NCBI GenBank assembly: GCA_000165425.1
Contig: CT868039.1
Location: 124,001-188,000 of the forward strand
DNA length: 64,000 nucleotides
Reading direction: 5' to 3'
Source of the DNA: Paramecium tetraurelia
Taxonomy: Eukaryota
The translations under genes and the position numbers were made by a program. Below, piece after piece: positions 1-64,000 of the stretch; the stretch's first letter is position 1, and every line of letters begins with the position of its first letter. The notes beneath the pieces are model-generated. The model was not told where the DNA came from. It searched no databases and was given only the letters and a program-made list of their open reading frames with translations.

Positions 1-213
1 TTAAACAGATGGAATTATTATCCTCGATAATAGCTAAGGAGTTTAAATTGCATCTCTTTGGCTTTGATATAATTGGTATGAATTGGGAGTTCTATATAAT
101 TGATATAAATCATTTTCCAGGATACAAGAATGTAAGATATTGTAGATGTGTTTTAGGTTGAAAATGCTAGGGAACTGTTTGAGTAGTTATTTCTGTAAGT
201 ATCAAAAAAGTGA
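1..213 (+). CDS. ITPK1: Inositol 1,3,4-trisphosphate 5/6-kinase, 3' end only
   Basis: Reads LHLFGFDIIG..FYIIDINHFPGYKN, then a 25-nt intron (132-156), then VENARELF...KK and TGA at 211-213. LFGFD and IDINxFPGY are ITPK1 ATP-grasp motifs. Confidence 0.85.
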
Positions 214-271
214 GGATCTGATAGAAGAGATTATAATTTATTATAAACATTTGTAAAATGATATTTGCTAA

Positions 272-1339
272 TCAAATTAATTTAGAAAATTCAGGGGCCA
301 AATTTATGATTTCAATTTCCTCTTCTTCATTTTATTAATGCTGAATTCTAGTGTTTCTCTTACTCGGAGTAGTGAGGATATATGAAACCTATTTGCTTTG
401 TCTTTTGGGACTGATCTGTTTTTATGAGGAATTGTAGGAGAGTTTTGAGCTATTTTACTTATTGTTCTCTCTGGGCTTGTATAGGTAGATTTGGTTATAG
501 TAGATGATATGCTATTTTTTGGGGGACTTGGGAGTTTTGGTTGGACTTTTCTTGGAGCTCTTTTTGTTATTGTTCTTTCTTCCCATTATTTGTCTATAGG
601 AATCATTGGGGTTGCAAGCCCATAATTTGAGTCTTGATTATTGTTATTGTTGGGTGTCTTCTGGGTATGAGATTTCAGGCAAATCCTTGATTTCTTATTC
701 AACATCATTGTTTAGTTTCTATTGGAGTTATTATTGGTTCTGATTTAAGATATTGAAGACTTCCTTTGATATGGGTTATTCGTAATACTATTGTAATTAC
801 TCGCTCTTATCTGTTTGATCTCCTTGGTTGTTGGACTCCATATAACGGTTTGAACTTGCTTTTGGAAATAGTTACTATTATTCTTATTTCTCCTAGAGCT
901 TGGTCATATCCAGCAGTTTGAATTGAATAGGCACAGGTGATAAATTTTTATGAGATGGCTTTTCTTTGCTCTTACTATTGATGTTGGATTGCTTCTTTTG
1001 CTGATAGAACCGTTCTTGGGATTCACTCATAATCTTTTCATGTGTTGAATGCACTTTGGTCAATTTAATCTCATTTAATTCTTTGATTGGAGTTTCCTTG
1101 CTTGGAGTATTGTCAGTGCCCCTGAAAGTGAACTTATTTTCTCTTTGAGGAGTAGGATTCATTTTCACAACTGAGTAGGAGAGTGGAGTACAAAGAGTCT
1201 TGGAGCGTAACTTGTAGAAGGAAGGAGAAAGGGATCGACAAGCAAATAAAGGTCTGGTCACAACAAATGCAGGGACAGGATGGAATTTGCGATCTATGGA
1301 GCTGAAATGTTAACGAATTTATTGAATCTGATATTGCAT
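272..1339 (-). CDS. Hypothetical low-complexity Ser/Lys/Gln-rich protein (355 aa)
   Basis: ATG at 1339 (MQYQIQQIRQHF) to TGA at 272-274, 1068 nt, in frame with track ORF 893-1261. No domain recognised. Confidence 0.7.
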
Positions 1340-1787
1340 TGTTTTATATATTAATGCATTCATCAAGAAAAATCAATATTTCTTAACCAACATAAACAGA
1401 ATCAGCATCTCAGGATAATATAACCATCAAATAATCGAATCCAAAATTTAGCAACTTGTGATAATTGCAATTACCAACGCAATAATATATACTCATATTC
1501 ATTTCCTACCTAAATGATTTATTTTATGTTTATCTAATCGTAATATCTCTCTCTATGGGTTCTAGCAAATAAATGCTAGATTGCTTATACTTATGTAATT
1601 GTCTTGTTACAAATGAATACTATATAGTATGTTAATGTATATTAAAAATTTAAATTTTAAATACTCAAAATATGTTGTGAAGTTCTTTGTATATAAGTGA
1701 AATAAGAATTCTATTGATTGATCTTAATTGCATAAATGTTTGAATCGACTGAATTCATAAAAATATTATTGATAATATAATTATAAA

Positions 1788-4700
1788 ATGAAAACTAAGG
1801 AACTTTGGACTTACACAATTGATAAGCCAAACGAGCCAAATTCAAATCTCACAAATCAAGTATTTGCTTGTGCATTTTTAAAAGGTAAAAGTGATTTAAT
1901 ATTATGAATAGACGGAGATGTTGTGGTTGCCGCTGTAGGGAATGCCCTCCTCTTATTTGATACTTAAAAATCTGAAATGCTAAGACCACCTCTAAGAGGA
2001 CAACATAAAGACACAATTACCTGTTTGGCTGCGTCTAAGGATGGAAATAAAATGGTTACAGGTAGTACAGATAAAACAGTTATCGTGTGGGGATTCAATA
2101 TCACTAGAGGTGAGAAGATGTTGGATGCCGAAAAATGGTTTTCACACAGCGAAGCCATACAGTGTGTTGCCATCAGTCCTTTGATGTATTAGATATTTAC
2201 AGGCTCAAATCAAGAGTACTCTTTATGGATTCCTGGAATGAGTAACATTGAAAGGTAGAAGTATAAGGAGAAAATAATATGTGCAGCTTGGAGTGCTGAT
2301 GGCCAGTATGTTTCATTTGGGACGTTGAGTGGTATATTTGAGTGCTTTTCATATTAGGAATGATTGTGATTACTGATAGACAAGCACATTAGTTGAAGGA
2401 GATTCAAACTCAGAAGGGGGGACCAGTCTGGTGTATGGAATGGACTCCAATAACTTCAGAATATCAGTAGTCGCAATTGACAGTCGGAGTGTGGATGAAT
2501 TCATTATATCAATTTGATTGCAATGGCTAATAAATTGGAGCTAGAACAGAATTACCATTCGATCCCTTGCATATCAATTATTAGTACAATGGTGAGTATA
2601 TGGCAATAGCTGGAAATAATAATAAGATTAACCTCTATACAAGAGAGGGTGGATTCTTAATGGAAGCCTGTTCTCTTAATGACTGGGTCTGGTGCAGTAA
2701 GATAAAACCAAAATCCACATTAATTGTATGTGGCACTAATGATGGTGACATCGTAGTGTAAGAATTACTATCAGAGAATGTTACTGCACTATATGATGAT
2801 AAGTTTGTTTAGAGAGAACAATTAACTGATGCTATCATATTGTCGATGATTTCTAATTAGAAGGCGAGAATCAAATGTAAGGAATTAGTCAAAAGAGTGG
2901 CCATATTCAAGGAGAAAGTGGCCATCTTGTGTGGCATCAAGGTTTTGATTTACACTTGTGTTATTAAAGGAGAGGATTTCATGAAATACAAGCAATTCAA
3001 GAAATTTTAGAAGAGAGTGGATTGTGAGCACTTCTAATTGGCATCATCAAATGTTTTGATTGGAGCAGGCTAGAAATTAATTGCATTCAATTTTAATGGA
3101 GATATGGACAAGACTTGGAGTTTCGAATCTCCTATTACTGTAGTTACTTGTCAAGGTGGTGCTCCAAAGCGAGAACTAGTTTTAGTTGGGTTGGAGAATG
3201 GAGGTGTCTACAAAATCTTTTTGGATAATTCATTCCCTATATAAATTCATAAAGTTAATACTCCTATTAAATATTTGACTATGTCTTAAACTAAGAGAAA
3301 ATTGGCATTGATAGATGGCAATTAGAATTTATAAGTACTAGATACTATAAGTAAAGAAATTTTGTTTGGGGAAATGAGTGTCGAAGGTGTTGCTTTTAAT
3401 CAAGAATTTGAGGATTTGATTGCTTATTCAGGTAAGGGATTGTTGTTTTTCAAATGCATTACATTCCCAGCTCTAAATTAAAAGATAACTGGTAATGTTA
3501 TAGGGTTCAAGGGATGCAAGTTATTTCTCCAAAATAATAACTAAGTCTAGACCATTGATATCCAATAAACAGCCAATATGCAAAGATATCTGGAGAAGAA
3601 GGATTTCTAGAATGCCTTGAAGATAGCTTGTCTTGGTGTGACAGAGTAGGATATTAGGGCTTTGGGAATAGAGGCTTTGATAGCAGGGGAGTTTGAAATT
3701 GCAAGAAGAGTATAAGAGAATTTAATTATTTTAGTGTTTTTTGAGAAATAAGGATTACTAATTCATCGATTTGCTATTGAAATATGAGAAGAAAAATATG
3801 GATGCTCAGGCACTGAACGAATTAAACGCAGAGGCTTTGGCATATCAAGGGAGATTCATGGATGCTGGTAATCTCTTAATAAAGGTTGGGTAGGCTGATA
3901 GAGCAGTGTAGTTATTTAAAGAATTAAGGAGATGGGATGATGCCATAAGTAAGTAATTATAGTATTGTAGACTTCGCAAAAAAGGGAGATGTTGCTTATA
4001 GAGCAGTGACATCTGGAGGAAGAACTGGCACTGGAGTTAGAGCACCAACTTCATAAGGAAGAACAGGGACAGGCAGGGGGTAGGCTGTCATGCCATAACC
4101 CTAAGATATAGCACCTCCGAAGATAGAGATGAATATGTTGTTGAGAGAACAAGCTGAATGGACCAAAGAATCGGGAGATTGGAAGGCTGCAGCTGATTTG
4201 TTTGTCACTTGTGGAGAATTTAAGAAGGCTATTGAGTTGTACGGATAGAATAAATATTTGGAAGGGTTGATCAATGTTTGCAGAATGTTGGACAGATAAG
4301 AGAATTCAGATAATATAGTTTTGTGTGCTAATTATTTCAAGAAACTCAAACATCATGGAGGTGCGAAGGAAGCTTATCTTAAATTAAATGATTTGAAGAA
4401 CCTTATGACTTTACATGTCGAATTCCAAAAATGGCAAGAAGCCTTTTAGATTGGGAGATCCAATAAGGAACTACTGGAAATTGCCAAAGTACCCTATGCT
4501 GACTACTTATTGCTAAATGATCGCTATGAGGATGCTCTCAAGGCTTATAAGAGTGCAGGCAGATTCGATATTACAATGAAGATGACCAAAGATATGGCCA
4601 AAAATTGTATAGAAGAACAAAGATATCATGATGCTAGTCAATACTTATGGAATCTAGCCATTGATTGTTTGTCTTAAATTCAAGATTATTAAAATCCATC

Positions 4701-5642
4701 AGGGGATGATGTGAAAGCCATCACCTAATACAAGGACTACAGCGATTTAGCAGATGTCTATTATGCATATCAAAAGATACACAGCTTCATTTGCGAACCA
4801 TTTCAACCGTTATCAGGAGAATCTTATTTCTTGTAAATTATGAATTCTGCCAGATTTATCATCTCCAAATGGAAGAGTGTCTATCAGGGTATAAAAATGA
4901 GTTATGTCTATTATGCCTTAGCTAAGTGTGCAGTTCAACTTGCATGTTTCAAGACTGCTCGTATATGTTATGAAAAATTGAATGTAATTCATTTACAGTA
5001 TTCTATTAGCAATTCAAAATACCTGCTGAATGGAGTGAAGAAATAGATCTTCAATCCCTATTAGTTAGATCAAAACCATATACAGACGATGAATCCAAAT
5101 TGCCACTCTGTATGAGATGCTAAACTTACAATGCCATCATTAATGTTAATGAAAAATTGTAGTTTTGCAATGCTTGTTTACATCCTCTCTTTTGCTCCTT
5201 CATCAGCTTCTAGACTCTCCCACTTGTTGAGTTCAAAGTTGATAATACCTTATAGAGAGATGATGTGCAAAGATTGCTTAACAGTGAGAAGGTATTCGTC
5301 AATAAGAGACCAGGATAATTATTCTAAGATAAAGTCAATGAAATTATTCAATAATAACAAACATCCCAAGACCAATACTTGGTGGTGGAATTGGATGAGG
5401 CTGCAGTTCAATCACTTTCACCAGAAGAAGTTTTGATTGTAGATTATAGACAATATTGCAGTACTATTGATGTCAAATACTATAAAAACATGGTTGGAGA
5501 ATAACCTATTCATGTTTGTCCTGATTGTGGAAGATTCTTCTATGTTGATGAACATGAATTCGAATATGTCCAAAAACGGTGCTGTCCATTTTGTAGAATT
5601 TCAGATAAAAAAATACCACAGAAGGATGTTTTTGATATTTGA
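1788..5642 (+). CDS. IFT122: Intraflagellar transport protein 122 (IFT-A; WD40, TPR and C-terminal Zn fingers)
   Basis: LRGQHKDTITCLAASKDGNKMVTGSTDKTVIVW, HSEAIQCVAISP, CAAWSADGQY, IACLGVTEQD, and C-terminal CPDCGRFF..CCPFCR. Several tiny introns; TGA at 5640-5642. Confidence 0.95.
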
Positions 5643-5671
5643 AATATAATAAATAATTAAAAATATAAAAA

Positions 5672-6085
5672 ATGAATCAGATCAATCCTAGGCTTCAAAG
5701 TGGCATTCAACAAGGATAAACTTTCACTATTTAAGGTTAAACTAAAAATCCAAATTTCCCAGGAATGCCCTAAGTTATACCCTAAGGTATGCCATAAGGT
5801 ATACAATAAGGTATGCAATAAGGTATGCAATAAGGTATGCCATAAGGTATGCCATAAGGTATGCAATAAGGTATGCAATAAGGTATGCCATAAGGTATGC
5901 CTTAAGGTATGCCATAAGGTATGCCATAAGGTTTACCTCCCTAAACTTTCAAATAGCCTTCATAAAATGATGGAATGTTGGAAGTTATTAATTAAGCTAG
6001 AAATAGAGAAACATAAAGAAAAGAAGAATGCCTAAAGAAGATGGCATTGATTAATGCGAATTTTGGTGAGAAAAACTACACTTGA
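5672..6085 (+). CDS. Small Gln/Gly/Met/Pro repeat protein (137 aa, QGM[PQ] repeats)
   Basis: MNQINPRLQSGIQQG...(QGMP/QGMQ)n...MLEVINQARNRETQRKECLKKMALINANFGEKNYT*. 414 nt with no intron in code 6. Confidence 0.75.
5771..5938 (+). repeat. 14 x 12-bp coding tandem repeat TAAGGTATGC(C/A)A
   Basis: Units counted directly; each begins with TAA (Gln), and the first, third and last are more diverged. Confidence 0.95.
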
Positions 6086-7339
6086 AAATTCATATTCCAT
6101 TTTCTATTAATATTTTTATAATATACTTTTCTAATTACATCTTATTATTTTATGAGTATAAAACTATTTGGTTACCACTAACATATTGAAGAAGACATGA
6201 GAAAGAAGCTAAGCAAAGCCTAAATTATCATTGGATAATATAATTCCCTTTGTTCAAGATGCTTAATTAAAAATAATGCAATCATAGTAATATAAATCCT
6301 TGAATTACCTTTCTATTTTTCTTCTTCTATTTTATTTAAATTTAGTTTTTTGATCAAATGACAGCAAATTCTATCAGATGTGATAAATCTTTATTATCTA
6401 GAACTTATTATTCTATTAGGAAAAATATATAAATAATTTAATTTTTATTATTAAATAAACATTGATATATATAGCCTAAATGAATATAAATACAGTTTTG
6501 AATTTAATTTTCTGAATGATTTGTTCTCTAAAAGAAATTACTTTATTTTTTTAAAATCCAATACAGAACTAATATGACAAAAAATCCTATCTCAAAAATT
6601 AAATGGAAAAATTATACGCTTAAACCATTAATGTAAATTAATTCAAGATCTAAAAATTTTTAAATGTCTAACAAAACAAATATAAATTACATAAATATAA
6701 AAAAGTCACTCTATTCAAGTTAAAAAAAATCAGAAATGTAAAATCAATATTATTTATACGAAGAATTAGAATTACTAAAAAAAAGTTAAGACAATATATT
6801 GTTAAAATTATTCTGATTGAAAAAAGGTTAATCAAAATTATTAACTTTAATACTTAAAGCTTTATAATAAATATAATAGAAACTTCCAATAAGGCAATAT
6901 ATCGAAAAAATATATAAATTGTAAATTTATATTTTAAGATATCCATATTGAGACAAGATATCATTATGTCTATATAATCAGTTCCTCATTCTTTATTTGT
7001 GTATAAGAACTTCGTTGAAAAAAGTATTGTATTTTATATTTAAATTTAAATGTTAGCTAAAAATGAATAGATTTACAATTATTTCTCCTAATCGTTCTTA
7101 AAATAATTATATAAAAAATAGGTAATTTGGGTCATTTTGATATTGAAAAATTAAAATACTTACTATCCATATTTTAGTTTATACCTTCACTTCATAACAT
7201 TAAATCCTATTTAAATAACTCAAAATTATTTGAGGAGACAATATTATGATAGGCAGGATTCAGTAATAAATGTAACATTATTATCTCACACAGAAACAAA
7301 TAAATTAATAATGTAATTAAATTATTATGAATTTATATT

Positions 7340-8782
7340 TCACAAAATCTTATTTGCATAATAATAGTCTATTTCATTATATAACTCTTCTGAAATTGGA
7401 TCATAAATTTTATCAGTTTTCCTTCTGGAGTAGGATAATATGTCTGCATCATCATCGTTTAAGATATAATTATTTTCATAATCTTTTTCTGACTTCGGAG
7501 TGAGAATTATTTCACTATCCTTTTACTAAAGCGTACTTATCTTTATTCCTATTTAATGAGATTTCTGAAATTCATATCTAAATTTTGATGATCTCATTAC
7601 AAAATACAGTCTAGATATTTCATACAATAAATTCAAATAACTAAACTTTTGTTGCATTTAGCTAGAAACTTTCTCATAAAATTTCGTATAATTATTAATA
7701 TCTAGTTTTATCTGATTTAAACTTGCTTCGGTCACTCTTCCTCTCCAATTCTTTTTTATTTGTATATTTTTAAATTCTGGGTAATAAAAACTTATGATCT
7801 CTTTTAATACTTTTTGATTTAAAAAATATTCATTTAAGAAAATAATGAAGTATTTGATCATAAATAGTATTGATACAATTGATCCAATATTTGCTAATAG
7901 ATCTCCTAATCGTGGATATTCTAATGTGGTTTTAACTTAGGTTCCTGTCATTCCAAGATAGACTATTCCAATTGCCTCAGTTTCATACGCTTTTTAACAA
8001 AATTCTAAAGAATTCGTTTAGGTTTGTAGTAACACATCTACAATATATTCCTTGAATTAAGGGTAGCCAAATAAAAAGTAGTTTTAGAGCTCAAATAAGG
8101 TTGTCTTAAAATAAGATTACACAAAAGAGCAATATTTTTCTTCTATTTAAATGGTGAATTCTTGGTATCCACGTTATTTCTTTCCATCTCGGGGATCTAT
8201 TGATGTCGTGAAAAATTCAAGCTAAACTACATTATTTGATTATGCAAAGAACTTTTGTTTAAGTTCTGGTGATGCACATTTTTCACCAGGTTTTAAATAA
8301 ATTTCTGAACACATTACTATTTCTATATACATATCACTTGTTGCATATATGTAACCATCGTAATAAGAAAAATCAAATTACATTTTCGGTACATAAACTT
8401 CTCCAAATGGTGCAGCGCTATGATTTGAAATTAATTAAGGCTATGTTAATGTATTGTTAACTGTGTATACTATTAATGGCAATAAAATATTATTTGTAAA
8501 TGGGTCGATTTTGCCTTTCTGATCTTACCAATAGTATACTCTTACTACTTCTTCACTCAAATCTAGCAAAGAATAGTCAGATATGTAATTTTAACGAGAT
8601 ATTTTTGGGCTCATCTAATTAGTTTACCAAAGATAGCCAATCCAAAATACATAAGCTAAACTTGCTGTAAAGATTGTAATTGTTATTATTCCTCCAAGTG
8701 TACTTTTGTATTTTGTTTATGAATCATCTATATTTTATACAAATGGAACCCCAAAGCAATCTGCCTATTTTAGAATTTTCAT
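7340..8782 (-). CDS. Two-transmembrane protein with a large luminal loop (480 aa, ciliate family)
   Basis: MKILKQADCFGVPF..KYKSTLGGIITITIFTASLAYVFWIGYLW (TM1) and YPRLGDLLANIGSIVSILFMIKYFII (TM2). 1443 nt, in frame with track ORF 7658-7861. Confidence 0.8.
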
Positions 8783-10559
8783 AAATTAAAATCTTAAAAA
8801 TAATGATAATATAATTGATAGGTCTTAAAAAAGATATTTTGAGGAAATCACATGACCTGAATTCAAAATCTATCGTTTTTATTAAACAGCGATTTAATTA
8901 AACTATTATAGTTAGAAAAAAGTTTAAGCAAGAATCTTTCACTTAAAAAAAGAGATCAAAACATTCTGAAGAAAGTGTTTGAGAGAATGTGCAACGTAGT
9001 TTGTAACATTATATGAATTCTTTTTGGAAAATTACACCTGATTTCTGATTGTAGCATTATTTTTTATAACTTATCAATTAAAGAGAAACAGATCAATTAT
9101 TCATATTACATTTAAATTTCAGCTAAATTAGTTATGAAAGGATATCGCCAAAAACTCAATTTTTAAGTATGGAATAAAATAAGAAAAATATTATTTAATT
9201 TTATCATTTATACTTCCTAAATGAATAACAAAGAGAGAAGAAGAATTTGCAACTTTTTCAAATTATTTTCTAAATGTTTTCCCAAGATAGACCAAAAATA
9301 AAATTATAAAAGGAAGGGAGAGGCTGGCTAATAAAATAAATCAAAATAATGTCTGTTCCTGAATAGAGAGCATTTCAGATTGTAAATTTTATTTATCTTC
9401 AATAAGACCATTGGGACTATCTTAAGATTGCTTGAGATAACATAAGGACTTAGAATGATAAAAATGGTTGCATTTCAAAATAAAAAGCAGTATATGTACG
9501 AAAATATTTAAACACGAACGAAAACTGTTTTTTTAAGAAAAAGAAGTTAATTTAAAAAGTTCTAAAAATTTTATTAGAAACAGTATTTGGACTTTTTATA
9601 ATTCGTTAAATAGAAAGGTTTTTCTTAAATTTGGTTATGTCTGTTTTGTCTATTACATTTAAGAACATTTTTGAAAATCTTATTTTTAGTATATACTTAG
9701 TATTTTAAGAAAAAGGCTTGCATATCATAATATTTTCATAACATAATTTTTTAATTTCGAAATTATCAAATAGAGGAATTTGATTTTTTGGTTTATAGGT
9801 AATGAATCTCATATTTAGGAAATCAACAATAACTTCTAGGTGATTAAAACATGAATATTATTAAAAAGATTTTTCTTTAGAATTGAAATACTATTTCTAA
9901 TTTATAGTAAATCATAGAATTGATGACTATTTTGATATTTATGATGAATAAAATTTTAGCTAAAAATTTTGAGACTAAGGTAATATTGAAAAATAAAATT
10001 TTGGAATGGTTCATTTAACTAAGATAAAAGTATATATTTTATTTAGTAGGATAATATAAATTAGGATTAACTAAAAGTAATTACATAATTAAAAAGATTA
10101 GGAATATAAAAATTATATATAGGCTGTTGTTCAAGAAAATAATGAAAGAGTTTCTAGGATTAGTAGGATGAAGAGAGGCAATTTATTTATGCGACCGTTC
10201 AAGTTGTCTGAGGATGGCAAAATTTGTAATTTTTATTATATTTGTTGAAAATTAATCTAATATTTATATTAAAGTATTATTAAATATTTAGAAATACTTT
10301 TGACATCAAATAAATGAAAATTTATAATGTCATTTATAATATTATTTCTTCTCTAAGGATATCCTTATATGGAAACAAATATTATACAAATAATTGATCA
10401 TTTCATTTAACAGTTAAGAATTATACGCTCAATCAGAATTGAATATATTTTTTACATAAGCACTCAATAAGTATTTTGTTTAGGAGATATATATATGTAT
10501 AAAAATAAATTCAAAAAATACACTATTTTGAATTAAATTAATATTGTTAAATTATTTTA

Positions 10560-12244
10560 ATGGGGGTTTGTAGTTCATCCAAAAAGTGTGAAAGCAAGAG
10601 CAGCTCCAAGAATAATTTTAATCCAGCTTTGACCAACACTGCTGAAGTTCAACAAACCCTTAGAGAAACCATTCTTACCATAAACGAATAGAGGATAAAT
10701 TAAAACCAAACCGTCTAGAGAAAATTGAAAAAAGCAGGCACTTTGAGTTATTTTGAATACAAACAAGATCAAATATCCACGGACAAACAATAAAGTAAAA
10801 TCTACTTATTAAGTCTATAGGAAGTAACAGGAAGATAGTTTAGAAGGTACCTCAACTTAGAATCAAAGTCACTGACGCAATTGCTTCAAAAGACTATTCT
10901 GTGTATAAGGGGAAGGTCAAGATAGCCGAAAAATCGACTCTTCGGGTTATGTAACACAACAGTGATGGATAACTAGTAATTATGGAACAATTACCCTATG
11001 ATTAAGAGGGAAAGGATTATATTGAATGGCTCCAAAAAACCAATTTGGTACTTATTATCTGTGATTTTTATTAGGACTTTTATCATATTGGAAAGATTCA
11101 TGAAATCTTTATATTTGGAAAACAATTTTAGATAATTAGTGAATTTTGCACAGGAGGTCCTCTATCCTTGTTATTGCACAGCAAGCTATCAGAGCAGGTA
11201 GTTAGTAACATTATGGATTAAATATTTGAGATCATCAACTTCCTTCACTCGAATAAGTTGGTTCACAATAAGTTGACAATAGATAGTTTTTCTTTTTATT
11301 ACGATTTGTAAAATTATTTGATTAAGTTGACTGATATAAGGAGTTTACATAAACCTTTACGAGAACCTTAACTTCAAATCATTTAATATGCCTCTCCTGA
11401 AGTTCTATCTGTCTACTCCCAACATCCTCACAAATCAAGCGACATCTGGTCCCTAGGAATTATTGCCTATCAATTAATGACCAGAAATTTCATTTATGAA
11501 AGGAATCAAGATTTGACTACTATCCAAGAAGTCAAATCGGCAATTCTTAGGTGGACAGCTAAATAAGACCTAAAGGATGAAGTGTCTTAATGTTTTGAAG
11601 ATCTAATTTTTAAAATGCTTCATTCTGATAAAAATTAAAGATTTAAAATAGAAGAATGCCAAAAACACGAGTTTATTGTAAAGCATTAGAATAAAAACTT
11701 GAATTGCTTTTTTAAACACTAATTTACTGAGGAATTCAATAGTAAATTGTAAAGATGGCTCATGATTTATCTTGTAAATCACTATGAACACTCTCATCAT
11801 CATGTAGCACATAGGATTTTTGATTTTTTGGATAAGGACAAGGATGGAAAGTTGAATGTAACAGAATTGTAAGAATTCGAACGAAAACTAAAGTAAGCAT
11901 AAGGATAGGATATGAACATCAAAGTAATATAGAATTTGATTGGAAAAGAAGTGGAATTAGGATTGGAGGATTTCATTCTGATGTTTTCTAATAAATCTCT
12001 GTACATTACCCATCACAATATCCATCATAGTTTTAAGAAATTAGCTAATAAAAGCTCAGAAATTACTGTAAAATCTTTGTCAAAAATACTCAATATTTCA
12101 GAAGAGGAAATAACAGAGGAATTCAAGAATCATCAACTCTATTATGAGGTATCTTTTCAATATTCTATAATAGTCTTATAGCATTCCTTTGGAATTTGCA
12201 TAATATGAGACGATTATGAATTAGATTCTGGTAGTTTAAAATGA
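10560..12244 (+). CDS. CDPK-like pseudokinase with EF-hand
   Basis: Starts MGVCSS. Kinase fold EFCTGGPL, LHSNKLVHNKLTIDSF, IKLTDIRS, YASPE, DIWSLGII; EF-hand DKDKDGKLNVTE. Tiny introns; TGA at 12242-12244. Confidence 0.8.
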
Positions 12245-12282
12245 GTTTTAATGAAATTTAATTGATTATATCATTAATAAAA

Positions 12283-12717
12283 ATGCTAAATTTGTTTAAT
12301 TCTTTAGAGAATACTCAAAAGGTTCCATTTCAATTAAGAAGATATCGCCCTTCCTTAACAATTCAAAGTGAACCTAAAAATTAAATAACTAGATAACACA
12401 CAATTTAAGATCTTTTGAACTTCAAATTGGCAGGCAACATTACTCCTGCACAACCTTTAATTCAAAGAAAAATCAGTATGAGGCCATCATTAAAGTTGGC
12501 CAAAATTACTCCTTTTGTGACTGAATCAGGAGATAATTGCACTCCTCTTATAAAAAGAACTATCTCTCTGGAGAACACCAAGAAAGTTGACTTTCACCCT
12601 TCAGTCTTGGTGATTTACTCAGAGAATGGAATTAAGAAGAGAGAGAAGTTAGTTGATGAATTTAAAGTTAAAAGAAGAGGAACCAGAAAAAACTGTATAA
12701 TAATTCAAAAAAAATGA
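12283..12717 (+). CDS. Small basic protein with RPSL and KVxF motifs (144 aa)
   Basis: ATG 12283 is in frame with track ORF 12415-12717. Contains YRPSL, MRPSLKL and KKVDFHPSVLVIYSENG. Confidence 0.8.
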
Positions 12718-12796
12718 GTATCCAAATAAACCGATTTGATGATAATATTGAGTATAGATTAACCAATAAGTATAAAGGCTTTTTTATTTAAATCTT

Positions 12797-13825
12797 TCAC
12801 TTTAATAGCTTTTTAATATGTTTAATTTATGATTCATAATTAATTTGATCAAAATTGTATCCATTTTCTAATTAATATTTATAGAGTGTATAGTAACAAA
12901 CTACTTTATCACATACTTTCACATACCTGTCATCATTCTACTACAATTTCATCCTTTTCTGGATATCTTCATCAATATTCTATAATTAAATCCAAATGAT
13001 GTCATTGAAAAGTTAAATAAATTTCTATTCATTACGGTACAATCCAGTAGAATAAAAGAAGCTTCGATGAATATCTAAGGGTCTTAATTTCTATAAACAC
13101 CAACCACACTAATCCATGAAACAGATTGAACTAGTATTATCTTCCCAATTGTACAACTTTTTAACTATTAATTCACTCTCACATAACAAATCTACTTATA
13201 TTTCATCTTTTAAATCTTTCAGAAAACTACGATTAATTACAATAAAGATTTCGATTAAGAAGTATTAATTATCCCTAATCAATTGAATTGATCAAATCAT
13301 GTAATCTAACCATAAAAATTTGTATGTTCGACTAGATGATGTCAGCAATTCCGTTAGATGATGTCAGTAATTTTATTGGGATTCCTAATTCTTATTGTTA
13401 CTTATAACTCAATATGAATGATGCATCCTCATAAAATACAACCTATTTGATAGTTCTATATTTTAGAATTAATTATAGAGCTATTATTAAATTGTTGTGT
13501 GTTCATTTGAGTGATTTAGATTAAGATTTAGATTTCTAGAAGTATCAGACTTGTAAAGGTATTTTCTATTTTACAATTCTGTTTTTAGAATATCAATTTA
13601 TAATGTTGCAATTGGAAGTTACTTTGAATTGTTTAAATTTTGATCAAATCTGATTCATTTACAGTTGACATTAAGTTTTCTTATTTATTCTCATCTGTAG
13701 AATGATGGATTGAGCAATTCTCAATGGTCTAAATTTGAAATCAATTGTTCTTTATTTAGTTTCTATTTTTCTTAGGATAGTTTCTGAATAGACAATTAAC
13801 AATCTTATTGAATTTGGTTTTTCAT
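12797..13825 (-). pseudogene. Probable frameshifted gene relic
   Basis: About 140 open codons end ..CGWCLQKLRPLD..KHIKKLLK* at 12797. Upstream coding-like pieces need at least two frame changes with no intron to explain them. The 5' limit is approximate. Confidence 0.4.
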
Positions 13826-13972
13826 TTTGTGTCTGATGAGTTATTAATAAAGGATGGTGTAAAATGTTCTGTAATAACAAATTCTTTTATAATAATTTTA
13901 ATAATATGAAAAGCATCTAAATTTTAAACTGGCTTTTTATATTATGTTTAATAAAATGAAGACTCTTAATTA

Positions 13973-15754
13973 TCAAATCATTGGATTTGGAGTTTCATAG
14001 TTAATTATAAATTCTGTGTACTCTTATAGATTTAGCTAGATGAAATATGAATAATATTCTTACACCATCATTGAGATTGAATGATTTAAACTCTTATTGA
14101 ACTTATAATTCATTGAAATTATCTATGACTCTTAATAATGATTTCAGAGTGATTAGATTCGATTGTCTAGATAGAATTTTGAAACTAGATTTCAGAATGT
14201 CTTAAGTTAAGATGATATCTTTGTTGGAAGCAAGAAGTAGAAAATCATCTAAAGTGAGTTCCTATTAGAGATTTAGTTGATCAATCAAATCCTTCCCTTC
14301 AATTGAGAATAGCTCTTTTAATTCTTCTAAACTCAAACTACCATCTGAATCAACGTCAGCTGTTTTAAATAACTTAGTCAAAATTTTCAAATGATCATTT
14401 GCATAGTTTTGAAGAAGGTACCAAAACACACATCTGTGTAAATAAGTCATATTCTTGCACTTAATCATATTCTTTAAGGGTTGCAACAAATCTTATGGTT
14501 GGACCTATTTCATCTTCACGAGGAATGGGTGTTCCAAACATTGCTTTAGAGTGATTCTATCATGCCTATTGAGGTTTAGCATTTCAAGCAAGAGTGTATT
14601 CATTTCAGAAGGGTAGTTATTTAAATATTCCTCTGGTTTGAATGATTGAATATCTTAAATAGTATATGGCATATCTTTGTTTCTTAGTTAGAGAATGATG
14701 ACAGCCAATGCCCACACATCATTGCATTTATTCCTACTCTTAACTTCAATAGGAATGTGATCTATATGTTTATCTGGATGCTTATCAAAATGTTTATGAG
14801 AATGTCTGGGATGCTAATGCTTTGAAGATATTGGATCTTCATAATATTGAGCTTCTTTTAGATACATTAATTGATAGATGCTTCGAACATCGGATAACTT
14901 GATAAAGGGTGTAGAGGAATCATCAAAGACAGAGAAACTGTGGATTGTCAATTCATCATGACTTAACCCTAGAGAATGTATATATCCTAATGCCTCTATC
15001 ATCTAATAAAATATGATCCCGATTTATTGGTCATCATACTTGCGATTCTCTACGTAATTAGACAAAGAACCTCCTGGACAACATTCGTACATTACCTAAT
15101 AAGTCTTTTTCTGGTGATCAACAAGAATGTCAATAATTTTTACAATGTGTATATTATCCTATGTTATAGTTATGCTTACCAATTTGATCTCCTCCAATTT
15201 ATCGATGTATTATTGATTCTTATGATCAAACTTAAGTACCTCTACCTAAACCTATTGGCCTGTTTCATTATGTTGCATTACCGTTTTGCCTAAATTTTCT
15301 GCTATTTAATAAAACTTAATATACCTAGAATTTTGCTTGATACGATTGAATAGTTTTTGGAGGCAGTCACTTGAAGACTCTTAGTTCCTTGTTTTATGTT
15401 GTTTCTTTTATTTTGAATACTAAATGGTGATGATCCCTATGCTAATGGTTACTCATATAACTAAGAAGATTAAACGATCATAGTTTTTGTAGTAATAGTG
15501 GTAGCATGAGAAGCTCTTCTTATGCTCATTGTACCATTTTTTGTTGAATTAATTTGTACCGGAGTTGTTGTTTGATTAGTAGATAGGTTTTTTTGTGGAA
15601 TTATGGCCTTGTTCTTCAAATTACGATCTTGCCATTAGATTGTACTTTTATTCGACCTCGGAACCAATGAAATTTATTGATCTGGTTTGGTTTCTGGTTG
15701 AGTTTTCATTTATTTCTAATCATTCTTTGCAGATGAAGAAGTACAAACTCCCAT
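13973..15754 (-). CDS. CDPK-like pseudokinase with EF-hand and His-rich insert
   Basis: Starts MGVCTSS. ECCPGGSL, IHSLGLSHDELTIHSF, IKLSDVRS, DVWALAVII; EF-hand DVDSDGSLSLEE. TGA at 13973-13975. Confidence 0.8.
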
Positions 15755-16458
15755 TAATTATAAATAATCAAATTAAATTACAAACATTAAGAAGTATATC
15801 TAAACATCTGAAACAAAAATATTGCATAAATTTGTTCATTTGACATGAATCTAGCGCAATAGTTTTCACAATACTCAAAGTTATCTGATTAATTCGAATC
15901 AGCTATATTATAAGGTAAATGTTCAGATAATATCTAATATTATTTTCCTAAATTAATATTTATTATATGATTGTTTTTATTATAAAATTCTCAAAAATAT
16001 AGACTATCAGGGACTCGAAATTATATCAATCATTTTCCAAGATGACTGCAATTGACTATATAACTGTATATATAGATAAATTATGCAAATTGAATTCTTT
16101 TTCAATTTATATTAATTTAAATAAGAAATAACAATTACTTCTTGTACTTATGTTCAAGAACAGTATTATTGTTATAACGTATGATAAATATATAAATGAC
16201 TTACATAATATGTTTTTCAAATAAATTTACTTTAAGATTAAAAAAGAAAAACTTCTTAAAGATAATTAATAATATTCGCTTTTGTCATGAATAAAAAGGA
16301 GTTAGAACTATATAACAAACAATAATTTGATAATGTTCATTTTAAGTAAGAAATTCTAACCTATTCACTATAGACTAAGATAAAATCACATAGGTGCAGA
16401 GAGATTTAAATTTATAATTTAGTTCTTATTTTTAGTTATATTTTAATTTGCCAAAGAA

Positions 16459-16466
16459 GCGGGAAT
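16459..16466. promoter_or_regulatory. Candidate E2F-type site GCGGGAAT (ATTCCCGC) upstream of thymidine kinase
   Basis: Isolated GC-rich octamer about 55 nt before the TK ATG, one mismatch from TTTCCCGC. Confidence 0.3.
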
Positions 16467-16521
16467 TGTAATTCTTAAGATAATTTATTTTATAAGAGCA
16501 TTAATTTAATTGTAAATTGGT

Positions 16522-17245
16522 ATGTACACAGGCACAATTTCAGTCATCTATGGTCCAATGGTAAATCTATTATAATATTTCAGTTTTCTGGTAAAACAAG
16601 CGAGCTCATGAGATTGGTCAAGAGATTTACAATTTCCGAAAGGAAGTGTGTAGTGTTAAATTATGCAAACGATAACAGATACTCAGGGGAATAATGTATT
16701 TCAAGTCATGACAAGTATGCTGTCTATTTTATAATTAAGACAATTTTTGAGAGCAATAAAAGTATGCAAATTGAATGAAGCTTACGAGAAGTGCAAGGAA
16801 AGCGATGTGGTAGCAATTGATGAGGGTTAATTCTTCTAAGATGTATTTGCAATGAATAATTATTTAGATTGTGGAATTTAGTGAGAAGATGGCAAATTTA
16901 GGGAAGATTGTAATTGTGGCTGCTTTGGATGGAACCTTTGACAGGAAGCCTTTTCATAACATCTTAAACCTAATTCCTTTGGCTGAGCGCATAACCAAAC
17001 TCACAGCAGTCTGTTGGTTTTGCAAGAGAGAAAATGCATCATTTACTAAAAGAATAGTATAATCTAAAGAGAGTATTTAAATGAATTGAATTTTAGTTGA
17101 ATTGATTGGCGGTGAGGATTGCTACAAACCAGCTTGTAGGCTATGTTTCCATCTGGCAGAGAGTCAATTGAAAGGTCAACCCATAGCATAGACTTAATTC
17201 GTTAATTAAGAGAATCATTACGACCAAAATAACTTGATTTGCTGA
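16522..17245 (+). CDS. TK1: Thymidine kinase (TK1 type)
   Basis: [13 protein letters not shown]-loop, [46 protein letters not shown]. Four tiny introns. Confidence 0.95.
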
Positions 17246-17288
17246 ACAAACACTATAATTAATTTATATTTTTTATTATTAAACCATC

Positions 17289-17609
17289 ATGAGTTTTAAT
17301 GGAAATGCATTACTGACACCTTCACGATATGGTGGTGAGTCTTGGAATGCCCAGACATGTTTCACTGCTTAGGAGGACTATTTTGAATGTTTGGATAGAG
17401 AGAATTCAACGAATGGTAATTGAATAATTAATCCAGTCAATCGCAAACTTTGTGGAAGAGAACATCAATTATGGAAGGAAGCATGTCCAGATAGTGACAG
17501 AAGAGCCTAAATGATATTCAGAAGACTGGAGAGACAAAATTAAGCATTGTATACATCAGAATAGCTCAGATAATATAATAATCATTAAAACAATAGAAGC
17601 TTCAAATGA
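17289..17609 (+). CDS. COA6/COX6B-family mitochondrial protein (CX9C..CX10C, 99 aa)
   Basis: CFTAQEDYFECLD and CGREHQLWKEACP. A 21-nt intron (17416-17436) leaves 300 coding nt. Confidence 0.75.
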
Positions 17610-17912
17610 TTAATGAAAATGCACAAAATAAAATATATTATAATAATAATATAAAGAATAAAAATAATTAATAAACTAGTTTCATACATATTGGAAATGT
17701 TGATAAATGGCAGGAGAAATTGAATGAAAAAGTTAAATTATAATTTTTGATTAAAGATTTTTATTTGAAAGATTGAATAAAAATTGAATATTTCTATGCA
17801 GTTATCAATCTTAGAATTGACTAATCAAATTCCAAGGTATCAGAATGATATGTTCATTTAAAAAAATCTTAAATTAGTTCAAAGCTAATAATTAAAAAGT
17901 CAATTATTAATA

Positions 17913-19494
17913 ATGTCGTATACTTCTAGCTGGCCTGTGTTCACAGAGTGCGATCCATGCACCAAGTTTTGGAATAGGAATGAAGGTCTAGTTGACCAGA
18001 ATATTTTAATGACTGAAGAACTAATGAAAACAGACCAGAAGAACATCATCATAAAAGAACGAATATATATCCTAACCAATAAGGGCTACTTTTACTATTA
18101 AAAACAGAATACGTTGAGATGGGTGCAATTGAATACGCAGATGAGTGTTAAACTCATAGAATTAAAGCTACCTCAAAGAGAACATGATGTAGTAAAGGTG
18201 ATTAGAATAAAGAGAAATCAGAGAGTCTACGCATGTTTTTGGAATTCAGATTTGTAATTCTTTAACTGATTACAGTTAGAAGACATTCTAATATTTTAAG
18301 AGAATAGCTGGATTTTGTGTGTGTTAGAATTTCGAACAACTCTACACATTCTAAGATCTACTGGGAAAAGGGGGATATTCTAAAGTGTATCAACTCTGTC
18401 CAGTGAATAGACTACCTTATCAGTAGTAGTATTACGCTGGGAAAGTATATAATAAAGTTGAAGTAAATTCGAAAAAGAACCTCATTTAAATATCACATTT
18501 AATAAGATAGGAATGCGAAATCCTCAAAAAGTTAAATTCTCCATTCATTATTAACTTATTCGAAATCATTCAATTAGATGAACAACTAAGTAAAGAATTT
18601 ATGAATCTCTAATAGTTCTGATAACAGAACTACTAAGGAGCGGATCCTTGTATTAATTGCTTAAGGAGAAAGTTCGAATACAGGAAGTCGAAGCCAATGG
18701 AATCATATTGAGAATCGCTTTAGGATTGCAATGTCTTCACAGGTAAATAGTGTAATTAATTTAGCTTAGGGTATGTTCATAGAGATATTAAACTTGAGAA
18801 TGTGTTGCTGGATAAGGATTAGATCAAAATAATTGATTTTGGATTTGCAGAACAAATAAATAGAGAGGTACTCACTTCAGGATAAGGAACCATTGGTTAC
18901 ATGGCTCCAGAAATCTTCTAGGATCAACCATACACTGAAGTAGGAGATGTTTTCAGTTTGGGAGTGGTTTATTACTTATTGCTGACTGGCAAATCTCCAT
19001 TCAGAGGACACAATCAGGAGAACATTATGAGAGCAAATAAATTATGCGAAATTGATTTTAGTGAGTATTGTTTTGTGAATGTGAGTCAAAAGGTCATCGC
19101 TCTAGTCAAGGCAATGCTCTAAAAAAACCCCAAGCATAGGATCAACTTAAATGAAGTCATCCAATCTTTGAGAGCTCTGAATCCTATCATAGATTACGCT
19201 TATCGAACAAATTCAGTTGATGGCTCTCAGATGACCAAATAGGCTGGAATCAGATCTCTCTATTTATTAAGTCAGAACTCTTAGGATTCCTTAAGAGGTT
19301 AGAAGACTTAGTAGAATAGATTGAATGTTACAGACAAATTCGTTGTGAAGACAAGTACGTTTCGACCTTCACTTGTCAATTTAGATAGCAGTCATAATGA
19401 GAATGAAGACTTGGAGGATAACCAGCTACCAGGATTTGTTGTGGAATTCTTGTTTGTTTCTATGAACATTATGAATAACACTAAATTTCCATGA
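17913..19494 (+). CDS. Ser/Thr protein kinase with N-terminal PH-like region
   Basis: LGKGGYSKV, YAGK, HRDIKLEN, DFG, GTIGYMAPE, DVFSLG. TGA at 19492-19494. Confidence 0.9.
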
Positions 19495-19510
19495 TATTAA
19501 ATTAATAATA

Positions 19511-20345
19511 ATGTAATTCTCTTGCATGTTCTGTGAACATAAAGGGAATCTGCCAGAATTACTAAATATGGTAAACATCAAAAATATTCAAGGCTCTTTC
19601 CTCCAAGTATCAAACCGATTTCTGGTAAATCTAATTGAGGAGTCCATCCACTATAAAATTCTAAGATCAAGTCTGCTTTGAAGAATCGGAAGAGTATTTC
19701 TAATTGTATAAGCTCTAGTAATTTAGGTATCATGCATACCCTCATCTATAAGATAATCGAAAATAACTTACTGAATATTATCGATATCATAGAGACATCC
19801 CACGTATTTTCATTAAGGGCATTACATCTCAACTAGAAAGTTATCACGAAAAACAAAGAGAAATCAAATATAAGAAAATAAAGAAATAATTAGGAATGTA
19901 AGTCAAAGATACAACAAGAGATGATATGATCTATCCGTTTAAGGCTCTAAAAGGTCTCAGTGAACTCTAAACTTCAAGGCAGTTACAATAGCTGTTGAAA
20001 TAAATCAAACCGCTTCGTTACGATAAAAGCGGAATTGCAAATTTGATTTAAAAGTAAAAGTAGTAGATGCTACAATCATAAAACTTAAAGAAATTATTAA
20101 AAATAGATAATACTAATACTGCTACAACTTTGGCGACCAAGAGAACTTATCATACTTCTCATACATTATAGGATGTAAAGAAGAAAACTCATAAAAAATA
20201 ACTTACCTTATGCACTGAGTATTCTCCTGAAGAAAGGAATGATTTTTATAAGAGATGGTCTGATGTTTTAAGTCATAGATAATTATAATATCATAAAAAA
20301 AAAATAAAATGCACTCTTCTTAACAAAAAGAAATCACTTAAATGA
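19511..20345 (+). CDS. Conserved-looking protein of unknown function (EYYRYHRDIPRIF motif, 263 aa)
   Basis: Removing 22- and 21-nt introns gives 792 coding nt containing LTEYYRYHRDIPRIFI. Confidence 0.7.
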
Positions 20346-20560
20346 AATTTATAATTTTGTATTTTAAATATGAATAAAGCTGAATAAGATGGTTTACTTT
20401 AGAGTTACCATCAACAGAAATCATGTTATCTAATAATTTCACTGAAATTATAAATTAGAATTTTAATATATCTTAATTTATTCTTGACTCTTATTTTATT
20501 TCCTCATGACTACCCATTTTTAAGATTCAAGTAATCAATAAAAAGATTTAGAATTATTTT

Positions 20561-20614
20561 TTAATTATCCATTATTTATATTAATCTACTTAATTATCCA
20601 TTATTTATATTAAT
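20561..20614. repeat. Two perfect 25-bp direct repeats (period 29) downstream of the aspartic protease stop
   Basis: TTAATTATCCATTATTTATATTAAT at 20561-20585 and 20590-20614. Confidence 0.85.
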
Positions 20615-20629
20615 AATATTTGAAATAAA

Positions 20630-21877
20630 TCATAAAATGAATATCAAACCAATCTATAGAATAATTAGCATTAAAGCATCATTAGATAGATGTCTTGATT
20701 TAAAATGTAATTTTAAACCCTTATTATTTATTGAATGAGCAAATCCAATCTGTTTATCTGTTTGATCGAAAACAGTGTAATAGCTATGCAAGAAAGCATC
20801 ACCTAACAATAGAATGTCATCTATCTCTGATCTTTCGAGTTTCGTATTACATTTTGATTGACTGCCGTCGATTATTGTACAAGCTATTGATATATTGTCA
20901 AAATCATACAATAGATGTAATCCTAAGGATTTAATAGTAATTCCAAGGAACTATTGACTCTTATCTTTATAATAGGAAATGCTTCAATAATTTCTTTTTC
21001 GCTTGTTGCAGTTACCGAACAATGTACAGTGCAATAAGAGGGGGCATAACTTTCAACTCTGTATGAACAATGAACTCCTTTTTCTTCAAACACATCCAAC
21101 ATGTTATCCATTGCAACTGCGGGAACAGTAAGACAACTAGTTCCACTGTCCACAAGGGCTGTTGGAATATTAAACAATTCATTATCTATGGACATTCCCT
21201 CTATTCCAATTAGATATTGAGATGCCGACATGAGGGGTACATAAGATATCTGTTAGCCCTCTTAAGCAAATTGCATATCAATGCCTCCAAATAGAATATA
21301 ACTACCATATTCACCTTCATCTTTCAAATACAATGAAAAGTATTTTTTAGAGATAAGTTTCTATTGATAAAGAGATTCCAAGATTGATGGATTTGGATTG
21401 GCAGCAATAGAATTGAATCCAAGTCCTAGGATGCCTCCACTGGATGCAATATTTCCATTTGCTCTTTCAATCAATAGGAAGGATTAATTAAATTTGATGT
21501 TATGGATCCACACTTAATCCCAAGCCAAAGTACCAGAAATGGGGCCATCATCATAGTAAATTGAATAACTGGAATCAGTATTAATGCAAGTCGAACTTGC
21601 AGTACAATCATATCGCTTGACTAAAATAAGAGTTTCTTATTAGATATGTACCATAATTATAGAATCCTCTTGCCTCTACTGATGGAACCCATAGATCTGA
21701 AGACCCTGTATCTATAATTAGCTCCATCTGTTATTTCATTGATCCGAACTGCATTTCCACTCTGTATTCTACTTGATGTATATCATGAATGGGATCCATG
21801 ATGGTAGTATGTCTCCGAACTTGATACGTGACGCTCTTGCCTTCGTACAATAAGCCTAGTAACAATGTTAGAAACAT
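20630..21877 (-). CDS. Pepsin-family (A1) aspartic protease with signal peptide and hydrophobic C-terminus
   Basis: IIDTGSSDLWV, GILGLGF, LVDSGTSCL, LLGDAFLHSYYTVFD..IGFA. Introns of 31 and 26 nt restore the frame (396 aa). Confidence 0.95.
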
Positions 21878-21927
21878 AATAAATGAAATAATCAACTATT
21901 CAAAGTTAATTAAATCGGAGTAGATAA

Positions 21928-23136
21928 ATGATTACGTTATTTTAGTAGCGTATGCAATCCGAATGGTAAAAAAGGTATGATCAAGTTAGAACAATAACTC
22001 CTTCAAAGTAAATTCGAATAAGAACAACTCCAAGTCCTGAGAGACCAATGAAATTGAAATTTGCCTAATCTCCTGTTCAAGCACTTTATACCACTTCCAC
22101 CAAGGCAACTGTGATTTTGCCTTTACAGAATGAGTAAAAATATACTATGCCAGAAACACGGCAGGGTTGCAGATCAATAGAACTGTCAAATAATTTGGGG
22201 ATTGTGATGGGAGGGCATTCTCACAGAGAATCTTTGGAATTCAATTTTATAGACTTGCAAAATGGATAATGGTTGTAGAAATAGCAATTTCAAGATTGGG
22301 AATTCTTGAAATACAGAATGAAGGAAAGCAATACAAAATTAGGAAGTCACTTTTCAATCAATTATGATGCTGAAGAGCAGACTCTTTATTGTTTTGGAGG
22401 CGAAAGGATATAGGGAGTTAGAAGATAAAGTAATACTTTAAGCAAGATACAAAATCATCAATTGCAATAATTTATTATAAACGGGATTCCTCCAAGAAGG
22501 AATCATACATCAACTCTGATGGATAATTAGTTGATAGTGATTGGAGGATTTGAAGACATGAATACAAAACCTAATTATTTTGGGGATATTCACAGCATCA
22601 ATTTGAATACTATGAAATCAACTCCATTATAAAAGTAGTTTATGAAAAATGGATTGGCATACCATCAGGTGATAAGTGTACAGAAAAAGAACCAATATTT
22701 TGAGGAAAAGGAGAATGGCATATATTTATTCGGAGGAAAGGATTAGGAAGACATTTTCAATAGTGATTTGATTTAGATTGTGATAGGGAATTAGTTTTAA
22801 GTGAATGTCGTATAGACTGCTGGATAATAACCAAAGGCAAGGAGGAACTTTAGTATGAATTACGATCAAAATAGTTAATGCATAATTATTTTTGGTGGAA
22901 CAAATGACTTTGAGATTTTTGATGATTTGTATACTTTAAATATTCAGAGTAAGATTTGGTGTAATGTTTAATTGAGTGGATACTTAAACTTCTAACCTAG
23001 ATATGATCATTGTTCATTGTATTAAAATGAAAAGTTGATTATATTTGGAGGATTGAATGAATTTGGATTTATTTTGTTTAATCCGATATTAATAAATTTA
23101 AAATTAAAAAGATAAAAATTGAATCACTAGGAATGA
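21928..23136 (+). CDS. Kelch-repeat beta-propeller protein (402 aa)
   Basis: Repeated YCFGG, VIGG, YLFGG and IIFGG with PPRRNH and PRYDH. Intronless 1209 nt. Confidence 0.9.
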
Positions 23137-24516
23137 ATATATGTGTATCCATCAAATTATTACTACACTTCCTTAATCCTCAATTATTTTGTAAATTCCT
23201 CAATCAAAGTTTTGTCTGATTCCTAATGTCCTTATTGCAACTTCCTGTTGTACTCTTCGCATTTTGGTTAATAGGGAGCAGCCATCTTTTTGCTATACAG
23301 ACTCACCCAATCGAAGCCATTAAACCATGGATGATCCTTCAATTAAGATATTCCTCCAATTCCCAACCTCAAAGATTATTTCCTCTGTATCAATTTGTTG
23401 GTGAAATCAATAATGGATGCTGAATAATTGGGACATTCCTTTTGACTGAGTAAGACTTGTCTTCCAAGTATTTCATCTCTGACTTCCTTGCGAGATCTTC
23501 CTGTATAGGGTCTTTTGCGAGTGATCAATTCATATGTCATCACTCCCAATGCAAAATAATCAACACCATAAGAGTGATTCTACCGTAACAAGACTTCAGG
23601 TGCCATGTAACCAGGAGTGCCACTCGTTTCATTGTGATTGTCCAATTTATGCAATCGAGCAATCCCCAAATCTGTGATTCTCAAATAACCCTGTTAATCA
23701 AATACAAGATTTTCTGGTTTCAAATCTCTATGGATGATCTAATTAGTATGCATATACTCCAATCCCAATATCAAACAACCTATAAAAAATTCTTGGTTTT
23801 TTATATAATATTGGTTACTTATTTGATCCTCCTTAAATTGTTTATTTAATATCAAATGGAATCTGAGATCTCCTCCTGGCAAGTAATCCATGACCAAATA
23901 TAGTGTTTCTCTATCTTGAAATGCAGCCACGATGTTTACTATAAAAGGATGTTTCAATTTGGAGAGTAGATTCTTTTCATTTAACACAGATTTTACTGAG
24001 TTCTTGCCTAAAATTCTAAGTCCTCAATTTTATTTACTTGGCTTTTTATAATTCTTTCATTGCAAAGATTTATCTGGATCTTTTGTGTTCCACTTTCCAC
24101 ACTTTTCCAAATCCTCCCCATCCTATGACAAATTTCAACGTGTAATTGATCTTCCCAACATAAGTATTATACTGATTAGTCGTCAACGTCGTACTCAAAT
24201 TCGTATTCTTAAACTTAATCCCGAAAATTGCTACCTTAATTGTTATGCTATTGCTGTGCGGCAAAGGTTTCCTCTTTGTCGTCTTCAACTCTCCCAAATA
24301 ATAAGTCTTCCTCTCTGGACTGTGAATTTGAGCCTGAGAAACATGGACACTGAATTTGGGTTATGCCATCAATTTCGGTGACACACTCACCAGGGGAGGC
24401 ACTAGGATATCAGAATCTATTCTACTGTCTTGAGATGCTCTTCGCTTCAAGATTATCTGGATTGGTTTCTCACTCTCGGCAAATAGATCACGGATATTTG
24501 TTCCCTTCTTAAACAT
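23124..24516 (-). CDS. AGC-family protein kinase
   Basis: IGWGGFGKVW, HPFIVN, DYLPGGDL, HRDLKPEN, DLG, GTPGYMAPE, and C-terminal hydrophobic motif QFDGYTY. TGA at 23124-23126. Confidence 0.93.
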
Positions 24517-24650
24517 TTATTTTATATTAATAATAACAGTCAATCCAACTATTATTACTCAATGAAATTAGAATAAAATATTATTATATCTAAAATCCCC
24601 TATTGATATGCTCTCGTTATTAATGGTCTTTTGTATATATATTAATTAAT

Positions 24651-25346
24651 ATGTTATTATTTATATTATTTCCAATAGTATTATCCCAAACTCAAGTGTG
24701 CCAAACTTCAGATTTCAACTCCGGTTACAAGAAGGTACAATCAGCCATTTTATTTAGGGGGACCGTATCGTCCTTTGTTTATTCTTCCAAACCGCTGATA
24801 ACCAACAATACAGATAAGTGTATTAATTAAAAGTTGACTAATATACTGCACTCCTCGTTTCTGGAACTTACCAGACTCTCTCCAGTAAGCAGAGCAATTT
24901 ATGGGCTAATTCTGGCAGTATTTCCACTCTTTACGGGACCCCATACACATAGTCTGGAGGTGCATACCCAATTTAATCCATTGTTGTTCAAATGATTCAG
25001 GGCAGTGTCATTGATGTTTTTTGGGATAACGTGTGTTTTGATGGTAGTTAATGTAAGGAAAATACAATCACAACAACTACAGGATAAAGTGTCTCAGAAA
25101 ACAATGATTTTGTTACTTCTTGTAGTGGAGGTGTTTGTGATCCCAAGGTATATGTGAGTTTCTTAGGCACTGATGCTAATGGGTAATACTATACTAGCAA
25201 TGGTATTTATATTGATTATAAAACAAATAGGAATTCGTATGTCAAAGTTCAGATAATATTCAGCTGCATAAATCTTCACAAACACTTAAAATGCATTTAA
25301 TAGTGTCATAGATGAGTATTCAAATTATACGGTATCAACAAAATGA
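24651..25346 (+). CDS. Secreted Cys-containing protein resembling the plant Expp1-type family (214 aa)
   Basis: Signal peptide MLLFILFPIVLS, VFWDNVC, CDPKVYVSFLGTDANGQYYTSNGIRMSKFRQYS. Introns of 23 and 28 nt. Family recognised from memory. Confidence 0.7.
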
Positions 25347-25478
25347 TTATTTATGATTCAATTTAGATATTGACTATTTTGATGCATTATCTAGTTTCTC
25401 AATATATTGCAATTTTTATAAAGTTAAAGTTGCTAGGGATATTGTATTATATATATAATATATTGATTTTAAATTTTA

Positions 25479-26598
25479 ATGTCATACTCCTGTACTGAAA
25501 AACTATGGAAACCAATCATTCGACCTCCAAGACACTATTATTAATTAAAAGATTTAGGCAATCAAATCACAATGATTGTCGATACGGTTACGAAACGAAC
25601 AGATTTTGAAATTGTGAATAAAAGAAAACTTACATTATAATGTAGGTACACTCTAAACCAATATAACCAGTCTCTTTGAACCAGTGAGAGTTCAAGATCG
25701 GTAACACTCTTGTATGATTTATCTGCATGGAAACTCTAGCAGCCGAGTTGAAGCATTGACAATCTTGGAATACTTGATCCCTTACAACATAGCCGTTTGT
25801 GGAATTGATTTATCAGGTAAGCCATCACTCATTAATCCAGGTTCTGGACATTCGGAAGGCGTTTACATTTCTCTTGGTTATTACGAATCTCAAGATGTGC
25901 AGAGTCTGATTGATTATCTAAGAGATCATAAAGTAAGATGCAACTTTAATAATAGAGCCTTACATATCTTAAATCGGGTTATGGGGGAGATCAATGGGTT
26001 CCGTAACAGCCATCTTCAGTGCCAGTTAGAACGAAGATATTAAGGTCCTGGTTTGTGACAGTCCCTTTTCTAATTTGACTGTCTTGTGTAAAGAAATTGC
26101 AACTTCCGGTTATGGAGTACCTGGGTGTTGTTTTGATTGTTTTTTCTGTTTTGTGAAATCCAAAATTAGAAAGGAAGCTAACTTTAATGTGGATGACCTC
26201 AATGTCCTCCAAATAGTTGGGAGTAATTATATAAGTTTTTAGAAGTGTTAGATCTTTCATCCTAAGTGTCCATTGCATTTTTGAGTGCCAATCAAGATTA
26301 ATTGGTCCCCTCAAAACATGCCAAACAATTGCATTGCTTTTTCAAAGGAACCAAATTACTCAAATCATTTGATGGGCATCACAACTCAAAAAGACCAAAT
26401 GATGTCATGAAAGAAGTGGCAGATTTTGTTATTTCTTAACTGGGCAAATAACAGAGCGATTAACCTCAGAGTTCAAGAGACACCAAATTGTTGTTGCTGC
26501 ACAACCAGAGAGAAAAGATATCTTTCCAATATGATGAGGTTCATCCAATTATGACTGGAGGTTAAATTTCCAACAATGAATAAAATATTACAAAATGA
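25479..26598 (+). CDS. Alpha/beta-hydrolase (YqkD/ABHD-like)
   Basis: IIRPPR, IYLHGNSSSRVE, GSGHSEG, nucleophile motif LWGRSMG, CDSPF, GHHNSKRP. Confidence 0.9.
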
Positions 26599-26623
26599 CA
26601 AAAAATTTTGATTTTATTTATTT

Positions 26624-27845
26624 ATGAATAATAATTTTGGATCCCACTTCCACCTCAAAACTGATTTACCCATTCTCCCTCAATCAGAAGTTTTTATTAG
26701 ACAATTTTCACAAGAAGTAAATTCTTTGTCTCTAACCCTAGAATGATGCAATTTGTAATAATCATGCTCGCACTTTCAGTTTAGGAATCGACAAGGTTGG
26801 CTCTGATAAATTCAACACCATCTCATAAATTGACACAGGGAAACATGAACCCAACCTAGCCATCCCTCTCATTATCAAATAAGTACACTCTCTCTTATCA
26901 TACTTAGTAAACGGGATCAGAATTCTAAATTAATGTTGATAATATCATCTAATTCAATCAATAATGTATTCAAAATAACTATCAAATAAGCTCTAACTTT
27001 TATGAACTCCAACTATGCAACCAATAATTTTATTAAACTCGCATCAAATAATGAATTAATGCAAATTGAAGACGATAATCGACCATTCACTCCACCACAA
27101 GAAGAACATAATTACGAAATTAATAACTTAAATTATGTGATGCAATCCCCACGAAAATCATGCAAATTCAAAGCAGCTGGCAACTTGGTCTTGGGAATAC
27201 GAAGATTATAGCAAAATGTTGTTGAATAAATTACATCTTCAGTACTATTTATAGGTATTAGGAATAATTTTATGAAAAATTTAATCCAAGCCCTTGTTAA
27301 ACTACAAAGAACATTCATAAAGTTCATCCAATCTAAGAATCGAAGGAATTTTAAGTGATCGATATGCTCAATCAATTTAAATTAGTTTTCCATTTAACTC
27401 AACATTCAATGAGAGGCTCCTATGAGGACATCCAATAAATGATCAAATTATTGTAGAGGGATCCAAAAAGGTATGACTTTCATTATTATTACCTAGAAAT
27501 CTCACCAATCCTTAAGACCCAAATCACATCGTTAATTAATTTAATCAATATGGATAAAATTCATTATATATAGCTTGCAAAAATGGCAATGATAAAGTTG
27601 TTAAATTTTTACTCTCCCTTGATTGCAATGCACATATCAAAAGCAAAGTCTATGATGACCTTTCAGAAAGTCCATTAGATGTATCTGTCAGATGGCATCA
27701 TTATGAATGTGTCAAATTACTTTTAGAACAAATCAAATATACTGATGCCGAATTGAGATCAGCTCTTAAGATTAGTTAAAATCCAGAAATCACCAACCTG
27801 ATCAAAAGAAAAATGAGTTCCTCGTTATTCTCCTGCTGTCTCTGA
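26624..27845 (+). CDS. Ankyrin-repeat protein ending SCCL
   Basis: GQNSLYIACKNGNDKVVKFLL and ESPLDVSVRWHHYECVKLLL. TGA at 27843-27845; several tiny introns. Confidence 0.8.
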
Positions 27846-28200
27846 AACATACTTCATTATTTATGCTTATTATAAAATTGTAACTTCATTATTATTACTT
27901 CCTATTTATGCTTTAAACTTAATTATATATTATTTGATTAATAATTAATTGTTGATGAATGGAACCCTGCGATTTTATTTTCAAGAGTAAAGAAAACTAG
28001 AGCTAATTTTGATATAAAGATTGAACATATTAAAATACTTAATTCTTTTGATATAACTAGATAATTGTAATATAAATTATAATAAATTATTTTGTAAATA
28101 CATATTTAAAATATCATAAATAATTTGATTTGATTAGACTTACTCTTAAAATTAAATTAAATAATGATTATTTGATTAATGTTTTCAAAATAAATATAAA

Positions 28201-29097
28201 TCAAAATTTTTAAAATATCTACTCCATTTGTATGCCTATTTCAAAATTTTTGTTTAAGCAAATAGGACAATATTATAAAATAGATGTTTTCCTTCTAGAA
28301 CTTTGATTTGTTTTAATCCAAAAAAAATTACAAAATGAATTTACGCATTTTTCAAAATTATGGTATTTAAAATACTTGACCTATATCTTTTGGCATTGAT
28401 TCTAAAAATATCGATGAGTTATTAATTGGTTTGTATTATTAAGAACTACTTATTGTGCTATCTTGGCTTTGCAATGGCAATAAATTTGAGGGTATCCTTT
28501 TTTTACACACTATTCCAAGTATGATTGAAAGCAATCAGAATGATAATAGTGCAAGCAATTAGTTTGAACTACTTTTCCGTTGCATGATCTCGTACACAAT
28601 TAGCAACATTCTAAGACTTATTAATTGTAGGAAAGATTATTATGGTCTTTCTAGATTGAGTCAATTAATTTTGATTGATTCAACTTTGTTAGTACTTGTT
28701 TTGGAATCTAGTATTTATTTTCCTTAAATTAATCTTGGATAATAAGTTGATAGAGTGATTAAACATCAGCCTGTAATTTCTGATTATGTTTATTAATTTC
28801 TTCAGTATTAAGAGTGAATTTAGATTTTTAGTATTTGATATTCTTTGATGATGGGATCAAACCACATAAAAATGTTTATTTGTCATTCTACTACTTTTAA
28901 CTGTTGCTTGAACTTCTTATCGAGATTTTATTTTTACTTTGATGATAGCGTCCTCTTTCGACTGATAATGAATGATCATACATATAACTTCCTTTAGCTT
29001 TCCTATATTGTTATTTATACTTACTCTCTCTCAGGTGGTCTTCTTACTTTTAGATAATAATTGGTAATTATTACTTATACTATTTATTTTTTTTCAT
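28201..29097 (-). CDS. RING-type Zn-finger protein with a second C4 module (298 aa)
   Basis: CQLC..NCLHYYHSDC..IYCHC, then KCVNSFCNFF..YCPIC. Intronless 897 nt. Confidence 0.8.
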
Positions 29098-29109
29098 TGT
29101 TATAATAAA

Positions 29110-30252
29110 TCAAATAAATTTAATTTACACAAATAAATTAAATTCACAACACAATGGACAATATGATATCTTATCCTCCTCGCCAATGATAATGAAGTAG
29201 CAATGTTCTTTGATGCACTTTTAAATGCTCTGCTTCTGATTCTAATTATTGGCTAAATAATGGCTCTTTGCTAATAGAAAAAGTTAAAAGTTAGCTATAA
29301 TTTGGTAAATAATTGAGAACTCCGGTTGATTTAACATTTTAATATAGTTCAAATGAATATTTGCATTGCAATGGCAATGAAGAGTTCCAACTATGTTAAA
29401 ACTATCCTACTGCTTTGACAGTTACAATCTGATGTGTTCAATGAAACAATTTAAGTGGTATTGATGTTTACATTCTAATCGGACAATGTGCAGGTTCTTA
29501 ATGGTATCACATTTATCGCATTTGATATATGGGATTTAGTTTTGATTTCCCTTATAAGAATGATAGGAATAATTTTAAATTTGAGACTTATGGTATATTT
29601 CTAATAACTTTGTTGTTTCCTATTCCGCACTCTATTAATTATTTAACAATTGTGAAATATTAATATTGTCTCCCTTGTGAAATTATGAAATCGTTCTATT
29701 CAAAACAATTGAATCAGTTTTGGAAATATTCACGATCTAGTTACTATCTATACTCTGTCCAAACAAGCCTAACGATTTATAGACTTAGACTCGGCCTGTC
29801 GCTGAAACTAACCGCTCTTTCAATTTGTCTTCATTGATAATCTATTTAGTATTTGATTGTAACTCCTTCTTTAATTTATCTATCTCCTGGGTCAATGCCT
29901 TAATGGTTTACAGATTCTCATCTTAGGCCTCTTACAAATCTGAAATAGTTTTTAAACACTTATAGTTTTTACATCCCTTGTACTGCTGTGACTGATAGCC
30001 GGCAGAACTTAATTACCTTGATTCCTGTTGAGTTGATTGATATCTCGATCTATGGGATTGAAGCGTTGTTGTACCTATTCTAAGTCCATTAAAAATAGAG
30101 TCATTGACTGTTTTGGTCTTGATTCTAACAGATTTTTTATTATGATAAGAAGTTTAGAGATATAAATGATCCTAAATGGTAGTATTCTCCCTTGTTGTCT
30201 ATATCATAGTTTTATAACTGGTTCCGTAAATTCCCAAACCACTATCATTCAT
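29110..30252 (-). CDS. RING-type Zn-finger protein, paralogue of the neighbour (380 aa)
   Basis: CDKC..ECKHQYHLNC..LHCHC, then KCIKEHCYF..YCPLC. Intronless 1143 nt. Confidence 0.8.
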
Positions 30253-30543
30253 ATAAAAATTAATAATAATAATCATTTTCCACCTAAACCAGATTGTAGA
30301 ATAACTTATGTCTAAACGTGACTACCAGAAAGATTCGATACTTATTATACTTTCAAAATCTAAGTAGATATCATAAATGACCAAGTTCTTTGTTCGTTCT
30401 TAGATAAAGAAAATTAATTAGATTTCTTTATTAATTAAGATAATTAAGAAGTTAATTTGATCTCTCCTATAAATACCCTTAACATCTCTTTTAATTAATC
30501 TATATATTGTTTTCTTAATCTTCAGTTACGTTGTAAAACAATT

Positions 30544-32295
30544 TCATACCTTTGAGTCCTTATATGTACCAGTTCTTCTCTCAAATAGTCCGTGTGATAA
30601 GTATTATTTGAAATTTGATTTTACAAAATTATGCTAAGAATAAATATAACAAATCTTTATGAATTGTTTATAAAAGTAGGTTTATTCCCATTAATATAAA
30701 AATTGGTTAATTGATAGAATAGTTAGTTAAAATTAAGAGCTCCAAATGCATCTCTATGAATCAATTATGTAAAAATCTTTTGAACTTGTTAATGAATTTG
30801 AAGAAATGATAATTTTTGACTCGCACTTAGAGACTTTTATTGGAGAATAAATACATTTGGATGTGCCCCAATTTAATTTTATAGTCTTTTTTAAAATCGA
30901 TGTCCCCCAACGATTAAAAAATTGATTGATTATCTATGATATATTTACGAAAGAATAAATTACTCAAGAAACAAGAAACATTAATTAATATAAAATAAAG
31001 ATAATTTTTCAAATTTTTTTATTAGATTTCTTATAAATATCATGATCATTTTAACAAACCATATTATTTTTGAATTTTTAATCATTGATACAAAAATAAT
31101 CACAGAAATTGCAGGAAATAATCTTTTTTTAATAATTAGATTTTAAAATTCTTAATTATTTCTTGAAAAGATTTTCTTCTAATTCACCCTTATTTGCACC
31201 TAAATCTTTTAATAAAGAAGCACTAATTTATTTGTTACAATAACAATAAACATTTGGACGATTGTTGTTTTGTATAATTTAATTTGATACCAATTCGAGA
31301 AAACATTCTTAGTGATAGAAATGTTAACATTACAAGGAATATATATTTTTACTTATACTTGTTTTACATTTGAAACAATTCACCTAAGCAGTCTGAAGCA
31401 CAGTGTTTGTTAGATTTTGTTCTTCTTCTTAATCAGATTTTTAATATTATTATTATTTTTACTATTATTCACTCTATTATTAGTATTATTATATTAATTA
31501 CGCTAAAAATTTTTATTATTATTATTATTATTCCTATTACTATTACTATTTTTATGATATTAATTTCTTCTATGATTATTATACTACTTATTAGGTTTAT
31601 TATTATTATTTCTATTGTTACTTTGATTATTAGTACGATTACTACTAGGATTATTGTTATTATTACGATTATGACTATTATTATTGTTATTATTATGATT
31701 ATTAATAGTATTATTGTTATTATTACTATAATAAGTATTATTACTAAAAATATTACTAATTTTAGAATTATTCAAGATTAGGGTTTGATTAATTGCTTGG
31801 TTCCTGGGCTCTTTTTTGCAAAATTGCATCCATTTGTGGCATATATATTTACCTATGATTTTCTTAATGCTTTTATGAAGATTACTTTAATTGATATTCA
31901 TTAGGACTCATTAAAATAGCCATTTTTTACTTGTCCTCTTAGTTAATAACTTTAAATTTAATATTCTTTTGAGGATTTGGGCCAGATATAATCCTTATGC
32001 TGGCATTTCGTTGGGCAGTATTTTATTAACTTTTATCCATCATTGATGAACTAAGACGATTTGGTTAAATATGCTATGGCGGTTATAATCCAAACTCTTT
32101 AGATAAAATTTAATTGTGAGGGCGTAAAGTTAATCGATTTCCTTATTCGTAATTTGAGCTGTTTCTAATTATTTTCTATTATGGAAAGCCTTAGTCATTT
32201 TATTTTTGGCTTGATTAAATTTGATATGGATCTTAATTCCGACTAATTGTAGTGACTTCAGAAAGAATTCTTATTTTTTTTTAGGGAAAACTCAT
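30544..32295 (-). CDS. Gln-rich RING-type Zn-finger protein, third paralogue (3' end uncertain)
   Basis: ATG 32295, long TAA/TAG Gln-rich tract (about 31440-31760), CFKC..QCQHFYHQEC..VYCYC..SCNFCDYF. The first in-frame TGA is at 30544, about 160 codons past where the paralogues stop. Confidence 0.7.
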
Positions 32296-32702
32296 AACTA
32301 GAAAATTATAAATAAAATATAATAAGTATCTTAAAAATTTAGAATAACTATTTAATAATAACTATTGATTCAATATTCAAAAGATGTCAACATTTTTATT
32401 ATGAAAATATTAATAAATGTAAAAGGCAAACCTCCAATTAGTATATAAAAAGTAATTTATTATTTTTGTATAAATACTTAAAAATTAGACAAAAAAACTC
32501 AATGATAAGTTGATGAATTGATAGCTCTTAATGAGACAATACAAAAAACTAGAAAATCCAATAGAACTTAAAATAAAATTAAATAATTTGGTAATATATA
32601 AAAAATATAATTAGACTATAGCATGTCTTAGAATTTCTTTGGGTAGTTAAAGTTAATAGATAATCTTACAATCTAACATATATTATTATCTATTATTAAT
32701 AA

Positions 32703-33296
32703 TCATTTTAATTTTTGTAAAGCTTCTTCATAAGTTAAATTGCTCTGTCTATCCCTTGAGTCACCTTTAAATATAAAAAGAGTTGATTACTTCGTTTAGG
32801 AAGAGTGTTAGTTTATTCAAAGTGGGTCAGATTGGACAAAGTATAGGCAAGAGCTTTCTTAGAAAATAGCATATATAACAGTTACTGATGTTTCTGAGTC
32901 TAATTTGCCATAGAGATTTATATCTCTGCCCCTTTAGTCTCTTTGATCACAATAAGCCTCTTTTACTTCGCTTTTGTACCTAATGTCTGCAGGTAAATCA
33001 GATCTTGAATTAAAGATTGGGATTATACCCTCTATGATGTTCGTGTGTGCTGGAAAGTAAAGTAATTTTTCCGAAAGTCTTTCCGAATAGGTTTTCTGAC
33101 TTAATGCCTGGAACAAACCCTGCGTAATCTGGAGAATAAGCATATTGAACATACTTGGGATGTGATTTCTATTGCCTTAAATTTGTAATAAATCTTGATC
33201 ATAGTCTTGGCTTGGTATGAATCTAAACATTATAAATAAGGATCATTACCCTGTATATCCAGGGATAGCATTAGCACCTTTTTCTGCTTAAAACAT
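32703..33296 (-). CDS. FAM166/PYG-repeat ciliary microtubule inner protein-like
   Basis: AIPGYTGFIP and HIPNYAGFVPGIKSENLFGKTFG after removing five tiny introns. TGA at 32703-32705. Confidence 0.8.
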
Positions 33297-33309
33297 TTTA
33301 TTTTTATTA

Positions 33310-34330
33310 ATGTAAAATCAAGAACTAAGCGAATTTGTTAAGAATAATTGTTTTATTTGAAATATATCCAAAACTCAAGCCAAAATCTTAGAAACTAAAG
33401 ACTCTTTGGATTATTATTAGAAAACAACTCAAAGGCAAAGATTTTGATAACAAAACTTTTTGCAATCCAATCCAAAATAAATAAGGAACTTGACAAAATC
33501 CTTAACTTGATTGATTCTCTATTTGCAAAGAAGAAGATGCATTTGAAATAGAACAAAGCATCAGAAGATGTAATTAAAACTGATAAAATAAAAAATATCC
33601 CTAATGAAACTCTTGTGTTCGAAACTACTGATATTAATCTATTATATTAGTTTGTTTATTTGTATCAGAGCATAAAATATTTTAGTCATACACTTACTAA
33701 AATAATATGGAAATATAGAACTGATAATAATTGAACTATTATTTCAGAGGAATACAATAATATTAGAAGTCAAAAAGAATTTCATATATATGTAATATCA
33801 AGTTATATGCAAAATGATAAATGTGTAATCTAAAAATTATGATACATTATCAATCTTTGGATGTGTTGTTTGATAAGATTTAAGAATAACTCATTTAATG
33901 CTAACAATTCTATTTGTAATTACTCTGCTTCCTTTTTGTTGTCCTCACGAGTGAATTTTTAATCTTAACTCTTTTTTATGTGTAATAGTATGCTTCACTT
34001 ATTCCACTAGAACATGTTGAGTTTACATTCTCTCTAATTACATTTATACATCTCTATATAATTCAGTATAATGGTTTTTTTTGTATAATTTTTCTTATTA
34101 GATTTCTCTGGATTCCAGCTCTCTCTCCATTCAAGACCTTACTTCTATTGATTTATTTCTTATCTACTGCTTGATATATGTATCTATTTTTTTTTTATTG
34201 ATCTAATCGATGCATCCTAATTAACCTAGTAATGATATTTAGTAAAAATATTAATAGCTTAGATATCCAATTCAAGTAAGAACAACTCCTTTACTACAAA
34301 ATTTGAAATGTGCAAGACTATTTATTTATA
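33310..34330. pseudogene. Decayed coding-like tract
   Basis: Coding-like fragments on both strands (e.g. + KLFAIQSKINKELDKILNLIDSLF) are broken by TGA codons and frame changes. Limits approximate. Confidence 0.25.
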
Positions 34331-34869
34331 TATATATAATTATTATGATTATAATATTAGATTAGTTATATATTTGGTATACAATAATAATAAGTATATG
34401 TTGGATATCTGTATGAAATATATATTTAGGATGGTAAATTGAGTAGTAATTTTTAATAAAAATATATTATATAATTTAGTACTGCATTTTATTTATGAAT
34501 ATGAAACTTGCTTGACTTACTTTCTATTACATTAGAGAAAGAAATAACATCGGACTGTAATTTGCTATATAAGATTGTCAGCAAGACAAAAATGGATTTC
34601 AGTTATACACTGATATGGATTCATTAATTTCTATTATATTTTATCTTGATGTAGTAAGATCAATTATTGTGTGATATGACAGATGTAGTATTATATTATT
34701 ACTCATTTTCCGGTAAGAAAGTAGCTTTAATTTAAGCGAATAAACCGATTACAAGTAATTTTAATTAGTTTATTATTATCAAATTAATCAGATTTGAAAA
34801 CAGTTTCAATTTTCTAATGTTGATTTAAACTACGAAAAAGAATTTATTAAATAAAATTGAAACTTCACA

Positions 34870-35430
34870 ATGACATAAGTTTCATCTACTAGATTTTCAC
34901 TACCAAGGATTACAGAAAATGACCCTAAGTCTAAGTAAGTCCTTACCACAAGAGCAATGAGACCTTCCCTATTTCTAAACTAAATAGACATAGTGCCCAA
35001 TTCTCTAAAAACTGAGGCAGAAGCAACAGAAAGAGGTGTTTGCAAACCAATTCACACTGAAATTGAAAGTGATCCTCTGATTGAGATCTCTTATCACCTC
35101 AAACTACCGATTTTGAGCAATTTAAGAAAATCAAAGTTATAACAATCACTACCTGATTTGCCTCTAGAAAATAGGGAATCGAAAAATGCATCTCCTATTG
35201 AATACAAGAGACCTGCCAAGAGAACGAGATTGTTCTTAAGAAGATAAGAATCAAAAATTGATGCTCCAGTAATTAAATTTTAAAGGAAGAGAGTGGAGTT
35301 CAAGAAGTCCTTGATTGTGATAGATTTGGAGACTGGTGTCTAGGACCGTTAGGAATTGAATGAAGTCAAAAAACCATTAAGAAGGATTGTCCACTAAAAG
35401 ACAAGATCTTATTAAAAGAAATTAGAATGA
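34870..35430 (+). CDS. Small basic protein with LxxIxE, RPSLF and RVxF motifs (186 aa)
   Basis: SLPRITE, MRPSLFLNQID, RKRVEFKKSLIVID, KPLRR. Intronless 561 nt. Confidence 0.85.
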
Positions 35431-35591
35431 GCGGATTGTTTTGGCTCTGATGTCTCTGGCATAACTTATTTATACGTCTATGATGAGAAATTTTGATTCA
35501 TTATTTATGTTTTTCAAAGTTTTTCATATCGAGTAAGATATAAGAAATTAGAAATATCAAAAAATAATTTTAATCGAAAAATAAATAATTT

Positions 35592-36456
35592 TCATCTTTA
35601 TGAAAGGAAGGCCTTGATCTTCTAAGAGTCAATTGATTGAGATAAGGAAATGTCAACATTCTAATATGAGGAATTATAGCTTTTGGTGACTAATGTTTTT
35701 AAATGAGGTAAGGGAGTTATTCTTTTAATTATACTGTCATCAATCGATTTCGCCATTTTCTTTTCCTGTTCCTCATTAATCCTCTCTATAAACTCATATT
35801 TTTTCATCACCATATAGGGAGGAGACTTGATTTTCTTAGCATTTAAGTACCTACAAGTAAATCTTAATTAATCTGACTCATTATTATTTAACTTGATCAA
35901 CTTATCTCTAAGTTAAGTTCCTTTTCTATATTTCATGGCTTCAATTGATCCTGATTTATAAACTTAAGTTGCATCCTTAAGACTACCACTTAAATGAGGT
36001 TGGAGATTATCAACAAAATCATTTTCCGATATTTGATATCTTACACTATTGACGTTGGGTATAAATGAAATCTTAGGAGTTTTAGGCTTATTAAAACAGT
36101 TTGTTAGATTCACAGGCTAAGATGGTTTTACATCCATTTTTCTGTCTGTTGCATTATTGTTGATTGAGACTTTTCCTAATGAAGTGAGCTTAACTTTTTA
36201 ATTAGGGCATTGGCAATAACCGAAATATTTATTCTAATGGGGAGTGTATGAAATAGAGTTGCGATATTTCAGATCCAATTTTCTTGGTTTAGAATTACAA
36301 ATAGCTTATAGCTAAGGAGCCAAAATATCAGAATTTATTCCTCTTGAATTTATTTGCTTGACCTTCTAATGAATAAAATCAGACACGTAAGGGTTACCAT
36401 TTTCAAGATTATATCTAGTATAATAGTTAATTTAATTACACAAACTCCTTATCCAT
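35592..36456 (-). CDS. Hypothetical protein (about 280 aa)
   Basis: ATG 36456, a 25-nt intron, then open to TGA at 35592-35594. No domain recognised. Confidence 0.7.
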
Positions 36457-37164
36457 TTAAAAATTAAAAATAAATCGGATCAGAAACTTTAATGTTATTA
36501 AATTGTAGAGAAAGAACGAAAGAATGAGATCGAAATCAAAACTATATAGTGATTTAATTTAAAAAAATGAAATCCTTCATTGCAATTTTAAAATAAGAAT
36601 ATTTTAATATTAAATTTATATATTGGAAATTAGAGTAGTTTTAGTAAAGATTGAATCGAGAAAATTGACTTTCAATTATTCTAAAAATAAATTATAATTA
36701 GATTGATTCTAAAGGATTTTTGAATTTTACATATTAGTTATTATTTTTAAAATGTTGAAAAAAAATAGGTCCTAAAAATTAATTTTCGCTGAAGAGCTTT
36801 GAATTGGAAATCAGATATTAAGAGATGTTTTTTTGATATTTTTAGTTGTTGTTGTAACGTTCTTTTGTTAACAAGCATTGCTGTCTTTTTACTTGTAATT
36901 ATAAATGAGAATAATAATGGATGACTAACTTTATTCGTGCAGATTAGTCGATAATTTACTTTTTAATTGCCTTAAAATCCATCATTTAGTACTTTTTCAT
37001 AAAGTTGATAGCTAAAATATTTGGAATTTGAGTATCAGCATATTATGAAAAGATCATTCAAAGTATGTGAATTACTTCTGATTCTAAACTCATCTAATTT
37101 CTGATACTAGCTTCGTAATCGCAAATCTTAGATTATAATGATTATTATATTGATATTTAATATT

Positions 37165-38782
37165 TCAATTGTCATCATCTTCATTTTCCTACTTTTACTC
37201 CTTCAACTCCTTACTTACAACATCCCAAGTCATATAATAGATCAATGACATAACTCCAAATCCAGTTCCTCCTTTTGTGTAAATCCCATCATTCTTATCA
37301 GTAACAGCCACATTAGCGATATCCCAATGCATCCATCTCACCTTCTTTTCAACAAAACATTCTAAAAATGCTGCTGCAGCAGATGCTCCTACTCTACCAG
37401 AACTTGAATTATTGATATCAGCAACACTTCCTTTGATCAGCTCTCTATGTTGGTCTTCCAGTGGTAAAGGCCAAAAAGATTCTTTTGTTATTTTTTCAAC
37501 TTTCTATAACAATGAATAACATCCCTTTCTATTTGTAAACACTCCACAATATCTACCCAAGGCATTTTTAATGATGCCAGTGAGTGTTGAAAGTTCAATC
37601 ATCTCGTAAATAGCAAACTTATCTTATGCATAAGACATAGCATCTGCTAATATTAATCTGCCCTCAGCATCGGTATTTAAAATTTCAACAGTCAATCCCT
37701 TATAAGATTAAATCACATCGGAAACTCGATAAGAATCTGGTCCGATTGAGTTTTCAACCCAAGCAGTAGAACACACAACATTAATTGGCAGTCCCAATTA
37801 GACGACAGCCCTGAATGTCTCCAATACTGTACAAGCACCACCTTTATCGTCATACATTTATTCCATACTAGATGTATTCTTAATACTCAAACCACCACAA
37901 TCAAAAACAACTAAGTTTTAATAAATATTTTACCTCCTTTTCCTACTAAAGCATAATACTTATCACTATCTGCATTTCCTTTATAAGACAAACAAGAGTA
38001 AAATGGCTTATGTATTGAACCTCTTCCAACTGCATGTATGAGTCTTAAACCGGCACCCAAAAGATCATCTCCTTCAATCAGAGTTGAAGTGATTTTATCA
38101 CCATACTCTTTTACAATGTCTAAAATGTAATTCTTCATAAATTCAGTATTGGCAATGTTAGGTCTAGTGGGTACAAGTTCTCGCAATCTCAGGATGGGTT
38201 TCACTAAATGATGCAAACTAGATTATTAAAAAATAATGTCTACTATTTTAGATTCCATTTCTATTCCACTTGATTTAAATAATCTTCTTAACTGATTGAT
38301 GTAATCAAATTTAAATAATGGATTGGAAATGAAGAGGATTTACTTCCCTCCTTGATAGATTAATATGTCCATCTATAATTAGCCAATTGAAATCCAAAGG
38401 AGAACTCAGCTATATCATGAATTGTGTAATTATGAGGTAAGAGTACACTTATTGAGTTTTCTTCCACTTTTTGAGTAGCTATCTTATTAGATGCTTTGCG
38501 AGCCAAATTTGCCCCATCCAATCGAGGACTCGTTGCATTCTAAATAATCACATATTCAAAGGGATCATCATCATTTAAAGCATAAATCTTAGCTGACTTC
38601 CCAGAATTAATGTCCTTGATCAACTCCTTTGATTTAAAATAAAATTGTAGCGCCTTGACGATTGGGTCTGCAGATTCATTTATTGATGGGTAATACAAGA
38701 CATAGACTCCCTTATTTGTAGCTTAAGTGGTATGCTTAATCTCAATATGAGGAGTCGACTCCATTAAGGTGTGTTTCTACAT
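37165..38782 (-). CDS. M17 leucyl aminopeptidase
   Basis: LVGKG|VVFDCGGLSIK, MYDDKGG, VEILNTDAEGRLILAD, STLTG, WMHWDIA. Confidence 0.95.
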
Positions 38783-39524
38783 AATTAATAAATATTTTAT
38801 TAAAAAATATCACATTTTTCCCACTGAAGTAGTATTTAAAATATATTTAATTTATAACTATTGAATTCGATATAAACCATAAGCAAATATAATAATAAAA
38901 CTAAGGTCGAAATAAATTTAATATTATTACAATAATTCATAAATATATTTTTATGTAACTTGCTAAGAATAAAGTTATTATCTATGCCTATTTATATCAT
39001 CAATTCATCATTACTCATATTCTCTTCCATATTTAAAATTAAATTTCACACACAAAACACAACCAATTATTTGCGGTCTAGGATAAATAAATTATTTGAA
39101 AAAATCATTTGGATAAATTTCTTACAATTTTATTGGAAAATAAAAAAAATCACAATTTTACAATTTATCCTTTCATAAACTTCTAACCTACCTTTTGTTT
39201 ATTCAAAAGAGAAAGCTTAGAAGTAATTCAATTTGTTTATTTGATTTAATTTATTTTAAGGTTTTAATGCCACATTTCTTTAAATACGAATTTTGAATTT
39301 ATTAGAAATCCCTTGAAAACTAATTTGATTAACTGATATACAAAGAATGCAAAAAAGAAATAGTTGTCTTTTTAAATAGCTTCTGCTTGTTTATATTTCT
39401 AACGCTTGAAATAATACCAATCATAATGGAACTTAGAAAAATAGATGACATTTAAAGTTAAAGAAATTAATTTGATAATCTTTGATCTTAAACAAGACAA
39501 CCAATGAATGTATTTATTAATCAA

Positions 39525-40052
39525 TCATCCTAATTTTGGCAAAAATTTAGTTTGTTGTCTTTGTTAGGCCTTCCGAATGAGAGGTTTAGCACTTCCATCA
39601 ATTTTATCTTTCCTCGTGACTTAATTAATGAAATCTATCACCAAGATTGAAGCTCTAAATTCAACTCGTTTCTTCACTAGGTTTCCCTCAGTTAAATTTT
39701 TTTTATGCTTAGGATCAGTTTAGGGAGATGAATATTATATTTGGGGCAACTTTAATTATTCTCCAGACTGGATTGTGACCTTCATTGACTATGAATAACC
39801 CATAGCATCATTAAAAAGAGTGTTTTCAAGCGATTCTTTATTACTTAGTGATATATTAGATTTTTCTCTTATGAGAGGTAGCTTAGTAACTTGTCTCTTC
39901 TTTAATTATTTCAATTGAGTGATAAGGGGAGATTTTTCAAGATCGGAAGGGTTTATTTTTGGTGATAGTAAAACTGTGTTCAAATCTATATCATTCAAAA
40001 ACATTGATGGCCTTATTTGATTTGTTTTTTTATTGGGTATTTACAAGAGCAT
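39525..40052 (-). CDS. Small basic protein with LxxIxE, RPSMF and RVxF motifs (175 aa)
   Basis: IRPSMFLNDID, KLPLIRE, KKRVEFRASILVID, KPLIRK. Intronless 528 nt. Confidence 0.85.
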
Positions 40053-40363
40053 AGCAATTTATAAAATAATTATTTTTTTGAGGATTATAAATTTACATAT
40101 ATAGAAGCGATATGCAAGTTTATCAAAAATAAATAATTTTGAGTTTAATTATAATTTGAATACTAGCTAGAAACTGAAGAATATAAATTATATCATGATC
40201 TTAGCAATATATAATATATAATCAATATTTACCAAACAGATTTAGAAAAAATGATATTGAAATAATAAATTAGCAGAATTCAAAATTTATAAAAAAATAA
40301 AGGTTTTTTTGTGATAATATTTATTTTCTTAAGAAAATAGCAATAATCAATAACAAACAATTA

Positions 40364-41934
40364 TCATAATTATTCAATTACCCAAACTTCGAAATGCTAA
40401 ATTAAAAATTTTTCATTTTAGGTGAATCTTGGATTTTCAAAAGTTGAACATGGATTATTATAGCCAAAATATAACTTCGAATCAACAAATATCCCAAATG
40501 AAGGACCGCAACCAACACAAAATCCATCTGAATCACAATAAACAAAATCATTGTTTGTCTCCTTCCAATAATATGGAATCATTTGCAACTCATCTTACTT
40601 GATATCATACACATTATTACTTAGAATAAGAATGTTTCTCCAGTTCCATGGAATCCCTTCTTTGAACCCTACAATTCAGATGAAACATATGCTCCAAACA
40701 CCTTTCCATCCTTATCCTTGATTGTGAAAAAGAATGGATTCTGATATTACAATGAGAGTAGCAATTGTTCATAACTAGACCCATCGTTATCTATAGTGAA
40801 TTTGATACTCCAATTGGACAATCGATATATAGCAGGTATCAATTCAATTAATTATTTATAGAGACTTTCATTTAAACATTTCGAATTGGCTTTATATTTG
40901 GGAACATATGAAATACTTGCCCATAATCCTAAATGATATCATCATTATTTCATTACTTCCCATTCTCTTTCCAATCACATTATCCAATTCTTACTTTTAG
41001 ATTAATTGCTAATAGTGATTACTTTCATCAATTAAATCTATATAAGGCAGTTTAGTTAAATTAATAACATCCTATTGATCCTTCAAATTTTAGACTGAAT
41101 GGTTAATAAACTCAGTGATCGACTTACACATATCTCTCTTTACTTCTTCTGGAATTAGCTGGCCTGACTCATATCTCTCTTAATACTAAACTTAATTATT
41201 TTAAGTACTCTGAAAAATATAGTTGCAATGCTCTTTTTTTATTTTTTGAACTTCTGGAGTTTCTTCCTGAATTTCTTCTCAAATTCTACTCTACCAATCC
41301 CACTCAATAAAATTTAGATCAAATAATCTTTTTAATCATTTGCATTAGGTAAGATATGAACTATGGCTTCATTGATATCATTAATAGAAATGCATGCATT
41401 ATTCATTATCCTCTTGCCTGCTTGCTGTTGAACCTGATTGCTATCGAAAAGAATCATATCTTCTCTTACAGTCATTTATCCTTTAACATTCTAATCATCC
41501 ATACAATAATACATGAGAATATTATTGTATTGCTTGATTTACTGCTTCCATATGTCTTATTCCATTTATTCCACTTCCTCCTCCTCGCTATACTCATCCT
41601 CTGCACTATCCTCATGATCTTATTTAAAGACCTTCAACACCATTCCTTGAACAATGAATTCGCTGCTCAAATTATTTATCCTTTTCAATAGCTCCACGCT
41701 CATATCAAATTTTAAAGCTATCCCAATCAGTGAATCCTCTTACTATACTTCGTACTCTTCATACTCTTTGTTCTTCTACGTATCAATAGTGCTTTCCTAT
41801 GTGAATTTTGTTTTAAGCGTCTCATCATATTGGAGAACAGTTGTTTTACGCTTCAATTCAAAATCCTCAGTATTAGAAGCCTTTTATTTTTTAGGTTTTA
41901 TAAATCTAAACACCTTTTTCACCTTTTTGAACAT
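40364..41934 (-). CDS. OXR1/NCOA7-like protein (N-terminal LysM, C-terminal TLDc)
   Basis: LysM YEVQQEDSLIGIALKFDMSVELLKRINNL; TLDc DGSS, GKVFGAY, FHGTGETFLF, CSTFENPRF, FEVW. Confidence 0.9.
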
Positions 41935-42881
41935 ATGGAAATTAAATTTAATAACAAAAATAACTCAAATCTATATATAAATTTCTAGTTTAAAATGACG
42001 ACAATTTAATTGAAATATCTTTAAAATTATTAGAAAACCTTCTTTCATAAATTGTGAGATAATTTTATCTAATTACCATATATATACTAAATTTTTAACA
42101 ATTCGATAATAAAACTCTTAAGAACTTTATATTAAATAGTACTCTTAATTAAAATCATTTATTAAATAATTCAAAAAGAAAAACCCTTTTCCACAAAATT
42201 CTTAATACTCTCACTTTTATTAAAATTATTTATGAAACGATTAACTATGGTTTTATTCAATAACTCAATAAATTGAAAATCTGATTTAACCATTATATTA
42301 GATACTTTTAAGTTATGGAAGTTCAAGATAGAAGACTAATTCTTATATTTGAACAATCTATTCCCAGTCCAATTTTCTGAATTCTGAATTCTGCATTACA
42401 TATAGAGATCATTTCAACTAAATCTTAATAATATTCTTAATTCTTTTTTGAATTTTTTTTCTAGAAACAATTTGAACTGAAAGAACAGGACATATCTCAC
42501 ACAAAATCTAATTATCTATGATTTCTCTAATAATTTTTATTATTGAGTAAATTAATTGAATAATTTATAAATCATAGCATATTTTTTGAAACAATTAATA
42601 TTTTATAAATTTAAATATAAGTCTATACAGATATATCATGGGGAAATGATTAATTAAGGATGATATATTTGCTTTTGATTAGTAGTTGAGCAAGTCTGAA
42701 GAGGTATTTGATTTTTGGTATGTCAAGGGAGATTTTGAAATATTTTAGGAATTTGAGTTAATAAATATGGAGATTGAAACATTTATAACTTTTTGATTTC
42801 GATCAATTTAATTATTATGAAATCAGAAATTAATGAAAGAAATGAAATGAGATTTTTTTGATATAATATTTAAAATATTAA

Positions 42882-44489
42882 ATGGGTTCTTGTGCAGGAT
42901 CAGGATAAAATAAATAAAAGCATTCGAGAGATGAAAGAATTAGAACAGAACCAGATAAAGGAAGAGGAAGTGATGCTTTCACTGGTGGGGTCAATGTCTC
43001 TAATGCATCCGGAAAAAGTGCAGAATTGAAATGGTTGGATTTGCCAAATTAGAAAAAGAAGACAATGAAAAAGTAAGAAAGTCTCAAAGTCACACTTTCA
43101 ATCACAAATGGTCCTATATCAAAATACTATATTCGAAAGAACCTTCGTTATTTAGAAGGTGTAAATTTTAAAGATAATATGTTTGTTGTTCAACATATCG
43201 TTACTGGAAAAATTCGAGTGGCAGAGAGATTTTCAATGAATACAGTAACGAATGCATTCATCAATAAAATAATCTACTTATAATTAGTAAATATTTGATC
43301 TATTCTAGAACCATCCTAATTTGCTTGATATTTATGGAATATTTTTAGAAAATAACTATTACACAATTATAACTGACTATTGCAATGGGGGATCACTTTT
43401 ATCACTACTTTCTGAGAGAAATACTCATTTTGAAGAAGGAATTGCTGCTTAATGTTGCCGATAAATATATGAATTAATGAGCTATTTACATAAATATGGA
43501 CTTTATCATGGTTCATTAAGTTTGAGAAGTTTTGAGAAATACAATTAAGGAAAGAAACACTTTAAACTAAAGCTTGTTGATTTTAGTAGTTTATTTTGTA
43601 AATCAGATATTAATGAAAGCAACGTGCAATTTTTATCACCTGAATGTTGCAGTGAAAAGTAAAGCTATACGGCTGCTAGAGATTAATGGGCAGTTGGAAT
43701 AATTACCATGGCTATAGCTTTTGGTAAACTACCCTTTGATGCAAACTCATTGTAAGAATGCTTGGAAAATATTCAATCGTCTTGTAAGAAGGAGGGTTTT
43801 TTGCAAAAAGAATTGGAGAAATAAATTGGCAATCCTTTAATTAAAGATTTGGTACTTTAATTTTTGCAGATTGTTCCATCGAAAAGGATAGATTTTATTT
43901 AAGCTTTGGATTCTAAATGGATGAAAAACTATGAGCAGGTTTCCAAATAGTAATTCAAGCAATGCTTAGATGAATTAACTAAAAAAGAGGCAAACTTTCT
44001 TCAATCTTGCTTTCTTTTAATGATGATTAAATAATTCGATGATTAATACTCTTAAATATAAGAAATATTTAATGGATTGGATATCGACAAGAATGGTAGA
44101 CTCACTAAACCGGAATTAGTTAAACATTACACCCAATATTTTAATGCCCAATACAAGCCTCATGAGATTCATGACTTTGTTAATGAAATATTTACAGCTT
44201 CAGACATAAATAATAGTGGTGACATAGAACTTTCTGAATTTTTGATTGCCCTATCAAATCCTAAAACTATTATAACTAATGAAAACCTAAAGTGCATTTT
44301 CAATCAAATCAATCAAGGTCAACCTTTTGGTTTTAATGAATTACAACCATTATTTAGAACCAAGGAAGCAGAAATTCAAAGTTCACTTCAACAAATTCCA
44401 AATCAAATTGTAAATCATTTTATTCTACATTTTAGATTAATTTTGAGGAGTTTTAAAAACTTATGTTTGAATTAATAGAAGATAAATGA
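42882..44489 (+). CDS. CDPK-like pseudokinase with EF-hands
   Basis: Starts MGSCAG. HPNLL, DYCNGGSL, LHKYGLYHGSLSLRSF, LKLVDFSS, FLSPE, DQWAVG; EF-hands DIDKNGRLTKPE and DINNSGDIELSE. Confidence 0.85.
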
Positions 44490-44960
44490 TATGTATAAAA
44501 TTTGTTTAGAATTTCTAAATAACAACATAATAAACAATCAATTACACCTTTTTTATGTTAAAGTTAGAATATGCAATCTATAATGTTTATTATTTTTGTT
44601 TGCATTTACATCTTACGTATTTCATTTTACTCTAGTTTAAGTTGAGAGGTATTTGTAATACCAATTCCATCATTTGATTTTTCTAATTTCAATTAAGTCC
44701 TTTATTATACAACCTTTGTTCTTTTATAACTGGAAAATTTAAAGAAGTTTTCATCATAAAGTATTTAAATTTCAGTTTAATTTTTAATTTTATGGTTTTT
44801 AGCACGAAAACTTTATCGGGTGGGGATGTAAAATTAGAGGACATGTACATTTTGACATACTCAATAGATTTTTTGGAATATCTTAGCAATCTTATGGTGT
44901 TTAAGAAGTAAAATGTAATAAGATACAAAAACTGTGATTTATTTATGTTATAATTAAAAC

Positions 44961-46176
44961 ATGTTATAAAGCACTTCAGAAAAATTGCAATAAAAAGTTT
45001 CGTCATATAAGGACAAGATAAGGACATAATTGAAGAAAAAGATATCAGTGATTAAAGATCAACAAAAATTGAGACATTCGAATAGCGATTGTAATTGAAT
45101 AGTTAATATCCCCATAGTGCAAATTGACACACCATTCTAATCGTAATCAAAAATAGATGCTGATTTTTCTGATAATTATGAATTAGGTGTTAAATTAGGA
45201 GAAGGTGCTCATGCCATTGTTTACAAGGCAATCAGGAAAAGTGACAATCAGGAATTTGCTGTAAAAGTATTTAGATCTAGCGACCCTGAAATCATTGCTT
45301 CAATAAGAAAGACTTATTAGATTGGATCAATGCTTTCTCACCCGAATTTAATTAAAGTGAAAGAATTATACATAAATTAATAAAATGGATACTCATATTA
45401 AATAATGGAATTGTGTCAATATCCAAATTTAGAAAATCAGATACCCAAATTGAATCTAAAAGAGATAAAGACGGTTATGCGGTACATTATAATTTGAAGT
45501 AACAATAGTGAATTATTGAATGGGTTAGTTTACATGCACCAATAAAAAGTATGTCACAGAGACATAAAACCTGACAACATTCTATTTGATGGTTTAAATG
45601 TAAAAATCCTTGACTTTGGAGTCAGTAAGAGATACTACATTAAATAAAAATATATAGATATGTGGACACCCACAGGCACTTAATTTTATTGTGCACCAGA
45701 GATATACACCAAAGTTAGTTACACTTACAAAATTGACATGTGGGCTGTTGGTGTATAAATTGATATTTATTTTTAAGGTTATTCTCTATTAACTATTGAC
45801 AAAACAATTGCCATTCCAGGATGAGACTGCTCATGGAACTATTGAATTAATATGCAAAGCATAGTTCAAAGATCATTCAGCTTTAGATAAAGTTAGCAAA
45901 GATTTATTATGCAGATTGTTATAGATAGACCCAAAAAAACGACTTAATGCAGCAGAAGCATTACAACATATTTGGTTTCAGAATAAGGAGATGATTCAGC
46001 AATGCATGGATGATATGATTGTACATGATGGCCTAGTTAATGATTCCTCATTGTTTATCTAACTGAGTTAATCATAAAATAGGAATACCTACGCAACTCA
46101 TCATTAAGATACTAAAGTGGAGGCTTTCAAGCCGACAATACACGTCAAGCAATCTTCATTTAGAGATTCATCATGA
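44961..46176 (+). CDS. CAMK-group Ser/Thr kinase
   Basis: LGEGAHAIV, FAVK, HRDIKPDN, DFG, TPTGTQFYCAPE, DMWAVG. The start is inferred through a 27-nt intron. Confidence 0.9.
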
Positions 46177-46257
46177 TATACTGGGTTATTTCATATTAAT
46201 ATTCACAACATCACAAAAGTTATGTAATCATTGTATGTAATTCTTGAATCATTTTTT

Positions 46258-47200
46258 TATCAAAATCTTACAAAGTCTTGTCCAATTTTAATTTAAATTT
46301 TATTATTTAAATTATTCTTAGAAATTAACAATCTTAATATAGAATCTAATAATTATTTTATTAATTCAACTTAACTTGGCTTGAGAAAACTACAAATTAT
46401 TTGAAGAAATCTTATCTCTTACAACTTTTTGAAACTATTCAATCTCCAGTTGCTTGAATGTTCAAGATGACGCTCATGCAATAACTCTTTTTATCACTTG
46501 AAATAATTATGTTTTCAATTTTTTTAAATAATACAGGATGATTGATAATCTTATACACTGCATCACTATTTTTATAACTTAGATTGTCAAAATCAAATAG
46601 TTTGATTTATAATATTTAATGGTTTTTTATTCAAATTTTATAATAATTATCTAGTATATTCTCATAAAATAATTTCTACATGCCCCATTAATAAGGAATC
46701 TGATTAAGCGAAATTACTTTATTATATCTTAGCTTTTATCCATAATTTTGCATTAATGTGTGACTATTGATTTAAAATATAAGACAACAACAATAAGTCA
46801 TCAATTAGGAATCTTAAAGACAAGCTAATGAGATTACCTACTCTTCTATATATTTGTTATTCCAAGCCTAATGAACAAGCTTAAGATCTATAAATTGCTA
46901 ATTTTCATCGAATTTTTAATACTCAATCAGAGATTTTAAAACAATATTATGCTTGTTAAGAATTAATCCTAAGGTATTTATCCAAATTATTATAAATTTG
47001 AAAGAAATTCAAGTTATTTAAGTTTATTGTGATTTATGTTCTAAAGAAAACAAAATATGAATTATTATTATTTTCCAGATTCTCTTTGTTCCTACTTTAA
47101 TACTTAGCTTCAAGTGCTTAATTTTACTTGTTTCTTGTCTAAATTATTCATTTTTAACAACATATTATAAGAATTTTAGAATCCATCAAATAATTATATT
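46258..47200 (-). pseudogene. Probable decayed gene
   Basis: Fragments IKLFDFDNL..VYKIINHPVLFKKIEN and KELLHERHLEHSSNWRL lie in different frames with in-frame TGA codons. Limits approximate. Confidence 0.3.
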
Positions 47201-47219
47201 TTATTTATATTAAATTAAT

Positions 47220-48818
47220 TCATTCCTATTGATACAATCCAACATGCCAAAACGGAAATAAAGACATTATATAACAGTAGACTAACTCAAAAATAGCCTT
47301 AAAAAAGGAACTCACTGTCATCTTCTAATCTAATATATATAAAGATAAAGTATTACTTTATAGTTATTATTTAAGTCTTCGCACTTCTTCTTCTAATTCA
47401 GGCTCTTCATCCTATTCTGCATTTGGCTATTTTTCAAATTATATTTCTTAGGTCTTTTCTTTAGCATCTTATTTCTCTTGTTGAACATCCATTTCTCCTT
47501 GTCCTTTATTCTACTACTCAATCTTGGGCTCATCTATTTAGTTATCTTTATTTGGTTAAGTATTTTCTATCTTAGGTTATTCTTAAGTATTTTCATGAAA
47601 TTATTTCTCATCAAATACCAATTCTTCCTCTTCTTTGACTATTTTTTCTTAATTATTCTAAAATTGGTTTTGTTGTTTTTCTTTTTTAATTATGTTGAAA
47701 CTTTCATTGTCTTATTTGTTTGTTTCCTGCTTATGTTCTGTTATTTCTGTTTTATTTTATTAGAGATCTTTTGATAATTATTAGGCTTGCAATAGTTTAG
47801 CATGTCTAATCAAAAAATCCTACAGTTGTTCTTAACTATCCAATTACAAATCTAATTCGTTGTCCTGATCGTTAGATATATCTAAATCATCAAATTTTTC
47901 TTATTACTCAAATTATTATTCTAAATTAACATCTGAATATTTATTAGCATCAGGTTGTATTTTAGTAGTATTTTTTTTATTAACATATTATTATTATTAT
48001 TATTACTATTGTTATTGTTGCTATTATTATTGTTACTATTGTTATTGTTGCTATTATTATTATTATTGTTATTGTTGCTATTATTATTATTGCCGTGCTT
48101 CTTAATTTTAGTTGACGTCTCTTTATTGTTGTTGTTATTATTATCTCTATAATTATAACTATTATTCTCTCAATTGTGCCTTAAATTCCTGATATTTGGT
48201 CCAATAGAATATTCCAATAATACCCAATAAATAATAGTAATTCTACCCTTTAAAGTATGAGCTAAACAAAGTATAGAATAATCCGATATAACAAATCATT
48301 TTAAAATGGAAGAATATCTCTTACTATATAGGGGAGTCTTTGTCATCTAATTTATTAATAAACTATTACCATTTCTCCTTTATTATTATTCTGGTGGTTT
48401 TTCAATTTTCTCCTCAGCGTTTTGTTAAAACTTCAATCCCATTATTGGCATTTGTGAAATGATGGGTTAGAAATTGGACACATTTAGTTAATTGAATACT
48501 AATGCTCTTTGAATGTTTTTAGTGTATTCTAGATAGAGTAATTATTTATTTGGTTGTGGGTGTTATTTTTTAGCACCAATCACTGTTAAGAATACGATTT
48601 GTTCATATTTTTTGGCAATTTCGAGTAACTTTTCATTGCCATACAATTCCACGCCACCATGATATAATTTGATTGCATCTGGATCATAGAAAGATTAGTT
48701 TTTGGCAGAGAAATGTCGAATCTAGCATAAAGTTAAGGTGTACTTATTCAGTTGTCCAATAGTCTGGACATTAGAACTCCAAGTAATGCCCATTGGGAAA
48801 CTTAACTTTTATATTCAT
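47220..48818 (-). CDS. HERP-like membrane protein: N-terminal ubiquitin-like domain, TM hairpin, polyQ, C-terminal hydrophobic helix
   Basis: MNIKVKFPNG..CPDYWTTEQI..IKLYHGGVEL; TM region ICYIGLFYTLF..YLLGIIGIFYW; C-terminus FELVYCYIMSLFP. Introns of 22 and 23 nt give 517 aa. Confidence 0.7.
47988..48092 (-). repeat. Poly-Gln tract of 35 codons (TAA/TAG/CAA)
   Basis: Antisense of the 35-Leu run in track ORF 47955-48152. Confidence 0.9.
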
Positions 48819-48824
48819 TTAATA

Positions 48825-49672
48825 ATGTAATAATGGGATTTAGTAAATGAATCAAGTGATTAGTTACGATTGTTTAGTTATTGTTTTATAGTGTGGAGTG
48901 CTTTATTTATACTTTGCTACGATAGAATCAGATTGAATAACCTTAGTTCCAAAAAGCAAATCGATGTTTTCAACCGAGTCGTCTCAATTTTACACGGTCA
49001 ATTCACTTTTTGGGGATCACTCATAGTTATACTTTCTCAGACCCCTTACCAATTATAGGAAATGAATTCCTCTGAAATGCAATTCGTTATGATCGTCAGC
49101 GCAGGTTATTTTGCATACGACGTCATAATTTGCACTTATTTCGATTTGTATGACTATTGGCTGATATTCCATCACATAATTAGTTTGATGGCTTTTGGAG
49201 AAAGCATTCTGAACAAAAAATATGGACATATTATTATATGTAAATAGTTATACTGATAAAACTATATAGTCGGTATGTTCATCACTGAAATATCTAATTT
49301 GCCTATGCATTTGAGACATATTTTGGGTTGTTTCGGATTAAGACAAACAAAGATATATGAATCAATCGAATTACTCTACTTCTCACTCTTCTTAATATTT
49401 AGAGGTATCTTGAGTCCGGTCTTACTAATCAGAACCTATGAGGACCTACATGCACCCTTATTGATTAAAATCTCTGCATCTGGATTGCTATTGTACTCAG
49501 TCTATTACATCATAGAGTAATTAAAAATTCTACATCTATTTTTAGAATGATCAAAATTACTTAAAGAAAAGTCAGATCATATAGAGATCGGAAGAGAAGA
49601 AATCTCACTATGTATTGGTTTGCTCAGAATCCCCTACTACCAACACACAAATATGTAGACTCCATATTATGA
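48825..49672 (+). CDS. TLC (TRAM/LAG1/CLN8) domain membrane protein
   Basis: RVVSILHG, SAGYFAYD, IFHHI, TEISNLPMHLR, FLIFRG. ATG 48825 is in frame with track ORF 48870. Confidence 0.9.
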
Positions 49673-49793
49673 TAATATTAATAAGAAACTATATCTATTA
49701 TTATAAATGTTCTTATAAAAATGGGTGGTCTAAATCTGCTGATTTAACTGAAATTAATAGTTCTTTGCTAGATAAATATTTTTATTTTGTTTG

Positions 49794-51233
49794 ATGAATA
49801 AATTTACTTTAAAATTTGATGATAAAATATTAGAAGAATAATATTAAAAAGTTAAACTGTCTAAAATTAGAAAACCCATTTATTTGGGACTGTTGTTACT
49901 AAGTTTTTGCATGATGAGTTCAAATGCCATATTAAGTTTGTTTACTTCACAATAACAGACCGTAAAAGCATACATCAATTATTCTTACCTTATATTTATG
50001 GTCTTCTAAGCCCTAATTGTATACAAGAGACCTTATCTAATCAGATACTTATTGGTAATATCAAATATTGCCACAGGGTTGTTGCAATTCAATTTTAATG
50101 AATCAACACCAGCCTAAATTTACTATGACTAAAGTTCTTCATTTACTTAATTACAAGCAGTTGCATACTTCATTTCTGATTTCAAAGATGGAGTAATTCA
50201 AGTTTTAGCCTTGCTCGTTATGCGATTGATAATGACTTCAATGAAAATAGGAAATGTAGATTTGCAGACAATTTTAATAGGAATTGCCTCTACCTCTTTT
50301 ATTCTTGTCACACTCTATGTAAACGACTAGAATTCAAGAAAGGAATTCTTAGGGAGCATTTAAGAAGATTTGTGGGATCATTCCTTAGCCATCCTCATTA
50401 AAAAGCCTCATTTCAGAGTTTAATACAATAAGGAATATATGAAAATAGATTTAATTTCCTCCCACCAATTATGTGATTTCCCAGGCTATGATGAAAATAT
50501 TTGCGAAGGTTGTAATGGTAGATAGATTTTACATTTATATTAATACAATAAAGTTAATTTATCTGATTTTATTCTAGAATAGGCTTAAACAATCTAAAAT
50601 TCAATCAAAGTTCAATACAAGCATCACTCACTTTAATTGAGAATAGTTTGTGTAGGAATTAAGAATTTGAATATTGTTGTCATTTATGAAAAAGCAAGAG
50701 CAGATGTAAGTGAATAAATAGTGCCTATTAAATTGAAAAATTTAATTTTTCAATATATTTAATCTTAATCTCAAAGAACTATTTATTAAAGGTTATTTAA
50801 TCAAGGTTTATTATCAATTTTGTTAATTAATAAAATGAAATTAAAAGAAGTGGAAATTACTAAAATGTTTAAAAAATTGAATAAATAGTTTAAATATACT
50901 ATGAAACCTCTTAAAATACTGCCGAAACATGTTAACTTTAAATTTTATACTTATTCTTCCTAATTGAAAATATTTTTGGTTTAAATCTTTCAAATATTTG
51001 ATTAAATCTCGAAAAAGAGAGTATCGATATTATTTCAAGATTTAGAGGATTGCAATTTAATGCAGATTAAATTTAAACAAAGTTAAGAAAGAAATCTGAA
51101 CCTCCTATTTCTTAGCTTTTATAGCAAAAATATTTTTATATAACAGATCAAACCTCTCTTGTTGTTTAATGAGCTGAATTTAGATTTGCAGATACAATTT
51201 AAAAAACACATACCATACTAACTAATTTATTGA
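49794..51233 (+). CDS. Multi-pass membrane protein (479 aa) with a cytosolic C-terminal region
   Basis: Intronless 1440-nt frame: MNKFTLKFDDKILEEQYQ, about 6 hydrophobic segments, CEGCNGR, TGA at 51231-51233. Confidence 0.8.
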
Positions 51234-51255
51234 TTTAAAATAAAATATATATATT

Positions 51256-52849
51256 TCAAAAAATCTTCTAATCTTTTTATAATATTGTATCATCCTCTCC
51301 AAAATTTAGAGTATTTATTCTGGTGTCAATATTTGTTTAAACCATCCTAAAAGTGTGAGGCATCAGTAATTTTGAAGCTCGGTTTTAAGGCAGCGATCGA
51401 ATCTTTAATTCAAGTTGTTGACTCTCCACCAACTTTTCCCTTTAATTTTTATATTGTTGGTATGCTACATAAAAAAGAATTGAGAGGAGAAACACTGCTA
51501 AAATGTAAAATAAATAATAAATTGAAATAATAAAGGGTTTTTGGTTGAAGTGCACCATAAATTCCTTTTATTTCCAACCTTAATTTGTTCGATAGGTTAA
51601 TTTAAACTTTTTTTCTATTTATTTTGAATCAGCTAAAAATTGATATAAAATTATGATACTTTCTATAAAGCACTTAATCTAATAGGGCTAAAGATGTGGT
51701 TGAATTTGAAATAAATATTTAGATGTAGTTCCATAGATATAATTATCAGCTAAAACAAATTATTTAACCGAAGTTAACACAAAAGGAATTGCAGTTTCTT
51801 TTTCCTAATAATAAATAAGAAAATGAGTATGAAATCCCTGAACTAGTAGAACCTCCTCGTTTACTTCAACATCAACAATCTTATTAGAAATGTTGAATCT
51901 GGCAACAGAACCCCACTTCTTATTAAGTAACTCAATGTTGAATTAGATTATATAATGCTGATTTTTGGTTTTGTAGGCAACAAAGACAAAGCTATCACTA
52001 TTAATAGTTAGAGCAATTCCATCAGTTTTGGGACCAATATTCTTCAAAAGAAGTTTGCTCATAACTTTTTGATTTTTAATAGTCAAATCAATAACCATCA
52101 CTCCGTTTATTCTACACAGTACATAAAGTATATAATTAGTATCTCTTAACTTTGAAATAGAAAAATCTCTAAAATCAACAGCTGATAAACCTATGGATTA
52201 TTTATCTAATATGTAAGACTAGTAATCTTGATTTATTAAATAAATTTCTAAGCCTTCTGATCCAATAGCAGAAAATAAATAATAATCAATTATTTCAGAA
52301 TAATACCTACTTTATCTACTTTACCAATTCCGAATTTCTCCTTAATTTTTTGTGTTTCTAAAATCTAAGTAGTGAGCATAGTCAGGATATGCTAAAATTA
52401 GATATTCAGTAGATCCAATAAGTTAAGGCAGTGAAACCTACTCATGTGTGAAATTAAAAGAATAAATTTTTGAGGTTTCATCTATTAAACTAATATGGAA
52501 AAGATGATTATTCATTGTTAATCCGTAAATTTCACTTTGTCCTAGGATCACCACATCGATCAAAAGATCAGAGTCTTCGACTATTGAATCATTATTTAAT
52601 TAGTCAGAGGGTAGTTAAAATGTTTATCCTTCTGTTAATAATGTTCGATTTGAGAGATAACAAAACTAAGAGTTATTGATTAATTAATTATCGTCACTAG
52701 GTTAATTTTAATCAATACTCGATCTGAACAAGCTAAGCTTCCAAAGCTTCTCTTACTTCAAATAAGGTCTAAACTTCACCAAACTTAACAAAATAGGATT
52801 ATATTGCTTTGCTCAGAATAGGAAGGGTTAGAAAAATGAACAATAGCAT
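51256..52849 (-). CDS. Type I membrane protein with a beta-rich ectodomain; frame break near the 5' end
   Basis: Signal peptide MLLFIFLTLPILSKA, YLFSAIGSEGLEIY, TM segment IYYLFYILAVFLLSILFYVAY. The signal-peptide frame and the main frame differ by 1 nt. Confidence 0.65.
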
Positions 52850-52895
52850 GATTTTAGTAAAAATTACAAATTTATTTTATATTATTAATATACAT

Positions 52896-54334
52896 TCATA
52901 TATCAAATTCCTATTTAAATAGTAAAGCATATTTAGCAACATCATCCTATTTGTAGGATAGTAGTTTCTGAATTACACTAACTCCATCCAGTTTCACAAA
53001 AATAATGAAGAATTGGTTAGACTTGTTATCTTTAGCCTTGATTTCTCCTTTTCTAATGATTTTAATGAGAATTTCTAGTCCCTTCTTAAGATGAATGGAA
53101 GCGATTTCTTTTTCATTTGCTATTTCCAACATGCTAAGAAGATATTAAATAAGTCCATTTCCAACTAGCCTGCCGACATCCTCATTAGTCCCTTATTGAA
53201 TCGCATTTCCAATCACTTCTAGGGCATCCCCTCTTAGATTTTAATTATCATCACTTAATGATCGAAAAAGAGAGACCAAAAAGTTTTAATTCGACAAAAC
53301 CTTAAACAACGTTTCCGTTGCTGCAAATGTTTAAATCATATCTCCACTTTTATCTCTGCTTTTAGGATCAACAATCATTCTGATATGAGCAATAAATCCA
53401 CATTCTAATAAGTATTTAATTTAGTCTTCAGTTCCATAAAATATGCATTCAAAAATTCGTAGGATCGATACGAAATTGCCCATGGGTAATAGATTAATCA
53501 ATTAAGGCACTACTCCACTATTAATTAAGGCAGCAATTCTATTGGGTTCACCATCGATCATATATCCTAACGCCCAAATGGCATCGTTAATCATTTTTAA
53601 ATTTTGTTGATTGAACTCTTCCATAATTACTTAGGCAAAAATCTCAAATGCTGATTGTATCTTATCAAACTTAGGACTTGGACGGCCTATACACAAATTA
53701 GCCAAACACCATATGTAGATCGATTTGTATTTGGATTCAATTTTGCTTATTATTTTATCCATACTGCAGGCTTACAGTATAGAATCTCGATATTTCACAG
53801 ATTCACCAGCCAATTTTCCTAATATAGTTATGATTAACATAATCAACTCACTTTAATTACCATCTAGTACACTCATAGACAATTAAAGAATTCCATTTTC
53901 CATAATAATTCTTGTTATTTCACTTCTCCCTCCTGCTAGAATTGAAATGATTTCTAAATAATATTAAAAATATAAACAACATGCAGCTTCTAATTTTAAT
54001 AAATATGTGCTTCCATATTAGATGATGTGAAATAAAATAGGTATGAGCTCATTTTCTTTGGCAATCTCTTACTCAAAATTCTTATGTAATATTGAAAATT
54101 TTATACAGCCAACGTTCTCCTTAATTTAATTATTGCTTTGTGGCTTTCAATAAAATCCTCTGACCTCAGTGCATTTATGGAGTCCATGACAGTAATATGA
54201 TCTGCATCCATTCTTAAGATTTAAATTATTTCATCCTTCAGCTCTTGACATAGTTACTCCTATTGGACTAAGTCTTCATGGTTAGAATTTTGTTACAATT
54301 TTTTAATGCCTCCTAGTTTCTGACTATTTTTCAT
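52896..54334 (-). CDS. Divergent importin-alpha-like armadillo-repeat protein
   Basis: IKLRRTLA, KLEAA, LAGESVKYRDSIL, WCLANLCIGRPSP, DAIWALGYMIDG, SGVVPQLINLL, GTEDQ. Confidence 0.8.
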
Positions 54335-54916
54335 GGTTTTCTTTGTTTAATGTAGGAATAATAGAAGAATTTAATTATTTATCTCCACAGAATAGTTTAT
54401 TCATAATGAAATATAAATCATATATAATCTTTTAGTTCTTTCATTACGATGCACATATCAAATAATATATAATTTCAATTCAATCCAATTGAATAATTGT
54501 ATCATTCTTACTGACTACAAAATCGTTTGTTTCTCCCAGATTAAAAAGCATTTTGATTGGCATTTCTGTATTTTATACTACTAGATTCTCAGTAAATGTT
54601 ATGTTTTCAAAGATGCAACATTTTTTGTTATCATATACATGGAATGATAAAAATAACAATAATATGATATATTATCATTTCAAATCAGGTTCAAGAAAGA
54701 CTTTCATTAGGACTAATATATTTTTTGCTTTGATTGATATTTTAGGATTGCTTTTCAGGCTATTCAGATTATTCAATTAGAGATTATATTACATTACTCA
54801 CCCTATATACCTTATCTGTAATCATTGTAGTTCTTTGAATTAAATTTTGAGTTCATCACTTCCAAATTATGATTACTTATTTAATCAATATAATAAAAAC
54901 TGAAATAATATAATTA

Positions 54917-57695
54917 TCATGGCAATAATAATTTTTTGATTGCAACAGATAATCTCTGGGTATTCTATCTACATTCTTCCTGCAAATTGCATTCTGAGAT
55001 TTTATATTTCTACTTTATGGAATACATAAACTCAATTAGTTTTGTGAACTCTTCCCCTTGACCCAAGTCTCTTGTTTATTGGGAATTCAATACGCACTAA
55101 GATTAAACTTTGTAAATATACTTTAGCAATAAGATCTTAAACGACCTGTAAATCATTCTTTTCAAGGTTGAATCTATCTTGTGGATAACTCATTGGTATA
55201 ATCTTTTGTAAATGGAACTTTTGAAAGTATGAATCTTTCGCTTTGAATCCTGTGTACAGTGCGAGGTTTTTCATGCAAACTTAAGTTTTATAAAGAACAT
55301 CATTCCCCAATAGAATATGATCGTCTCTAACCAATAAACGATTTAGGATAGTGATTGCATAATCATAACAAAAGGGTGTGTTTTAAATATTGCTCTCCTA
55401 CACAGGAAAAGTGAATCCCACGTTGTAGATTTTGATAGAAACTCCTTTCTTGAGAGCAATGTCAGTCTAAATAGCTTTCACATGATCGATCATATATAAT
55501 AGAGTGTGAGGAACACAATTTCGATCGACGAACAACACAGCCTTTTCATTATTGGAATTGATAATTTCATTAATCTTTTTATGGAATTCTTGCAAAAAAG
55601 CATCTTTGATATACATAAACACCTTTTGGAATTAGATTGCCAATGAATCTGTGTTGTCTCCCAACTTATCTTTTATTAATTGAAGTGTGACTTCATCAGC
55701 ACAAATGTCATAAAAAGGATAATCCTTATAATTCTATTTTAAATAGTCAACCAAGGTAGATTTGCCAGAACCAGGTATCATTAATGGATAGATGATTACT
55801 ATTTTTTTTTAAGGCTTAACATCCTCATCAGATTCTTCTAAGTCTAGATCGTCTTAATCTTCTATTTATGGCTATTCTGCACATTCAAATTATTTGATTA
55901 TAGCCTCCAACTTTTGTAAGTCAAATTCTTCCAAAACAAAGGTTCTATTTGGAAAATTCTTCTAGCACTCTTTCAAATATACTTAGCCTTTTTCTAGCCA
56001 TCTCTCCAAACTCAACTATTATACTTTTGGTTTTGCAGTTGTAAATTGAACACCAAAGGAACTTATAATTGGATTGGAGTCTTAAAATATTTTAGATTAT
56101 AAATTCTGTAATGATATCTTGAATGCTTCTTAATTCATACCCAAGAAAACAAAGATGATGTTAGAGGGTTCTTAATTTTATAATGTTGAATTAACTAAGT
56201 AATCATTTAGTTGTTATTCATTATTAATATTGTATGGTAATTTAGGTATCATATGTAAAATTGAGATCGCTCTTTATGCGAATACCTTTTGATTTCTACA
56301 CATATATTAGCATTCAACACATTGTATATTAAGATTATCTTTTAAACTTTGCAACACTTTGTCTTCAAACAGCATTGGCAATGTTAATAGAATCACTCTT
56401 ACATGACGTTAAAAGTTCTTCTATTTGACCTCACCTAACTCATCTATTTCACTCATTTTGTCCTCTTGCATATTTTGAATTTACTCTAGAAAATCTACAA
56501 ATTTATATCTTATCTTTTCAAAGGGAATTTTATTGTTATAAACTTCTTCAAAAGCCAATTTTGAAATATGAAGATAGTACCTTATAGGTTATGGTGGTGC
56601 ATATTGTTTGATGATGATTTGCAATTCATTCAGGAATTTCCCTAATTAGACTGATAATTGATAATGCTCATTCAATGTTATCTTTTAGATCAATACTTTC
56701 AACATTTCTCTTAATTTTCTATATATTAAATATTCCATTGACTTTAATTTACAAAGACTTATAGTTTAGTGATTTCCGATTTAATCCTCAGCCACAATAT
56801 AAGTAACTGATCCTTCTCCTTCTAATTCCATAGGCCCTTCTCCTATGAGTTTCGACCATATTGCTAATTGTTTAAGGACAGCTTCATAATTATCAAAGTT
56901 TTTGATTGATGAATTTTTTACGAATTGCAAATGAAATTATTCACAAATTTACTTAGTTTGCTCGACTGGTAAACAAATATCTGGGGAATTGTTATTAACA
57001 ATGGCATAAAAGATGAGTTGAAGGTGTGAGTACTTTGTTATGTGCTGATAATCAGGATTACCACAATACTCTCCTATCAGAGTATTTTCAGTAAGAAAGG
57101 ATTTTAAATCATCAAAATTTTATTCTTTAATAATTTCCAACCACTATTTTGCAATCAATTTAGCCCACGTATGTCTTAAATCATTATATAAATTTAGATC
57201 ATCCATTGTTTGAAAGAGAATTGTGCAGTTTTTACTAGCCACCAACCAATATCCATTTGTAAAACTAATTTGACAGTGTTCACCATTTTCTTTGAATAAT
57301 TTGTACAAATGAATCTTTTTCCCTTCTTGAATGGCTTGTTTGATGGGATGCAAAATATTAAAACATGCTTTCTCATGATACCTCGACAATTTAACATTTT
57401 ATTATTCCAATTCATAATCAATGTACTTCCTTTCAAGATCGTAGAACTTTCGCATTCCTCTTCTGCAGATGCGGATAGAATCTTCATGTACTAAAATTGA
57501 ATTGCCTCTTCTAACATTCGCTAGGAAGAAAGGATTTTTGAGGTATAGCTTGTCCTCCATTGGACCTTTCTTATGTAATGAAATATCATAAAGTTGGAAG
57601 CCAAAAATATCCTATTTTACTAGTAAAATCTTTTTGTGCTCTTTCATTTTCTATAAGTATTCGGCAGGATCAGAAATGTAAATACCTTGTTACAT
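54917..57695 (-). CDS. Trl1/Rnl1-type RNA ligase fused to a polynucleotide-kinase-like P-loop domain (917 aa)
   Basis: RRGMRKFYD, motif I KENG, ASKN, TLIGEYCG, IFYAIV, EGEGSV, KLKSMEY; kinase IPGSGKST, FVDRN, RLLVRDDH. One 25-nt intron gives 2754 coding nt. Confidence 0.85.
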
Positions 57696-57712
57696 AATTA
57701 AATTAATAATTT

Positions 57713-57979
57713 ATGGAGTAATTTTAAAATGCATATAAAGAGTTGGGAAAGATGGTCAAAATGAGTACCTTTTACCAGGCATAGAAGAAAGAATAAAAAA
57801 ACAATGGAAAGCAATAAAAGATAAGTCAAAAATCAAAGAAAATTAAAGAAGCTCCATTAGCATCCAGAGAAGAGTTGATGCAAAAACTGAAAAACAAAAT
57901 AGATTCATTGAAAGCTGACAGAACTACAAAGAAAGATTATGTACCCCTTAGAAAACAAAGATAATAATAAAAAAAATGA
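57713..57979 (+). CDS. Small basic protein (88 aa) with a SURF6/Rrp14-like helix
   Basis: MEQFQNAYKELG..SREELMQKLKNKIDSLKADR..QQQKK*. 267 nt. Confidence 0.6.
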
Positions 57980-58790
57980 ATATATATAATTATCTCTAAA
58001 GGAAATTATATATTTATTAAATAATATAGTCCTAAGAAGTATGTCGTGAATGTGATCCTCATTTCTTATATCTGATGAACTAAACCACTTCTAGAGTGTG
58101 AGAGATTCGATTTTTGGAGAGAGTTCAAAAAAGGGGAAAAATCAATTCTTGAGTGACTCTAGAAATCTGTCCTTCTTAAAGAATTTAGTGACAATAGTGC
58201 CTCGAATTGATGTCATCATTCCACATATTATTCTTCAAATCATTCAAAATAATGTGAAAATTATACATTTTTTACATCATATAAAATAGTATATTTCTAA
58301 AGTGGCATTTTAAAATAGGAATATTTTTAGTTCTATTAGATTTTTTACAAACTCCCTTAAATGATGCATCAATTGAATTGCTGCGTTAACTCAAACAAGA
58401 TATATTCTAAAAACACCTTTTCCTCCAAGTTGAAAACTCTAATTGATAAGAAAAAATGAAAACTTTTTTCTGGGCTAGATATTTTTATTTTACTGTTAAA
58501 ATAATTATTATAAAAATATATTTATAATAATTTATTTAATTGTGATTTTCAGCGTTATTCTTGTATTCAAATTTCAAAAAATTGCTCCATTTGATTCAGA
58601 TTAATGAGTTTCTAAACCCTCATTTATTAATTTACAATATACACAATAAATAAAATTAATAAATGACGCTATAAGTTATTGCATATTGAATCACTAGATT
58701 TTGAAAATAATATATATTAATGATGAATTATCGTAATTCAAATCCGACAATATCTTTATTACTCAAATCAATATTAAATACACAAAAAAA

Positions 58791-59164
58791 ATGTAAAGGA
58801 AGCAGTAATACGAAAGTGATTTCAATAATTTTTAAGAAGCCAACAAAGTTTCACTTGATTAAATGTACTATAAACAAGACCTTAATGAAAAACACAAAGA
58901 GACATGCCTCAAAAATGCCAAGACTTTTGAATTGTTTGCCACCTGTAAGAATTCTAGATTTATGTAGGTATGGAAAGACATGAGGGCAAAATAGATAATA
59001 TTGCTAAATACCTCTCGATGAAGATGCTCTTTATTGAAAAATAAGCACTACAATGCTATAAAGTAAACACAAATGACAGAGAATACGAAAGTTGCCATCA
59101 AAGAGTTGAACAGCAGCTTCATGATGTCTACAGTGAATACTACCAAGGTTTACTTCACCTTTGA
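58791..59164 (+). CDS. Small helical twin-CX12C protein, FAM136A-like spacing (116 aa)
   Basis: CLKNAKTFELFATC-x28-CYKVNTNDREYESC. 23-nt intron at 58945-58967. Confidence 0.7.
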
Positions 59165-59975
59165 CTTCATATATATTTTTTTATTAATAACCGATTACCC
59201 AAATCTTATTTTCCATTATTTCACTTTATAAAAATTTTTACATTTTTATATAATTATAATAATTTTCTCTCAATAAACGAAAAATATTCTCTAATAATTT
59301 ATACAATTTAATTAAATTCATTCATATGATCTAAGCAATTAATAAGGGTTTTATTCATTCATGAATATAGATAATCAAGTATAGGAATAAATATCTTCCA
59401 TCATTATCTAATGTAAAATAGCCTAAAAATGATATTCTGTAATTTTTCGAAAATAATTGAATGTTCAAGTTTCTTCATCTTCGGATGTATCATTGTAGAA
59501 TTACTCTTTCTTTAAATAATTTCAAATTATTCTATAGAAATCACTTTTATATTAATTTTGTATCAAATTTAACTAATATTCTTCTAATTTTATTCCTTTG
59601 CTTGTTATTTTGTAACTTAAAATTTTCTATCTGTAATTTAAAAAGCCATTCATAACTTAAATTAAATAAATATGTAGTTTTATATCTAACGAGATTTGAT
59701 TTTTGATGAAATTTTGGATTTATAAGAAGATAAAAGTAACATAATATTGCTGAATTTTCTTTCTATATCTAAGATTTCAAAATGGAAGATTGCCTCTTGA
59801 ATTACCCAAAAAGTGTTAATTTAAAACAATAGTCTATTTAAATATATTACACATTCTCATACTTTAACATCATTTTATAGAATTGATTATTGTATATATA
59901 TATATTAAGAAATTTAAGTTTTGAATTAAGAATACCTTTTAGTAATGATTATTCAAGTCCTAATTAATAGAATAA

Positions 59976-60647
59976 TCAAAATATTTCAACTGATCTTTCA
60001 CTTTAATCCCATTTAGCTATAGTGATGGATGGTTTGCACTCAACTTTGTTCTAATTGTAACTGGGTTATTCAATATTTGATTTTTGTCTTCTACAACGAG
60101 GTACAATCTTATAATTGAGCTTAGTTTTCTCTTATGGGTAGCGAATGCTCAAGAAGCATTTCTCGATTTATAAACCTATTGTATCTTTTATTTCAACAGG
60201 TTTTTGATGTTTTTTAGACTTTCTCATGATGGGTGTTGCTGATTGAGTCCTTGATGTGTGACTGCGAGATTCAGTTTATTTATATTTCAGATTGGCCAGA
60301 CTCTTAATTTGAGGGGCTTCTTTGATTTAAACACGAGCACTGAAAATTCTAACTTTCTTCGGTAGATATGTTTCTTCTAAGATTTTTTATTTATTCTCGA
60401 TGCTTCGCCTTATTTGAGATATTTGGTCTGAGTTTTATTAAATATTTTGGCTTGTTTCTCTTTAACAAGACACAGATTATTCAAATGGTTAAAAATTAAA
60501 TTGTCTTCCACTTGGAGTCCAAATGTTATGGAAACTATTCCAGAGAGACATACGATTTTATTTGAAATGCTTACGCGTCTAACTAGGTTTGTCTTGAACT
60601 TGTAAAGTCAATAATTTAGTAATCTTTAAATCAAATAATTATTACAT
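59976..60647 (-). CDS. Hypothetical basic low-complexity protein (223 aa)
   Basis: Open 672-nt frame MQQLFDLKITK..AKWDQSERSVEIF*. An alternative in-frame ATG lies about 96 nt downstream. Confidence 0.7.
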
Positions 60648-60650
60648 TTA

Positions 60651-61298
60651 ATGGCATTTTCACATTTGATAAATTGTCTTTTGCTAGCATTTGGACCTTT
60701 CTTTGTTGTGTACAAAGCAAGATCACTGTAAGATTGATGTATTAATTCTAGTGCTGAGCAAGGAGCCTACAAGACTGTATTGATTAGCATTTTAGGATGT
60801 TTGCTGACATAATTTTGTAAATTGTTTCTGTTGGCCTCTTTGTCGGTGATTACTGAATAATTGATTCACGTAAGGGATGGCACTTAAATTGTAGATTAAA
60901 TTGCTGTTCGATTTGATCGATTGCTATGGAATCATCTTAGTAGCAAAATAAAAGACTAATATCGATGATAAAATAAGCAGAGTATTTGCAATTGCAATTG
61001 GGTGGGCATTGATGGATTGTGTGATGAAACACCTCTTCACTTTCATTCCAAATGCTACAACTGACGAGTTTACATGGACATTCATTTTGAGAGGATTCAC
61101 AGCCAATTTAGAGTTTGTATATACATTATTTTAAATTAGTTTGAAACCTTGTTCTTGGTGGGACTACTGCAATCAAAAAACAAAATTAGTTATGCTTTGA
61201 TCTTGTTAAAGGTTCTTGTGCTCCCCAATTTCCAAGATATCATCACCAGAGGAGGATTGTCTTCAGCATACATGCTTGTGTCTAGATTTGTTATATGA
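60651..61298 (+). CDS. TMEM147: Transmembrane protein 147 (BOS complex subunit)
   Basis: MAFSHLINCLLLAFGPFFVVYK, QFCKLFLLA, AIAIGWA, EFTWTFI..ANL. Three tiny introns. Confidence 0.88.
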
Positions 61299-61328
61299 GT
61301 ATTTTTACAATTTACAAATATATTATAA

Positions 61329-62775
61329 ATGCTCCAAGAATGCAAATCGGAGTTGGCCTCATGCAAAGCCAAACTCATTTCCTTGAGTATAAAGGACATG
61401 TCTAAACTACTGCCTATGTGTAAGACTAGTACAAGCAAGAACGAGGTTTTCATTTTGAATGACATGATTGAAAAATTTGATTTTGATGAAGAGAAGGAGA
61501 GGGTAGTGTGTTAATGTGATTCTTTAAGGACAATACTAAGACCGGTCTGAGGTTGTTAAGAAATGATGTGTAGAGATACATCAAAGAGTTGAAGGGGTTT
61601 ACTAACAGTCATGAGTATTATTAAAAAATTGAAAGCATGGCAAACAATATTACCAAAGAGTATTAATCTATATCCATATATTCATAGGATAACAGAGTAC
61701 AAAACAAAAATGTCATATTTATTTGATGATTTAGCACAACAGGAGTAGGCATTTAATGATGAATTGAAAATGATTGAACAGAAAATGGACAATTATGACG
61801 TTGTTCAGAAGCAACAGGTTATAAAAAGAAAGCCTATGCAAAATAATGAAGAGACTACAAGTGAATTGGGAATGATCAAATAAAAAGTGGATTTGATAGA
61901 TGAAAAAATAGATTAAATAAAACTCTTAGAACCAGAAGACCATAGAGAATTCTTGAGAGTAAGGACTAAGCATAAAGGCAAAATCACTCAGAACTTCGTC
62001 AATGATTGTCTCAAGGCTATCCCATTTATTACTGAAGATCAATTGATGGAACAAATCGACAATTACAATTTACTACAGTAATTGGAAGATGAAAAGAAGG
62101 AACTACTTACAGAATATAAAAGAAAGAAGGAGGAAAACAAGTAAATTCAATTACAACAAGAATAATTATAATAAGAGATTGAAAGGTAGAAATAAGTCAA
62201 AAAACCCTTGGTACCATAAGAGGAGAGAGACAAATTGAAAGAAGAAATAAAGCAATGGAAGATTAAGAGGGTTACATAGAAAGCAATAGATGAAATTGAG
62301 TATGATACAAAAAAAGACATAGAGAAATAGAAGTCTGAAATGTTAAAGAAGGAAAGAGAAGAAAAGAAATTGCAAGTCTAATATTTTAGGGAATAGAAAT
62401 TGATTGAAAAGTAGAGAGAATAGGAGTTGAAATAAGTAGAAACAATGTCTAGAAGATATGTTAGTTAAGAAGCAAAGGAAAGGATAAAAATGAAAGAAAA
62501 TCAATTACTTGAAAAAAAGAAAAGTATTCTTGAATAAAAATAAAAGAAATAATTTGATCAGGAGATGAAACAATAAGCAAGAGAGGAAGATAAAATATAT
62601 TAAATTTGCTTATGTTGAATCAAAGTTAAATGAGACAACTAAAGCTGCAGAATTATAGAAGAGACAGAAATTTGATCCCAAAATTGATAATGGGAAATAT
62701 GCAGATACTTTTGGAGGAAATCTACTAGGAGCTGGCAGAAGAGCCATTCCTGGTTGGAGATAGAATTTAGGTTGA
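61329..62775 (+). CDS. CCDC112: Coiled-coil protein CCDC112-like
   Basis: EDHREFLRVRTKHKGK and C-terminal RRAIPGWRQNLG*, with extensive coiled coil. Confidence 0.75.
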
Positions 62776-62807
62776 ATGATCCTATTTATGATATTGATTT
62801 TATGTTA

Positions 62808-64000
62808 TCAATTTAGTTATATTTCTGCAATTGATTTTCTTAATTCTTAACTTAAGCCTGAATTGAATATTATGAGTATTTGATTGACTGTTTCCACTTA
62901 TCCAACTCTATAAGTTTATTTACATTGAATTACCTGCTATCAAATATGGCTCTAAGATTCTTCTCTTCGTCTGAGCAGGTTTTGACCCAATCGTTAAGTT
63001 CCTTAGTTTTGATGGCAGCAATTTATTTGTTGGTATTGACATCATTAGTAACTTCAACAATGTCTTATTGTAAATGCAAGACTTAAGCCTTCAATTCTGC
63101 AACAGATGCAGCCAAAGTCTGATTGGCCAAGAGTATGATCTCTCTACCTATAAGATAAATGAAGTACCTTTGTCTGATGAATTCCACTTCTCTTGCATCA
63201 TCAACCAATAATTCTTATTTTTGGAGTTCATAGATAGAATCAACTAATCCCTGAATTGTAGCAACGAGTCTCTCAACTTATTCTGGAGTTTTGGCTTGGG
63301 CTGAAGCTTTTAATAACAATTCAACCATGATGCCATAACCTCTGGGTGTTGGATGTGCTTCCTCTAAAAATAATGGATAAAATGTATACTGAATTTGAGA
63401 TAGTGTTCATTTGAATTGACTTGCAAGAAGCTAACAGAACCTAATCCAGAAACAATTGATTTGGCTTCTCCCAAAGCTGCCACATAGTTAGTTAATTCAT
63501 TTCTTCTTTCTTAGTATTCTTGTTTTTGTTATTCTCTTGTAGCTGTAATGAGTGCAAGTTTATCATTGTTTCTTTGTTCTTCAGAGTCCTTCACTAATGC
63601 TTATTCCTATTTACTAATCAATTCCTCATTGATTAATGGTACTAGGATATGAATGGAAGCATACGTTTTCTCTCATCATCAGCTCTCTTGGCATTTGCTC
63701 TATCAATAACACTCTAAGCATCGTCTTGTCTTGTTTGACATTAAGCTTGTCTGTTTCTCAAATTAGCTTGAATAGCTCCTTTTTCTTATTCAGCTGAATT
63801 TAATATTTCATTCAATGAGTCAACTACTGAATCTACTGCTGATCCATTTGATAATTCCATTTGGACTGTTTGCAATATTGTTCTTCCGAAATCTGTTTTC
63901 GGTAACTAAGTATTACGTTGTTTGTACTGTATTGAAGAGGTCGATGGCTTCGGTGGCTGATGACAAAGCAATCAAAACACAGAGAAATGCAATAATCTTC
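62808..64000 (-). CDS. Trichocyst matrix protein precursor (start codon at the window edge)
   Basis: Signal peptide KIIAFLCVLIALSSA, FGRTILQTVQMEL, SFLQ, heptad coils, WVKTC. Five tiny introns; TGA at 62808-62810. Confidence 0.9.

Follow-up and report, generated by a model that had tools for sequence, protein, structure and literature searches.

A gene on the minus strand of a 64,000-nucleotide stretch of Paramecium tetraurelia DNA (the window) encodes a ligase-kinase protein without a cyclic phosphodiesterase (CPD). The gene is expressed, and it is an uncharacterized domain variant of a known enzyme. The N-terminal domain appears to be an RNA ligase of the Rnl1/Trl1 kind and the C-terminal domain a Trl1-like polynucleotide kinase. 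The protein is probably a bifunctional RNA end-healing and end-sealing enzyme of the Trl1 kind that would most likely seal 3'-OH,2'-PO4 ends, with the cyclic phosphate opened by a separate protein.

Gene structure and expression

The gene has the following parts, numbered by position in the window.

54917..57695, minus strand: complete gene from its ATG through its TGA; two exons, 917 codons, with TAA/TAG read as Gln (ciliate code)
55122..57695, minus strand: exon 1, residues 1-858
55097..55121, minus strand: intron of 25 nt, GTA...TAG, phase 0
54917..55096, minus strand: exon 2, the 59-residue C-terminal tail plus the stop codon (54917-54919)

The minus-strand open frame runs over 55032-57734 and holds 42 TAA or TAG codons, decoded as glutamine (NCBI table 6). 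The 25-nt intron moves the frame into a second exon of 59 codons that terminates at the TGA at 54917-54919, giving a protein of 917 amino acids from the ATG at 57695. The extent proposed in the initial annotation, 54917..57695, is exactly that of the spliced gene model from this ATG to the TGA. Annotated orthologs exist in Paramecium octaurelia (P0003, 917 amino acids, 97% identity) and Paramecium primaurelia (P0004, 918 amino acids, 85% identity), and the start, the splice, and the last residues agree between both of them and our model. Stranded oligo-dT RNA-seq spans 54935-57728 in the minus-strand sense; the three oligo-dT runs contributed 200, 555, and 537 mapped reads, with the first mate always on the plus strand. 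The intron at 55097-55121 is absent from a transcript-like contig of run X3, and the end of exon 1 is seen as an overhang at 55096 in three reads of RNA run X22. Together, the orthologs and the RNA-seq reads confirm the gene model. Read depth in the bin holding the stop codon (54808-54934) is only 0 to 0.35, the X3 contig alone spanning it, so the reads do not settle where the mRNA ends. Depth falls to about zero at 54427-54680, the next gene is separate, and the transcript stops before it; RNA-seq revealed no further coding exon downstream. The adjoining genes are unrelated (IFT122, protein kinases, an aspartyl protease, Kelch, and LysM), and no tRNA gene lies within the 64,000-nt window.

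The N-terminal ligase domain

56436..57635, minus strand: ligase domain, residues 21-420 (from PF09511, PHROG 968, the family domain map, the PDB profile match 9qw7, and conserved columns)
57444-57464, minus strand: RRGMRKF, residues 78-84
57282-57293, minus strand: KENG, residues 135-138
57228-57239, minus strand: ASKN, residues 153-156
57060-57074, minus strand: GEYCG, residues 208-212
57000-57011, minus strand: FYAI, residues 229-232
56805-56816, minus strand: EGSV, residues 294-297
56742-56750, minus strand: KLK, residues 316-318
56709..56723, minus strand: YRKLR, residues 325-329, candidate 2'-phosphate-binding RxxR, aligned to YRQWR of Candida glabrata Trl1-LIG

The domain is laid out as an Rnl1-like N-terminal subdomain (R63, G64, K83, and F84), nucleotidyltransferase motifs I to V, and a C-terminal segment that opens with R326-x-x-R329, the two arginines lying 8 and 11 residues past motif V. 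The covalent nucleotidyltransferase motifs I (KxNG), Ia, III, IIIa, IV, and V form a full set, and Lys135 is the predicted AMP acceptor. All of the ligase and kinase motifs named in the initial annotation were found, in columns that are invariant or at least 90% conserved among 31, 104, and 28 relatives. Conservation across all three alignments indicates that the motif matches are not due to chance.

Family searches pointed in the same direction. The Pfam model RNA_lig_T4_1 (PF09511) scored 30.8 bits against a cutoff of 28.3, with 202 of its 227 positions covered, and PHROG 968, "RNA ligase," matched at 1.1e-6. As a lead only, PF09511 also occurs in 24 of the 30 nearest named Atlas clusters. 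NCBIfam had no family for the protein, the ligase domain gave no tblastn match in 50,697 phage records, and none of the 34 pattern matches obtained by scanning viral contigs with the ligase profile was confirmed. Single-sequence searches of the PDB found nothing useful. However, the ligase-only profile A5 matched the Candida glabrata Trl1 ligase (9qw7) with an E value of 3e-7, in an alignment that takes in motifs III, IV, and V, the YRxxRE segment, and the upstream RG...KFF. The match was made by profile A5 alone, 9qw7 not being listed by profiles A2 and A3 at E values of 0.01 or below. At the level of sequence, R63, K83, and F84 align with the corresponding motif of 9qw7 and of T4 RnlA, the upstream Arg/Lys/Phe motif falling on R54/K75/F76 of T4 Rnl1; the hhalign comparison with T4 Rnl1 (RnlA) was otherwise weak (probability 4%, N-terminal motif only).

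The ligase domain of fungal Trl1 founds the Rnl6 clade (PMC6379707), which is defined by a distinctive all-helical C-terminal domain of about 80 amino acids (PMC6379707). The alignment of A5 with 9qw7 stops at chain residue 307, some 24 residues into the C domain of that structure (residues 284 to 377). In the Chaetomium enzyme, the RxxR that flanks motif V (R334/R337) forms the 2'-phosphate pocket (PMC6379707), and binding of the 2'-phosphate by the fungal Trl1 arginines is likewise described in PMC6379707 and in the available text of PMC12440814.

A different identity for the domain, as a DNA ligase, a capping enzyme, an Rnl2-type nick sealer, or an inactive relic, has in our judgment hardly any probability. 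The Rnl2-type Pfam model PF09414 does score 24.7 bits, near the value for PF09511, and it outscores PF09511 in several relatives. In the A5 search of the PDB, however, the nucleotidyltransferases next after 9qw7 were a Pyrococcus RNA ligase (0.69) and, as the best DNA ligase, an entry with an E value of 1.6; hhalign against T4 DNA ligase (gp30) gave a probability of 0.1%. With DNA ligases so far behind Trl1-LIG, a better match to DNA ligases or capping enzymes, which the initial annotation had named as grounds for giving up its RNA ligase assignment, did not appear. The domain also carries the upstream Arg/Lys/Phe motif and the RxxR that are specific to Rnl1/Trl1, its catalytic residues are all conserved, and its fusion partner is a Trl1-type kinase, joined in relatives by a 2H CPD. 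This evidence supports its assignment as a probable RNA ligase of the Rnl1/Trl1 kind.

The C-terminal kinase domain

55122..55817, minus strand: polynucleotide kinase domain, residues 627-858 of 627-860 (the last two are in exon 2)
55755-55778, minus strand: IPGSGKST, residues 640-647
55518-55529, minus strand: VDRN, residues 723-726 (DRN = 724-726)
55326-55340, minus strand: RLLVR, residues 786-790

The kinase signature consists of the P-loop G644-K645-S646, D667, D724, and the lid R786-x3-R790-x2-H793, whose spacing is identical to that of R528/R532/H535 in Candida albicans; the roles of these residues are taken from PMC5728400. Profile A3 matched the Candida albicans Trl1 kinase (5u32) with an E value of 1.4e-6 over chain residues 13 to 220 of 236, with the RVxxR..H segment aligned. 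It was the sole full-length match to a solved kinase. These 208 of 236 residues bear out the earlier reading of the C-terminal domain as a kinase and support its assignment as a Trl1-like polynucleotide kinase, as predicted from sequence. The same profile matched 6tzx at 1.7e-5 and T4 Pnk at 1.4e-3, and hhalign against T4 PseT gave a probability of 76% (E value of 2.3e-5) over PseT residues 4 to 92, which is the kinase half only. The P-loop half of the domain also matches PSTK (4e-7) and the SRP54/FtsY GTPases (8e-7, or 4e-9 with profile A2). In the column of T4 Pnk Arg38, the Paramecium protein has Thr670 where most relatives have an arginine. In fungi, a G-loop makes the kinase specific for GTP. 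The G-loop region of 5u32 aligns to a family segment, PFT.E, in which, on this alignment alone, the fungal Ser-Ser pair is not evident. No HAD-type 3'-phosphatase was detected with Pfam at E values up to 1.

Absence of a cyclic phosphodiesterase

55821..56435, minus strand: middle region, residues 421-625 (from the jackhmmer map)

A CPD HMM built from 28 family domains and run with filters off gave 1 bit or less anywhere in the protein, as in all 8 of the 8 members of its ciliate clade, while three controls scored 120 to 224 bits; jackhmmer likewise found no CPD match in the ligase-kinase protein. H-x-[TS] occurs just twice in the whole protein, at H218 and at H376, each time within the ligase domain, so the earlier observation that no HxT pair follows the kinase was correct. 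The 59-amino-acid C-terminal tail has no H-x-T/S and matched no family, and its sequence is shared by P0003 and P0004 at 50 of 57 residues. Matching the Paramecium tail to the linker between kinase and CPD in three-domain relatives gave a nonsignificant E value of 0.34. In the same comparison, 29 of 37 CPD-less relatives matched at E values of 0.002 or below, over a segment that includes the last 30 kinase residues.

It is very unlikely that the CPD seems to be missing because the gene model is truncated, an exon was missed, or a CPD in the middle region or tail has diverged beyond recognition. What could suggest this is the 205-residue middle region, which has no assigned fold, and the thin read depth over the stop codon. 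However, hhalign of the middle region against the family kinase, CPD, and ligase profiles gave probabilities of at most 0.4% (0.3% for CPD), no column between 374 and 644 is invariant, and the region occurs in some CPD-bearing relatives too. A 2H fold takes about 200 amino acids, more than the tail can hold, and the near-zero read depth beyond the gene argues against a further exon. Moreover, eight proteins of the clade (from three species of the Paramecium complex, three Tetrahymena species, and others) terminate 23 to 66 residues past the kinase. The earlier claim that the tail holds no CPD thus agrees with both the HMM and the RNA-seq.

Distribution and conservation of the two-domain form

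An exhaustive HMMER search returned 554 relatives at E values of 1e-3 or below. The CPD is missing from 35 of the 66 multidomain relatives, which are ligase-kinase only, and the two-domain form is common among uncharacterized relatives. In a quick tree with SH-aLRT support, Paramecium, Tetrahymena, and three further relatives form one CPD-less clade, and the CPD-less clades together need at least three changes on well-supported branches. That Tetrahymena and many other relatives have the CPD-less form indicates a stable architecture rather than a local defect. The Tetrahymena thermophila ortholog carries only the automatic name "RNA ligase."

The catalytic columns are equally conserved with or without a CPD. 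K135 is kept in 33/35 CPD-less and 28/28 CPD-bearing relatives, R329 in 33/35 and 26/28, K645 in 35/36 and 29/31, and D667 in 36/36 and 30/31, respectively. R326 is an arginine in 31/35 CPD-less relatives, and of the 114 family ligase domains of all classes together, 106 keep R326 and 110 keep R329. Between two Paramecium species, identity is 82 to 88% in each of four parts of the protein.

Other ciliates have three-domain relatives, namely Blepharisma stoltei (P0019 and P0049) and Pseudocohnilembus (P0028). In P0028, a single unverified gene model, a eukaryotic RNA-dependent RNA polymerase (PF05183, 3.4e-71) precedes the three domains. When the 104-sequence profile was used in a word-indexed search, 29 proteins came back, of which those with names were exclusively Paramecium and Tetrahymena ligase-kinase forms, at a low recall of 10 of the 104 query members. 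With the CPD profile, the corresponding search yielded 18 proteins, all of them from outside Paramecium and Tetrahymena, again at low recall (3 of 8 source proteins). With such recall, neither search shows that a separate CPD is absent.

Proposed function and alternatives

The initial annotation described a heal-and-seal enzyme that either receives its 3'-end healing in trans or can do without it. With the CPD missing, the opening of the cyclic phosphate would indeed be done by something else or be unnecessary. We infer the chemistry of the individual steps, the need for a 2'-phosphate, a partner acting in trans, and the substrate as follows. Phosphorylation of a 5'-OH RNA end would fall to the C-terminal P-loop kinase, with Lys645/Ser646, Asp667 as general base, and the lid residues Arg786/Arg790/His793 as key residues. 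The N-terminal ligase would transfer AMP from ATP to Lys135 and pass it to the new 5'-phosphate, which could then be joined to a 3'-OH. The ends sealed would most likely still be 3'-OH,2'-PO4, given the retained pair Arg326 and Arg329, and a separate protein would open the 2',3'-cyclic phosphate. The substrate may be tRNA exons or other RNAs that transesterifying nucleases have cleaved. Transesterifying RNases leave 5'-OH and 2',3'-cyclic phosphate ends (PMC11571804). A kinase for 5'-OH ends implies breaks made by such RNases, the other product of which is the cyclic phosphate, and this, together with retention of the arginine pair responsible for 2'-phosphate binding in fungal Trl1, favors 3'-end healing in trans.

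We consider it unlikely that healing of the 3' end is unneeded, the ligase having relaxed or lost its 2'-phosphate requirement so that it joins kinase-made 5'-phosphates to an ordinary 3'-OH and the CPD becomes dispensable. The recurrence of the CPD-less form would fit such a change, as would the failure of the word-indexed searches to return a separate CPD for Paramecium or Tetrahymena, and the available text of PMC12440814 describes the preference of fungal Trl1-LIG for a 2'-phosphate as strong and its need as not absolute. However, those searches recovered few of the known members, and R326 and R329 are still conserved in the CPD-less relatives. The kinase, furthermore, implies partner ends with a cyclic phosphate. 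No ligase of this superfamily is known to join cyclic-phosphate ends directly.

The reading of a Trl1-kind enzyme with 3'-end healing in trans has also to be set against one that we entertain tentatively, in which tRNA splicing in Paramecium is carried out by RtcB or a three-domain ligase and the ligase-kinase is a specialized paralog acting on stress-cleaved RNAs or RNAs of a small-RNA pathway. The three-domain relatives in Blepharisma and Pseudocohnilembus point this way, as does the RNA-dependent RNA polymerase of P0028, and RtcB is widespread in eukaryotes beyond fungi and plants according to the available text of PMC4931112. However, Paramecium and Tetrahymena returned only the ligase-kinase form, in a word-indexed search of low recall, and the polymerase fusion is one unverified gene model. 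That Mesodinium has tRNA-Tyr introns and TSEN, according to the accessible part of a preprint (10.64898/2026.07.09.736142), means that ciliates need a tRNA ligase. More speculatively, and rather improbably on present evidence, the CPD-less ligase-kinases could make up a widespread class of their own among eukaryotic (or giant-virus) RNA repair enzymes, with 3' healing provided by something other than a Trl1-type 2H domain, either an unrelated phosphoesterase or a nuclease that directly leaves a 2'-phosphate. The ciliate class may then serve non-tRNA RNAs, a hint being the gene model that places one relative behind an RNA-dependent RNA polymerase.

Comparison with characterized systems

Trl1-type ligases are pursued as antifungal targets because animals use RtcB. 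A 2016 paper (PMC4931112) confined Trl1-type tRNA ligases to plants, yeast, and trypanosomatids. An expressed and constrained Trl1-like ligase-kinase without a CPD is present in model ciliates. We found no literature on a ciliate Trl1-type enzyme; the architecture may already be recorded in the surveys of Englert 2010, Englert and Beier 2005, and Burroughs and Aravind 2016.

The Paramecium protein shares with fungal Trl1 (Saccharomyces cerevisiae, Chaetomium thermophilum, Candida albicans, and C. glabrata) the order of ligase and then kinase, the motif I KENG (TLKENG in Chaetomium), the upstream Arg/Lys/Phe motif, the RxxR after motif V, and, in the kinase, the P-loop, the Asp general base, and the lid R-x3-R-x2-H. 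In contrast to the fungal enzymes, it lacks the C-terminal 2H CPD, has an extra middle region of 205 residues between ligase and kinase, and shows no evident G-loop Ser-Ser in the aligned region; identity is too low for single-sequence searches. The Mucorales have a stand-alone Trl1-type ligase and a stand-alone GTP-dependent kinase, and their CPD is still unidentified (PMC10946435, PMC11571804). There too, the ligase has no covalently linked CPD, whereas the kinase is separate rather than fused to the ligase as in Paramecium. The Mucorales enzymes have been tested biochemically and genetically, and the Paramecium enzyme is known from its sequence. The same question, where the 3'-OH,2'-PO4 end comes from when the CPD of Trl1 is missing, is open in both, and RNAi or knockout tools make Paramecium and Tetrahymena a place to answer it.

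Another protist homolog, TbTrl1 of Trypanosoma brucei, was put in the Rnl6 clade by the same features, namely the N-terminal subdomain, the nucleotidyltransferase motifs, and the RxxR flanking motif V (PMC6379707). Unlike the Paramecium protein, TbTrl1 is a full three-domain enzyme with two HxT motifs, and tRNA-Tyr maturation requires it (PMC4931112). The plant enzyme AtRNL is likewise long, with about 650 residues ahead of the kinase P-loop (PMC6379707), and its kinase is not restricted to GTP (PMC6379707). It differs in having a CPD and, by the description in the accessible text of PMC12440814, plant Trl1 lacks both of the fungal C-terminal domain arginines that Paramecium keeps. A plant-type identity for the Paramecium protein, suggested by its long prekinase part, was dropped on that account. 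In Branchiostoma floridae, the healing and sealing steps of the 5'-phosphate pathway are also split between polypeptides (Englert et al. 2010, as described in PMC3400036), but the division there is between the ligase BfRNL alone and a kinase plus CPD, whereas Paramecium has a ligase plus kinase and no known CPD. Phage T4 Rnl1 and Pnkp share with the Paramecium protein PF09511, the R54/K75/F76-type motif, and the kinase P-loop, Asp, and Walker-B half. They are, however, separate proteins; Rnl1 has its own C domain without the RxxR and is weakly similar overall, and the HAD phosphatase of Pnkp heals 3' ends to 2'-OH,3'-OH.

Gene structure and transcription

The gene at 54917..57695 on the minus strand is real and encodes a probably functional RNA ligase-kinase that lacks the cyclic phosphodiesterase (CPD). 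Under the ciliate nuclear code, a minus-strand open frame runs from 57734 to 55032, with 42 TAA and TAG codons read as glutamine. A scan of 54800-58200 for GTA...TAG segments of 18 to 40 nt gave seven candidates, of which a 25-nt segment at 55121-55097, close to the 3' end of the frame, is backed by orthologs and reads. Taking it out shifts the frame into 59 more codons that end with a TGA stop at 54917-54919, and translation from the ATG at 57695 then gives a protein of 917 residues. The annotated orthologs from Paramecium octaurelia (P0003, 917 aa) and P. primaurelia (P0004, 918 aa) are 97% and 85% identical to it, respectively, and share its start, its junction (LIAK/CVL), and its end (KKLLLP). 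These matches place the window in a species of the P. aurelia complex, and the gene limits proposed in the initial annotation were therefore exact.

Reads from three oligo-dT RNA-seq runs carrying the same species label were placed on 54300-58100 (200, 555, and 537 reads). All reads over the gene had the first mate on the plus strand, the usual sign of RNA transcribed from the minus strand, and depth was approximately 2 to 23 across 54935-57601. A transcript-like contig from a fourth run covers 54659-57675 minus exactly the 25 nt at 55097, and in an RNA run three reads have the exon 1 end as an overhang at 55096, which together indicate that the intron is spliced. Depth was near 0 at 54427-54680, and this gap and the transcript contig show that there is no further coding exon 3' of the gene before the next one, an unrelated open frame starting near 54334. 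The depth in the stop codon bin was only 0 to 0.35, and the short reads do not fix the 3' end of the mRNA. Depth falls about 40 nt ahead of the annotated stop codon, and in two runs read starts pile up at 54958 (8 and 9 reads), within 54935-54958. The pileup could reflect internal oligo-dT priming at a nearby A-run or an alternative 3' end.

The ligase domain

All of the motifs first listed for the protein, namely, the nucleotidyltransferase set, RG.RKF, and the kinase motifs, could be assigned coordinates in it. The N-terminal domain scored 30.8 bits (cutoff, 28.3) with RNA_lig_T4_1 (PF09511), which in Pfam covers T4 Rnl1 and Trl1 ligase domains, and 24.7 bits with the Rnl2-type PF09414, under the cutoff of 27. 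Several relatives score higher with PF09414 than with PF09511, which weakens assignment to the Rnl1/Trl1 kind. A PHROGs match was to "RNA ligase" (1.1e-6), and PF09511 was found on 24 of the 30 nearest named ESM-Atlas clusters, which is a lead only.

A profile of 28 ligase-only relatives plus the window's ligase domain (A5), run against the PDB, matched 9qw7, the Candida glabrata Trl1 ligase domain (PMC12645390), at an E value of 3e-7. The next nucleotidyltransferases were a Pyrococcus RNA ligase (E value, 0.69) and a DNA ligase (E value, 1.6), and T4 DNA ligase gave no match by hhalign. This agrees with the original reading of the domain as an RNA ligase and not a DNA ligase. The 9qw7 alignment takes in motifs III, IV, and V, with the family EYRxxRKLRE opposite the fungal PYLMYRQWRE, and a second short stretch places the upstream RRG...RKG.KKFFD opposite ARG...ARGYDKFFN. 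The Trl1 case is weakened by the absence of 9qw7 from the PDB matches of two broader family profiles, A2 and A3 (the latter of 104 sequences), at an E value of ≤0.01. With T4 Rnl1, the hhalign match was confined to the upstream motif around R54/K75/F76, with a probability of 4%.

Several sequence features mark Rnl6, a clade of Trl1 ligase domains, and have been used to place a kinetoplastid enzyme there (PMC6379707). All of them occur in the Paramecium protein: R63, K83, and F84; K135; and R326 and R329, which lie 8 and 11 residues past K318. The formal definition of Rnl6 is the helical C-domain, which our sequence alignment to 9qw7 enters by only about 24 residues.

The kinase domain

Against the PDB, the A3 profile matched the Candida albicans Trl1 kinase (5u32; E value, 1.4e-6) over chain residues 13 to 220 of 236, with the family R-V-x-x-R-x-x-H opposite the fungal NRVIQRGDNH. 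It also matched 6tzx ("tRNA ligase"; E value, 1.7e-5) and T4 polynucleotide kinase (E value, 1.4e-3). PSTK (4e-7 with A3) had an E value similar to or better than that of 5u32, and SRP-receptor GTPases reached 8e-7 with A3 and 4e-9 with A2, but these matches cover the P-loop half and the preceding helices only. With T4 PseT, hhalign aligned the P-loop, Asp-x-x-Arg, and a Walker-B-like D-x-N (probability, 76%; E value, 2.3e-5). The 5u32 and PseT matches uphold the identification of the C-terminal domain as a kinase.

Residues essential in the Trl1 kinase are reported to be the P-loop Lys/Thr, an Asp 20 residues farther along that acts as the general base, another Asp, and, in the lid, Arg528, which stacks on the base, Arg532, and His535 (PMC5728400). 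The Paramecium kinase has K645/S646, D667, D724, and R786/R790/H793, with the R-x3-R-x2-H spacing of the Trl1 kinase. Thr670 sits in the column of T4 Arg38, which is Arg in most relatives. The fungal G-loop, which confers GTP specificity, is not evident in the Paramecium kinase sequence.

An SRP54/FtsY NG-domain match lies before and across the kinase P-loop (about 520 to 740 in P0003), and one relative, P0034, is above the Pfam SRP54 cutoff (23.2 versus 22.7 bits). This may be P-loop likeness plus charged helices or something more.

Absence of the phosphodiesterase

Domains were mapped by jackhmmer on the 150 best relatives, with seeds cut from P0003 and two three-domain relatives.

Domain map of the P. 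octaurelia ortholog (P0003, residue numbers)
21-420, ligase
421-625, middle region
627-860, kinase
From about 856, tail by jackhmmer seed, overlapping the end of the kinase; exon 2 encodes 59 residues, 859-917

No CPD match was found in P0003 on this map. An HMM of 28 family CPD domains, searched with every filter disabled, scored three controls at 224, 208, and 120 bits and gave no more than 1 bit for the best stretch in all eight members of the Paramecium/Tetrahymena clade examined. The claim that the CPD is lacking was thus borne out, as was the absence of an HxT pair past the kinase, since both H-x-[TS] sites of the window protein are inside the ligase domain.

The middle region can be excluded as a decayed CPD or a CPD substitute, because its profile has no similarity to kinase, CPD, or ligase profiles (probabilities, ≤0.4%), it has no invariant residue, and it is also present in CPD-bearing relatives. 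The 59-residue tail is identical at 50 of 57 positions between two Paramecium species and has no similarity to anything beyond Paramecium.

Distribution of architectures

Among 1.84 billion representatives, an exhaustive HMMER search gave 554 relatives at an E value of ≤1e-3 and 102 at ≤1e-30. Those from Tetrahymena utriculariae, T. thermophila, and T. malaccensis (956 to 958 aa) are all ligase-kinase only; the T. thermophila protein is automatically named "RNA ligase." Blepharisma stoltei has two three-domain copies. Apart from a Pseudocohnilembus persalinus protein described below, the remaining relatives, from assemblies and metagenomes, may belong to protists or giant viruses. No match to the ligase profile was confirmed in a scan of viral contigs.

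Architectures were classed for the 66 relatives with a near-complete ligase domain plus a kinase or CPD; 49 ligase-only sequences were kept out of the tree, since many are fragments. Ligase-kinase proteins numbered 35, ligase-kinase-CPD proteins 28, and ligase-CPD proteins 3. The catalytic columns are equally conserved in the CPD-less and three-domain classes. At least one ligase-kinase entry (P0014) resembles a three-domain protein that has been truncated, but most CPD-less proteins stop 53 to 66 residues past the kinase, which speaks for genuine ends. A quick IQ-TREE was built from the ligase domains of all 66, with SH-aLRT support and a midpoint root used just for display. In it, one ligase-kinase clade with support of 99 unites Paramecium and Tetrahymena with three further proteins, and this clade lies in a poorly resolved group that also contains three-domain forms, the Pseudocohnilembus protein among them. 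The ligase-kinase label changes 8 times on this tree, at least 3 of which are forced by well-supported branches.

Several individual architectures were unusual. One Blepharisma copy (P0019, 1,146 aa) scores 120 bits with the family CPD HMM, yet by eye both H-x-T motifs seem to be missing; its paralog, P0049, keeps them. P0041 (labeled EukProt), P0061, and P0065 are the ligase-CPD proteins; lacking a kinase, they complement the ligase-kinase form. The Pseudocohnilembus persalinus model P0028 (KRX03494.1, 2,692 aa) has a eukaryotic RNA-dependent RNA polymerase (RdRP) domain (PF05183; E value, 3.4e-71), followed by ligase (1533-1957), kinase (2002-2227), and CPD (2289-2536). The model may have merged two genes, or the fusion may be real and tie an RdRP pathway to RNA repair. 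In P0105 (1,197 aa), dynein heavy chain N-terminal region 2 (PF08393; E value, 4.6e-33) lies between ligase and kinase, perhaps as a true insertion or perhaps through a chimeric gene call.

Comparison with known enzymes and proposed pathway

The closest characterized enzymes are the fungal and kinetoplastid Trl1 proteins, which share the ligase and kinase signatures but, unlike the Paramecium protein, have the third defining feature, the CPD. According to a 2016 paper, this ligase occurs only in plants, yeast, and trypanosomatids (PMC4931112). Mucorales offer the nearest precedent for a Trl1-type ligase that has no CPD linked to it. Ligase and kinase are reported to be stand-alone proteins there, whereas they are fused in Paramecium, and the Mucorales CPD has yet to be found (PMC10946435, PMC11571804). 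Amphioxus divides the pathway among proteins differently (PMC3400036). We found no description of a fused ligase-kinase without a CPD in the literature searched; the RNA repair survey by Burroughs and Aravind may list such architectures.

A 5'-OH kinase is of use only where RNA has been cut by transesterifying RNases, for example, the tRNA splicing endonuclease, Ire1, RNase T2-type enzymes, and ribotoxins; the other fragment of such a cut invariably ends in a 2',3'-cyclic phosphate. If 3'-end healing were not needed, the ligase would have relaxed or lost its requirement for a 2'-phosphate. In fungal Trl1, two ligase arginines hold that phosphate, and mutants are reported to ligate 2'-phosphate substrates more slowly (PMC12440814). 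The Paramecium ligase retains both (R326 and R329), and, with the cyclic phosphate ends that the kinase implies, this favors a separate CPD and makes a ligase indifferent to the 2'-phosphate unlikely. With a separate CPD, that enzyme would open the cyclic phosphate to 3'-OH,2'-PO4, the kinase domain would phosphorylate the 5'-OH, and Lys135 would be adenylylated and hand AMP to the 5'-phosphate. Sealing of the ends would then leave a 2'-phosphate, which a Tpt1-type enzyme would remove. The list of parts comes directly from the protein, and we infer each chemical step from homology. tRNA is one candidate substrate, depending on whether RtcB is also encoded in the genome. Intron-containing tRNA-Tyr genes and TSEN exist in ciliates, according to a Mesodinium preprint (10.64898/2026.07.09.736142).

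Neighboring genes

A small expressed gene on the plus strand (57718-57963) is divergent from the ligase-kinase gene, and about 23 nt (57695-57718) separate the ligase-kinase ATG from the transcript contig start of the small gene. Since both are expressed, their promoters must overlap or be very short. Farther away, an IFT122 homolog on the plus strand (2360-5115) is divided between two long open frames, one with beta-propellers (2360-3787) and one with TPR (3862-5115), presumably joined by small introns.
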